From: Tubulanus polymorphus
Taxonomy: Eukaryota; Animalia; Nemertea
Assembly: GCF_964204645.1 (NCBI RefSeq)
Contig: NC_134026.1
Coordinates: 28,864,150 to 28,928,149, forward strand
Direction: 5' to 3'
Length of the DNA stretch: 64,000 bases
Shown here: piece by piece, positions 1-64,000 of the stretch
Numbering within the stretch: the stretch's first letter is position 1
Layout of the letters: the number at the start of each line of letters is the position of its first letter
Notes under the pieces: model-generated
The model's input: only the letters and a program-made list of their open reading frames with translations
What the model was told of the DNA's origin: nothing
Databases searched by the model: none
Translations under genes and position numbers: made by a program

Positions 1-1821
1 TAATTACCGTTTAAATGAATTTTAACGGTTTGAATATTTCTGTGAAGAGGTCAAAAGAGAAATTAAATTCAAATCAAATTCATATCATTCATGTGATACG
101 TTATACTGAAATGACAATAAACGCCTGTATTTACAACTGATGCTTCTTGCTTCATTACTATTCTAAACAGTTCATATTAACTTCGTTCAGCCAGTCGTTA
201 CGAAGTGACAATCTTCGCTAATTCATTTAGTCTATTCATAACACTGTCTCTTCCAAATGAACGCTCAGACCCGGTGTCGTTCAGAAGCAAACGGCTGCAT
301 TTTCCAAAAGAAAGGCTCTCAGGCAATAACGCAAGATTATTTCTATTAATGTGGAGTTATGAAGATGTAATCAAGCGAAACATAAACCCTGAAATTTTGG
401 TCATCCATACTGCCACAATTCTGATATGTATCTATTGGTGACGTGGGTGGGTGCCGTTTCATGTTATGCACGTGTAATTCTACATAATAGCTCTTCCTAT
501 TCAACGCGTTTAATTCTACTGTATGCGCTCGAAGGTTTCCATTCATCCACGGAGTTTGAAATAGTGTAAAAGTGGTTTATATGAAGCTTTTTTCTACGGA
601 CAGTATTTCATATTTTCTCGTAGTGAAAACGTATTAAGAAATTATGTTTTCGCACGTTAAGATTGCTTGCTGAATAAAGGGAAAAGATTATGGCAGGAAT
701 AATTATATCTTTTGACCACTCTTTAACACTAAGTACCCAATCATCGACAAAAGACGATCATCCCGCAATAAAGTAAAACCTTTGAGCCGATGATATACGA
801 CAAATCCTGAAAGTTTTATGATAATAACCATCAATCAGTCACGTGACACAGTGCACCGGAAATGTGACGCAGTAGAGGGGAGGAGCTGGAAAATAAAATG
901 ACTCTCGGTTGCAATATGAAGACGGAAATGTGTCGACGGTATTCAATCCTGTTTCGAAATCTCTTCTGGTCGGAAACAACCATAACATCGAAAAGGAAAC
1001 GTCGTCGGATTCTCGACTTATACTCGATATCAGCAACGAATCGACACGTTTTTATTTTACGCAGTTTCTAATTGGGATACGTCATAATTCAAAGGTAATT
1101 TAATTCATACTCATTTGAAACACGATTTCATCATTTTTACTCATTTCTCTAAGCACGTATTTATTAAACAACGACAGCACAAATAAAGGTTACGCTTGTT
1201 TGTTATGTTTTTTGTTTATCAACTAATACTTCTGAACAAAAAAAAGCTAAACCTGTGTAGTACGTATTTATACGAATTATTTCAACATAGTTCTAATAAG
1301 CAATACAATGAAATATACAGATTTGTACGGGTCTACCTTTACTTTATTTCATACGTAAATATTACATTTTTTGAAATTTTGCATTTTTGAAATCAAACCT
1401 AAACGCATTTTACAGGAATATTTGGGAATCTATTGAAACTCTTTCTTACTCGTATAGTGATTTTTTTTTCGTAAAACCGCACGTTATCTAAATGCTGCTT
1501 TTAAACTTCAATATTCAGTCCGATAGAAATGCCCAACATGTTTACGTTTATTTGCCATTATCATAAATACTCTAATTACTTTATTTATTTTATGTAACCC
1601 CTTTCAACTGTATAGATGTATCAAATGTTCAAAATATTTACAGAGTACAAATGACTCAATGCTAAAAATATTCCCTTAACGGTGGATGTTGTTTGAAATA
1701 TTCAAAAAGTAAATTCCAACCTCAACTAAAAACTGTCCGTGTTAGTAAACAGTGTAACAGTAGTAGCATAGCCTAGATAACCATTTTACCGAAATCATAA
1801 TTTTTTATTTCTAGGCTTAAC

Positions 1822-2424
1822 ATGGAGGTTAGTAAGTCAGAATATGATAATTTCTCTTCTGAGGAGGAAAGTGATCATGAACTAACCGAATCTGATCGTA
1901 ACGGCAACGATGAGAAAAACCTTCTAATGCAGACTCATTGCCAACAACTTTATATATACCCAACTGATGATAGGCCGCCTTTTTATCTTCCATATAGGGC
2001 TGGTGTGGATACTCGCCTATTCTCGGAGCCACGATTAATAACGCCTGGTCCAGCAAACGTCGTTGATGAGTTTGTTCCAGTGAGAAAAGTTGCCCGCAGG
2101 ATGTTCACAAATAGCCGAGAAAGATGGAGACAACAGAATGTGAATGGGGCATTCGCCGAGCTACGTAAACTCGTGCCCACTCACCCACCCGATAAAAAAC
2201 TCAGCAAAAACGAAATTCTTAGATTGACTATTCGGTATATCAGGCTTCTGAGCAAAGTTATCGACTATCAGAAAAATGACGGCGAAAACGATACATCGTC
2301 AAGGAGTATAATACACATGAACGATGACACGGGATCGCCAGATGAAACTGGTCGCGGATCAATAGTTGATTCACCTGTATCAAACTATTATCCCGATAGC
2401 AGCGGGGATGAGTCAAGTCCGTGA
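1822..2424 (+). CDS. TAL1: TAL1/SCL/LYL1-family class II bHLH transcription factor (single coding exon, 200 aa)
   Basis: b[52 protein letters not shown] is the SCL/TAL signature. Splice acceptor ttctag ends at 1814 just before the ATG; candidate 5'UTR donor AAAG|gtaatt at 1094. Confidence 0.93.
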
Positions 2425-4612
2425 CATTACCTCGATGGAAAAACGATCTAGAAATTGTGTTGTTTTGAAAGCGATCATTTCAAGCGTAGATCATCACGTT
2501 TTATTGGTCATAGATTGCGAGATAGAACAAGTATATTTGGAGACTGTGAGATAAAATCGTGGCGTTTTCTTCTCGTTGGTGATGTGCTGCCCAAAACAGT
2601 GGAGCAGAGATAAAATATCACATCATAAAATCAGTGCAGAGGACAGTCAACGGTGAATACATATTTGAAATATAGTTCGTATATAACCGTAGAAATTAGT
2701 TGATATCTCGCCGACTTCCAATACGTTGAAAACACGAGAAATTGTAAATTGTGCCAAAATGTGTAAATTTGATTGACGAATGCGGAACAAAGTGTTAAAA
2801 CGCCGGTGCTAATAACTGTGTTAAAAATTTGTAAACTTTTCCATTTGAGAGTAGAAGGACTACAGAATGCATGTGAAATATGCCCATTATGTGAATCAGT
2901 TTTGTTGTACATTTCTTTAAAAATCATGAATAAAATATCACAAAAAAGAATTGATATCCATGAAGATTAGTTGAGTATTTTTCAGGGAAAGATGAAAATT
3001 GTCAATATGGAATTGTTGCGCCGTTGTTTCTTTCAGCCGGACAGAGTGATGATGTTTCATTGTCTCATTATATTGAGATGATTCGGACTTTCCGGGTCAC
3101 CGCATTCAACATCGCTATCATCGCGCTTGTTCCCGACACTTAAGAATTATTTTATAGCTTTGACACACGATGGTCGCAGCTATTCATTGACAGTTTTTTA
3201 TCTGTTTGGCGGGGATTAGTGAGAAAATTAACGGCCATGCAACTGTTTAAGGTGTGGGAAATAGCTGGCCAACGACGACTAATTTATCTGCTCTGCTTCA
3301 CACGTATGATGCCTCTAATCCGTGGATATTTGATAGTTCCTACGGTTGCTATATGCACTAGTAAAATTAGTATAATTTAATGACCAACAATCTCTTTATG
3401 AACATTTCATTGAGAATATGAGTCTTTTTATGGCGACATTTTTACAGGATTTTCCGAACCATTAAACACGACGACAGCGAATACAATAGGACAATCGCGT
3501 TCACTTTTTATCACACAGCAGCGCTCAACCTAACGTTCAATACAACCGATTCATGTCGCTCGGTGCCCCTGAAATAGGACGATGGTTTCTGTATATTTAA
3601 AGTAATCGAATGAATAAAAGGAAATAGAAATCTTCTAAGTCAATGCATCCACTTTCCTTTTACATTCACTTTTCACAAACTTGTTTAGTTCTACAGTTTA
3701 ATCCCTCACGTGATAAAACAACAAATCAACTAAAACTAATTTCTTTATTTAATATCGATACATTTATTATGAAAGCGCGAGAAAGAATGCACAAATAAAT
3801 ACCTACGAAGAAAAAGAGACAACGTTTAAATTGGACAATGACTGTTTTTGTTTTATCGACTAAGAATCCAATGTATAACCGGGGACAACGTCAATACTAA
3901 GATGTGTAAAACCAGACTAGAGACAGAGAGAGAATCTAAATCTATTTTCATAAATGAAGACTAGAATAGCAACGATTTTTGTGTTTTTTCCAATTTAGTT
4001 ATGTACTGCTTTTCTACTGATATTTTTATATTCTGAAGTTTTACTACGACATATTCTCTTCACATATTCATTCTTAAGAACTGGAAGACATTTCGTCTAC
4101 TATTATATCGTGTTGAGTAGAAGGGTTAAAAAGGTATATGATTCGTAAATATATATTATCATAAAATACTCTATATTGTGATACGCGTATTCATATAATT
4201 ATCATATAAGATATGAAGTAGTCATACTGCGTATCAGTTTGAATATCGATAAATATTCAGCATTATTTATTTCTAATACTAAATGGCATATAAACAATTC
4301 ACCCTGTTTTGATATTTTATCAGAATTTCACTCAAAAATGTTGATACATACCACGAAGTTGAAGATTTTTTTTAGAGCAATAACCGGCCAATAATCGGAT
4401 CGTTAGGCAATTTTAGAATAATTGAAGTTGTCTTTGCAACACGAGTACATTTGAAAAATCTAACTAATATCTAATTCAACTCAGTTTGCTTTGTACAATT
4501 ATGTTTCGATCTGAGTCTAATAATCTATGTTAATATTTTGAACCGATCAAATAATAAGTTATAAAATAAATATTTATATAAAGTTGTAAAACGTCTATTA
4601 CATCATCGTAAA

Positions 4613-7600
4613 TTATAAATGAGTTATAGCATCTTCATCAGATACCAATCCAGCATCGTACTGACCAGTGGACGGTACACGTAGTAAATGGGACCCGTGT
4701 CTACCACTGCTACTATCTGAAGAACTAGAATCGGATGAACTAGAACCTCTTCGCAATGAACCTTGAAATCCGGCGTTTAACTGTGAATTGTCAGGGCTCT
4801 GGTCCCCTTTTGCTCGAAAACCTGTCATCTTCAATCCACCTGTATCAACACTCATCTATAAGAATATGAATCAAATCGTTACAGCGATTGTTTATGAGAA
4901 ATAAAATCAGACTCATTTTGTTAGATGTACAGTGGTTAAATATGAGATAGGAGGTTACGAGCTTCAGTTTCATTTCATTTGCTTCAAGTTTTCTTTTAAA
5001 ATTAGAATAGTTTTGTTAGATATATAGAAGTAACATAGTTAAATCTGTTACGAGCTGGTTAAGATATCTTTGATCCCAAGGTACATATTATTAGAATAGT
5101 GCAATGTGTTATGTACCTTGTACGGTTTTATTCCGTCCTGTGCTTTCTTCGGAGTGACGCGTGTACTAAGCTCAGGTCTTCTTACCTTCTTCTTCCTATC
5201 ATCGTCTTTCTTGATGTCTTCCTCGCTCGATGAAGACGTGGTTGAATGTTTATCAGACTCTACTTTTATCTCAGGCAAGTCGGCAGTAGGTTTAATTTTG
5301 ATATCTTCATCAGTAGTAAGATGCTTCTTTTTCTTGTGATGTTTCATCTTTTTCTTAGGTTCAATTTTTGTTCCCGCGGTAAATAGCTCTGGCTGTGCAT
5401 GAGCCTGAACTTCTATATCTGGTACAACAACATCTACATCCGAAGTTGTAATTGCATGCCACTCTGGAGGTGTAACGTCAAGTCGCTTCTGTTTCTTATC
5501 GTGATCGCTTTCTGATTCATCACTTTTTGATTTTTTCGATTTACTTTTCTTTTTTGGTAAATGTATTCCTCCTTTTCCAACATTGAACTTCCCCTTGTGT
5601 TTCTTTTTATGATCATCGTCGTCTTCGTCACTAGAGTGTTTCTCTTTACTTTTAATTTTTGGTGAAACATGATGCATCTTAGGTGTCAAGATACCTAGAT
5701 GTGCCTTAGGCTGCTTTTTCTTTCGTTTTGTATCATCATCAGAATCAACTTTGACTTCAATATTTGGTTCTACATTGAGCGTGTAATTGTCTTTCTTCTT
5801 TATTCTCGGACTTGGGACCCTTATTTTCTTGGTTTTTGGTTTATCCTTACGTTTATCACCACTTTCACTCGAAGAAGATTCGGGATGCTTCACATGTATT
5901 TCGGGAGGACTCTTTTCTATACTTAAATCCGGTGTCATATCATAATCTTTTTTCTTCCCAATACTTGGACTAGGTACAGAAATATTCAATTTATTCTTTT
6001 TCTTCTTTTTGCCATCACTACTTTCATTAGATGATTCGGCCTTCTTCGTAATCCTAGGACTTGGTATGCATATTCCACCAGAAAGTTTAGCCTTATGCTT
6101 TTCGTCACTGCTATCACTACTGTCTTCTTTGTCAACAGTTATTTCCGGTGTTTTAGTTTCAACATCAACATTTGCCTTTGGCTTTTTCTTTCGACCAAGA
6201 TTTGGACTAGGGAAGCGGAAACCACCTTTCACCTTAGACTGTTTAGGCTGCTTTTCACCATCACTTTCACTGCTTGACTTTCTATCATCAGAGACGTCAA
6301 CTTTGAAGCCGACATCTGGTACATCTGCATCTATTTCATGTTGCTTCTTTTTCTTGCCTAATTTTGGACTAGGAAAATGAATTCGACCTTTGCGTTTTGT
6401 TTTTAGCTTATCTTCGTCATCACTACTATTACCGGAACTACCATTCTCTTTTGATGGCTTCTTCTTCTTCTTCTTCTTGTCTGGTTCATCTTCACTATTT
6501 TCATCCTCGCTTCCAGATTTTTTGCTTCGCATCTTGAGCCGTGGTGATGGGACTCTAAGGTTAAAACCTTTTTTATGTTTCTTTTCATCACCACTCGACG
6601 GAAGCCCGATATCGGCTTCAACATCGAGTGTAGGTGCTTTTGGTTTATGATGCTTAATCTTTATCTCCTTTTCTACTTTAACCTCGGGAATCTTGTCATC
6701 GTCGGATATATTCCCTTGCATTTCAATAGATGGAATATTCATATCTATCCTACCCTTTCGATCATTATCAGAGACGTCTGGTGACCAAGTATTAAGCTCA
6801 ATTTTGTCTGGTTTCTTTTTGTTCTTATGTTTCTTGGGTTTCTTTTTCTCGTCGAAATCGCTTCGATAATCTGGAAGAGCAGCAACGACAGACATTTGAC
6901 CCTTCTCAATTTTTTCATCTTCATCTCCACTATCTATTTTTACTTCTTGTTGAAAGGTAAATCCACCAATGCTTGCTCGCTTTTTGAGTTTACCTTTCAT
7001 GCAGCATGGACTGCATGGTTTCTTTTTTTTTCTTTTGGTTGACGTCATTGCCTTGCCATCTGCCCCAACAGCTACTGTAACGTCATCATCGGACGAGACC
7101 GAACCGCAACATAGACAACATCGGGACGACCCGCAATGGTTTTCCTGTTTGATGACCTGTGTTTTTCCATCAGGACCAATGACTATAACTTCAGAGTTGT
7201 CTTCGGCACACGGTGAACAAGGGCTGCAAGACCCATTTGTCTTATATTTTCTTTCTTTTTTGACAGCTTGTGTTTGACCATCAGGACCGATAACTATATG
7301 TTCATCATCAGAATCTGCATGTGCCGAACAAGGACAGCATGGGCTACATGTACCACCATGTTTCTGTTGTTTCATGACCTGTGATTTTCCATCTGGTCCA
7401 ATTACGATAACTCTTTTAGAACTAGATGACTTGCAACACGAGGAACCCTTATCATTCTGTTTTGCCTCTTTTCTGACCACTTTTGTTTGTCCATCAGGAC
7501 CAACAACAATGTGATGTTCATCATCATCCGAGTCCGAATGTGCACAACATGGGCTGCATGGACTGCCGTGTTTGTTTTCATTAACGACCTGTGATTTTCC

Positions 7601-10600
7601 ATCTGGTCCCACAACAATAACCTTTTTGGAACGAGGTGATTTACAACATGATGAACACAGGCCGCGCTTATTCTTCTTTTTTTCCTTTTTAACAACTTTT
7701 GTCTCCCCATCAGGTCCGACAACAATTTGGTGCTCTTCATCAGAATCAGAGTGTGTGCAACAAGTACAACATAGGCTACATGAACCACCGTGTGTCCTAT
7801 CTTTAACGACCTGTGATTTTCCATCTGGTCCCACAACAATTACCTTTTTCGAACTAGACGGAATGCAACATGGTGAGCACGCGCTGCCCTTCTTTTTATG
7901 TTGTTTCTTCTTTTTGACAACTTCTGTTTCTCCATCAGGACCGACAACAATTTGGTGCTCGTCATCGGAATCCAAGTTGGCACAGCAGGTACAACATTGA
8001 CTACATGGACCACCGTGTTTCTTTTCTTTAATGACCTTTGATTTTCCATCTGGTCCCACTACTATAACTTTTTTAGAAGCAGATGACTTGCAACATGGGG
8101 AACACAAGCTGCCCTTGCTGTTCCGTTTTGTCCCCTTTTTGACCACTTCTGTTTCTCCATCAGGACGGACAATTATATGATGTTCTTCATCGTCCGAGTC
8201 TGAATGATCACAACATGGGCTGCATGGACCGCCGTGATTAGTCGTTTTTACAACGCGTGTTTTACCCTCTGGATCTATCACAATTACTTCTTCTCCTGAA
8301 CCGGAGCCTATACAGCACGGTGAACATGAAGCACCACCACGTTTCCTCTTTCGTTTCTTCACGATGTGTGGTTTACCGTCGATCTCAACATGATGCTCTT
8401 CATCCGATGCATTATGGCCAAGGCAACACGGAGAACAAGGACTACAAGATGTGTGTTTCTTTGTGCGCACAGTGTGTGACTTTCCATCGTCTCCAATAAC
8501 TATTACCTCTTCATCGGATGAACCATCACAGCATGGGCTACAAGGAGAACATTTAGATTTCTTTCCGTGTACAATTCTTGATTCTCCATCTTTTCCTATG
8601 ACCATTACTTCTTCATCCGATTCTTCGCAACATGGGCTGCATGGACAGCATTTTGCCTTTTTATTGCACCGCACAGTTTTAGTTTCACCATCTGCGCCAA
8701 CTACAATTTCTTCGTCACTTGTCTGTGCAGCACAACATGGACTACAAGCGCAGCTGTTTCCGCCTTTTTTCTTTCTTCGCACAGTTTTAGTTTCACCATC
8801 TGCACCAACTACAACTTCTTCGTCACTTGTCTGTGCAGCACAACATGGACTACAAGCGCAGCTCTTTCCGCCTTTTTTCTTTCTTCGCACAGTTTTAGTT
8901 TCACCATCTGCACCAACTACAATTTCTTCGTCACTTGTCTGTGCAGCACAACATGGACTACAAGCGCAGCTCTTTCCGCCTTTTTTCTTTTTTCGCACAG
9001 TTTTAGTTTCACCATCTGCACCAACTACAATTTCTTCATCACTTGTCTGTGCAGCACAACATGGACTACAAGCGCAGTTCTTTCTGAATTTTTTCTTTCT
9101 TCGCACAGTTTTAGTTTCACCATCTGCACCAACTACAATTTCTTCATCACTTGTCTGTGCAGCACAACATGGACTACAAGCGCAGCTGTTTCCGCCTTTT
9201 TTCTTTCTTCGCACAGTTTTAGTTTCACCATCTGCACCAACTAAAATTTCCTCTGTCGACTCGTCATCACAGCATGGGCTACAAGGACAACATTTATTCT
9301 TTCTTCTTCGTACATTATTCTTTTTCCCGTCCTTCCCTATAACTTCCTCTTCTTCTGAAGAACCATAACAACACGGACTACATAAAAGGAGACAACTGCC
9401 ACGCTTATTGTGGCCTTTGTTTCTCGTCTTGCCATCGGCTCCGACAACGACTTCATCGTCATCTGTAGAATCATCACAGCATGGACTACACGGGCTACAG
9501 ATAGCTCGTTGTCGTTGTTTCCTTCGAAGTCGTTTTCGTCTTTTACCCGAAATGCCACCACCAACACCTAAATCAGTTTTCAGTTCTCCCTCGTCATCCG
9601 TATCTGATCCACTGCCTTTTTCTCTCATTTCCTTCTGTCCCTTCGCATCACCAGACCAACCACTCTCGACATCGGATCTGAGTCGGTTTTTCTTACGTTT
9701 TTTTCGACAACAGCCGCAACATAAACACCAATCATCACACCACCCTCTACAGCACCCGAATACAATACAAATAATGATCAACAGCGCCAATAAAACAGCC
9801 AGCAAAATTACAGCGACTAACAACTGCATTCTTGCTCCTTAAATGAAAATGTTCAAAACGATTATTTCAGTTATCATTTAGCTATATCATGAAACCCAGG
9901 TAAATGCTGCCCTACCTATTAATATGGGAGCTCCGATTGGTGCTGCAGGATCTGAAATGAATTCATATATTTCACGTCGAGCAGAGATTTTTCAAATTGA
10001 TATTGAAATTGACACTGACATTGAAACTTACATAAAAAGTTAATGACTGTCGAACCTCTACCATTTGGACCATGATATTTTGGGTCACCTAGCTTGAAAA
10101 CCTGTGCTCGTTTTGCGGGGGGCATTCCACCAGGGATTCCACCTGCAGTTGCTCTACGCCTTCTAGCTACGGTGGTGTCTACGCCCATTGCATATGCTAC
10201 TAACATCGGCATGTTGGTTTTAATGAAATCATGGTCAGTTGATTCATTTGCTGAAATTCGAAAAGACGCCACATTTGTTTTATTCTACAATGTCTAATCA
10301 ATTCCAAAAGCAAAGTTCACAATTGGAGCATACCTTGCAGTTTTTTTCTGAACGCGACAAATGTATGTGTAGACGTCTGATAACCGACGACACCGGTGAG
10401 TGAATCAGTGAGTCCGAAATATGAATCTTCTAATGGATAGGCTGTACCCCACGAGTATAGATCCCGAATTCTTGTCTTATTTTTAAAGACTGACACTATG
10501 ACCATATCTAGGCAGGTCATGCTCGTAAATGCTATTTGAAAACAAACATATAACAACATTTAGGATTTCCTTAGCAGCAACTTCAAATTGGACAATTCAC

Positions 10601-13600
10601 AATACTCACTGAGGGATTTGGCTGTTGCCGCGGGGAAAGCCGCACCACCCGGTTGTAATGGGACAGCACCCGTGCCACTACCTAGGGTAGTGGTCGGTAC
10701 TTTCAGCCAGTCATTACACGTATTATTCAAAATACCTGAAATAAGGATTTGCGATTTCATTCCAGTCATTCCATATTAAGACTTATTAAGTAAAGGAAAT
10801 GATCGTACTGTTTGGTCGCCAACCGATTCCAACCCAGGATGGTGTCTTCACGTCCAATATCATCTCAATCTCATTCGTACTCTGAAATACATAGATACTG
10901 GATGATGTAACTTAATCATGTTGCTTGGATTTCTGTCCCATGTCACACATTACTACTATGCCTATCCAGATGCGCTTACATTTAGTACTTTCCAGTATAG
11001 GATAAAATCACTGCGTAATGTTTGTTTCTGGTAAATATTGATGTCCTGATATGATTTGGGTAGTGAGGTAAGTGATGATTCTAAAAAGGAGAATTATACA
11101 TAAATCTAATATTATTTCTAGATGAGAAATATCTATTTCGAAAATAATAGTTTTAGGCGTTTCCTTCATGAACAGATTTTCAGGTGCACCTACTTCTATT
11201 ACAGTATTTGCCTATCCAGCCTTGGTAGCAATAGCATCGTCTTCTGGGGTATGTGACAGATGCCATGTCGTAACAGATACCATTATTGTTACAATCAGTT
11301 GTATCCCAACATTCATCTAAACAAAGTCACAGATATGTAGGTCCATAAATCGATATGTGATAAGTTGATCTTGAAGTACTGAACATACGGTATTTACCTT
11401 TGTACTGACAGAATGCCCCTGCGTAAAGCTTCGAACAAACGCACTTATTTCCATTCCAGCTACCATTTGATCCACAAGCGGCTGTCTTATTGAAAGAAGC
11501 TGAAAAAGACGAACACTACGTGAGCCATAGAATTACTGTACAGTCGTTTCTTTTTTTTACTTTCGTCACCGATGAACTAGCGATCCCACTTAAAAACAAA
11601 GATTTACAAACCTGTGGCAACAATGTTGACATCAGAACATGACCAATAGTAAGTGGTATTAGCCGAATCAAAAAGCAGAACCCGCAGGATACAATTCTGA
11701 CAGGTGTGAGCTGCGGGAAATGTCAATTGGAATTCCTCTTGTCTATAAAAAAAATTCACACGAAATGATAATTTAGTTCAATTCTCTTGGCATATCCTCT
11801 TCAAATGACTTACGTGTAGATAGCCGGTGCTCCAAACGTTGGTTGGTTAGCATTAACAGCTGGAATCACATTGGATATAAGCTTTCCCGTTGCATCCAAA
11901 ATTTGAACTATCAAACTTCCCTTTTGAAATTTAGAATAAAAAGAAAACATTCCAAGTAGAGTGATTTAAATAGAGATCACAAGTATGATCTAAAACAGCG
12001 ATTATTCCTGTTTTCATACACACCTTCTCTATAACTGCCACTCTAAACATGATTTTAACTGCGACTCCTGCTTCGATATTTACTGGATTTGTTCCTAAGT
12101 ATGAAATAGAAATACCCCCTTCATAATGTTATGGACAATTATATGGACAATGACGATCAGCAATCATTCATGTTATAATGTTTTGCTTTTGAAAATGATG
12201 CCGATTTTTGCAGTAAGTTATAGAGTCTAAGTCTTTCTTCCTGTTAATACAATTCGTTGAAATTTCGTTGGTATTTTTAACGTAAAGTACGTGGATTGAC
12301 CTGAGGGTCGATGGGGTGTTTTTCTCTTGAATCTGGTCTGGGCTTCATATTTAATCGCATCTGACCTAAAAATGCCCAGCGAAATTCTAGCCATAATGAA
12401 CGGCACTGTCCATAAATAATTGATAAAATCTGTATTACAGATAGAATTTTTTGACGATATTTTGTCGCTTTTATCATTTCATTAATGGGCAGGTCTCCCA
12501 ATAGACCTACTCACTACTTATATTTGCATACTTCAACATATTAGGCCAAGTACTGTTTTCGATACTCTTTTTCTGAACTCTGGTACTTGTATTAGTTACT
12601 TATATGTGAATGAACCACCCTTAGCAAGGTTTTACACGAATTGGTCATGAATATCCGCGAGCATATCGACCTAACTATCATTGAGTTCTTCTACAGTAGC
12701 TTTTTCCCTCGTGAATCTTATGGACTTAATAAAAATCGAATCCTTTATTCAAAAAATTATAAAATTCTTACAATAGAACAGCACCATTATTAATATGATT
12801 ATAAATATTAGTATATATATTATAATATATTGTCTCTGTGGCGCAATCGGTCAGCGCGAAGGTTGGTGGTTCAAGCCCACCCAGGGACGCTTTATACTTT
12901 TCACTTTATTCTAAAAATACATCCTTATGTATTTCTGCTGTATGAAAAGCTGTTACATTTTAATCTAGATTGATGTTTCTAACGCCTACTATATATTCAA
13001 AATATTTCGTTGCAATCGGTACAAGATATGGGTGTGAACGATCATGCATAAGTGCCATTAAAAATTCCACTGACGAATTCTGAGACTTTGTGGTTTTTAA
13101 GTAGGGCGTCGAGGAATAGGTTTCGAATTGACAAAATTGTTTACAGTTGAATCAACAGTGTGTATTTTTATTTTCTACCTAATGCCGACTCATTGGTTCA
13201 TCGGTGAAATTATGTTTGTCATTATATAACTGCGTTAACTTTTGCGTACTATAGAATAAACTTGTGTATTATTCAGACATTATGGCAATGCTCGTCGTCT
13301 TATTTGAAAAAAAAAGTATCACTTTTATAATTTGACTACTTTTTTCATTGTATATATATATACTATTCAATTCTATTCTTGATGACTGTCCCACGAACCA
13401 TAGTTTTATTTACCCCAGTGAAGAATACTTAGCTTTATGTATAATGACAATAGTAAACGTTTGGATAGTGGAAGAATTTGGGGTAAGGACGGGTGCGGTA
13501 TTTACTCACTGCAGTAATAAGGTGGCTTACTACAAATAGATACCTGTTTATTGACTGGATAGGTGCATTTACTATCATTTATTGAGCGACAAAATTGAAA

Positions 13601-14188
13601 TTCTACAATAATTATAATATTTCACTAGATTATTGTTTTCATTCATTTATGAACGTCCAAAGTGGTCCAAAATAAATACTTCTAATAATAAGAAACGAGA
13701 AAACTAAATATGCCAGTGCTCCACCCTACGTACGTAACTTCTTAAGTTAATATAGAAAACATATACGTATACGATTAAAAACATATGGACCAATAGAAAG
13801 GTTTTCTACAAAATAGGGTTCGATAAATATTATCTGAAAACACTTTTTCTGAAAAAAAAAATAATTTCATATTTTTTCTTCGCATACTTTTAGACTTTTG
13901 TTTGTGAATGAAATGAAAATGATCTGCGCAAATTAATGTTGATTTCAGTACATGTAAAAAGCAGTTTAAAATAAGTTAAAAATATGATTTCGCTTTAAAT
14001 TGATACATAGATAACATACCGGGTGTTTTATCCATTCCACCGCAAATCGGATTGGTATTTTTGTAGTTGAGATTATCGAAAGCGTATCTTCTCGCTGGTG
14101 GCCAAAGTAACGAAATATGACCGCTACATTGATGGAACATCATCAAAGCCGAGATGGATATTCCAAGGTATAACTTGAATACATCCAT
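4613..14188 (-). CDS. Giant type I membrane protein (~2139 aa): signal peptide, His1 LPMO-like domain, 2x EGF, DOMON, TM, Cys-rich repeat and Lys/Asp/Ser-rich cytoplasmic tail
   Basis: 14 phase-consistent GT-AG exons: 14188-14020, 12094-12024, 11920-11814, 11742-11612, 11499-11398, 11316-11194, 11080-10980, 10881-10809, 10735-10610, 10531-10334, 10250-10032, 9951-9916, 9837-5117, 4855-4613 (sum 6420 nt). Motifs: CSG|HISLLWPPARRY..PICGG..TCQNCILR..YYWSCSDV; CGSNGSWNGNKCVCSKLYAGAFC; ECWDTTDCNNNGIC..RCYCYQGWIGKYC; LYWKVL..IEMILDVKTPSWVGIGW..SMTCLDMVI..FRKKL..DHDF..KYHGPNGRG; TM LLVAVILLAVLLALLIIICIVFG. Confidence 0.85.
8671..9243 (-). repeat. Coding minisatellite, 108-bp (36-aa) unit, about 5.3 near-identical copies
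   Basis: gcacagttttagtttcaccatctg recurs at 8671, 8779, 8887, 8995, 9103, 9211; encodes CSPCCAAQTSDEEIVVGADGETKTVRRKKKGGKSCA. Confidence 0.95.
12832..12889 (+). pseudogene. tRNA-Asn(GTT)-derived sequence lacking the anticodon arm
   Basis: GTCTCTGTGGCGCAATCGGTCAGCGCG joined directly to AAGGTTGGTGGTTCAAGCCCACCCAGGGACG matches the 5' and 3' halves of the canonical metazoan tRNA-Asn. About 16 nt (TTCGGCTGTTAACCGA) are missing. Acceptor stem GTCTCTG/CAGGGAC still pairs. Confidence 0.88.
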
Positions 14189-15127
14189 CTTGTGACGAGG
14201 TTTTAAAAGGAAGTAGCCAAATGATTATCAAAGAAACGACAGGACATTTCCCATATACAGCTCATTGGTTCACTACTCAGAACCCAAAACTATAAGTGGG
14301 TAGAATATCGAGCTCACAGCACTAAAGAGTGAAGTAGACTGTTCTAATATTATATTGCATAGGTATATATATGGATTGATTCTTTTGTCATTTAAAATTC
14401 ATATCACATACTAATCAAATTGCGGCAGTATACTTTGTGCTCGACAGGCGTGTTTTAAATACCTGCTTTAAGATGAATCGCGCATTCCATTCAAGCAACA
14501 CGTTCAATATGTTTATGAATCGTAGAAAAAGTTGTCTAAGAATTTATAATATATACTAAGAGAACAAAGCAACAGCGACAACGTTCTCAGCAATCAAACA
14601 CAGAAATATTTGTGTCTTAGGCTACGGAAGCGTCCTGGGGACATAATTAATTTTTTTTGCTGATTGAAAAATCATAAAATTAATTATGAATTCGATTTTT
14701 TATAAACTGTTATGTTGTTCCGACCGGCGTTGATTTAATACGGATTTATGCCATCCGTATCCGTATGGGGGTCGTCGCGTTAACTCCAAAAAGGGAAAAT
14801 AGTATTGACGTCAACTCCGATGAGTCTCAATACTCCCAATTTCAAAAGCGTTTCATTACTTCAAATGTCATTACCGGTTCTCCGAGGGACAACATTCCTG
14901 GCCTTTTTGTGGGTACCAGGGGCTAGCTAATATGACAATATCCTAGCTGGTGGGTACCGCGTAATACCAAAAACGACACCTGTTTTAAGTCATCCAGTCT
15001 AAAACCTACGCCATTAGATTTTAAATGACAATGAAATACATGTGATTAAAAGAAACAACGTTTATTTTAATGGAGAAATGCCTTATAGTCGTACGCATGA
15101 ATCACACCTACATTAAATCAATAATTA

Positions 15128-15391
15128 CAGGGGCGGATCTAGGGGTCATGTCGGGTGTCCGGACCCCCCCCCCCTCAACTTTGAAGTGCCCTCAAAAATG
15201 TCACCCACAAAATTTTTTTGACCAAGGTTTTCCACCTATAATATTTTTTCAACGCATGAAATGACCGAAACCACCCCCTAAAATTGTGTAGAAGTATCCG
15301 GAGTACGTGGTGTTTCGTAAAAAGTTCCCCATTTTCTCATTGGACTCCCCCCCCCCCCCCCCCCCAATGAAAAATCCTAGATCCGCCCCTG
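15128..15391. mobile_element. Non-autonomous DNA transposon (MITE, probably hAT type)
   Basis: Perfect 16-bp TIRs CAGGGGCGGATCTAGG / CCTAGATCCGCCCCTG with internal poly-C tracts. TSD not recognisable. A degraded relative lies at about 44109-44271. Confidence 0.8.
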
Positions 15392-15510
15392 ATCATAACC
15401 ACCTTCATATTGACACAATTACAACTGAAACGTCGTTATACTCTTACACACAAAAACAGTTACTGCCACTGGTACTAAATGTAATAAAAATCCCCTCGTA
15501 TGTGTTCCAT

Positions 15511-15617
15511 TAGTTAGTTAACTAATCGTTGGTGGCAAGCTTTTACAACCGGATGGGCTTATACCAACGTGAAAATATCCGATCGTTAAACTAAACCACA
15601 GACAGGTTACTGACTGA
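15511..15617 (+). mobile_element. Small (~110-120 bp) MITE with TAGT(T/C)AGT(T/A)ACCT-like termini
   Basis: Shares tcgttggtggcaagctttt..ggatgggcttataccaac and aaatatccgatcg..aactaaaccacagacaggttactgact with several copies at 62123-63463. Confidence 0.7.
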
Positions 15618-15781
15618 TGTTCCATAAGACGATTAAAAAACTTCCTTTGAACGAACAAAGAACCTTGATGCAACTATTGACAATTTATTTTCAAATTTTT
15701 TTTACAACAATAACAAAAGGTCTTACAATAATTGCTTTATAAAATTAAGATTTCTAATATCAAAATTAAGATTTCTAAATA

Positions 15782-16496
15782 TCATAACACGTCGGGTTTT
15801 GGTGAATGTTCTTCAACGCAGTCATTAAATGTTTGATATAAAGACATACAACGTTCTACTGAAGTAGGATTTACACGTATGCACTGATTATATTTATCAA
15901 ACACATTCGCACAATCCAATTTGATTTTCTTAATCACCGGACTGAAAGAGAAAATACATCATGAAGAAAGTGAATATCTTGCCGACACGAAAAGCACAAT
16001 TTTATCACAACTTTACACTAATAAAAATGACAATATTACTACATTTTGCTATATCTAGGCTTAGATTTAGGATTAGAGTTAATAATTTTAGGGCTGGAAT
16101 TAGGAGCAGGGTTAGTACGTTGTCCTTGGAGAAACAGGGGAATCTGTACATTGTCTACAATTAACTAACTGTGTATCTGAACAGCGAGCAACTGATAGTC
16201 TCAACATGTCGCATGTAGATGGCCACGAATGAGGATGTTTTTCGACACATTCTGCATATTTTGACATTTCAGAACTACAATGTTTCATCACTAGTTTCAT
16301 CGTGGCATCCCTACACAAAAAAGAAAAAAAAATATTTAAAACAGCTAGAAATCTGTCCGTTATCATCCATGCCCGCCGGCATCGCTATCGTCAGACCGGG
16401 GTGTCACACAGACAGTACGCTTTTAATACCGACGTCGGACGTGGTGACGGTAGGAAAAAACCCCAATAAATGGAAAATATACTTTTCAACTCACAT
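15782..16496 (-). CDS. CHCHD5: CHCHD5, mitochondrial intermembrane-space protein with four CX9C motifs
   Basis: Exons 16496-16495 (AT|gtgagt), 16310-16170, 15941-15782. MDATMKLVMKHC-SSEMSKYAE-C..C-DMLRLSVAR-C..HPVIKKIKLDC-ANVFDKYNQ-C..C-MSLYQTFND-C. The start codon is split by an intron. Confidence 0.88.
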
Positions 16497-16905
16497 GATT
16501 TGATTATTAGACAGAATTTATACTCTTAGTTGACTAACATGCTAAAATTCTCAAAATTGTCCACTTCAAAAACTTTGCAGCTTCCTAAACAATAAAATTT
16601 GATTGAAAACAAGTTAAAAGCAGTATGTCGTATGAAGGATCTGGCAAACATTGGATAGCTCCGAGAATAGATATGAGACCAGGGTTTGACTTGACGATGC
16701 CTTTTAAAATATGAAATTGAATTTGATAGTTATTAATTATTACTGAATGCTAATTTTCTAATTGATAGTTTATATACCCTGTACATATCAACAATCAATA
16801 AATTGAATTGAATTCATGAGGAAATCCCGCCGGAAGTGATAAGGATCCGCGACCTTCAAAAAGTGTTTATCTGTTTCTAAGTAATGGCGGTGGCCTAAAA
16901 ATGGG
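16497..16905. promoter_or_regulatory. Putative bidirectional promoter between CHCHD5 and C5orf22
   Basis: Divergent genes with starts under 0.7 kb apart; ETS/GABP-type CCGGAAGTG at 16830-16838 and YY1-like AATGGCGG at 16883-16890. Confidence 0.5.
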
Positions 16906-17159
16906 TATGAATTTAAAACGTTTTTTTTTCTTCTAATTAATCTTGCAGGGAATTGCTAATTGTTTATGAAAACCAGTAAATTAATCATGACTTTTTTCAC
17001 ATTTCAGCTGCCAGGCACTCCTGACCTTTTTGCTTCTAAAAGTTCATCCTGTGCAAGTAGTGCAATGGTCGTCAGTGTCAGTGCAATTAATTGCCAATTG
17101 AATGTGTAATAAATTCTTCAATCAAGTTCTTTCAACAACTGCCTGGAACCAGTTAATGA

Positions 17160-18353
17160 ATGATGGCCTCAGCATCATCAGTGAAGAAGGGAATGCGGCG
17201 GTTCTCGGCGTTACCAGTTTATGTAGTTGATGACCACAATGAAGTTCTACCATTCATATACCGATGCATCGGCTCCAAACATCTTCCGATGTCCGGAATA
17301 AAGATCATTCATTTTGACGCGCATCCTGATCTTTTGATTCCCGCTGAATATCCCGCCGACAAAGTGTTCAACAAGGACGAACTTTTTGAAGTTTTGAGTA
17401 TCGAAAATTGGATAATGCCGGCCGTTTACGCAGGTCACATAGATTCAGTGGACTGGGTTAAACCGGCGTGGGCGCAGCAAATACGAGAAACAACAATGAA
17501 AATTACTGTGGGAAAACATCGAACATCTGGAACTATAAAACTGAACAATACTGAAACATATTTCATGAGTGAACTATTATACGCTCCGAACAGTGAGCTT
17601 CTCAATCAGAAAGGGTTAAACGTTTCCGTTAAAACTCTTCCTCATATCCTGAGAGCTAATAATCCTGTAGCAGGGGAACCAGATTCCTCGGAGCACCAAA
17701 AACATGGTTTAAAAAGATCTGCATCTGGGGATTTTATAACTCAATGTGATGATCAGTTTTTCATTCTGGATATTGATTTGGATTTCTTTTCAACTGTGAA
17801 TCCATTCAAATCTATATATACTGAACATCAGTATTCATTGTTGAAACAGATTTTCCGTTTTCAGCCACCGACAAACTCTAGTGAGAAATCTATCCAAATG
17901 TGCCTGGAAAATCGACAGAAACAACTCGCTGAAATTAGGCTTTTTATCAAGGAAGCCGTGCTGGAAAATAAAACCTCAAAAACTTCAATTACCGGTAATG
18001 AAAATATTTCAATGCGTAGGAAATTGGTCCATGAACTGATTTCTGAAATATGTGCTAAAACCTCTGAAGAAATTGATATTGATCAAATCATGCAAACAGG
18101 TTTCACTTGTGATGACGACAGTGAACTTCCTCATCATATTAGTTCCGATGAGGAAATTCACCGATTAATACTTAATGTCAGCGATTATCTGAAAGATTTA
18201 CCTCATAAACCGACTATAGTTACGATAGCTAGATCGAGTAGTGATGAGTATTGTCCATTAGATCAAGTTGATCAGATTCAATCGTTGGTTTTTGACTTAC
18301 TTACCAAACATTACGGTGAATTAAATGTAACCTTGAAATATAAGGATGATTGA
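17160..18353 (+). CDS. C5orf22: UPF0489 family protein (C5orf22 homologue), single coding exon
   Basis: LPVYVVDDHNEVLPFIYRCIGSKHLP, HFDAHPDL, LSIENWIMPAVYAGH, ILDIDLDFFSTVNPF, ELPHHIS and TIARSSSDEYCP motifs. Confidence 0.92.
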   Translation: MMASASSVKKGMRRFSALPVYVVDDHNEVLPFIYRCIGSKHLPMSGIKIIHFDAHPDLLIPAEYPADKVFNKDELFEVLSIENWIMPAVYAGHIDSVDWVKPAWAQQIRETTMKITVGKHRTSGTIKLNNTETYFMSELLYAPNSELLNQKGLNVSVKTLPHILRANNPVAGEPDSSEHQKHGLKRSASGDFITQCDDQFFILDIDLDFFSTVNPFKSIYTEHQYSLLKQIFRFQPPTNSSEKSIQMCLENRQKQLAEIRLFIKEAVLENKTSKTSITGNENISMRRKLVHELISEICAKTSEEIDIDQIMQTGFTCDDDSELPHHISSDEEIHRLILNVSDYLKDLPHKPTIVTIARSSSDEYCPLDQVDQIQSLVFDLLTKHYGELNVTLKYKDD

Positions 18354-21300
18354 ATTTCCAAACACACGTATTTTTCTCCTTAATTTTTATTTGATGCAGT
18401 CCGTTTCGGGAAGTGTTTTCATTTTGGATGAGCAACTGGAATTACAAAGAGTAGGCAGACATCAACTTAACTGTGCTGCATGGTTTAATAGCAAGTCTAC
18501 TTAGAGCTACATTACTTGGTGCTCCTTTTTGGAAAAAAGTTGTTTAAACTATGATTTATGCTTATTTTTTCACAAGAAATGCTACTTTTTGACTTAAAAA
18601 TTATCTGAAAAATATTTGCGATACTTGGTGTTGATCAAATTATCTTAACCCAAGCATGCATCATTCCTGGGCCCTTGGGCATGAGTGACATAAGTGATAT
18701 TTATTAGTCCGGTGAGATCTGAGGAAAGTGAAAACCCCTGTGATTGTGAAATATTGATAACTGCTGTTCAGTCTTTGGCAAGTGAGTATTATTAGTTCAT
18801 GTTTTCCACACTATCGTTATACTGCACTAGATGGTGTAGATCATTATTTTTATCGTGGCAGGCGAACAGGGTGAATTGTTTCAATCGCCGAATGCTTTAT
18901 TTATTGAAATCATTCTCATAGATTAAGACTTTTAATTGATTCCGTCTGATTTTTCATTTTGGTTGAAGTTAAAGAACTGTATGTCTTGCTTAGTTTTACT
19001 AAAGTCTATACTATAGAAACCATGGGCAGAGTTTAAAAATTTTCTTATCTGAGTAGAGTAGATATGGACAAATATTTTCCTTGGTTTCCTCTGAAAAGAA
19101 GTAGATGATGATGTTGTTAACATGTGACCCCTGCGTGAAGTGAGAAACCAAAATGAACAAATGGAGATATGCCTATTTATTTACATCTGTAAAATCTCAA
19201 ATTTATTGCAGAATATAAAGATTTTTTTCTAATAATTTGTACAGACTGTTATACAAGGTAATATTGAGGGTGAAACTAATACAATAGCATTATACATATT
19301 TGTAGACAATAACATCCATCCAAGACAATACAAATATATTCAATCAATGATCACAGTCCACTTAAAAAACAAATACCACGTTTAGAATATTGAACCAGCT
19401 CTAATATAGATAAATACATGCGTTTAATCTTGTGCTAAAATAAATTTAAATATCATTATAATTTGTTAAAGATAATTCAATACATGAAATTCTGATCGTT
19501 TGATGAAAATGCTAAATTTGAAATCGTTTATTATCCCTGAAATCCAGATGTATCTACGTATTCTAAACATTGATTTCGTTGAATAATGTTTTGCAAGTTG
19601 TAATGCGTAAAGTCTTCATCTATGAATTAATAAGATAATGATCCATGCAAGAAGTTTATATAATGCAAACAGAAGCGAACCGATGGACAAGCTAACAATT
19701 GAAATATGACTAGCTAAGAGGCATGTACCTTAACACAATAGTCTCATTACATAGATCAACTTAAAATCATTGACATTTGCGTGCAAGTTCTCGATATATA
19801 ATGTATATAGTGTAGCGTACATAGCCCAACATAATCACAACAGATCCACATGATCGATTCAACTGTACAAAATAGAGATGCCTTATACTCATCACCCTCA
19901 AAATTACTGTACATTAAAAAACTCACATTCCACTATACAGTTTGTGTCCATATGTGATGTGCATATATCTATAGCTTACACGTATTACAAAAGAATTTCC
20001 GATTATTAATAAATCACGTTTGCTGATGGATGACTTGATTCACTCAGCAAAAATGACCGTCTTTCTGGGCAACAACTCAGAACTACAGGTAATACTGCAC
20101 TCCTTTATCAAGTCACCGCGTTAATCAGAAGTTGTGAAAGTCATTTGAGGCAATAAACTTAATGAAAAGGTTTATCTACAAAGAATAAGTGACCTGAACC
20201 CAGTTCCATAGTTCAGGTTCAGATTTGACTATAGTGTTTATTTCATCATTCAACGCAATGAGTCTAATCTTTCACCCGCGGAACTGGAATAATGAGTCTA
20301 GCATATCACATATTGACATCGAGTCCACTTAGTGATAAAGATTTCTTCATGGCTAATGAGTTTTTATCCATTTTACTCGGGATAAAATCCACTTACCAGT
20401 CATCCATAATAATAACAACTTATGCATATCACATTCATATTATTATTAGAAGTATATGTAGTAATATCATTATAAGATATACCCGGTTTATGAAAATAAA
20501 TTTGGAATTTTGTTGTCAAAGCCCTGCCACATTTGCTACAATTATTAATCCGTAATTCATCAATTCATTGCAAGCTAAATATATCTGTACTTGAATGCTA
20601 TATATATTTTTCATTCATTTACACATTTCATTAATAATAATAATAATATTAATATCAACCATTATTATTTATATCAATAGAACTATATATACAAACATAT
20701 AATACAATAATAAAACTATCTTTTAACAAAGAGGACATCTGACAGCACAGATTAAAATGAAGTTTGCTTTGCTGTTGTTGTTTTTAAGATTGCACATGTG
20801 TAATTATTACGTACAAGCACAACAGCATAGCATCGTTTAGAAAAAAGTGCTGCCCTCTACCTATAGAAAGATAATGACAATGATTTGATGCAATGAAATA
20901 CACAAAATCTTACACGAGTCCCGCTCTCCCTAAAAATGAAGACAACACATTGTATATTTTCTTCATAATACTTGCCAAGATCATTATCTCTAAGGCATTG
21001 TTTATCAATAATGTATGTTTCTGTTTGCTGATATCAAACACAATAAAACCCATGGCACTTATAAAATACCCATTCATTCAAATGGAATTCACTAAAACTG
21101 TGGTGATCTCATCTCTCACCCCTGTGTGTGCGTGTGTGTGTATGTAAATATGTATATCTATAGCTTTTGGTACATCGAGTAAAGGTGAAAACACTTCAAA
21201 AGCAAGGAACACTGAACTCTCAATTCTTACAGCAAAACAGATGACATGTTCCATTAATGTATAGCCCATGACCGTATTTTCACATGACTGAATTTACTAG

Positions 21301-22073
21301 TACCTGTTATTAACATCTCACAGTCCCAAAAAGTTTTATATTTTCAGGCATCTTATATGAGTCAATTACCTAACTGTGAATTCTACCATCCAAAGTTGCT
21401 ACATTCAATTCTATTCAATTGATCGTTCGTTCGAAAGTGATTGTTTTCTAAGATAATGAGCTTCTTCATCCAGGTGACATTTACTACCAGAAATACCGCA
21501 TGATCTAACTGATGACAGTAACACAAAACAGATTTGAAGTACCAGCACTTCAGTAGTGCCGCAAGACCAGAGCCAAACTACAATTGATCAAACCTAGGCT
21601 AACAAAACAAGATGCAGACATTTGGCACTTAAATAAAGCCGATAGATTGTAGTTTGTTCTTCGCTAATCATGCATATAGCGCATGGAGCAAATTATCTGA
21701 GTATTCAAACACTGAAGAAGCCGTGCACCGATTTATGTAAGCCCACATTAGTTTTACCATACACAACCCAAACCTATAGATATATACGTAATATATGGCG
21801 TCGCTCACTGCTGAGATACTGATGATTACACCGTTATATTTACACTTAGAAGGTACCCATCTAGACAAATGATTATAAATGCAAATCAACAGAAATGTGC
21901 AGCACCAACGAAGTCAGAAATCAACGATGAAAGGTTATATAGCATTGTCATCATCATTATTTCGCTATCTGGCACTGATCAGCACAATCTGCACACATAT
22001 TTCCATCACAGTGCCGAGCTATCTTGCAGATATGATTACTCGCTGACTTCACCAGAATCGGGAGTGGCGGAAA

Positions 22074-34566
<12,493 letters not shown>

Positions 34567-35182
34567 TACTGTGAACGATTGCTTATTGCTTGATCGAAGA
34601 CACAAGCGCTCGATATTGCGCGCCACGAATAAAGCAGGTTCGAATCCTCTATTATAGCCAGATCTGAAAAAAGGCACAGAATTTAGATTTTCGAAAACTT
34701 TTGATAGATGTTTGCTCGAGAGATTATTCAAAAATTTCTGAGCAGTAAATTTACGTTCATTCATATCATGATATGAATTTTTGAAATCGACGCGCCGGAT
34801 CTGAGCGGAAATTATCCTCACGCACCAGTGACGGCTTCTAATCTCGTGACGAATGACGTCATCGTGGAGAGTCACTGACGCGTGATTTATCTATCTCTGA
34901 CGCTGTCCGACGCAATAATACCTGGTAAATAGGTAACGCAATTACATTAACACTGACTTACAGGATTTTAACGTTTGAAACAACAGGTAAACTGGAGTCT
35001 CTTAGGAATAGATCATTCGAAAAAGTGCAGAAAACGACCGGTGCTGGGAGATTACTCTCTCTACCACCACTAACTCACAGTCACTCACTCACAGTCACAG
35101 GGACAGTCACAATTTACTCATTCATTCATTGCTTTCCTTTTCACTTCTCCAGTGATTGTAGAAAGAAACAAAAAGAAACAAG

Positions 35183-36683
35183 ATGTCGCTTTATCCATCT
35201 CTTGAAGATATGAAGGTTACACAGATGGCTGTGGTATGTATTTTTGTGAATTTTGCCAACCGCCTAATTTTCACTGGCACCACCAGTACTTATTACTCGT
35301 AATTGACTGCATTTTCTCATTTGACAGGCCCAACACCAACGAGAAAATCCAAATCCAGCATATCCATATCCACAACAGCAGCAGCTGCCTCCTCCTCAAG
35401 CTCCTGGAGGCCAGGTAGTCGCAAACGCACCTCTTTATCCAAGCCTCACTGAATACATGGGTCTGGAACTTCAAGCGCTTGGAGATGCTGTAAGTAAAGT
35501 TTCACTTGTGGGACGTGTAGAGCACTCCGTCGATAGTAAATTAAAGCTTGAAATTAAATGATGACGTTTTTCAGACTGGCTCGTCGGTTGTGAGACAAAC
35601 TCAAAGTGGACAAATGCAGATTGCGCCTATCACTGGTAATAATGTAGGTTTGAAGAGGTCTGAAGTGAAACAGGGCGTACGTGAAGTAATAGCATGCAAA
35701 GATGCGGAAGGAAAAATTGGACTTCGTGTGAGATCAGTTAATAAGGTATTAAGATTCTGGCCAAAAAAAAGTGAATGATGTCACCAGTAATCACAACTTG
35801 AAAAATAACAGATTTATATTTTCGTATGTTAGGGTATTTTCATCGCGTTGGTCCATAGTGGTTCGCCTGCTGCTATGGCAGGTTTGAGATTCGGTGATCA
35901 AATCTTACAAATAAACGGAGAAACAGTAGCGTGCTGGACCACGGATAAAACTATGGATTTCTTGAAGAAATGCGACCCAAAGAGAATAACATTTGCCATC
36001 AGAGACAGGTAAACCACGAAACGGCTCTAATAATTCCACAGTGCAATGGGAGTAGTAAGCTTGTATTTTTCGATGATTGAATTTTTATTTGCAGACCATT
36101 CGAGAGAACTATTACGATGCAGAAGGACAGCGTTGGACAAATCGGATTTATATTTAGAGATGGTTGCGTGAAATCAATTGTGAAAGATTCATCAGCCGCA
36201 CGTAATGGACTCCTCACAGATCACCAGCTATTAGAAATACAAGGCCAAAATGTTGTTGGACTCAAGGTAAGTTTAATATATAGTGAAGACTTGTTAATAA
36301 ACCTCGGTGAACCAGGAAATCTATTCGTTAGAATCGACAAAATATTTTAGTTTGTTATAACAAGGTTCCGCTGTAAATTGAGGCCTAGTTGCTGATATCT
36401 ACTCTTGATGAATGTTTTGGAATTGTTTCTGTTTCTTTTTTACTAGGATAAAGAAATTCAAGACGTATTTGCCGCGCAAGGAGTCACCATAACTATTACC
36501 ATCATCCCCAGATTCATATATGACCATATCGTAAAATGGTACGTATATAAATATTATTGCAGCTTCATTGTGATACTTGATTACAGAATATATGATAATG
36601 AACATTTGTCACTGATTTTGTTTTGCAGCATGGGTTCCAGTTTAATAAAAAAAGTTATGGACCATTCAATTCCGGATCTGTAA
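35183..36683 (+). CDS. SDCBP: Syntenin (tandem PDZ adaptor)
   Basis: [12 protein letters not shown] start, second LYPSL motif, [67 protein letters not shown]-terminus MDHSIPDL; canonical introns. Confidence 0.95.
36281..36373. mobile_element. Tc1/pogo (Tigger-like) MITE remnant in an SDCBP intron
   Basis: TA-flanked; 3' end GTTATAACAAGGTTCCGCTG|TA resembles TCGTTATAACGAGGTTCCACTG|TA at ~55960-55983; 5' end is a degraded inverted copy. Confidence 0.55.
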
Positions 36684-39214
36684 AACTCACACTGTGGTAA
36701 ATGATGCATTCAGTTAAGCCACGTGTTAATGTACATTTTGGAACATCTGATGACATATATTTGTGTAGCCTTGTAGAGCGAGGATATCCAACTACGTATT
36801 TAGGCTCTCTCTCACTTAATAGTCTTAACTTATCTTTCTGAAGTGTATTAGATGGTAGCCTTACTCATAGTATTTTATTTATTTAATATAGCATTAGCAC
36901 GTATAGTGTATTCACTTAATATCAGATTGTAATTAGTAAAGTCATTGTTTTGAATGAGGGTCCTGATCACCATCAGAAATCAGTGACAATTTAATGTATA
37001 AAACGTGATCAACAATTACACAAACTAAAGAATATGTGAAATCCTAGTCGAAATCGAGACACTACAGTTTCATCATTTAAAAGACTTGCGAATTATATAT
37101 TTTACTGATGTATATATTTTTACATGTTTTGTTCAAATTGCACTAAATGTTCTATCAGAAATGTTGAACCATGTATCTGTGATATTTTGTATATTCTCTG
37201 CTGACTTAGATTAAGTAATTGAAATCAAAAACAGGTGACTTAGATTGAGTAATTGAAATCAAAAACAAATTGACAACGATAGTTCATCTGTGTTCAATAT
37301 GATGTAATTGTATTCTTTGACAGATTTTGCGAGATTTTACACTTGGCCCTTGGTCATATGAGTATGCATTTCCTGGAACTTTTTTCAGTAAATACCAGTG
37401 ATAAAGTATGTTATCATTTTGAACAATACTCTTAAATACCATTAACTGGGTTCATTGTAGAATTGGAAAATCACTTGTTGATTGTGTAATATAAAAAGTA
37501 CAATTTCAATCAAACCAAGTATTCAAATTGGTTCTCTGTATGGTCTCCTTTTCATCGTTATTCGGGCAAACTTCTATTTTTGTATTTCGTGGTCGGAGCT
37601 AATAACTGAAAGCAAGCAATACAAAGTGACGGATATCTTGGGACTAGGTCCGAACTATAGCAACCGTAGTCACTTTTCTGCATGACATTCAGTTTCACTC
37701 TGCTTACAAATTAATCGACTAACTACGATAACTGAAGTGAAAAGATATTGACATTCAGTTTGGGACGTTTAACTGATCCTTTAACCATTTTTCATCTAGT
37801 CTAACAAACACGAGAACTACAAACAACTAAATTCATGATATCACATTTTATTGTTTACAGTTAAAGACAAAAACGTCTGCGTACAGCTCACATGCATGCG
37901 TTTTAAGTGGCAGTGAAGCGCCTGAAGTAAAAGGCTGAACAAAATAAGCGCAAGATAGGTTTAGTAAATATGAAATCCAGTGTCTACATACACATGAAGC
38001 TTCACTTAATGTGCAATAAATTGTCGAACCATCAAGGCTGCGCTTAATTCATTACAATACATGCATTACATTTACTAATATATTTCTTCAGAGTTACATA
38101 ATAAATAATTTTCTAATCTACGATATCTTATTGCCTACGAATAAATTAGAAAATGAATCTAAAATAAATAAATATGACAAGACAACTTTCAAACAAAACC
38201 TCAAATAACAATAATAACAGTTATAATAAAAGATTCCATTATAAAACTGTACAACATTGAAATCATTTCTTCAAAATTTAATTTTTCAAGCGATTCATTC
38301 AGCATTCTAAAACAACTTAGAACAAAAATATGTCTTCAATTAGTTAGAATAATGAAATGCCCAAACACCGAAGCCCACAACCCCCGAGCCAACCCTACAA
38401 CTGAAGTATTAAGGTAGCACTGAAGGATATTTCAATAATTGTTATCGAGGCTAATAAATTGTGGCACATGATAAACTACAAAAAAGTAAATGAATACTTT
38501 CACAAAGGATACACTTAAGAAGCAGCTCTAGGTCAGTTCTATTCAGTTCAGCAAAATAACAAGCAAACAAAGATCTTTTATACACCGTAGTTATGACTTG
38601 CATAATAAATACCATCGGTAGATATCAGAGAACATGCGCAAGAAATATCACATTCATTCATGACTTGAACAGAATATACCCTCAATACAGATAGGACAAG
38701 ACAAATTCAGATACCAGTAAATAATTTGTTGCCAATATAGAATTTCATGCCATGATTAGATTCACTTTCCTTCCACAGAGATGATTAGTTTATCACAGAA
38801 ACAACAGACGACAGAGAGTTATCAATATTTTCAAGATGAACACATTATTTCTACTACTCAGTACTGGTGGTAGACATGAATTTTGTATAGTCACATAGAA
38901 GATAATATTGAAACATGAAATGAACATTGAGAGGTATCCATGCATGTGTCTGCTGTCTATCTGCCTGCCTGCCTTACTGGACGGGTTTGCCTCCAGGCTT
39001 ACAAAGCTTTCGTATGGAGAATGCTATTCTCAGTAAGTACTTCAACATTGGATGCATATCTGGTGGTCTGCGAGTAAATATCTAAAGATGATTAGCGAAA
39101 TAGCTGGACAAGCAGACTATTGCTGTTTTTCATATTTAGCAGAGACGTTGTAAAGTTCATTATTTTCTATCACAATATGCATCTGATGCAAGAAATGTTA
39201 CAAATCCGGTTATT

Positions 39215-41217
39215 TCAAACATCTGTAGAGACTGATTTCTGCGTCTGTTTTACATCAGCTTCATGAAGGAAATCAGCAATATCAAAGAAACCCGCTTCAC
39301 CAGCTAACTGTTCACTCGTTTGTCCTTCCTGTACATATAGATTAAACCGAACATTATCCTTCAGAATGCTTCACCCATTCCGATTTTACAGTAATGAATC
39401 CATAATGAGGATAGGATATGCATACCTTATTTTTCAAAGTAAAGTCTGCTTGGTTAGCCACTAATTCTTTAACAACTTTGATATGACCAAACAAAGCAGC
39501 AGCATGAAGTGCACTTTCACCACTCTGTAAATATACAAAAGTACTAAAACAAACTTTCTAAGTAATTCACTTAATGATAACCTCCAAGAATGAAGAGACA
39601 AATTTTCTTCCTAGTAACTTAAATGTCTTTCCACATACAGTGAATTGCTTTTACCTCTAAAAGCCCCAAATTAGGTTTATACGGAAGTAATTCTTGTACA
39701 ACATCCAAATGTCCCTTATGACATGCTTTGAATAAAGGGGTTGCGCCATCCTGAAAAAATAAAATAGAAGATCAATTAATGAGTGTAGTTTGCTGATATT
39801 AAACGCAATTTGGGATTTTCAAGGCTACCTCTCGCACTGCATCAGGTTCAGCTGAATTCTCCAATAACAAACGCGCAATACCAGCATGTCCCATTTGAGC
39901 TGCTATCCAAAGCGGTGATGCTCCATCTTTTCGTTTTAAATTCACATTAGCTCCTTTACTTACTAAATAATTACATAGTTTATAATGACCATTCTGCGTT
40001 GCAATGAATAGCGAAGATGCACCATCAACCATCTGAGCGGATATATCAGCTCCTTTAGATATCAACAATTCAACCACATCTAGATGATTACATTGACAGG
40101 CAACAAACAACGGAGTTCCACCATCCTAAAAATCAAACGCAATTCAAACTCTAAGCTTACATAGATATTACATGATTTTCAATCGCAATATATCAATGGC
40201 TTAAATCAGATATAAAAGGAAATAGTGCAACATTCATGGCCCAAATTCAGAATCAGTTGAAATAAAGCAATTTTTCTACTTAAATATCGGACTCAGAGTG
40301 GCCACATCTAGCAATCTCAACAAATTTCCCTGGGCACAGTTTCACAAAAAGGATTAAGGCCTAAATGGATTTAAGACAAACTGAATTACGGAAGAAATTA
40401 AATTGATTTAAGAGTTAAACCTTTTAGTGAAAATGGGCCCCGACCTTTCCCTGATTTTAAGCTCTTCTTACAAAATTTTTCAAAGAAAGAAAATTCCCGA
40501 CTTTCCCTGAATTTCAAGTAGCCAACGCTGCCACCCTGGGACATTGGTCGAAATGGGATACATACATAGCTCGGTAGATCAACTGGTGCCCCATGATCGA
40601 GTAATTCTTTAACTATATCATAGAATCCTCCTTGTGCGGCAAAGAACAATGCACATGTACCCGTCTATAGTAAAAAATAGAAATTCATCAACAAGAAAGA
40701 AATTTTGCATGTTTTTGGTCAATCAAGCGAGGCATCACCTGCCACATGAACTTACGAGTCTTCGAGCAGCTGGGTCAGCGCCTTGTTCGAGTAATTCTTT
40801 TACACATTCTAAATGGTTATTAGCAGCAGCCAGAATAAGCGGTGATGTACATTCCTGCAAATGGTGAAAGAAATATAGCAAAAATCTGAACAAGTTGGTA
40901 ACGTTCTAGGATGAGAATTCAGCGGTTTGAGTCGAGTCACTCTCGCTTCGTCCATCCACACCAACCTTATCTTTACAGTCAACATGAACCCGACCACTAT
41001 CAAGAACTTTACGCAGCTGTTCTACATTTCCCTGTAAAGCAGCTAAATGTAACTGCTGGTCTGACGGCGTCTCCTTCTACAAAAAACAATATTAAAAGAC
41101 GATACGGACCGCATCGAAACAACTGAATAATAAATTTTGCTTGAATTGATTACATTCGCGCTTCATTCTCATCTAATTTCAATCGTAATTCTCATTTTTT
41201 ACCTTTAATGAAGTCAT
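39215..41217 (-). CDS. ANKRD29: Ankyrin repeat domain-containing protein 29-like; 3' end tentative
   Basis: MTSLK|KETPSDQQLHLAALQGNVEQLRKVLDSGRVHVDCKDK matches the ANKRD29 N-terminus (KKETP..LL.SGRV.VDC.D), followed by ankyrin repeats (ALFFAAQGG, GTPLFVACQCNH, GASPLWIAAQMGH, GATPLFKACHKGH, GESALHAAALFGH). Confidence 0.85.
40332..40440. mobile_element. Short GGGCCC-ended MITE nested in a ttccctga-type element in an ANKRD29 intron
   Basis: Imperfect TIRs GGGCACAGTTTCACAAAAAGG / CCTTTTAGTGAAAATGGGCCC interrupting ttccct|..|gacctttccctga; the host element ends at GCCACCCTG (~40538). Confidence 0.55.
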
Positions 41218-41964
41218 TTCTTAAACAGGTTCACGACAATGAGATTCGACAATGTGCTGAAGGTTGGGGTGAAAAACAAACGTTAGATATATGTCTCTTG
41301 AAATGAATGTAGCTGACGCTAACTCCGCTTGCCAGTGCCAGCACCACTAGCATTAACCCCGCTTGCCAGTGCCATCATCACTCGCTTGCCACAGACCCTG
41401 CTCGCAGGTTACGGTGACGAAGTGTTTGACAATTGTACAAACTCAAGGTCGTAGAGCGAATTCCTGAAGCTGAAACGATTTTCGATGATTTTTTTACATA
41501 AATTGTCATAGGTGATTAGCAAAGCAAATGATGTATATGGCTAAAGGTTTAAAATCATTCATTATTTATTTGAGCATTGCGCTTGAGTTTGAAATTGCCA
41601 CTCATTCAATCATTCAATGCATCATTGAAAATCAAACCAAATCGAATTATAATAAGGTCATGCACTCAAAGTCCAGGCCCCTTGGCCATGTTGGCCTTGT
41701 CCTTGTGACGCAGATAATGGACAATGTTAGGCCTACAGTTAACCAGTGCACAGAGCGGTCAATCACTTGCATGCTGACACTGATATAAAGATATTTTATG
41801 AACACTATGCATCCTCTCTATCATCTTTTGTGACAATCCCTTGTGGTTCTATGTGACAATCCCCTGTAGTCTGTGAGCCACATTAACTCTGCCACATGAT
41901 ACTTATTAACAACATGCTTATTGTAATAATTTCAGAGTCAATGGTTGGGAGAAAGTAATGAAAG

Positions 41965-44006
41965 ATGTTGGCAAAATTGAATCAACGCGCTTTGGCCTAT
42001 TCGGGTGCATCATTGGGAGCCTCGATCGTTCACTCAGTTTTTATGTTTTACTATGTGAAAGTTTTCCTAAATCGTTATCACGTTACAGAGTGGTGGTTCC
42101 AAGTCTCCCAGACGCTATTTCTCATCTGGAATTCAGTGAACGATCCACTGTTTGGTTATTGTCAGGATAACGTGAAGATGAAATGTTTTCAAAGTCGGCG
42201 ATTGATCATACTGAGCGGGTCGTTTCTCTTTTCGCTATCATTCCTGGTTCCGTGGTTTCCATGGACGACCGATCCGAAAAATGAATGGATCGTCGGATTA
42301 CATCTTATCGTAGCTTTATTCTTCTACGACGCTATGTTCACCTATGTATTGATCGCTCATGCTTGTCTATTCGCTGAACTTTCCACAAGTATCGAAGATA
42401 GAATTCGTTTAGTCCGGTATACACGATTTGCCTCATTGATCGGTGGTTTATCCGTGTTTATATGCGAATCAATCTCGAGGAATTTGAAGAATTATCTAGC
42501 GTTCCAGATCACATGCGTTGCTCTCGCGCTGATATCTTGGCAATGCTTTCGTTATACGGGTAACAATTGCCACACTGAATGGGATCTGAAAGCTAAAGAA
42601 GAACACGGCAATGAGGATGCAGTCGCTGACCGCTCAAGTCAATACACCTGGTGGCAGTTGGTTAAACAGCTATTCACGAATCGTAATTTCATCTGTGCAG
42701 TTTTGCTCACTTTATTCTCAGATTTTCATCGTAATTATCTCAGTAATTTCATGGCGATAATTGGCGACAGTTTGCTACCAAATCTTAATTCTGGAACCCG
42801 AAGTGTTTTGTATGGAGCTTCTACGTTTTTACCACAGGTACTGCTCAGAGGACAGTTGCTCGAAAGTTGGTTAGAAATAATGGACGAATACCATGGTAAC
42901 AATTTGAATACAATTTCAATTGTCGCTATGTCATTTATCCACTAGTTAACCAGATATCTAAATTAAAATGTTGATTGTTTCAATTATCCGGTCGTGCTCC
43001 TATCAGCAGATATGTGTTCATATTTTTCAGATTTTGATCATTGTTTCTACTCCACTTCTATCGAAATTTGGATATTACAGAGTAATGGGACTGATGATAT
43101 TATTGAAAATTATGCTTGGTCCCTGTATGTATCTGATTGGTCGATCGTCCATTATATTGTACGCTATATATCTCCTTTTAGAAGGGTAAGACATTTCTGA
43201 ATGATAGGCTTGTTATATTTTCTTTTCGATTCTGATATCCTATGTTTAATACTTAAAGGTGTGTAAGTACATTAGTTGCTGGTCCATTCGCTCTGATGTT
43301 TTCTGATGTCATTGATGAAGACTGTCTTAAATATAAACGGCGGTATGTACATTCATTGAATCAATTATGGATTAGGCTAAACAAAAATGATACCTTGTTT
43401 CTCCGCAGCGGCCGGGTCATTTTTGTAAAATATGATAAAATTTATAAACAGTTCATTTCTATAGCGGCCGGGTCTATTATGGTAAAATTGATCACGATTT
43501 TAAAAAAAGTAATGTATAGGGTAGATAGGCGGCTGGCCGGGTCAACATTTAAGCTCACCAGAGCGGAGAAACAAGGTATCAATTTTTTTTAGCCTTACAG
43601 TCAACCCCCATTCCACTCTAACGCCAGGTTTTTTCTAAAAGAAAGGAACTTCTGTATTTTGTCTTGGAAATTAACGATATACCACTATACTTATCTTTTC
43701 TCTTTCAGCCATCCAATTTCAGCAATGGTGTTTGCAGGAAATGCTCTCATCGTAAAACCTGCGCAGTCATTTGCACCTATGATAACTGTAGCGATTTTCA
43801 ACGCTTATGGTTATGAGAAACTTCCTAAAAATAACGTTTTGTCGGTCGCAGCAGATTCTAGTTTCACGCCGCTATTTGAGACAATGTTTGGATATTCATG
43901 TTGGTTACCATGTGTCATCGGTTTGATACAGATTATATTGTGGAAATGCTTCACAATAAGAGATACACACAAAACTATCCCTGTATACAATGATAATGTT
44001 TGTTAA
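41965..44006 (+). CDS. MFSD13A: MFS-type transporter MFSD13A (TMEM180), 4 coding exons
   Basis: VFMFYYVKVFL..IWNSVNDPLFG, FLVPWFPW, YDAMFTYVLIAHACLFAE, DVIDED..Y.R, PISAMVFAGNALIVKPAQSFAPM. Exons approximately 41965-42837, 43031-43185, 43259-43342, 43710-44006. Confidence 0.88.
43375..43594 (+). mobile_element. 220-bp PIF/Harbinger MITE, copy 2 (MFSD13A intron)
   Basis: Same TIRs as copy 1; TTA target duplication. Confidence 0.92.
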
Positions 44007-44509
44007 TCCATTTGATCATATTCTAATATAATTTGGAAACCTCTTTTGTTAAGTTCTCGTTATCTTTATTCATCCCCGAAAATTCTTTGTATCTTTATGG
44101 GAATTTTTAGGAGCGGATTTAGGTGATGGTCTCGGGGGTCCGGACCTTTGAGGTTGCTCTTTTTTGTCAAGACTAAGATTGTCAAAACCTGCAAATTTGA
44201 TACCTATTCTCTCGGAAATTGCTTATTCCAAGAAATGCCTCTTCTGGACCCCGGCCTTCCAATTTTCCTAGATTTTTGTGTTTTTGGCTTTGAGTGCAGG
44301 GGATGAACTGTGTACGTACTTAAATCATCAAATAAATGTGTGCTTCTCATATGGATTTCATATCCAATATTTTCATACAATGAATCTAATTCATGCGTGG
44401 ACGGTGTCTAATGAATTTCTTTTACAATAGTTTGTTTTAAAACATTCCGTCAAAAAGACTATGATAATGTGAACCATTGTGTTACAAGTTTGAGTTTTGA
44501 AAAAACTAA

Positions 44510-44716
44510 GGCTGGAAATAAAATGATACTTTGTTTCTCACTATCAGCCCGGTCATTTTGTTAACTGCGATGGAAATTGTAATCGGTTCATTCCTATAAC
44601 TGCCGGGCGCTTGCTCATGATTTTTCTAAAAGCAATGTACAGAGTAGATAGGTGGCCTACCGGGTCAACTTTTCAGCTCGGCAGCAATGAGAAACAATGT
44701 ATCAATTTTTCTAGCC
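44510..44716 (+). mobile_element. Diverged 207-bp member of the same PIF/Harbinger MITE family
   Basis: GGCT..AAAATGATACTTTGTTTCTC and GAGAAACAATGTATCAATTTTTCTAGCC termini; TAA target duplication; colinear but much more diverged. Confidence 0.82.
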
Positions 44717-45183
44717 TAATAAGTTATTTTTTATGTATCAAAATCTGATATAAAACTGGTGTTTAAAAATCTGAATATAGTTCGTCTTGATGTGCTTTTA
44801 TGTTTACAATTAATATTATTCTACGTCAGAGAACATATATATGACGTAATAGAAATATGATAGGCTACATTCTAAATAAATGATAAAATAATTCGAAAAT
44901 ATAAGAATTGGATGTTCTTGTCTTACTCTTTCAATACGCTGGTATTTATTTTGCCCGCCTCGAGTCTTCCTATGATGATCGAGAGAACAAAATCGAAGAT
45001 TTTACAGATTAGAACCAAAGAGGGCAAGGCCAACTCGGACTTTTGGGATTCTCCGTTAAAGACTTTCATGGTCGAGGGGTGGGGGGTTAGTGAACTTCTG
45101 ACTTTAGTGGACAAGGATCGGGATCGGTTGCAATTTTGTGCGGACGTTTTTCGTGGACAGCTCCTTTGACAAATAACTCTGAC

Positions 45184-45204
45184 CAGGGAAGTATCACTTC
45201 CCTG
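45184..45204. mobile_element. 21-bp perfect palindrome with a 7-bp target-site-like duplication
   Basis: CTCTGAC|CAGGGAAGT-ATC-ACTTCCCTG|CTCTGAC. Confidence 0.7.
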
Positions 45205-45649
45205 CTCTGACTAAAGTGAAACTAGTTTCTGCGCACTTGCTGACATTTTCCACTCAGACAACAATTTGACGATCCCAGATATTCCGAGTTGGGCGAGGTT
45301 TATTGAATATTGATAAACTAACAGTGTCACATCCACCAACGGTCCAAAGATGCGTTAAAAGAGACTACTAAGGCTGGCGATATTAATCTGAATGAAATGT
45401 GCGTAGATTAGAACCGTCAATATCGAGGCTTGATAACAGTACTTATCAATCCGTGGCATGCGACAAATTTCAGTTTATCGCGCGTTACTGCTTGTTACTG
45501 CGGCAACGCTTAAACAATCATAGGATCTGTATTGACAACCAACACGATCGGATGGTCCCGTTGTTGTTGTAAGTGTACATACTGCCGCTGAGTCGAACTA
45601 ATAGCAATTGCGTTAAGAATATTACTTACTGATAAAATAGAAAAATACA

Positions 45650-46606
45650 ATGGGTTGTAATACGAGTAAAGGGACGACAGTAAATGCTGTAAATGGTACC
45701 GGTGCGGCGGATAATAGACAGAAAGGCGAAGTAAAACCACAAGTAAGAGAGGAATTTCAAAATGATGGAACCAAAATCGAAGACATTCAAAAGGATGAAG
45801 GTAAATTGTTACAATTGCACCAAAATACACGAGCGTCGACATGATTTACATGATTTAAACGCATTACGAATTTGAATTACTATAATCGTAAGATCAAGTA
45901 AGACTCGCGGGAAGCGAACGCTTTCCCACATAAAGATAAACAAATTGTCAATCGAACTAGAGAAAATTTAATATTTTTCCATAATGTTTCCGTTATAACG
46001 AACGAGGCCGTGATGATGTCTACCTGAACTTCATATTAAGTGCTCAATCGGACTAACGTACTGAAATAAATCAACGGAATCATCAACTATCAATTTTACT
46101 GACACAGATTCTATCTATTTTTGGTGATCATAAATAGGGCTTAAGTGATTTAGCATTGTGATTTTAAAACAAAATCAGCGACTGAATCTCAGTGATAGAT
46201 AGACTCAGCTCAGAATTAGCCTTTCTATAGTGATATTTATATATTAATAATACATTCTTGATATTATTATTATTATTATATTCCAAAATGCGACACTATC
46301 ACTGTATGCGCTGAGTTTTCATATTTTCTGCAAGGTAATTCAAAGCTTGCGTCTCCCGGTGCAACAATGTTGTTCGCGAATTTATTCATTAATCAATTCA
46401 TCACTGTTCGATCGTATATGAATAATAAACGGGACGCAAAATTGAAAATCTATATTCCAAATGAAAATTTAATCAGCGTTAATCTTTCACGTCGTCGTAT
46501 ATAGCAGCAGACCGGGCGCCCGTATATCTTTGACTTCGATGCCTGTATCCATGGATTCAAACCTGCTACCAGCAACGACGTAATCCATATATATACGTAT
46601 AATTAT

Positions 46607-46643
<37 letters not shown>

Positions 46644-49600
46644 TAGTGAACGATCAATCAGATATACAATATGAAAACATTAATAACAGCGTGTTGAGTC
46701 CTCATATCATTGATTTCCCATTTAAGTTGAGCTTCAAATGTATCAAAATGCCACCAATATCAGTTCAGGATCAGTTTACGTTTTCACTGACTCTTTGTGA
46801 TCTATAGAGGATCGTGCAGGTTGATGATTGAGTAAAAATAGTAGTCAATGGTAATCCATGGAAAGAAAATACATGGCACTTAATGGTTAGTGGTTTGAAA
46901 CAGGAAGTTCCTTGCTGAAAAAAATCCGATAATAATAAAGTAGAAAGAATAACAGATTATAGAAAGCGTGTAAATATTATGGGTTGCTATGGATATTTCG
47001 GTCCATGTGTAATTTAAGGAACATTTTTCGATGGTGGTTGGGTGAAAAGCTTTATTGGTAATCGACGAAAAATTGTAAAAATACAGCAGTTAGTAATTAG
47101 TTGTTGGTACGGTACTTCAATACATAAAATACATGTATTTTATTGCCGATGTGAAGTGGACTGCATTTTAAAGTGGACTGTTTTTTTTTGTTTCGAGCAA
47201 TGAAATTCACAAAACCCCAACTAGCAGTTCTATCTTTCACACATGCGACATGAAGTCGAACGTGTTAAAAACAATGATTTACTTAAAATTGATTAATATC
47301 GAGCCGGTTTTTAGACCCCGGGGATCATTTACATTTATTACCATTCGAAGGATTTCAAACTGTATAGAAGTTATATAACCAGACTCCTGTATTGTATGCA
47401 TTGAGCTTTTTTGTGTCATGACTGCAAATGTTTGACTGTTTATTCTGATATTCTATGAAGTAAATGTGTCTATTCCATGCGCGTTTAATTCCGCTCAGGA
47501 TTATTGCCGCTCGGGATTTCGTTCGAAATTGTGTTCATACATCGAGAACAAAGCTTTAAGCACGCAAACGAGAAAAAATTGAACGTCGGAGAGTCGTATT
47601 TAAATGAAAATGATATATTCCGATGTATTTTTCAGGTCATGAAAGTACGAAGGAAGGTAAGAATTATTATTTTGTGTGAAGCCCATCCGATAGCGTTTTT
47701 ACTATAGTGAGGGACATTGTTTAATTTCGATCAACAACTCCGAATTTTCTTCAAGGTACAGAAGATGAAACATCTGCTGATCAACAGATTGAAAACAAAG
47801 GTAAAGATGATCGTGGAGTTAAATGGTGTATATATATATTTTGTGATAGATCGCACTAATTATGTCTATAGCAGCTAATCGGGTCGGGTGTTGTTGACAC
47901 ATGAAACATTTTGACAGTCTTCACAAAATCAACTTTCATAGCTCTGATGAATTTCTATTTTGTCACGATACCCCTTTTCTCCGCCACCACACCTGCATTG
48001 TATCTTGGTATCTTGCCATATATATAATACAATTAATCATGGACGACATGGTAATGTCATATCGTGCTATAAATAATTTATGAGGAGCTAAAAGTGGTCG
48101 CTAAAAATTTACCTAAAACAAATATACATATATATGTATGCTTATACATGATGAGACACAATATCAGACTTATAGTATTCAGATAATTAATACAAATATT
48201 TACAAATCTTCACTTTGTGTGCCGTTTAGAATATATTTCAAGTGGTTTCTCAAACACGAATTGACTCAGTTTTAGGTTATATAATTGGTTCATCATTCGC
48301 ATCACGTGTCATCAACGGTAAACCACCGTTACTTGCCCTGATACCGGTTCGATCGCAGAGCGTGCTTATCGTTGTGGACTATCACCCCAAAACATTTATA
48401 TCATGTTCAGTAAAGTGCCCTTTAAATCTATGTATTTGGCATTATGAGTAGCCTCTATGGCGGAATAGATTTTGCTCTATTGAATCATGGAATTTGTGAT
48501 TGAATGAAAATAGGCCGCGATAGATACACAAGTCGACGTGAATACCGAATGATGACATCAGCAATTGCCCCCACGGCGTAACTGTGGAAACAATGACCAA
48601 GCCTAAGACAATTCATGATCGGTCAATGGCTTGCCTTTATTTTGTATACTGCTATAGTTACGACACAATAAACCAAGCGACAAGAAACATCGAGCCGAGG
48701 CAGGTTGCCTTGGTATACCGGCACATAAAAAGAAATGCTAATACCAAATTTGTCATCACTGGCTTTGTTGCACAACCATGTATTAATAATTAGCCACTAG
48801 ACACAAAATTATTTAATGTTGGGGACTGTACATAAAGTATGTAAGCCTACTTTATGAATGGTCCATTAAAGGTGTTGCTTTTGGACAAATATCGAAATAG
48901 TTCGCTCCCTAGACTAGAAATGCTTTTGCTATATAGTTAGAGTGTGTACACTTGCTAGAGTTTCTAAAGGGAAATGAATTCTTAATCAAAATACACTTTT
49001 TGGAGTTTGTGCAATTCATAAAAGACTATTAAGTGAAACCCTAGCAAGCGGTTGTTTAACTGTTTGCTTTTTGTGATGCTAACGAATTAACAATTTTTCC
49101 CAGCACCAACACCTCCACCCCCAGCGTCTCATGAACACGATTCGGCTGATAGTCCACAACCTACCGACGACCAATTAACAAATACGACCCCGGCAACTAA
49201 AGAGGACGAGGGCGGAGATACCATAAACGAACAAGAAGAAGTTAACGAGAATTCGCCGTCCGCTGAAGAGGTCCCAGTTACCGAGGAAACTGTTCCTGAT
49301 CAGGAACCCGAGCAAACTGAGGATCACTCACAGGATGGTGACCATGTGGGCGATACGGCGGAATCAAGTGAGCAACAACAGATTTCAGAAACAGCCGAAT
49401 CGCCACCAGAAAATGAAGGTGACACATCTATCAGATCGTTTATTCGATTATTAACATTCTAACATCTCGTTTTGAAAATCTTTTGTACCAATTTTTCATA
49501 AAACCCATCAACAAAACACTAAACCTTTGAATATCACGCAATTTTTGTAACGTATATTCGTACATTTTTTTGTATTTTGTTGTCATTACATGTATATTTG

Positions 49601-50435
49601 TTTATATCTGATGTTTTGGAGTAGAATTAAATTTTCAATGTTGCTTCGATGTTGTACATGTATATACATACATATACGATTTTTGCAAAATCGTCAACCG
49701 ACGAAGATTGCCTGTCTAATGAAATCGCCATTATGTGTGACATAATGCAGTTAATTTTCGTATATATTTATGTATTGTATCCTGATGGAATTATGATAGG
49801 CTGTAACAGAACAGCATTTCACAACCAACTAGAAACCATAGATACGAATGAAATATTCATCTGCATAACACGATAAGTTCCGTCTGGAAATGGATCACAT
49901 AGTGCGAGTGATCTTTACGTGTAGAACTTCATTCGCATCAAATGCAATGATTCAGTTAGGTTTTTATCAGAATCGGTAAAAATGCTTTTTTCTCGGTTCT
50001 TTACGAAAGAAACCTGTAAGTATAGTGTGTGTTCCATATTCGTTATTAATCCGTAGCTATTTTTCCAGGCGAACCAAGTGGGGAAAATGCAGAAAGTGCG
50101 ACAGGTAAATATCTAATAACTTAGACAGATGTACATGTATATAAATCCTTAAGTAATATCTATTCCAATGAGCTAACTGGTTGATTTATTTTGACATTGC
50201 TCCTTTACAGAACCTAACGCTGAAGAAACTAAACCAACAGAAGGTATGTTGTGCGAAAATTCGTCAGGTTTTTTATAACCACTTATCATATCTCTAACTC
50301 GACAAAGATTGATTCGTTTGAATGTCAAGAATCAAAAATGAATAACGTCCTTTCTTCAGTCTCGCGTTAGAGAAATGCCAACCTTTGACATTATCCCTTG
50401 ATAACAATTTTATGAAATCTTTATTTCCAGATTAA
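45650..50435 (+). CDS. Uncharacterised acidic disordered protein (~201 aa) with an N-terminal MGCxxSK myristoylation/palmitoylation motif
   Basis: Exons 45650-45800, 47636-47656, 47756-47800, 49104-49418, 50069-50104, 50211-50243, 50431-50435; all GT-AG and all phase 1; sum 606 nt; open frame ending EETKPTED-stop. AATAAA signals near 51617 and 51645. Confidence 0.75.
46611..46643. repeat. (CAAT)8 microsatellite
   Basis: caatcaatca.. run. Confidence 0.9.
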
Positions 50436-52612
50436 ATGGACGCATATACTATATGTACATCTAATTTCGAGACGCTCAAAAATCATATAAAGAATTCCTT
50501 CATATAAATTGTATTTAGAAAAATTCTTAGAGTTGGTGCTGATTAGATGTGCACTATATGTTTCTGTACATGAACTCGCTAAAACTTTTGTATAAAACTA
50601 ATACAGTTAATCTGCAAAATTGTCATGATTAAAAAAAGTGGGAAAAATGTCCAGTTTTTAACCGAGTTCCAAATATATTCCTTATGTATTCCATATGTAT
50701 ATACGCTTCATAATGAAACACAGAAATAGTTTTTTAGTTGATAATACTGCTGAATACGTGGACCATTTATGGCATTACGTGTACATAATGCTTTGATTGT
50801 ACTTTTGGCGATCCCTTACACGGTGGATTAATCAGCGTGTTCTACTTAATTTACATCAATAGATACTCCATCTCTGAGTCGAATTTAGCCTCAAAGAACG
50901 TGCCTTATTTTACTCAATCCTTTAGTTGTTGGATAATTGTTACTTGTAATTTAAAGATTTTAATTTTCTTTTGTCACACAAACAACGCGTTTTTTGTCTT
51001 GAGTAAAAAAATCTTATAATCTGTTATTATTATTCTTAATCACTATAGGTTGTAGTTCAATGTATATATCCTGTACATGTATATCGTTGTTTTGATGGTT
51101 CCCACTTCAGAATTTATGGTACAATGTTTTAGGAACACTTGCAAGTCAAAGCATTCTGTGATAAATGCCTATGTTTTGTTTGATATTCACTTTTCGTTAA
51201 CGGCATCCACACTGTTGATCATCTATCTTTAGAAAACCACAAATGTATAAGTCAACATCTTCTTGCATTTTTAAAGAAAGTAATTCTTTGAATTGGATGC
51301 ATCGCAGTCTTAATCTATGATTGTTCTTCATGTTGTAATCTAAAAGGTCTGCAGTGTGTGTACATTTTGTAGAACCGCCGCCATGACATCATTCAAATCC
51401 ATATTTTCTAATTCCTTTTTTTACATCTAACAATTTTGATTACTTGTTATAGATTTGAAATTCGAAATAGATGTAGACGTGTTAATCGCATCTATGTCAG
51501 AAAATCCTCTCCGTCAGAAGAAAAGTTCTCTTCGTAATGCATATCTATATCCGTCCATTTTATTCAAATTAGCAATTCAAAATATACACCATATTGTACA
51601 GGTAAACTTCTAATGAAATAAATATATATGATGAATTTGTTTATCAATAAAACATTTTGTTAATGTATACATCGAAAAGGGTTTTACGTCCATTGGATTG
51701 TAGGAAGCTTAAGCAAAAGTATAAAAAGTATAAGCGCTTTTGGTGCGGAAAAAGTGGCACTTTCTAATGAATTGCGCCAAGACAGACATCTCATAACTAC
51801 TCAATTCGTCCAAGCCATCACAATAACCCTCATGGACAGACCCCCGTGATATCTTCTTCAACCAGAACCAAAGGTCGCATGAAATAGATTGGAATCATTT
51901 CAATAGTGGCTTTAAAGTTGAAATAATTCCATTAAATAAAGCATTAATAGCGTTGATGGAGAATACGGTCATGTTTCGCAAAATATATGCCGGGTCATGA
52001 AGAAATCAATGTTGACCATGCTAATACAATAATGAATAATTTATTCTGTGCATGGATGCTAATAAGAAAGGAGTTTTCGCTATAAAATAGAGTTACCTGA
52101 ACCGTTTGAAATTTAGGACGGGTTCATATCATGGTTAATTAATAAGGAAATTTATATTAAGTTGGAAAGTGTGCTATTCTAGTTCACAGAAATTCCGCTA
52201 TCGTTATCAATAGCGGCAGCACTAAACGGTTGAGATCTAATACAGCCTTGCAATCCTACTGTGGCATGTAAGGAATACAGATATTTTTCTGTCAAATTCT
52301 ATTCATCACTCCACACTATTCGTTTTAAATGAACAATAATTGTATCAGCGCGAAAAGTTTTTTTTTCATGTGGATCTGCTTGTTAAAAATATATTTTCAA
52401 GCCACTTTTAAAAGAACCCTAGTCTATATGAAAGCCAACGATGTCCTCCACAGCCATGGCCCAAAAATAGATTAATATAAAATGTAACTAAGTGCATATT
52501 TTTTATACTTAAGCATGATTTATTAAGAAAACTACATGTTATTATGTGAGCACATTTATTAAGAAAACCCTTCACCGATGAGCGCTTATCACAGGACTGA
52601 TTTCACAGATAG

Positions 52613-53574
52613 TCACTGGTTATCAACATCGCCAACAATAGCTATTGCTTCTATTTCAACACGCCCGAGCTGAAAAAAAAAATTGCATCCATATGTAAAT
52701 GAAAATGTCTACAATGATTCAGAAAGAAGATCAAAATAACGAAAAGAATGCCAAAATTTACCTTGGGTAAATTAGCAACCTGATAAGCAGCTCTGGCTGG
52801 ATAGGGGGCTTTGAAAACTGCAGAAGAATATCGTGTGAAAAACTTTTATCTTAATCTACACATGATTCAATCATCATTAATAATAATATATCAATAAGTT
52901 TCACTTACATGTAGCATACACATCATTCACTTTTTTGAAGTCATTTATGTCAGCCAGTAGTACAGTACACTTCACAACTAATTAAAATATAATTCATATA
53001 AATCAGAATGAAGTGAGCTTTAACTCTTTGTCATATAATAGAAATTCCAAAAATTCACACTAATCTAATAATCACCTTTAGAAAAATCTGAGCCTGCAGC
53101 TTCCAGAATATGACCCATGTTGGTCAGGGCTTGTTTGGCCTGTTCATCAACATTTTCACTTACAAAATCTGATGTTTCGGCACTCAGACCCAACTGTCCT
53201 GATATGTATAATGTTTTGTTTACCTGGACAGCTTGACTGAAATTATAAAATGAACATTAACAACATAGGAAGAAATTTACGAATAGAATTAAAATATATA
53301 CATGCACATAATCTCAGGCCACATTTTAAGATATTGAAGTCCTTCAGTTATCAAGAAAGAGCAGAGTCCGAAGTGCATAACAATGTATATACAATAATCA
53401 GTGATAATGAGAGGCAACCTGGCAAGTGAGGATGGGTTATTGATTGTACCTGTAAGGCCCTACAGCAGCTGCTGCTTTTGATGTATTTATCGTTTTTCTT
53501 AAAACGATATGACGTGGCTTGATGACAGAATCAGAAGTTAGTCGGCTGGTAGAAACACCAAAAGACCGAATCAT
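52613..53574 (-). CDS. RIDA: RidA/UK114 2-iminobutanoate/2-iminopropanoate deaminase; start tentative
   Basis: AAVGPYSQAV..TLYISGQLGL..EQAKQALTNMGHILEAAG..VVKCTVLLADINDF..VNDVYATFF..YPARAAYQVANLPKLGRVEIEAIA over five exons. The catalytic Arg (PARA) is retained. Confidence 0.93.
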
Positions 53575-54183
53575 CCACTGCCATGTCAAACTGAAGAAAT
53601 GGATGGAAGGCATACATTCATGATGCATTATTCCGGTTCCTCCCTCTACTCACCAGGCTGCCCTCAACTGAGATATGTAAAATATGATTGGACGGCATTT
53701 GTAATTGAAAAGCAAAAAATACTTTTGGCTTAGCCATGGAACAATAAAATATGTTTTTGATTGAACTTGATTCTCTTCCACTACGGCCGTGAAACTCTCG
53801 ACAAAACATTTATATAGATTACCTGTATGGTCCAATGGCTTTTGGTGCTTTCGGCGAGTTAATTACTTTTCTGATGATAGATGACATGTTGATACGGTTG
53901 GCGTAAACTCAACAAAAATCGAAGTCTTCGAGCTGCTGATTTTCGTGTGGGCGTTCTCTGTTTCGTGACGCGCAAGAATCTAATGGGATTCGAACCCGAT
54001 GCTTTTGAGCAGTTCAATACAAACCAACTAAAAGTCCGATGACCGCAGATTAGTGAATCAAAATTCGGGCTTTGCAGACTGACATCTACTGACAGTAATC
54101 AATTCAATTCAGTCATTGATTGGTTTAATTGCGTCGAGTGAAATCAGCGGATCGATCTTCCTTAAATACGTCGAAATCTGATA

Positions 54184-56459
54184 ATGGGTTGTGATGGTGG
54201 TACTATTCCTACCCGGGATGAACTCGTGAAAACAAAGAAAAAACCAGAAAAGGTAAAAATATAGAAATCCCGACTGTCTCAGGTTCATCAATTCTGAAAT
54301 TGTTGAACAAATTCCTAAAATTTAGTCTTATAAACTAAAGTTTTTTTTTCTTTGTGGATATTTTTTCAGAGAGATAAGGATGCAGATTTAGCAGCAACAT
54401 GGCAAATGTGTGCTTTATTACAGACACCATTAGAACGGCCAATTGTAGCTTGTCAGTTAGGCAGGTTGGTGACACTACAAAATCAATTAACCTTGAATGA
54501 CTAATTACATTAAATTCAGGATGGTGCCAAACTGTTCATTACTGTTCATTCTCTGTAGTGATGTATTTCAGGTTGTATAACAAAGAAAGTGTGATCGAAT
54601 TTCTACTTGAACGCGAGAAATTTGATGAGGAAAAATCAATCAAATTCAATCACATCAAAGCGTTAAAGGTAGAGATAGGAATTATCTAAATGCAACTCTA
54701 TAAATAATTTAATCTTTTAGTAATGAATAAATATACCAATTATTTTTAATGAAATATTACTAAGTGAGAGAGCTTTTTATGGAAACCCTGTCACCTAACC
54801 AATACTAATCAACAAACGAGCCGGACACCAATAGGCCGCCACCAGGCCTCCTTCCATCCGTGAATTTGATGATGATGATGATCTATCTATTTGTTGTACC
54901 TATCTATTGATTGAATTATGTTTTATCCTAAATTGCTTAAATTTCTTACAGGATGTAAAACAGTTGAATTTGACGGACAACCCGGCATATACGAGTGAAT
55001 CATTAACCGGAGATGCTTATGCCGATAGATGTATGTCAAAGTTTATCTGCCCCGTTACTGGGCTAGAAATGAGTGGAAGATTTCGGTAATTCAGTTCGTT
55101 AAAAACATTTAAGGCGTTTTTGCCGACGGTGCATTTTATAACTTTTGAATATTCAATTCATTTCAGGTTTTGTTATATATGGAGCTGCGGTTGTGTAGTG
55201 TCTGAAAGAGCGCTGAAAGAAGTGAAATCTGTAATTTGTCATAAGGTAAATACAATCAAACTCATTGGATAAGTATTCCATATTTCTTAGTCCTTATTTG
55301 TATATCCAATAAATTAAATGGTTGTCATCATTTGGATAAGTCCAGTGTTCTCCACTATAGGTTTTAGAGTTTCATTTTTACATCCACCCCTCTGAATATC
55401 AGTGACCCCTTAGGCTAAACAAAAATGATAACTTGTTTCTCCGCAGCGGCCGGGTCATTTTTATAAAATATGATAAAATTTGTAAACAGTTCATTTCTAT
55501 AGCGGCCGGGTCTGTTATGGTAAAATTGATCACGATTTTTAAAAAAGTAATGTATAGGGTAGATAGGCGGCCGGCCGGGTCAACTTTTAAGCTCAGCAGA
55601 GTGGAGAAACAAGGTATCAATTTTTTTTAGCCTTAATATCTGCTGCACCTACCAGAGTGGATGACGTCGACGTTCAATCAATCTGTAGTTTTACTTTTTA
55701 TGAAATAGAAAATTCAAGTTGTGTTAAGAACCAGTTGTTATCAATGTGTGCATTTATTCTATTAAAGTGCGGTTTACCCTATGAGGAAGATGATGTTATT
55801 TTATTGAATGGAAATCATGACGAGGTCGATGTTTTATGGGTTAAAATGGAATCCAGAAAACAGAAATTACGCGCTGAAAAGGTAAAATTCATTACACCCT
55901 CTGTCAACATCATTGCTTTACAGATTACAATAAATATGAGGCAAATATTGTATGTGAGTTCGTTATAACGAGGTTCCACTGTAGTACTTCATAGTTTAAC
56001 TAGTATATTAGACGCAAGACCTTCAGCTACTAGAGTATGGTAGCTTAATCGGGTGAATGAGTGAATGATTGATTACAATGTTTATTTGTTTTTATAGAAA
56101 GCAAAGAAAAAGAAACTGGATTCAACAGCAACATCAGGTAGAAATCTAGCATCGCTTTGAAATAAACATTAATATAAGTTATATAGTTTTTGACGTGATA
56201 ATTTTCACTGATTTCAGCTGGTGAAGCAGCATCGAGTAGTAAACAGCCACGACTCGACACTAATGGCATCTCGTTGACTAAATCTAAAAATGGCGGAGGA
56301 AAGACTAAAAGCAAAACTGATAAGGATTCGGATAAAAAGAAAAGTATTCAACATGATCCAACTGCCAGTAAAGTTTATAAATCTTTGTTTACTACATGTG
56401 ACAAGGCTAAGAATCAACAGAAAGCTCATTGGGTGACATTTAATCCTCAATATAACTAA
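54184..56459 (+). CDS. RTF2: Replication termination factor 2 (RTF2/C20orf43), 8 exons
   Basis: MGCDGGTIPTRDELVKTKKKPEK, PIVACQLGRLYNKESVIEFLL, HIKALKDV, FICPVTGLEMSGRFRF..CGCVVSERALKEV..CHKCG, SKVYKSLFT..AHWVTFNP. Confidence 0.95.
55413..55632 (+). mobile_element. 220-bp PIF/Harbinger MITE, copy 4 (RTF2 intron)
   Basis: Same TIRs; TTA target duplication. Confidence 0.92.
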
Positions 56460-56730
56460 CACTTCTGATTATATCATGTATTCCATTTGTAAATAGTGTA
56501 CTCATATATATTAATGTATCATTGAATTGCTGAATAAAGATTGTCTTCATATGTGAGTTTCATTCGTTTGAGTTGCAAATTCCTCAAGAGGGATTAAACA
56601 TTTTACATTCAAAAATTATTCTTGTGTCTATTAATTTAAGTATGCATCCATGCATGGAGGACTCGCCATGTTTATAATGCGTGGAGGGTTTAAAAATCTG
56701 CAGAATATTATGATCATTCCCTCGGCTTAA

Positions 56731-56950
56731 GGCTAAAAAAAATTGATACCTTGTTTCTCCGCTCTGCTGAGCATAAAACTTGACCCAGCCAGCCGCCTAT
56801 CTACCCTGTGCATTACTTTTTTTAAAATCGTGATCAATTTTTACCATAACAGACCCGGCCGCTATTGAAATGAACTGTTTACAAATTTATCATATTATAC
56901 AAAAATGACCCGGCTGCTGCGGAGAAACAAGGTATCATTTTTGTTTAGCC
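56731..56950 (-). mobile_element. 220-bp PIF/Harbinger MITE, copy 5 (between the 3' ends of RTF2 and NIPAL)
   Basis: Same TIRs; TAA target duplication. Confidence 0.92.
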
Positions 56951-57835
56951 TAAGTTCCCCTGGTTAATATTTCTGACACTACTAGGGCCTTTGAAGTAGC
57001 TGTCAGTTAAGTCCTCTTAATTGACCAGCTGAAGAACACAAAAAAATACTTCTCATTCAACTGACAGTTTTGGGGATCTTCAACACGATAAAGGAAGGAA
57101 CTCGATCAGAAGAAAGAACCAAACAATTTTCATCAGATCTTTTTTTATTGGACTGACACTACCATAGATACACAAATACATTCGCACAAATATTTACATA
57201 TATCTAAATCAGATATGTTACCGGTAGTTATAAAAACAATCATCATCTATTCGTTCATTTGTATATAAATCTCGTAGGTACATGAACCAGGTAAATAAAT
57301 AATACATCACAGCAAAGTACTAAACACTTTAAAACATATGTGTATAATATAATAATAAAAAAGTTAACAAATATGAAAATACAAAATGGAATCAAATATA
57401 ACAAGTACATGGAGCGCGTTAAAAAAATGTAGACTACCAATATCAAATGGAAAGATGCAATAATACATTACAAGATACAAACACTGGGTAAATTAATTAT
57501 GACATATTGTTCATATAATAAGTTTCATATTTTCTAAAACGTTCTATCATATACAGTAGACCCCTATAGTAGTAGTGAATTTTACTCAAAATTATTTTTC
57601 CGAAAAACTAATTTTTCCCGATTTTTTCATCTCAGTGAAATATTCACGGTCCCGATGCTACAGAATTTAGTGTTAACTAACTTAACTAGCAACTTACATT
57701 TCATGAATACAACACAAATATTCTACACCGATTTTGTGTATATGTCTTCTCTGGTAAAAACACGTAATAGAACCACCGATACATACAGTATGTAAATAAT
57801 TTCATCCATTACATTAATACTAACAACATGCTGAA

Positions 57836-60800
57836 CTATTCATCAGAACTTGTTGAATCATTTGCACCATATCTGTGAATAATGATTTTATCTCCATCTG
57901 CCGAAACACGACTGCCTCGTTTCGATTGAGGAGCTGGAGGTTGTAAAATCTCATCATCCGAATCATCGGCTAATATCGGATGTCGACCAGTTCCCGATAA
58001 TGTATTCACCGGCTGAACGGGTGCTTTATTTACACTAGTCAACAACCAAGCTGCAATATTAATACCAGCATGTTTAAATGGTTCGGTTTTACACCTTCAA
58101 AATTATCTACTATGACTTAATTATCAGTAAGATACACTGGAATTTTAGATCATTCTGTAGGTCAATTAGGTGGATTAGGAATTGAATAGGCTGCACTAGC
58201 CGCGCTGTCTTTGCCAAGCTGACTGAATGAAACCGCTGGTATTGCTGCCTTCAAGTGTCTCCACTTACTTGAAGTGAAGCAATGACGAATATCATGGGTG
58301 GACTGGTCAAGAAGTTTGAACGATTTACCTTGTCCTGAACTGGGAGGAAAAAGTGGGCTTCGACAAGGTAACTAGTTCGAAACAGTTAAGAGGTTAGGCC
58401 TAGACTTTGAAACAAAAATTATGCGAGACTTACTTGGTGAAGAATCTGCCAATATTTTCTGAGTGGCGACTCCAATATCAGGAATGTCATCACCATGGCG
58501 ACCAGCAGTTATAAAATGTACACCAATGAAGCACATTAGACACCTTTTGAAAAAAGAGATGATAGAATTTCACGTGTACCGCATGTATCTAAATGCAATA
58601 TTCATACTAGTAGGTAAATGTACAACTTACCCAAATAAAAACATGAAAATATCAATTCCACTGAGACCCCAGAACTCTCGGTAAAAAATAATACCTTTAA
58701 ATATAATATTAGATATCAAAACCCAATGTTAATAATACAAATCACCAGAGGAGCCAAAAATAAAAAGGGCTTTTTAACTATGAAGAATGTTTTCAAATAT
58801 AACTAACCTGCCACAATAGCACTAATTGTAAAAAATACAAAATGAGTTGGAACGACAACTGTGGAAGCAAAACTTTTCATTGCTTGATTGAGATACCTAG
58901 AAAATGATTACAATTAATATCTAAGCAAACTTAATTCTCTCCATAACAACAATACAGTAAGTAAGGTCAACATATCAACTTACTTCAGTTGTATCAGTGC
59001 TGTTAGTATCATTATAACAAAAGCTACATATATAACGGGACTTTTCATCTGATTATGTCCAGCTAATGTTAACTGTAATAAACTCGAAGAAGCTTTAGCT
59101 GAGATGACTGTGAATGATGCTGGAAAACAAAACACGTTTATAAGTAATATCTGTTACTTTAAATCCAAGAAAGTTCGAAAATTTGATGAAAAAATCTTAC
59201 CAAATAAACAGCAAATGAGTAGATATACAAGGACATTCTCTACTTTAAATTTATACATCAGTAAAAATAGTAAAATCAATACGGCAATCTCCATACACTG
59301 TAACACAGAGAAACAATTTTCAAGATGTTTCTTTTTTAAAATTCAATGCGATGCAAAAAATTCATGAGTCCAATTTACCAAATACGTGATGAAAGGCACT
59401 CTTGTTAATGCATCTATGATTTCAGAAGAGTCAAAAACCCTATCTTTCTAAGAATAAAATACAAACAAACATGTACATTAAATTCAAAACCGACTACCTG
59501 CATTTGGAAAGACTAATGAATTATCAACATACTTTGGAGGAAAACGCAACAACAAGAAATGCTCCCAGAATCGCTAAACCACAGCCTGAAATAATAACAC
59601 ATGGTTGACATAAATAGACACATATATCGTTAACTACCATATTATACTGTACTATTATGGAGAAAATTTACCAAATAAATCTTCTGGTCTGATTTTTTCT
59701 TTCAAAAATATTGCAGCCAAAAACATATTAGCTGAAAGGATAATGCGTATCATAAATATCACAATAATGCAACTAACATTGAATAAATAATGAGGACAGT
59801 CAATAAAATGAGTAGGGTGGCCACTTTTCCCCCATTTGAAAATTCCCTGAGTTTTGCCATGTTATAACAGGATATTCCCAGAGCAAATTTGCGAAGGGTG
59901 AATCAGAATTTTCTTGGTTTAAAATAGTACAATTGATTGATTTTTGATGACGAAACACTTGGACGATAGGCTACACCAGTATCCAAATTTCCTGAGTTTT
60001 CCAGCTTTTTGGCAAAATGTCCATGTTTTTCAGGTGGCCACCCTGCTGAGTACAAAATACACGTAAGCATCTTTTCTCACATTATTAACTTACCTATGAC
60101 AGTGACGGTACCGAGAGGTGCGACTAGTGACGCAGGAGCGAAGCCATACGCAGAAAAGTTACCTAATTCACCTAATACCATCAATAACAAGCCTAACCAC
60201 CAGAATGGGTCTCGTGTATAATGCTTCTGGTCTTTGATATCTTTTTTCTCATTTTTGCTGTGGGAATACTTCTAAGAAGGGAAACGGTATAAAAGATGAA
60301 TCACAAAACACCTCAATAAAAATGTTTTAATTTGGCATGATTTATAAGAAGGCTGTTACAATGCCGAAAAGAACACGATGTCTTATTCACTCAGACGCAT
60401 AGACGTTTTAATGTTGCCATGGTAATGAGACTCAAAGAGGTTTTACCGCCATTCAGCGAAAACAAGAGACAAGCGTTAAATGGTTATAACCGAGTTATAA
60501 TACAATCAATACCGGTATATACCCCATTGATCAATATACACACTCTCCTGACATCAGCTAATCATTGAGAAATACCAGACAATTGCCATTTACATCTAAA
60601 ATACATTACTCTTGTTGCAACCAATAAAGCCTTACAAATATTATGATCTCGATGAATATTTGCTCAAGTAATTTGAGATTGCAATAAACCTCATAAATAA
60701 TGACAAAAAGATGTAACTCATCTTTTACTACAAGACTAATATAATCATTCGGGAAAAAAAGTTCAATTTGATGAAAATTCAGTCGTAAGAAGTTTACAAC

Positions 60801-62412
60801 ACGATTATATTACGTACACATATCAACCAATGCAAAACCGATATCTATCAACAGAAAACCAACAATGGTTTCAATGTCGAAATGCGTAAAGATTCGATTC
60901 TATTTCTCATTGATTTAGCCTACTTTACTTACCTGCAAATTAAGTGAAATACTGATGAGAAGATTTCCACAAATCGACAGCAGAGATCCAACCAGTAAAT
61001 CCTATAAATAGTTTTTAAATTGAATTACATTTCAGTTACAATTTTTCCATAGTAAAAGTGACGTTTGAAAGCTTTTTCGGAGAATTTGTTGACAATAAAA
61101 GCTTTCAACTGATACAGGGTTCATAGTTCCTACGACCAATTTCAAATCGCAAGTACAGTAGACTCTGCTTGCCACAGCGCCCATAGCCTCGGGTGGCCAA
61201 TTCAAGGACAATGACAATGATTAAAGGAGCCCATTTTATGACATTCAACACCTTGAATTGACCCGGCCATATCCATTTGAGTCTTGTTGTCAGCATGGAG
61301 AATAAATCGAATGTTTATAGTTTGATGATGTTTCATCATCGTCAGTTATTTCTGGAAATGTCTCCTCATCTATCGGATAGTTCTGACGAAAAACATTCAT
61401 GTAGAGAATAAGAAGAAAATGTATGGATACGACAACTGCTCCACTGCTCTTATTTCCCTTTCATATAAAATAACTTGTAATTCTGTGATAATAAACAATT
61501 GAATCCATGTTAAAAAAAATAGGTCTGGTATATTAAGATGATAATACATAGGCATTAGACAAGAAAACATGAGAAAAAGCCTTCATAAAATGCTTTTTTA
61601 AAAGCCGGATGAACAGGCGGATTATCTGTCATAAACAGAGGACTGACAATCAGCCACATAACTCTAGTCTCCCTACTTCAGCGAACATATCAAATTAGTG
61701 TTGTCACTGAGAGAGCGCATCGACAAAGCCGTTAAAGGTCAAAGGAATAAGGAATGACATTAACAGAAAATCAGTGCTACTTAAATGGCAGTTATCATTG
61801 CGACGCAAAATTTAAACCCTATAAATGCTGTTTCAAACTAATGAATGAATGAATTTATTCTCTCTAATAACCCAATCATCAATAATGGTAATAAATAACA
61901 CTGGTAAAAAATAAGAATCATATAAACAACAGTTCAAATGTCTGACTCCACATCGTCATCCACCATCCAGTCAGTCATAACAGTTATCAGACTAAGTTTC
62001 ACGATCCAATGCATCCACCCTCGGCAAGAATTTGAACCTTAACTCAGCTGTGGCACAAATTTTTTGTCTCTACGTGCAACTGTCATGGACAGCGCTTCTT
62101 CTAGTTTGGACATGGTTCAATGTAGTCAGTAACCTGTCTGTGGTTTAGTTTCACGATCGGATATTTTCACAAACCACAGTCAGGAATGGGAAGGTCATTT
62201 TTGTATGAAATCTTCGTCAGCCAATTTGACTGACGAGTAATTTGCCTGGCATTTCATTGTCTCTTAAGATATCCGTCAAATTTTTGTTGTAATCGACACA
62301 CAACAGATTCGTAGTTTGTCTGATACCTATAACACCTCACCTGACGATCTTTATCCATGTGCAAATCGGCCGTAAAGTGAGAGTAAATTTCCGTAGAGTC
62401 AACAGCTGCCAT
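57836..62412 (-). CDS. NIPAL2: NIPA-like magnesium transporter (NIPAL2/NIPAL3 type)
   Basis: Exon 1 62412-62341 (MAAVD..KDRQ) splices in phase 0 to [63 protein letters not shown]. Later exons include LLICCLFG..ASFTVISAKA, YLNQAMKSFASTVVVPTHFVFFTISAIVAGIIFYREF, ending NDSTSSDE-stop. Confidence 0.88.
59813..60045. mobile_element. CAGGGTGGCCAC-ended MITE, probable 5-bp TSD
   Basis: TIRs (T)AGGGTGGCCAC / GTGGCCACCCTG; flanks ATGAG / CTGAG; internal ttcc(c)tgagttt repeats. Confidence 0.7.
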
Positions 62413-63463
62413 TTTGAAAATTACTGGAGGTGCTGGCACCTGTGGACTGAGGCCAGGACAACAGCACAAACTAACGAAGCGAAACGACGAAATTGAAAAA
62501 TATTAAGAAATCAACACTTATTCACATTTTTCTTTTACCAGAATTTATTATTTCATTATTTATAATGGAAAACACGAAGATTTGAAATATAGGTTGGAAA
62601 ACCATAAAAAATAAAAATTGTCGTTTCGTCTTGAAAGTTTTATCTAAATCCTTGTAGGTCCCCTTGTCTTATCATGCCACATGTGCAATACAGAGAAACG
62701 GCGGCCAATGGCGAAATTTGTAAGGAAATTAATTAATTTCTCAAAATAATGTTGATTAATCACTCGAAACATACATAGAATTGGATTATTTCGAAAGGTA
62801 CCCGTGTTAGTTTGTGAATTAAGCCATTAATTGTGGACTGAAGTGGATAGAAAGTATATTTTTGAAGTGTTACTTTTTTCAACCGTGTTTTGGTCCTTGT
62901 CATCCCTAACGTTGGTATAAGCCCATCCGATTATAAAAAGCTTACCACCAACGATTAGGTAACTAACTAGGTTCAATGGCCACAGACTCGACTTCCCATT
63001 AACATTTTACATTAGTTCAGACTGGTTAGTAATTTCTTATTAGTCAGTGGTATCAACCTGTCCGTGGTTTTAGTTTCATGATCAGATATTTTCACAAACC
63101 ACTAATAACTACTAATAAACCACTAATAACTAGTTACTAATTGTTGGTGTATGCGATTAAGTGTTTCTAAATGTACATTATCTCTTTTATTATTATTATT
63201 ATTAATTGAATTTTCCATGCACACTCTTTTTCTTTCTCTTCTAACAACACGGACGCGCACGCTCCAAAAAATACTCGTGAATGCGAGTGTGCTGGAGTAT
63301 TTAAATGAATGAATGAATGTTAAGCTTTTTATAATCGGATGGGCTTATACCAATGTGGTTTGTGTAAATATCCGATCGTGAAACTAAACCACAGTCAGGT
63401 TACTGACTGTTGGCATAAGCCCATCCGATTATAAAAAGCTTACCACCAACGATTAGGTAACTA
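62123..63463. repeat. Cluster of five fragments of the small MITE seen at 15511, in mixed orientations
   Basis: Fragments at about 62123-62178, 62910-62970, 63040-63101, 63321-63408 and 63409-63463. Confidence 0.8.
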
Positions 63464-64000
63464 GGCCTAACTATTATTACTGGTCTGAAGGGCCTACTAT
63501 TTTACTAATATTAATAACAGTATTAGACACAACGTTATCTCTACCTGTTGTCTGTGATATTCATCTGTCAGTACAGCTTGTGACATCTCTTTCTCTCTTT
63601 CTCGTGCGTGGGTCAAAAGTATCAGTGGTAGTGTACACTCAACCCACGGTAGCCCAAAAATTCTAAAAAATACGGAGCCGCTGTCAGTGTCATCAGGATC
63701 TCCAGCAAGCTCCGTGAAGTGCTGCCACCTGGATGAGAAAAAGTAAATCCGTCCGGATGCGGGCGGGACACGAGTAGATCATAAAAGCCGGCTGCAGGAT
63801 TCGGGTGTGAGGCTGTAAGAGTATAAAACGCGGGTGCTGGATTGAGATTTTCGCTTTAATTTGACGGAAGTGAACTATTAGCTGATTTAGAGGCCGCAGT
63901 GCTATTTTATTCTGAGCTATCAAACCATTTTATGGGTGCTAGTTCTTCGGCTAAAATGAATACAAATGGGGCAATAATCAGTCCAACTGCTCGTCATACA

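Follow-up and report, generated by a model that had tools for sequence, protein, structure and literature searches.

A nemertean gene predicted to join an LPMO-like head with a likely degenerate copper site, EGF modules and a DOMON to a giant cysteine-repeat tail

We analyzed a 64,000-nt window of DNA from Tubulanus polymorphus (Nemertea; assembly GCF_964204645.1, NC_134026.1, positions 28,864,150-28,928,149 of the forward strand); coordinates below are positions within this window. A gene of 14 minus-strand exons extends from 14188 to 4613. An earlier note on this DNA had proposed 14 exons that splice in frame into a protein of ~2139 aa, and the model that we rebuilt from sequence arrives at exactly this number: 13/13 introns have GT..AG ends, the frame is unbroken across the exons, and the spliced translation runs to 2139 aa and ends in a single stop. 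From the N-terminus, the predicted protein comprises a signal peptide, an LPMO-like domain that begins with His, a pair of EGF modules, and a single DOMON, after which one membrane helix leads into a tail of 1626 aa.

Exon 1 (14188-14020) carries the start codon, the signal peptide (residues 1-23), and the start of the LPMO-like domain with its ICGG motif. The domain continues through exon 2 (12094-12024) and exon 3 (11920-11814) and finishes in exon 4 (11742-11612) with YYWSCSDV; together, exons 2-4 (11612..12094) supply the remainder of the β-sandwich, residues 57-160. A 4-Cys EGF-like module is encoded by exon 5 (11499-11398) and a 6-Cys module by exon 6 (11316-11194). The DOMON region is divided among exons 7 (11080-10980), 8 (10881-10809), 9 (10735-10610), 10 (10531-10334), and 11 (10250-10032), which together (10032..11080) encode a single DOMON with an inserted loop. 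Exon 12 (9951-9916) is a predicted 36-nt mini-exon whose linker, YPAAPIGAPILI, leads from the DOMON to the membrane helix with the frame kept. The helix lies at the start of exon 13 (9837-5117), which also holds most of the tail, and exon 14 (4855-4613) adds the final 80 codons and the stop (4613-4615), giving the C-terminus ...SDEDAITHL. The motifs quoted in the earlier note (CSG|HISLLWPPARR, ICGG, and YYWSCSDV) all occur in the spliced product, as does the layout it had described, with two EGF modules, a DOMON, a membrane anchor, and a Cys-rich tail of ~1600 aa. Pfam, run exon by exon, returned the expected order of a BIM1-like N-terminus, an LPMO_10 C-terminus, two EGF modules, and a DOMON.

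RNA-derived contigs (run X4) confirmed 3/13 introns (4855|5117, 11316|11398, and 11499|11612) as exact skips with CT..AC ends. The junction 5117>4855, singled out earlier for checking, is spliced precisely so in contig 25 at a depth of 11. Spliced contigs of this one run cover exons 4-6 of the ectodomain as well as exons 13-14 of the tail; X4 contigs leave 9076-11079 bare, and exons 7-12 and the junctions 10032>9951 and 9916>9837 are devoid of an RNA contig. Linkage of the DOMON to the tail through these two junctions is predicted from splice logic and from the same layout in Lineus LOC135486457: the gap between exons 11 and 13 offers just three in-frame AG..GT options, all with donor 9916. 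Most likely, one gene encodes the LPMO-like, EGF, EGF, and DOMON ectodomain, one membrane helix, and the very large Cys-rich cytoplasmic tail.

Searches with the ectodomain recovered six homologues (P0017, P0004, P0032, P0029/P0046, P0030, and P0031) of chelicerate, gastropod, nematode, and nemertean origin, together with the Logan-derived P0030. They align over model residues ~10-480 with full-sequence E values of 1.7e-75 to 3.8e-43, and the colinear alignment across the entire ectodomain (E 1e-29 to 1e-63) is far beyond chance. In databases they are listed as "uncharacterized" or "hypothetical," or carry automatic labels like Teneurin-3. The statement in the earlier note that uncharacterised invertebrate proteins share this ectodomain and not its tail held up, as none of the six has a CSPCC repeat tail. 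Judging from these alignments, the ectodomain represents a known but uncharacterised invertebrate family, and what appears new here is the Glu79 described below and a giant cysteine-repeat tail absent from the relatives found.

His24 (codon 14117-14119) is the predicted first residue of the mature protein, placed by CSG|H24 with small residues at −3 and −1 and a hydrophobic core upstream. A His after small −3/−1 residues is found in 7/7 family members (6/6 homologues with an N-terminus plus the T. polymorphus copy), and the family head shares the motifs H-x-x-L-x-x-P-x-x-R, PCG, W-x5-H-x-GG, and FWSCAD. Exon 1 of T. polymorphus, scanned alone, matches the Pfam BIM1-like_dom (PF20238) at E 0.015 over profile positions 1-30 (16.2 bits, with a gathering cut-off of 27), and the exon-wise LPMO_10 match (E 0.04, profile 150-183) is likewise below cut-off; the spliced head scores 65.8 bits against the family profile. 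Homologue heads gave BIM1-like matches in 4/5 cases (best E 2.6e-7) and LPMO_10 matches in 3/5 (best 6.8e-7), with P0004 (31.6 bits over profile 1-136) being the one family head above the BIM1-like gathering score. When the family head profile was compared with solved structures, the best match was 5msz_A, the AA15 protein TdAA15A (E 1.6e-4). These profile matches show homology of the head to AA15/AA10/BIM1-type domains at the level of the family. Tyr148 directly precedes WSCSDV, and the Phe found there in the family aligns, with a weak E of 0.27, to the Tyr of ...IYLSCADI in AoAA13 (4opb), which we take to be the axial Tyr224. A model of a homologue head (pLDDT 61.7) has nine strands; the best 50 Foldseek matches to it were Ig-like domains, and VIA-align placed the AA16 LPMO-like 7ze9 at Z 7.6 over 115 aligned residues, level with Ig V domains, which scored Z 7.4-7.8.

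The copper ligands of TdAA15A are His1 and His91, with Tyr184 in the axial position (PMC5823890, as far as its available text goes). The family's invariant second His falls on His91, with A-P-H91 of 5MSZ paired to the family's (Y/F)-P-H. This His is present in 6/6 homologues, and in T. polymorphus the column is occupied by Glu79 (codon 12027-12029), the placement having the top posterior at that column and the agreement of several alignments. Contigs of runs X1, X2, and X3 that cover the Glu79 codon agree with it at every base, and no alternative exon encoding the His motif was found in the 64-kb window. As encoded, the histidine brace is incomplete in this copy because the invariant second His is Glu79. 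T. polymorphus keeps all four head cysteines and 15/27 of the family-invariant head columns; the 12 lost are L14F, F16N, P25I, T36V, L38I, W48F, H55E, G58S, L111V, A115 (a gap), F122Y, and A126S, and the family-conserved RQAxEW stretch has gone along with Trp48 and Gly58. The LPMO hallmarks seen in the earlier note stand in part: the predicted His1, YYWSCSDV, and the homology of the head are there, whereas the second copper His and many of the invariant columns are missing. The CDH cytochrome reduces LPMOs, and the earlier note had placed the copper-fold domain and a candidate heme electron donor in one cell-surface protein, possibly a redox receptor. This redox reading finds only partial support, as a canonical histidine-brace copper center fed by the DOMON is not encoded by the T. 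polymorphus copy, given Glu79 at the His91 column and just over half of the invariant columns kept.

The copper site of this copy is thus likely degenerate in sequence. The available text of PMC5823890 and PMC10952591 describes LPMOs with two histidines throughout, and that of PMC10952591 ties variants without the two histidines to copper transport, not to oxygenase activity. Glu can bind copper, and a "mono-histidine brace" in which the second His is replaced is described for the copper protein YcnI (PMC10952591), so we only infer that the head has lost catalysis.

The EGF region (11194..11499) matches Pfam EGF_Teneurin, EGF_2, and EGF at E 4e-4 to 4e-2. Taken alone, exon 6 scores 20.8 bits for EGF_Teneurin (cut-off 24.3) and 17.6 for EGF, and the modules that align here in P0046, P0029, and P0017 exceed the cut-off (28.8, 29.2, and 25.9 bits). 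The DOMON (PF03351) is matched by exon 10 alone at E 1.1e-6 (29.3 bits, cut-off 32.7, profile 34-101) and by exon 8 at E 0.023 (profile 11-40). Spliced residues 306-483 align to the homologue DOMONs, which themselves score 37-710 bits in Pfam, with domain E values of 2.3e-19 to 1.3e-25, and a search with exon 10 returned 36 proteins, with a DOMON in 18/18 of those scanned. At the sequence level, comparison with solved DOMON structures gave 0 hits and aligned no heme-bound structure. Met339 (10518-10520) and His460 (10072-10074) are candidate heme ligands situated in the motifs MxCxD(I/V/M)(I/V) and YHx(2-6)RG, both kept in 7/7 family members. For CDH and CYBDOM, the heme b ligands are proposed to be a Met and a His of the DOMON sandwich, M90/H174 in the case of HYP1, according to the available part of PMC10784544. 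Met339 and His460 may be the equivalents of that pair, and their conservation suggests that the DOMON binds heme b.

The membrane helix (9755..9829, minus strand, residues 489-513) is the sole Kyte-Doolittle segment above 1.6 in the 2139 aa. All seven N-glycosylation sequons are N-terminal to it, and after it come a juxtamembrane cysteine cluster, CCRGWCDDWCLCCGCC (9707..9754, minus strand), and then the polybasic run KKRKKNRLR. From the sequons before the helix and the strongly basic stretch after it, we predict a single-pass surface glycoprotein with a cytoplasmic tail. Homologues P0024, P0002, P0025, and P0046 have comparable CC-rich stretches next to the membrane. A GPI anchor as in BIM1-like/X325 proteins was considered and ruled out, since the C-terminal GPI signal is replaced by a membrane helix and 1626 further residues.

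The tail opens with an array (6959..9466, minus strand, residues 610-1445) of 23 repeats of ~36 aa, each unit combining an acidic S/T-D-E-E patch and an (I/V)VxGxDG hairpin with a run of Lys/Arg and a cluster of the CSPCC type. Residues 600-1440 (841 aa) contain 91 Cys (10.8%) and 26 His, with CxC, CC, and CxxC patterns in clusters ~30 charged residues apart. In the DNA, tandem repeats of 108 bp (5.4 copies, 96%) and 225 bp (4.2 copies, 75%) are detected, and five units are 96% identical. The repeats are under purifying selection, with a dN/dS between units of ~0.34; older units have reached a dS of ~0.8, and at least 70% of the 23 units conserve the CSPCC cluster, as is also true of the GxDG hairpin. 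Runs X1 and X2 show an in-frame length variant of 3 bp at 7023. AlphaFold2 returned only hairpins for the array (pLDDT 37.7), a result that speaks neither for nor against the model. Metal binding is a possible alternative to S-acylation for the CSPCC clusters. The tail does not resemble a metallothionein, given a Cys content of 10.8% over 841 aa, the ~30-residue spacing of the clusters, and the lack of a Pfam match; metallothioneins contain roughly 30% Cys.

The second half of the tail (5117..6958, minus strand) is Lys/Ser/Asp-rich (K 19%, S 12%, D 11%), has one Cys, and displays recurring (V/F/I)PSPx(L/I)xKKK motifs; X4 contigs lie on it, and it matches no Pfam family. The 4.7-kb frame of the tail is intact and transcribed. 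At the C-terminus, ...ITHL follows an acidic-ITx-hydrophobic pattern resembling the ...DEEEITQF of Lineus, and its -T-H-L is PDZ-ligand-like. A search with the tail gave no homologue, and the tail is absent from the six family members; the prediction of a lineage-specific tail depends on this search and on that small sample.

We give evenly balanced confidence to the following explanation, our best: a single-pass surface glycoprotein of an uncharacterised family, with a likely degenerate copper site and a lineage-specific repeat tail along the inner face of the membrane. The head would no longer be a histidine-brace oxygenase and could instead serve as a binding module for polysaccharide, for a matrix ligand, or for a metal that His1 binds together with a carboxylate; the DOMON would bind heme b. 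SNAP-25, GAP-43, and cysteine-string protein carry S-acylated clusters of 3-6 Cys beside basic stretches on the cytoplasmic side of the membrane. By analogy, the polybasic run and an S-acylated cysteine cluster could anchor each tail repeat in the inner leaflet, and the protein might link a contact outside the cell to a large platform that lies against the membrane and has a PDZ-ligand-like end.

An alternative that we regard as unlikely is a self-contained redox device, in which the head would bind copper through the His1 amine and imidazole and the Glu79 carboxylate, the heme DOMON would feed it electrons, and cuticle or matrix polysaccharide would be oxidised or sensed at the cell surface. 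That the head retains His1, all four cysteines, and an aromatic residue before WSC fits this proposal, as does the Met/His pair in 7/7 DOMONs, a pair described as holding heme in the DOMON-type cytochromes CDH and CYBDOM (PMC10784544, available text); moreover, another ligand replaces the second His in YcnI, and X325 uses Asp as an added copper ligand (PMC10952591, available text). Against it are the two-histidine description of LPMOs and the link of His-lacking variants to copper transport cited above, and the loss of Trp48, Gly58, and RQAxEW besides His55 has the look of a site under relaxed constraint. The head's match to a Pfam family that takes its name from the copper acquisition factor Bim1, and the link of X325/Bim1 to copper transport (PMC10952591, available text), instead invite an analogy with copper acquisition. 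The ~90 thiols of the 23 CSPCC-type clusters, often with His nearby, would then bind cytoplasmic Cu(I)/Zn(II) as a metal-thiolate store or sensor coupled to a metal-binding head outside. The 91 Cys and 26 His and their CxC, CC, and CxxC patterns are compatible with this role, which we nevertheless think improbable: the Cys content is well below that of metallothioneins, charged residues separate the clusters, no Pfam metal-binding family was matched by the tail, and a single-pass protein offers no obvious transmembrane metal path.

Two further alternatives concern the tail and its connection to the ectodomain. The locus might yield two products, a secreted ectodomain that ends after exon 11 or at the TGA created exactly at the junction by direct 11>13 splicing with the mini-exon skipped, and a signal-anchored Cys-rich protein from the 9829-5048 ORF. 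The region bare of RNA contigs would accommodate this arrangement, and an ATG lies three codons into exon 13, ahead of a hydrophobic stretch. However, the start of the exon 13 ORF coincides with a good acceptor, in the phase set by the mini-exon, the ectodomain is followed by a helix in 5/6 family members and by a GPI-like hydrophobic end in the sixth, the Lineus protein has the same post-helix motif and C-terminal end, and ectodomain and tail exons are both spliced in run X4; we therefore doubt the two-product arrangement strongly. Finally, the tail could be a recently expanded low-complexity region that is tolerated with little specific function, leaving function to the ectodomain. The near-identical units, the length variant at 7023, and the lack of a tail homologue or a confidently predicted fold point that way. 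The divergence and dN/dS of the older units, the conservation of cluster and hairpin, and the intact, transcribed frame make it a very remote prospect.

Comparison with known systems sets the preferred explanation, a surface glycoprotein with a membrane-apposed repeat tail, in context. SNAP-25, GAP-43, and cysteine-string protein have one Cys cluster each, compared with 23 in tandem plus the juxtamembrane cluster in T. polymorphus, and share no sequence homology with it. The cytochrome DOMONs of CDH, AIR12, and CYBDOM/HYP1 have a Met and His pair with a counterpart in Met339/His460, although the Met-His spacing is 84 in HYP1 versus ~115-121 in the T. polymorphus family, and the T. polymorphus chain is without a cytochrome b561 or flavin partner. 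TdAA15A (5MSZ), the best solved-structure match, is likewise of animal origin with an N-terminal His after the signal peptide (PMC5823890, available text). This enzyme is secreted as a free protein of ~200 aa, has five disulfides, keeps the His1/His91 brace intact, and is of proven activity, whereas the T. polymorphus head is ~137 aa with two predicted disulfides, has Glu for His91, and is fused to EGF modules, DOMON, helix, and tail. X325/Bim1 proteins are small LPMO-like proteins, tethered to the membrane and not known to be catalytic, with a carboxylate in the copper sphere (PMC10952591, available text), but they are fungal and GPI-anchored and have both histidines with Asp as an extra ligand.

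Within the family, the multi-DOMON members, namely Tachypleus LOC143240269 (P0017), Biomphalaria LOC106064189 (P0004), Haliotis asinina (P0032), Pristionchus GMT16913.1 (P0031), and P0030, are colinear with T. polymorphus over the head, two EGF modules, and DOMON and have membrane- or GPI-like anchors. They differ in having 3-8 DOMONs, often SEA domains, tails of ~70-190 aa, and a second His that is always kept. Lineus longissimus LOC135486457 (XP_064625320.1, 792 aa, P0046) has the same order from signal peptide to cytoplasmic tail, including one DOMON with an inserted loop, and shares 190 identical residues with the T. polymorphus protein. Its second His is kept (…SPTHDGG…), and its tail is ~280 aa, acidic, and without CSPCC repeats, yet its helix at the same place, juxtamembrane CC, RK(R/K)NxLRxD after the helix, and acidic-ITx-hydrophobic end are all as in T. 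polymorphus.

The window holds a single locus for a surface protein whose family has not been studied: its LPMO-derived head lacks the second histidine of the copper-binding brace, its DOMON keeps a Met/His pair, and its repeat tail is under selection and was found in no relative. Rebuilding the gene from the minus strand (14188-4613), in AT-rich animal DNA (GC 0.32-0.43), gave 14 exons and 13 introns in an unbroken frame of 2139 aa with a single terminal stop. This reproduces the 14-exon model of ~2139 aa in the earlier note; every intron is GT..AG. A predicted signal peptide (residues 1-23) leaves His24 at the predicted mature end of the head (about 137 aa, ending in YYWSCSDV). There follow two EGF modules on exons 5 and 6 (Pfam EGF families), one DOMON on exons 7-11 (Pfam DOMON on exons 8 and 10), a mini-exon of 12 codons (9951-9916, predicted junctions), and a hydrophobic helix at residues 489-513, the sole Kyte-Doolittle segment above 1.6. 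Because all seven N-glycosylation sequons lie upstream of the helix and the stretch directly after it is CC-rich and strongly basic, the predicted topology is type I. Exons were scanned singly in Pfam, and the matches were weak, yet their order and profile ends were as expected: exon 1 aligned with positions 1-30 of the BIM1-like profile (E 0.015), exon 4 with positions 150-183 of LPMO_10 (E 0.04), and exons 8 and 10 with DOMON (E 0.023 and 1.1e-6). No paralogue of the ectodomain was found by tblastn within the 64-kb window, and a weak resemblance to the head farther upstream, at 14901-14983 (E about 22), was dismissed as noise.

Several neighbouring features were recorded. Downstream of the tail exon, an open frame at 1801-2424 (+) matches Pfam HLH (E 7.8e-20), the basic helix-loop-helix domain, and marks a neighbouring transcription-factor gene. 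The next gene upstream, on the opposite strand at 17160-18353 (+), is a single open frame of 397 aa with a UPF0489 domain (E 1.9e-54), and several MFS-type transporter open frames lie at 41962-44006 (+), with MFS_2 (E 9e-14) on 41962-42945 and more frames at 43257-44006. Within intron 1, positions 12850-12915 are a high-copy element with tRNA-like sequence; the depth of X1, one of four sequencing runs whose contigs cover the locus, rises to 188 in the bin 12750-13083, and several contigs diverge at 12889-12895. We take the element to resemble a tRNA without its anticodon arm. ARAGORN called no tRNA anywhere in the window, and the element is probably a tRNA-derived SINE.

Used as word-index queries, the tail, exon 10 and exon 1 each drew no homologue; HMMER, run in full with exon 10 as query, gave 36 proteins at E ≤ 0.001. 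A DOMON was present in all 18 of these that were scanned in Pfam, and EGF preceded it in five of the 18 (P0004, P0017, P0029, P0031 and P0032), two of which have an N-terminal BIM1-like_dom (P0004, 31.6 bits with a cut-off of 27; P0032, 21.1). Aligned to the homologue sequences, the spliced ectodomain was colinear with six proteins: P0017 (Tachypleus, E 1.7e-75), P0004 (Biomphalaria, 7.9e-71), P0032 (Haliotis, 2.3e-63), P0029 (Lineus, 9.1e-63), P0030 (Logan, 2.7e-52) and P0031 (Pristionchus, 3.8e-43). The six records are named "uncharacterized" or "hypothetical", or bear automatically assigned names, Teneurin-3 for example. In five of the six a helix follows the ectodomain, the end of P0031 being GPI-like; the tails are about 70-280 aa long, and none of the six contains CSPCC repeats. 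The earlier note places this LPMO-like/EGF/DOMON ectodomain in uncharacterised invertebrate proteins that are not known to have such a tail; the homologues agree with it on both points. Fusions of animal LPMO-like domains to DOMONs are widespread; judged on titles and the openings of abstracts, the literature yielded no functional study of such proteins.

An alignment of five homologue heads (A1) has 27 invariant columns, among them H1, P7, R10, C26, G27, W48, H55, G57, G58, C104, C107, F122, C125, A126 and D127. Used as a profile, this alignment matched the structure of TdAA15A (5msz_A, E 1.6e-4), with the family's (Y/F)PH(x)GG aligned to A89-P90-H91. In that enzyme, according to the portion of PMC5823890 covered here, copper is held by His1 and His91, with Tyr184 axial and Ala89 near. 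When the five homologue heads were scanned alone in Pfam, BIM1-like_dom was matched by four (best 2.6e-7) and LPMO_10 by three (best 6.8e-7). Given the 5MSZ, BIM1-like_dom and LPMO_10 matches, the profiles identify the family's head as a true LPMO-superfamily domain. The head of the longer Lineus isoform P0046 (residues 34-167, with A1 as alignment) was predicted as an all-beta sandwich at pLDDT 61.7. The best 50 Foldseek matches listed for this model were all Ig-like domains. A Foldseek-independent search gave the AA16 LPMO-like 7ze9 the longest alignment (115 residues) at Z 7.6. Ig V domains scored equally well (Z 7.4-7.8), so that the LPMO was not the top match, and the tool rates such scores as common. 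PDB sequence searches with exon 1 and exon 4 singly returned no matches, and the mature part of exon 1 hit only unnamed clusters in the ESM Atlas (scores 0.79-0.84).

The head of the window protein fits the A1 profile from end to end (65.8 bits, residues 24-158) and retains 15 of the 27 invariant columns, including His1, Pro7, Arg10 and all four cysteines. Among its changes are Trp48 to Phe, Gly58 to Ser, Phe122 to Tyr and a shortened RQAxEW stretch. Glu79 falls in the His55 column with top posterior probability; pairwise and multiple alignments concur, and the codon is identical in the covering contigs of X1, X2 and X3. The second histidine is kept in all six homologues that have the region, and an alternative exon with the histidine motif was not found within the 64-kb window. 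The head has just one further histidine, His128 (AAHTC), which was rejected as a substitute ligand, as it is not conserved and is Glu or Ser in the homologues. The LPMO-type head proposed in the earlier note survives in part: His1 is kept and the family's head is LPMO-related, but Glu79 replaces the second brace histidine.

The DOMONs of 7/7 proteins, that of the window included (Met339, His460), contain the motifs MxCxD(I/V/M)(I/V) and YHx(2-6)RG at a spacing of 114-121 residues, and in an alignment of DOMON fragments (A2) conservation of the Met is 90% or higher. Because these motifs are conserved, the DOMON appears to be of the heme type. The part of PMC10784544 considered here proposes such a Met/His pair as the heme b ligation of CDH-type and CYBDOM DOMONs. 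Neither exon 10 nor the A2 profile had a sequence match to a solved DOMON in the PDB.

The earlier note had also flagged three junctions. Four runs of one organism (X1-X4) contain the stretch, none of them labelled RNA, and their contigs were compared over 4400-14400. X4 contigs skip exactly 4855|5117, 11316|11398 and 11499|11612, with CT..AC ends, confirming three of the 13 introns; X4 is RNA-derived, because its contigs are spliced, and the flagged junction 5117>4855 is real. Its contigs also sit on several parts of the large exon 13 (9837-5117) and on none of 9076-11079 or exons 1-3, so the junctions 10032>9951 and 9916>9837 between DOMON and tail are predictions. X2 and X3 contigs at 9557-10009 were left out as unspliced and DNA-like. 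One X4 contig breaks at 12212 in intron 1, and its next 120 letters match nowhere in 4400-14400; these letters may come from a transcribed repeat at another place or from an exon junction that went unrecognised. Only three in-frame AG..GT mini-exons are possible between exons 11 and 13, all with donor 9916, and the best acceptor belongs to 9951-9916. Two separate products would be the rival to one protein here. Phase logic, the helix that follows the ectodomain in homologues and the layout shared with Lineus make a single gene for ectodomain and tail the likely reading, one we hold with considerable confidence. Direct splicing of exon 11 to exon 13 (10032/9837), which skips the 36-nt mini-exon, joins T to GA and creates a TGA stop right at the junction, so a secreted isoform is conceivable; a single alternative splice could decide whether the ectodomain is secreted or made as part of the anchored giant protein.

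The very large Cys-rich tail of the earlier note is present in the model translation, with 1626 residues beyond the helix. The juxtamembrane sequence CCRGWCDDWCLCCGCC and KKRKKNRLR lead into 23 tandem units, each 33-44 aa long (residues 610-1445), whose consensus order is acidic patch, IVxGxDG....V, Lys/Arg run and CSPCC. A stretch of 841 aa (residues 600-1440) contains 91 Cys and 26 His. The underlying DNA includes tandem repeats of 108 bp x5.4 (96% identity) and 225 bp x4.2 (75%). By a crude Nei-Gojobori estimate, older units have dS of about 0.8 and dN/dS of about 0.34, and young units dN/dS of 0.35; the repeat peptide is therefore under constraint. Eight units modeled in AlphaFold2 reached pLDDT 37.7, with hairpins the only structure. 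The second half of the tail (residues 1446-2059) is 19% Lys, 12% Ser and 11% Asp, has recurring hPSPxhxKKK motifs and matched no Pfam family. With the 1596-aa exon as query, no tail homologue was found among candidates of 877-2793 aa; the array had no usable match in the ESM Atlas, and in the literature the string CSPCC was found as acronyms only. Caps_syn_GfcC_C and NucS_N (Pfam) arose from summed sub-threshold scores, with no stretch passing singly, and were rejected as repeat artefacts. Compared with the window, X1 and X2 lack 3 bases at 7023, an in-frame loss within the tail, which tolerates small in-frame changes; X1 also lacks 12 bases of the last intron, at 4974.

How these parts would work together allows more than one reading. 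The head would bind rather than oxidise: the section of PMC10952591 covered here assigns copper handling, not oxygenase chemistry, to brace variants that lack the second histidine or have a carboxylate. The tail repeats would attach to the inner leaflet through their polybasic runs and S-acylated cysteine clusters. Extended to the whole protein, this becomes a retired "pseudo-LPMO" receptor whose second histidine has become a carboxylate, so that it binds and does not cut, with a heme DOMON outside the cell. Inside would lie an unprecedented series of 23 polybasic/cysteine clusters, with about 90 thiols in all, forming either an S-acylated, micron-scale inner-leaflet platform or a Cu(I)/Zn store. 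We regard the full combination as improbable; if true, it would couple an extracellular metal or matrix signal across the membrane to the cell cortex. For the head, the rival is a still-active mono-histidine copper site that receives electrons from the DOMON, with His1 and the candidate DOMON ligands in place. For the tail, the rival to acylation is metal-thiolate binding.

A natural Glu-for-His variant that otherwise preserves its scaffold and the candidate DOMON ligands offers a ready comparison for whether the family needs the full brace. The tail is a large, selected repeat of cysteines and polybasic runs, highly regular, for which the searches found no relative. Multiple acylation or metal loading would make it a novel type of scaffold between membrane and cortex; failing both, the gene would simply be a divergent representative of a receptor family that has yet to be studied.

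The closest known layout is that of Lineus P0046 (792 aa), which, like the window gene, has a head, two EGF modules, one DOMON with an inserted loop, a helix, CC and a tail, and shares 190 identical residues with the window protein. Both have RK(R/K)NxLRxD just past the helix and a TxL(V/G)(I/V)GGG(V/I) stretch. The last exon of the window gene (4855-4613) ends in -T-H-L, which we take to fit the class I PDZ-ligand pattern. The two C-termini are alike (DEEEITQF in P0046, SDEDAITHL in the window protein), each an acidic run followed by I-T-x-hydrophobic, and this shared ending (4616-4642 in the window) may be a conserved PDZ-type ligand. The ectodomain family itself is known from uncharacterised proteins; what is new is that Glu takes the place of the second histidine and that a giant repeat tail is attached.

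Follow-up and report, generated by a model that had tools for sequence, protein, structure and literature searches.

A 23-unit cysteine-cluster repeat in the likely cytosolic tail of a predicted Tubulanus polymorphus surface protein: a candidate membrane scaffold

Introduction

Cys clusters can bind Cu(I), and metallothioneins are small proteins with a Cys content of ~30%. The surface-protein layout in which a His-tipped LPMO-like head is followed by EGF domains, a DOMON domain and a transmembrane (TM) segment is what we take to be the Nahoda type. An early-branching clade combining DOMON/EGF with LPMO_10 has been noted, and in the Egh16-like family an acidic residue replaces the second His (PMC6950343). 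Met and His are the haem ligands of haem-binding DOMON domains (PMC10691727). Sperm-tail assembly in Drosophila requires the Mst(3)CGP proteins, in which Cys-Gly-Pro is repeated (PMC10645079). In BK-STREX, the cytosolic tail is attached to the membrane through an S-acylated dicysteine that directly follows a polybasic region; among S-acylated channels, over 30% carry the Cys beside a basic region (PMC4035745). Here we describe a membrane protein gene model from Tubulanus polymorphus with a long Cys-repeat tail and compare it with these systems.

Results

We analysed a window of 64,000 nucleotides (NC_134026.1, positions 28,864,150 to 28,928,149). On its minus strand, 15 exons give an inferred gene model of a 2164-aa type I membrane protein, in which a His-tipped LPMO/BIM1-like domain is followed by two EGF domains, one DOMON domain, a TM helix and a Cys-repeat tail (Table 1). 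The minus-strand ORF 5048-9838 contains the TM helix, the juxtamembrane Cys cluster and the repeat array, and the single 4.7-kb exon 14 encodes the TM helix, the 8-Cys juxtamembrane cluster and 23 repeat units.

Table 1. Positions of the predicted features in the window
Feature	Position	Strand	Evidence
Exon 1: ATG, putative signal peptide aa 1-23, predicted mature N-terminus His24, start of LPMO/BIM1-like domain	14020..14188	-	PF20238 E=0.018, below cut-off
Exons 2-5, remainder of LPMO-like domain	11612..12365 (12365-12291, 12094-12024, 11920-11814, 11742-11612)	-	PF03067 E=0.026 on exon 5; exon 5/6 joint seen
Glu104 in second brace-His column	12029-12027	-	AA10 alignment
Exons 6-7, two EGF-like domains	11194..11499	-	Best E 9.6e-4 and 3.9e-4, below cut-offs; joint 11316/11398 seen
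Exons 8-13, one DOMON and short Pro-rich stalk	9916..11080	-	PF03351 E=5.1e-6 on exon 11; splice sites inferred only
Predicted TM helix, aa 516-536	9761..9823	-	Single segment
Juxtamembrane cluster of 8 Cys, then basic run	9689..9754	-	ORF translation
Units 1-10, His-poor (4 His in 351 aa), including 108-bp array 8670-9250	8447..9499	-	
Units 11-23, His-rich (22 His in 477 aa), including 225-bp two-unit array 7257-8172	7016..8446	-	dN/dS 0.18-0.26
24th Cys cluster (CSPCC) without hairpin after it, end of array	7001..7015	-	
Distal tail: 1 Cys, Lys/Ser/Asp-rich, disordered	5117..7000	-	FoldIndex; no Pfam or PDB match
Exon 15: Ser-rich C-terminus and stop	4613..4855	-	Joint 4855/5117 seen

The array comprises 23 hairpin-bearing units of 30-42 aa each (9499 to 7016, aa 624-1451 of the model), in which a Cys cluster is followed by a Ser/acidic linker, a V-V-G-x-D-G hairpin and a basic run. 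With the 24th cluster, this agrees with the original prediction of about 23 copies after the TM helix and a juxtamembrane Cys cluster. In 2000 shuffles, the ordered motif (CC, then a hydrophobic strand, [DE]G and a basic pair) occurred 0.0085 times on average and never more than once, compared to 18 times in the actual sequence, confirming that the array is a real tandem repeat. In the hairpin, G(-2) is kept in 20/23 units, D in 22/23, G in all 23 and V(+6) in 18/23. The CC pair is present in 23 of the 24 clusters, the CxxCC core in 21 and the exact SPCC in 18, with two to five Cys per cluster. At least three K/R lie within 12 residues upstream of 19 clusters (mean net charge there +4.6), the basic run being weak in five, and at least three D/E lie within 12 residues downstream of 18; the linkers of alternating units 14, 16, 18 and 20 are basic, not acidic. 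The unit noted originally (CSPCC, acidic patch, hairpin, polybasic run) is confirmed with these refinements.

Two sub-arrays were distinguished. One is young, with 5.4 copies of a 108-bp repeat (96%); the other is older, with 4.2 copies of a 225-bp two-unit repeat (75%), and its four modules share 35 invariant columns including 2 His and 4 Cys. The array contains 92 Cys (11%) and 3 aromatic residues in 833 aa, and 25-35 non-Cys residues separate the clusters. His stands directly before the cluster in six distal units, and acidic-His before the hairpin in five. FoldIndex was -0.004 for the array and -0.24 for the distal tail, and two low-confidence AF2 models (pLDDT 42 and 40) had one isolated hairpin per unit (3/3 and 8/8). 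Fold searches on the pLDDT-42 model, a low-confidence input that makes them uninformative, gave no Foldseek match at E<=0.001 and a best VIA Z of 2.3.

The repeat had been called apparently novel, and this stood up to every search run (profile, word, atlas, Pfam, PDB and metagenome loci). Comparison of a unit profile with 1.84 billion representative proteins, a library without this animal's own protein, gave 14 matches at E<=0.001 and none at 1e-10, with no whole-unit relative. In these 14, the best stretches leave out the Cys cluster, none starting before profile position 15, and cover the hairpin only; most are bacterial propeller-like repeat proteins, along with a bacterial adhesin, a frog Ki-67-like protein and an acidic repeat protein. 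Against PDB sequences the profile had six matches (best E=0.3). A word-seeded protein search with the array (lengths 877-2793), in which low-complexity words may crowd out relatives, placed 0 of 7977 scored candidates at E<=0.001, and ORF aa 400-900 had no usable match in the ESM atlas. A DNA pattern that finds 12 of the 23 units in the window and none in shuffles marked 107 metagenome, 3 viral and 94 prokaryote stretches, with one match each among those listed (80, 3 and 80). All 204 loci, from mostly non-animal collections, scored at most 16.3 bits on the unit profile, compared to 36.9-65.2 bits for true units, and a related-loci scan of metagenomes confirmed 0 of 579 pattern matches. The repeat was not described among the open-access papers listed by literature searches. 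In the libraries searched, the whole unit matched no described family; the metagenome, viral and prokaryote collections among them are mostly non-animal and bear little on relatives of this animal.

Partial likenesses were also assessed. Four of five single units tested had no Pfam match. Short likenesses to the acidic linker and hairpin were seen for the stannin linker (PF09050, 16.3 bits on one 108-bp-type unit) and for fibrinogen alpha-C (PF12160, 17 bits on a distal triple), but the per-unit scores are below the cut-offs (25 and 22), stannin exceeding its own only as a sum over three near-identical copies (34.7 bits). Stannin membership was rejected on these scores, and we read both likenesses as apparent convergence. 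A likeness to the mucolipin-1 C-tail was at chance level (E=2.4); the palmitoylation of that tail was not mentioned in the review searched.

The protein has one strong TM segment, with a net charge of +2 before and +6 after it. Together with the signal peptide, EGF and DOMON domains upstream, this suggests that the tail is likely cytosolic, which supports the earlier placement of the repeats on the cytoplasmic side. Our preferred reading, held tentatively and at somewhat less than an even chance, is that the 23 units make up a largely disordered scaffold in the cytosol, which predicted S-acylation of dicysteines beside basic runs would staple to the membrane. The basic run of each unit would attract the chain to anionic lipid, and the dicysteine cluster next to it would become S-acylated. 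The acidic linker and the predicted two-strand hairpin would protrude into the cytosol, serving in every unit as spacer or docking site. In this way some 830 residues would run as a strip on the inner leaflet ahead of a charged tail of 700 residues. The whole may be a scaffold of the membrane skeleton or of a membrane domain, specific to this lineage, that was joined to a surface protein. This reading draws on the CC pairs and positive upstream charge, the variable number of Cys per cluster, the apparent lack of a compact fold in FoldIndex and AF2, and the purifying selection described below.

It also draws on the order of polybasic run and dicysteine, as in BK-STREX, and on the position of the first cluster, which abuts the TM helix, a common site of acylation (PMC4035745). 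The BK-STREX and GluN2 Cys clusters likewise combine a polybasic run directly upstream of a dicysteine with a long cytosolic tail and with juxtamembrane and distal clusters (PMC4035745), but they have one or two sites, compared to 24 and a juxtamembrane one here, and there is no homology. The STREX-like combination was found on the presumed cytosolic side of this protein (CC in 23/24 clusters, K/R run in 19/24), where acylation is putative. To our knowledge, acylated Cys strings fall far below 92 Cys, cysteine string protein having about a dozen. Several features speak against S-acylation. The CxxCC spacing is at least as well suited to a metal knuckle or a disulfide, conserved His residues flank the cluster on either side in the distal units (22 His, compared to 4 in the proximal ones), the acidic patch after 18 clusters would repel anionic lipid, and the upstream basic run is weak in five. 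No orthologue was found in the searches run. CK2-type sites number 31, an enrichment over the 19 in shuffles (P=0.0025), and occur at 18 of 24 clusters, as had been proposed for the SDEE patches. Their suggested role as a switch of membrane binding is unsupported, since the sites lie within an already acidic patch and the BK-STREX switch depends on phosphorylation of residues within its polybasic region (PMC4035745).

A zinc-thiolate or disulfide-crosslinked structural element is the most serious alternative, though in our judgement somewhat unlikely. The C-x-P-C-x-P-C-C clusters and the distal His/Asp/Glu would bind Zn in the cytosol, and later oxidation could crosslink the tails, giving a stiff coat beneath the membrane comparable to sperm-tail CGP proteins or cornifying cells. 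The CxxCC core, the invariant His and Cys columns, a weak Pfam MSSP match and the Mst(3)CGP proteins argue for it, and it is favoured in the His-rich distal half, where the His residues flank cluster and hairpin; it is possible that proximal units are acylated and distal units Zn-bound. Against it, Cys makes up only 11% of the array in widely spaced clusters, the number of ligands varies from two to five, and His is almost absent from units 1-10. The cytosol, moreover, is reducing outside terminally differentiating cells. The array shares with metallothioneins its Cys clusters, nearby Lys and very few aromatic residues, but its lower Cys content, within a large membrane protein, and the absence of any metallothionein family among the best 25 of 26 Pfam families led us to reject that identity. 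The Mst(3)CGP precedent and ODF1 have a similar C-x-P-C-x-P-C-C-like tripeptide rhythm (PMC10645079, PMC12584897), but here Ser stands for Gly (C-S-P versus C-G-P), hairpins and charged runs lie between the clusters, and the protein is a TM protein. With at most two C-S-P per cluster, no contiguous Cys-Gly-Pro and a weak Pfam MSSP match (E=0.036; 14.1 bits, cut-off 21.2), membership in that group was rejected.

We consider it improbable that the gene model or topology differs, whether as a separate exon 14 product from Met514, an ectodomain ending in intron 13, or a cleaved signal with secreted, disulfide-bonded repeats. Such an arrangement would fit the predicted splice sites of exons 8-13 and the start of exon 14, which are without spliced-contig cover, a gap that by itself is no proof, the ectodomain-to-exon 14 joint, which is bridged by no spliced RNA contig and also counts against the membrane-stapled scaffold, the exon 14 acceptor, which ends in AAG, and an in-frame Met514 (window 9829) ahead of the hydrophobic stretch. 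Counts of N-glycosylation sequons favour neither topology, with 7 in the ectodomain and 8 in the tail and no enrichment in either. However, 14/14 introns are GT-AG, a single frame is kept over 2164 codons, and three splice joints (exon 5/6, 11316/11398 and 4855/5117) were seen in spliced contigs, one RNA run giving such contigs both from exons 5-7 and from exons 14-15. Even from Met514, a hydrophobic stretch of more than 20 residues followed by a basic run would place the tail in the cytosol by the positive-inside rule.

Selection bears on whether the repeats are a tolerated low-complexity exon expansion with no specific function beyond bulk and charge, which is quite improbable overall and largely refuted for units 13-21. 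The 108-bp copies would fit such an expansion (96% identical, pN/pS 0.71 on few changes), as would the lack of relatives in the searches and the eight amino-acid changes among the 20 coding differences that separate the window from other runs. In the 225-bp array, by contrast, dN/dS was 0.18-0.26 in six of six module pairs. Every pair fell below the 2.5% point of the neutral simulations, 0.36-0.40 (median 0.73-0.74); the older modules are under purifying selection. None of the eight amino-acid changes touches a Cys or a D-G turn, and the sole coding indel is 3 nt.

In the ectodomain, His24, after C-S-G, aligns with His1 of 15/15 AA10 domains; the preceding signal peptide was judged by eye and is only moderately hydrophobic. 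Glu104 fills the second brace-His column in 4/4 alignment settings, where 15/15 AA10 domains have His (a remote alignment, HMM score 2.6 bits), and the domain has His73 and His153 elsewhere. This suggests that the surface protein has probably lost the canonical copper brace, although a His/carboxylate site is conceivable from the acidic residue of the Egh16-like family (PMC6950343). The head, EGF, DOMON and TM segments stand in Nahoda-type order, with exon-wise Pfam matches below curated cut-offs, the exons being fragments. By layout, not by sequence, the protein shares with Nahoda-type proteins a signal peptide, N-terminal His, LPMO/BIM1-like head, two EGF domains, DOMON and single TM segment, and differs in Glu104 and the 1630-aa Cys-repeat tail. 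Plausible candidate haem ligands in the DOMON domain are Met364 (M-x-x-x-D) and His485. Single-exon word searches found no ectodomain homologue, an atlas comparison gave two eukaryote clusters at 0.93-0.94 (of low recognition value), and a DOMON search in five bacterial genomes was without match, its controls being likewise silent. An intracellular copper store coupled to this domain is very improbable: His24 after a plausible signal peptide, weak BIM1/LPMO_10 matches flanking the domain and Cys clusters able to bind Cu(I) would suit it, but Glu104 takes the brace position, a single TM helix offers no known route for the metal, and the Cys density is below metallothionein-like. Of the three models put forward originally, acylation anchors and a zinc or disulfide structure remain, whereas the copper-coupled store is weakened by Glu104 and by the membrane between the two parts.

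Discussion

If the tail is acylated, it would offer a natural series of over 20 similar sites, set at graded distances from the TM anchor, and could reveal how far and how densely zDHHC enzymes can acylate one chain and whether acylation and zinc binding compete at CxxCC. A bolder form of the membrane-stapled scaffold, which we regard as rather doubtful, is a Nahoda paralogue without copper brace that carries a 23-fold lipid staple. Dozens of S-acyl chains would hold ~830 residues on the inner leaflet with a row of beta-hairpins, and the distal half, rich in His, would alternate between an acylated and a zinc-bound state, making this a new kind of membrane-skeleton or membrane-stacking protein. 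Dozens of S-acyl chains on one polypeptide would be more than in any protein we know of. If the repeats are instead a zinc or disulfide element, the protein would be the membrane-anchored equivalent of the CGP proteins of sperm tails. Reuse of a Nahoda-type ectodomain that probably lacks the canonical copper brace hints at a non-catalytic adhesive or matrix-anchoring role. These findings come from the sequence of one genome.

Pfam and PDB searches with the distal tail gave no match. This region has a second, loose repeat of six [FILV]-x-[FILV]-P-S-P motifs with basic flanks (~6560-5800), somewhat reminiscent of AHNAK/periaxin.

The repeat is protein-coding and under selection

In this single genome, the tail of the studied minus-strand gene carries an apparently undescribed repeat on an already known ectodomain architecture; the repeat is real and under selection. 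The frame containing the array encodes, in order, a hydrophobic stretch, a juxtamembrane Cys cluster, 23 units (30-42 aa each) and one further Cys cluster, the 24th of the array. Each unit comprises a Cys cluster, a Ser/acidic linker, a V-V-G-x-D-G hairpin and a basic run. The ordered motif occurred 18 times, compared to at most once in any of 2000 shuffles, confirming the Cys-hairpin-basic repeat of the original prediction. The hairpin turn was the most constant element (D in 22/23 and G in 23/23 units). Of the 24 clusters, 23 contain a CC pair and 21 have the CxxCC core; the acidic linker (18/24) and upstream basic run (19/24) were common, with exceptions.

At the DNA level, a young 108-bp repeat and an older 225-bp two-unit repeat were distinguished. 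Between the four 225-bp modules, dN/dS was 0.18-0.26 in all six pairs, compared to a median of 0.73-0.74 (2.5% points 0.36-0.40) in neutral simulations of the same module. The repeat is thus protein-coding and under selection. The 108-bp copies gave a pN/pS of 0.71, but are near-identical, with too few changes for judgement. They are 96% identical, and DNA contigs of sequencing run X1 break in this array, whose copy number may be variable or misassembled by one or two units. Other runs differed from the window at 36 single bases, of which 30 were scored, six intron-1 rows being left out. Twenty of the 30 were coding (12 synonymous, 8 non-synonymous, no stops), and none of those scored touched the Cys or the D-G turn. 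Three of the single-base differences may reflect divergence among copies that were collapsed into one. The sole coding indel was 3 nt.

Coordinates of features in the window
Feature	Position	Strand	Remarks
bHLH gene exon	1801-2424	+	PF00010 E=7.8e-20; tail-to-tail with studied gene
Frame with repeat array	5048-9838	-	1596 codons
Distal P-S-P repeat	~6560-5800
Units 1-23	9499-7016	-
108-bp array	8670-9250
Four-Arg run	~10165-10150		exon 12, aa 455 onward
Glu104	12029-12027		exon 3
tRNA-like fragment	~12826-12890		intron 1
Start ATG	14188
Twin CX9C (CHCH-CHCH) gene	15785-16384	-	directly upstream of studied gene, same strand
UPF0489 gene	17160-18353	+	one-exon coding region; head-to-head with twin CX9C gene
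MFS_2 transporter exons	41962-44006	+	E=9e-14
Rtf2 RING-like exon	55591-55968	+	E=2.9e-6

Relatives of the repeat

As the original prediction had proposed, a profile of the 23 units was searched, here against 1.84 billion representatives. The 14 matches at E<=0.001 (none at 1e-10) were to the hairpin only, mostly turns in propeller-like repeats, and the best stretch of none covered the Cys cluster. A word search for the repeat, and scans of the atlas, of PDB and of metagenome, viral and prokaryote collections, were blank or at chance level. The Pfam stannin linker matched 7 of 21 unit triples (best E=8.8e-9), a high score because copies were summed; a single unit, of the 108-bp type only, scored 16.3 bits, short of the cut-off of 25, and stannin identity was rejected. 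Four of five single units had no Pfam match. Stannin/hemotin and 14-3-3 are treated in PMC4807881. Since the window's own protein was absent from the search returns, related animals may be missing from the libraries, so the predicted novelty is supported by the lack of a whole-unit relative in any search rather than proven. Invertebrate proteomics tables might contain the protein.

Gene model and ectodomain

The gene model has 15 exons with GT-AG introns and a single 2164-codon frame. Gene structure and the neighbouring genes mark the host as an animal. Exon-wise Pfam searches gave, in order, BIM1-like (E=0.018), LPMO_10 (E=0.026), two EGF (E~1e-3 and 4e-4) and DOMON (E=5e-6) matches, all below curated cut-offs. 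The putative Nahoda-type assignment follows the domain architecture (His-tipped LPMO/BIM1-like head, EGF, DOMON and TM); PMC6950343 notes an early-branching clade with DOMON/EGF/LPMO_10. Exon joints 5/6, 6/7 and 14/15 were present in contigs of run X2 (one sample, one study), which also partly covered the array interior. No contig spanned the exon 13-exon 14 joint, so we infer the link between ectodomain and tail.

In a remote alignment, Glu104 aligned with the second brace His of 15/15 AA10 domains in 4/4 settings. The copper brace in the Nahoda-type head is probably broken or degenerate, and the protein should not be classed as a canonical histidine-brace protein. The site recalls the His/Asp arrangement of Egh16-like proteins. 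Met/His residues in DOMON are candidate haem ligands (compare PMC10691727). A four-Arg run in a DOMON loop matches the furin consensus R-x-[KR]-R, and the ectodomain could be clipped there. DOMON is among the domains of brachiopod and annelid shell/tube proteomes listed in PMC13425148, which is irrelevant to the repeat.

Topology and structure of the tail

Residues 516-536 were a strong insertion segment (-8.4, next best +6.8; biological hydrophobicity scale), flanked by net charges of +2 before and +6 after. Together with the upstream EGF and DOMON domains, this supports the predicted cytoplasmic side for the repeats, which would also be cytosolic with translation starting at Met514. N-glycosylation sequon counts did not discriminate sidedness.

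FoldIndex was about zero over the array and negative in the distal tail. Two low-confidence AF2 runs (pLDDT 42 and 40) gave one two-strand hairpin per unit (3/3 and 8/8), and fold searches from the low-confidence model found no meaningful match. As modelled, the tail is likely disordered, with marginal hairpins recurring about every 36 residues. The distal tail holds a second, loose repeat, in which a [FILV]-x-[FILV]-P-S-P motif flanked by basic residues recurs six times at intervals of about 30-60 aa. We take this repeat to resemble AHNAK/periaxin; Pfam and PDB searches with it gave no match.

Possible states of the Cys clusters

Cys clusters in the cytosol could plausibly carry acyl groups or bind metal, or become oxidised where cells differentiate terminally. 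We tentatively favour acylated membrane staples, in which S-acylated dicysteines beside basic runs would fasten the tail to the inner leaflet. The 8-Cys juxtamembrane cluster, near-universal CC, upstream basic run (mean net charge +4.6) and the precedent of STREX, a BK channel insert, argue for acylation. In STREX, a polybasic region immediately upstream of the dicysteine is required for acylation, and the acylated dicysteine fastens the cytosolic tail to the membrane (PMC4035745). The repeat would act most like a STREX-type anchor, sharing the polybasic run upstream of a dicysteine, here repeated >20 times and borne by a Nahoda-type ectodomain. The downstream acidic patches, fixed CxxCC spacing and number of Cys (92) argue against acylation. 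The predicted CK2-type sites were enriched, but their proposed role as a switch is unsupported, since charge added to an acidic patch differs from the STREX switch.

The fixed CxxCC spacing instead favours zinc binding or disulfide formation by the clusters, a close rival that we consider somewhat less likely than acylation. Also consistent with it are a weak Pfam MSSP match (E=0.036), His enriched solely in units 11-23 (22 vs 4) and a C-x-P rhythm common to the repeat and Mst(3)CGP proteins (PMC10645079); the Mst(3)CGP/ODF1 sperm-tail comparison draws on that paper and on PMC12584897. It is possible that the array is split by halves between staple and zinc/disulfide states. Metallothionein and CGP protein were ruled out by the features tested. 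The predicted intracellular metal store, holding copper and coupled to the copper-fold ectodomain, is a weak alternative, given Glu104 at the second brace His position in the remote alignment.

Neighbourhood

Intron 1 contains a tRNA-like fragment, presumably resembling tRNA-Asn, that has a T-arm but seems to lack the anticodon arm. ARAGORN found no tRNA in it, and Rfam gave one weak unrelated match. DNA contigs pile up there with loose ends (depth 187 versus about 20), so the fragment is multi-copy; it is possibly a SINE or tRNA pseudogene. Among the neighbouring genes, we take the bHLH exon to be TAL1/SCL-like.

What the first reader, a model, noticed from the sequence alone, without database searches (positions are those of the whole stretch)
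11612..14119. Histidine brace looks broken: candidate pseudo-LPMO
Seen: His1 and a Tyr at the likely axial position (YYWSCSDV) are present. The segment that normally carries the second copper His (W-x5-H-x-G; I recall WHLAYPHRGG in family homologues) reads FRVAVIEKGS here. The only other His in the domain is in AAHTCQNC. Inference: the second brace His is replaced by Glu. That implies either a catalytically dead, substrate-binding paralogue repurposed as a receptor, or a non-canonical His/Glu metal site.
Basis: partly seen in the sequence, partly recalled or inferred. Interest (0 to 1): 0.75.

Follow-up and report, generated by a model that had tools for sequence, protein, structure and literature searches.

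The report
Nahoda paralogue with broken histidine brace
An intact animal gene of the little-studied Nahoda family encodes a predicted cell-surface protein whose copper-enzyme-like domain has a glutamate where its relatives have the second copper-holding histidine, so it likely no longer cuts polysaccharides, though it may still hold copper.

Summary
Observation confirmed. The stretch is the first domain of a predicted 13-exon, 2081-codon gene: signal peptide, LPMO-fold domain starting at His1, two EGF, DOMON, one membrane helix, 1568-residue repeat tail. It is a divergent Nahoda-family gene. Glu79 sits where 118 of 120 listed homologues have His, and a conserved 71-nt exon fixes the register. 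That His aligns with brace His91 of AA15. The change is wider than one residue: 15 of 21 highly conserved polar or aromatic positions are altered, while 15 of 21 Cys, Gly, Pro and aliphatic ones are kept. Variants show purifying selection (8 synonymous, 6 not; p=0.004). Best reading: a likely catalytically dead LPMO-fold recognition domain. A His/Glu copper site like YcnI stays open (about 0.25). No relative sharing the Glu was found. Stink-bug (His to Gln) and nematode homologues lost the His separately. Corrections: the family's axial residue is Phe, and intact members are also membrane proteins. One His-bearing 71-nt intron stretch has poor splice sites; there are no RNA data. The scan noted this family before, brace intact, on other DNA.

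The parts
14020..14188 (-). Exon 1: predicted signal peptide (14188-14120) and start of the LPMO-fold domain; His1 codon 14119-14117
   Evidence: weak Pfam BIM1-like hit E=0.018, below cut-off
12024..12094 (-). Exon 2 (71 nt, phase 1 to 0); Glu79 codon 12029-12027 at the second brace His position
11814..11920 (-). Exon 3, LPMO-fold domain
11612..11742 (-). Exon 4, end of the LPMO-fold domain; His128 at 11708-11706, Tyr148 at 11648-11646
   Evidence: Pfam LPMO_10 E=0.026, below cut-off
11194..11499 (-). Exons 5-6 (11499-11398, 11316-11194): two EGF-like modules
10032..11080 (-). Exons 7-11 (11080-10980, 10881-10809, 10735-10610, 10531-10334, 10250-10032): DOMON domain; Met339 (10520-10518) and His460 (10074-10072) kept
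   Evidence: Pfam DOMON E=1.1e-6 on the exon-10 ORF
9916..9951 (-). Exon 12, short linker
9755..9826 (-). Predicted single transmembrane helix (about residues 490-513), followed by a Cys cluster and basic residues
   Evidence: hydropathy windows
5048..9754 (-). Rest of exon 13 (9837-5048): 1568-residue predicted cytoplasmic tail rich in Lys, Ser, Asp, Cys, with 24 Cys-Cys motifs and 108- and 225-nt tandem repeats
   Evidence: no homologue at E<=0.001 for ORF residues 1-260 among 7974 candidates scored
13434..13504 (-). Intronic 71-nt open stretch with His as second-last codon; GAG acceptor, GC donor; probably chance, the only rival for exon 2

Best explanation
This is an intact, divergent Nahoda-family gene for a predicted single-pass surface protein whose LPMO-fold domain has Glu in place of the second brace His and is likely a catalytically dead recognition module. 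Shown: the open spliced frame, the homology, the His-to-Glu change and the loss of most other conserved polar and aromatic residues. Inferred: those residues form the copper and substrate face; the fold and disulfides persist; the rewritten face would bind a partner in the extracellular matrix or on a neighbouring cell rather than cleave chitin; the Cys- and Lys-rich tail would anchor or cluster the protein inside the cell. His1 may still pick up copper without polysaccharide cleavage. I put 'does not cleave polysaccharide' at about 0.85 and this full reading at about 0.58.
For: Nahoda naming of homologues and E-values down to 1e-63; the window protein matches them at 27-34% over the first 270 residues and scores 71.8 bits on a diverse domain profile. 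The family His aligns to His91 of TdAA15A, the second brace ligand (PMC5823890, passages). A model of family member L042 matches AA15 best (Z 9.5, rmsd 3.7, 129 aligned). Of 42 columns conserved in at least 95% of 120 homologues, the window keeps 15 of 21 Cys/Gly/Pro/aliphatic but 6 of 21 polar/aromatic. The Halyomorpha homologue P0093 lost an overlapping set (D, R, His to Gln, R, E, W, Y), His to Gln is shared by Nezara P0157, and Rhabditophanes P0143 lost both His, so brace loss recurs in the family. Purifying selection: 8 synonymous and 6 non-synonymous variants (p=0.004), none non-synonymous in the ectodomain, and all six 1-2 nt indels in introns. Precedent: second-His mutants of the AA11 CWR-1 lose chitin cleavage yet still trigger allorecognition (PMC9550227, passages).
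Against: His1 is kept on a very long branch (3.36 changes per column), the replacement is a carboxylate and the axial position is still aromatic; that trio fits a metal site. DOMON Met339 and His460 are kept, which would suit a retained redox role (ligand assignment recalled from the DOMON literature, not read here). No activity has been shown for any Nahoda protein in my searches, so 'dead' is relative to a presumed enzyme. No partner is identified and no model of the window domain itself was made. There are no RNA data, and an intronic His-bearing stretch scores 70.8 against 73.5 bits for exon 2.
Confidence: 0.58

Rival explanations
1. The domain keeps a selected His1/Glu79 'monohistidine brace' copper site, as in bacterial YcnI, and would act in copper sensing, delivery or peroxide generation at the cell surface, possibly fed by a DOMON heme.
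For: Glu lies exactly at the His2 codon. His1 is retained although only 6 of 21 conserved polar/aromatic columns are. YcnI binds Cu(II) with N-terminal His plus Glu50 at KD about 2 nM (PMC8424229, passages). CWR-1 H78A still binds copper and reduces oxygen. DOMON Met and His are kept.
Against: No other sequence has Glu here: 0 of 120, and none among the 36 hits to the DOMON exon, whose best identity was 46%. Other brace losses give Gln or lose both His. The whole loop around Glu79 is rewritten (W73F, H74R, Y77V, G82S), so the geometry may not hold. YcnI has a different (cupredoxin) fold and needs a Trp; the family's conserved W142 is lost here.
Confidence: 0.25
2. The stretch at 13504-13434 is a real alternative or ancestral exon 2 that restores the His, so the brace is intact in some transcripts.
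For: Same length (71 nt) and phases, His as second-last codon, Phe at the Trp column; the best of 200 simulated introns reached its score only 5 times.
Against: The acceptor is GAG (0 of 12 real acceptors of this gene) with a CAG 4 nt upstream, and the donor is GC in a poor context. Without the His column it scores 0.8 against 12.4 for exon 2 (14 of the 19 alignment rows used). It lacks Gly57 and Gly66 and puts Gln in a hydrophobic column. Exons 1 and 4 have lost face residues whichever exon 2 is used.
Confidence: 0.05
3. It is still an active polysaccharide monooxygenase, with a His/Glu/Tyr site and a new substrate.
For: His1, an axial aromatic residue and the DOMON Met/His are present.
Against: Second-His substitution abolishes cleavage in CWR-1 and, as cited there, in CBP21 and CbpD (His to Ala, not Glu). 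Conserved face residues are lost.
Confidence: 0.07
4. It is a decaying pseudogene or an assembly artefact.
For: Very long branch; no RNA evidence.
Against: 2081 open codons over 12 GT-AG introns; synonymous excess and frameshifting indels only in introns; overlapping contigs cover exons 1-12 and intron 1 without a joint.
Confidence: 0.03

Closest known systems
Nahoda family (insect 'DOMON-like domain-containing protein nahoda' and unnamed homologues in annelid, snail, nemertean, nematode)
   Same: His1 LPMO-fold domain, two EGF, DOMON, membrane helix; first three intron positions match genomic relatives; DOMON Met/His kept.
   Different: His2 to Glu and loss of 21 of 42 highly conserved domain positions; a single DOMON; a 1568-residue Cys/Lys-rich tail with no homologue found.
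Lineus longissimus LOC135486457 (P0156)
   Same: Best single match (237 bits, 34% over 413 residues); compact layout with one DOMON, helix and disordered tail; shares D41N, H74R and loss of W142.
   Different: Keeps the second His (with a one-residue insertion); shorter acidic tail. Sister grouping is unstarred (89/82) and flagged as long branches meeting.
AA15 LPMO TdAA15A (PDB 5msz)
   Same: Closest solved structure to the family by profile (E=1.6e-4) and by fold of a family model (Z 9.5).
   Different: TdAA15A has His1/His91/Tyr184 and is a secreted single domain; the window domain is about 134 residues, lacks His91's equivalent and is membrane-tethered.
YcnI / DUF1775 monohistidine brace
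   Same: N-terminal His with a Glu in place of a second His; binds Cu(II).
   Different: Bacterial cupredoxin fold with a conserved Trp; His/Glu conserved in about 60% of that family, but seen here in one sequence; no homology claimed.
Neurospora CWR-1 (AA11)
   Same: LPMO domain used for recognition independently of catalysis.
   Different: Natural CWR-1 has an intact brace and is active; the His mutants are engineered.
AA9 members with Arg/Lys at position 1, and Egh16-like proteins
   Same: Natural LPMO-fold proteins reported without a full brace (PMC6950343, passages).
   Different: AA9 variants lose His1, not His2. For Egh16, a later paper models a His24/His72 brace in TrsA (PMC12377627, passages), so that precedent is disputed.

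Membership tests
Nahoda family | Sequence homology over LPMO-fold, EGF and DOMON domains | tested here: met
   BLASTP E 1e-48 to 1e-39 against 13 long members; domain profile E=1e-23
Nahoda family | Domain order signal peptide, His1 domain, EGF, EGF, DOMON, membrane helix | tested here: met
Nahoda family | Orthologue of insect nahoda rather than a paralogue | tested here: inconclusive
   Long branch, no starred clade holds it; no genome to count copies
LPMO (histidine-brace enzyme) | N-terminal His after signal peptide cleavage | tested here: met
   His24 after C-S-G, same column as 118 of 120 homologues; cleavage itself is predicted
LPMO (histidine-brace enzyme) | Second His completing the brace | tested here: not met
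   Glu79; His128 is in a non-His column
LPMO (histidine-brace enzyme) | Axial Tyr or Phe | tested here: inconclusive
   Tyr148 at the family's conserved Phe; profile alignments to 5msz stop before Tyr184, so the axial assignment rests on a recalled motif
LPMO (histidine-brace enzyme) | LPMO beta-sandwich fold | tested here: inconclusive
   Shown for a model of homologue L042 (mean pLDDT 70, residues 4-24 under 50), not for the window domain itself
LPMO (histidine-brace enzyme) | Copper binding and oxidative polysaccharide cleavage | not testable with these tools
   needs purified protein
AA15 | His1/His91 brace as in TdAA15A | tested here: not met
Monohistidine brace (YcnI type) | N-terminal His and a Glu positioned to share a Cu ion | not testable with these tools
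   Sequence position fits; no coordinates are returned, so no distance could be measured
Monohistidine brace (YcnI type) | Glu conserved among relatives | tested here: inconclusive
   0 of 120 homologues have Glu, but no close orthologue was found
Heme-type DOMON | Met and His heme ligands (assignment recalled) | tested here: met
   Met339 and His460 match motif positions that are Met in 108 and His in 106 of 108 homologues with the motif; heme binding untested

The most novel reading that the evidence does not exclude
An animal LPMO-fold domain has turned its bis-histidine brace into a His1/Glu79 monohistidine copper site, converging on bacterial YcnI, and works with a heme DOMON as a cell-surface copper or redox sensor signalling through a long Cys-rich tail.
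Probability: 0.25. Interest if true: 0.8.

Novelty: new variant of a known kind. Interest (0 to 1): 0.45.

Why it matters
The histidine brace is described as an invariant unit. A natural His-to-Glu version in an LPMO fold, in a gene under purifying selection, is a ready-made test of whether the second imidazole is needed for copper binding as opposed to catalysis. Together with the stink-bug and nematode losses, it suggests that the widespread, unstudied Nahoda proteins have a non-enzymatic surface role that can outlive the brace. If the domain is simply dead, it is one more pseudo-enzyme in one genome and of modest interest.

Tried and rejected
No whole genome is held, so a paralogue with an intact brace could not be sought. 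A six-frame profile scan of the window found no second copy. No RNA holder was listed; runs X1-X3 are contigs of one study and show no joints. Word searches with exon 4 and with the first 260 residues of the last-exon ORF found nothing. Single exons found nothing in the PDB. The Atlas gave only scores under 0.9. The one HMMER library search used the DOMON exon because single LPMO exons were too weak in a local test; it gave 36 hits and no close orthologue. Alignments of exon pieces with homologues misplaced exon 2; A1 served only as a search query. Trees did not place the gene, and shared departures with Lineus (15 of 49) are proportionally no higher than with Owenia (7 of 21), so I do not claim orthology. 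P0117, one of the two non-His rows among the 120, looks like a wrong exon call and was not counted as a brace loss. The Foldseek PDB search was not run. No complex was predicted, as no binding pair is claimed. Searches for a paper on Nahoda function or on a natural His/Glu LPMO found none in the listings; most subscription papers are not searched and no supplements were read.

Full report
Gene model. The finding lies on the minus strand of an intron-rich, AT-rich animal sequence. Thirteen exons from 14188 to 5048, joined at 12 GT-AG introns, give one open frame of 2081 codons. It encodes a predicted signal peptide (1-23), a domain starting at His24, two EGF-like modules, a DOMON domain, one hydrophobic helix near residues 490-513 and a 1568-residue tail rich in Lys, Ser, Asp and Cys. 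The model rests on splice signals and homology; no RNA run was listed.

Family. A short degenerate pattern returned 80 metagenome stretches. Most encode the same family, and 14 held the whole domain. A profile search returned 190 proteins, of which the best 120 were listed; several are named nahoda. This list favours canonical members. The window protein matches them at 27-34% over residues 24-294. A HMMER search of 1.84 billion representatives with the DOMON exon gave 36 hits, none above 46% identity, so no close orthologue is on hand. Its cluster look-up gave the best single match, Lineus LOC135486457. Trees leave the gene on a long, unplaced branch.

The family is LPMO-like. Of 19 diverse domains, 16 hit Pfam LPMO_10 and 13 hit BIM1-like at E up to 0.1. 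The only notable PDB sequence match is TdAA15A (E=1.6e-4), with the family's His aligned to His91, a brace ligand according to PMC5823890 (passages). A model of member L042 (mean pLDDT 70, N-terminal loop poor) matched AA15 (Z 9.5, rmsd 3.7, 129 aligned), then AA16, AA11 and AA13. PMC6950343 (passages) notes an early-branching group with DOMON/EGF and LPMO_10 domains. My searches found no functional study of Nahoda (listings only).

The substitution. Glu79 occupies the column that is His in 118 of 120 homologues. Exon structure fixes the register: the window's exon 2 is 71 nt with Glu second-last, L051 has the same 71-nt exon with His second-last, and four further genomic loci (two distinct sequences) have a donor right after His-x. 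Contigs of three runs from one study show no difference in this exon. His128 sits in a Phe/Leu column. By the strand order and the remark in PMC6950343 that the conserved Pro is distal, it is inferred to be at the far end of the fold. Tyr148 replaces a family Phe (117 of 120).

Alternative exon. A window scan found no His-motif exon close to family scores (best intron window 12.9, exon 2 14.4, family 83-95). Of 85 spliceable candidates, exon 2 scored best (72.7 bits), but 13504-13434 came close (70.1). The best candidate of a simulated intron reached it in 5 of 200 trials and reached exon 2 in 1 of 200. Against it: a GAG acceptor, a weak GC donor, and almost no fit outside the His column (0.8 against 12.4). 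I give it about 0.05.

More than one residue changed. Of 42 columns conserved in at least 95% of homologues the window keeps 21: 15 of 21 Cys/Gly/Pro/aliphatic, 6 of 21 polar or aromatic. Losses include F39, D41, R44, W73, H74, Y77, the R-x-A-x-E-W motif and Y146. That these form the copper and substrate face is inferred from LPMO topology; no coordinates were available. The stink bug Halyomorpha lost an overlapping set with His to Gln, shared by Nezara, while Rhodnius and Rhynocoris keep His; a Rhabditophanes protein lost both His. Brace loss therefore recurs, but Glu was seen only here.

The gene is maintained. Of 32 listed base differences, 14 are coding: 8 synonymous and 6 not, against an expected synonymous share of 21% (p=0.004). 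The three in the ectodomain are synonymous. All six 1-2 nt indels are intronic, and the one coding indel is 3 nt. The numbers are small and may reflect one or two individuals.

Mechanism. The likeliest reading is a catalytically dead LPMO-fold domain serving as a recognition module on a surface protein (0.58). CWR-1 shows that second-His mutants lose cleavage, keep copper and still work in recognition (PMC9550227, passages). The main rival is a selected His/Glu copper site (0.25); YcnI proves such a site can bind Cu(II) at about 2 nM (PMC8424229, passages). In its favour are the retained His1, the carboxylate, the aromatic axial residue and the DOMON Met/His. Against it are the absence of any relative with Glu and the rewriting of the whole loop. 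The two readings overlap, since His1 alone may bind copper. PMC10952591 (first fifth read) calls the brace an invariant unit. PMC12377627 (passages) models a full brace in an Egh16-like protein, which weakens that family as a precedent for losing His2. No supplements were read; they could list brace-less members.

Earlier notes. One earlier finding of this scan (e1-7393255) described a brace-intact LPMO-like plus DOMON gene in another animal genome; five other look-ups returned nothing.

Verdict. The feature is real and is a new variant of a known kind. Interest 0.45, rising to about 0.8 if the His/Glu site is shown to be selected and copper-binding.

Noticed in passing
window 5048-9754 (-): The predicted cytoplasmic tail has 24 Cys-Cys motifs alternating with acidic-Ser, V-V-G-x-D-G and poly-Lys blocks, then six hydrophobic-Pro-Ser-Pro motifs. 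No convincing Pfam hit. The juxtamembrane Cys cluster suggests palmitoylation, and the later part recalls AHNAK/periaxin-type repeats (both from recall).
   Followed up: partly
P0093, P0157, P0159 (Halyomorpha, Nezara): Stink-bug Nahoda has His to Gln at the second brace position and has lost D, R, E, W, Y motif residues, yet groups with His-bearing Rhodnius and Rhynocoris proteins (100/99). Whether these bugs have an intact second copy was not checked.
   Followed up: partly
P0143 (Rhabditophanes): Nematode homologue with Asn at position 1 and no second His.
   Followed up: partly
window 12830-12897: A short tRNA-like fragment in intron 1, apparently lacking an anticodon arm (resemblance recalled; ARAGORN and Rfam did not call it); high contig depth there points to a multi-copy element.
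   Followed up: partly
window 15782-16384 (-): Small gene with twin CX9C motifs (Pfam CX9C, E=6e-12) just upstream.
   Followed up: no
window 17160-18353 (+): A 397-codon open frame with a UPF0489 domain (E=2e-54), apparently without introns in an intron-rich region.
   Followed up: no
window 41962-44006 (+): MFS_2 sugar-transporter-like gene (E=9e-14).
   Followed up: no
P0117 (Lutzomyia entry): Its exon-2 segment is replaced by an unrelated Val/Gly-rich stretch, probably an annotation error; a caution for counting brace losses from databases.
   Followed up: no
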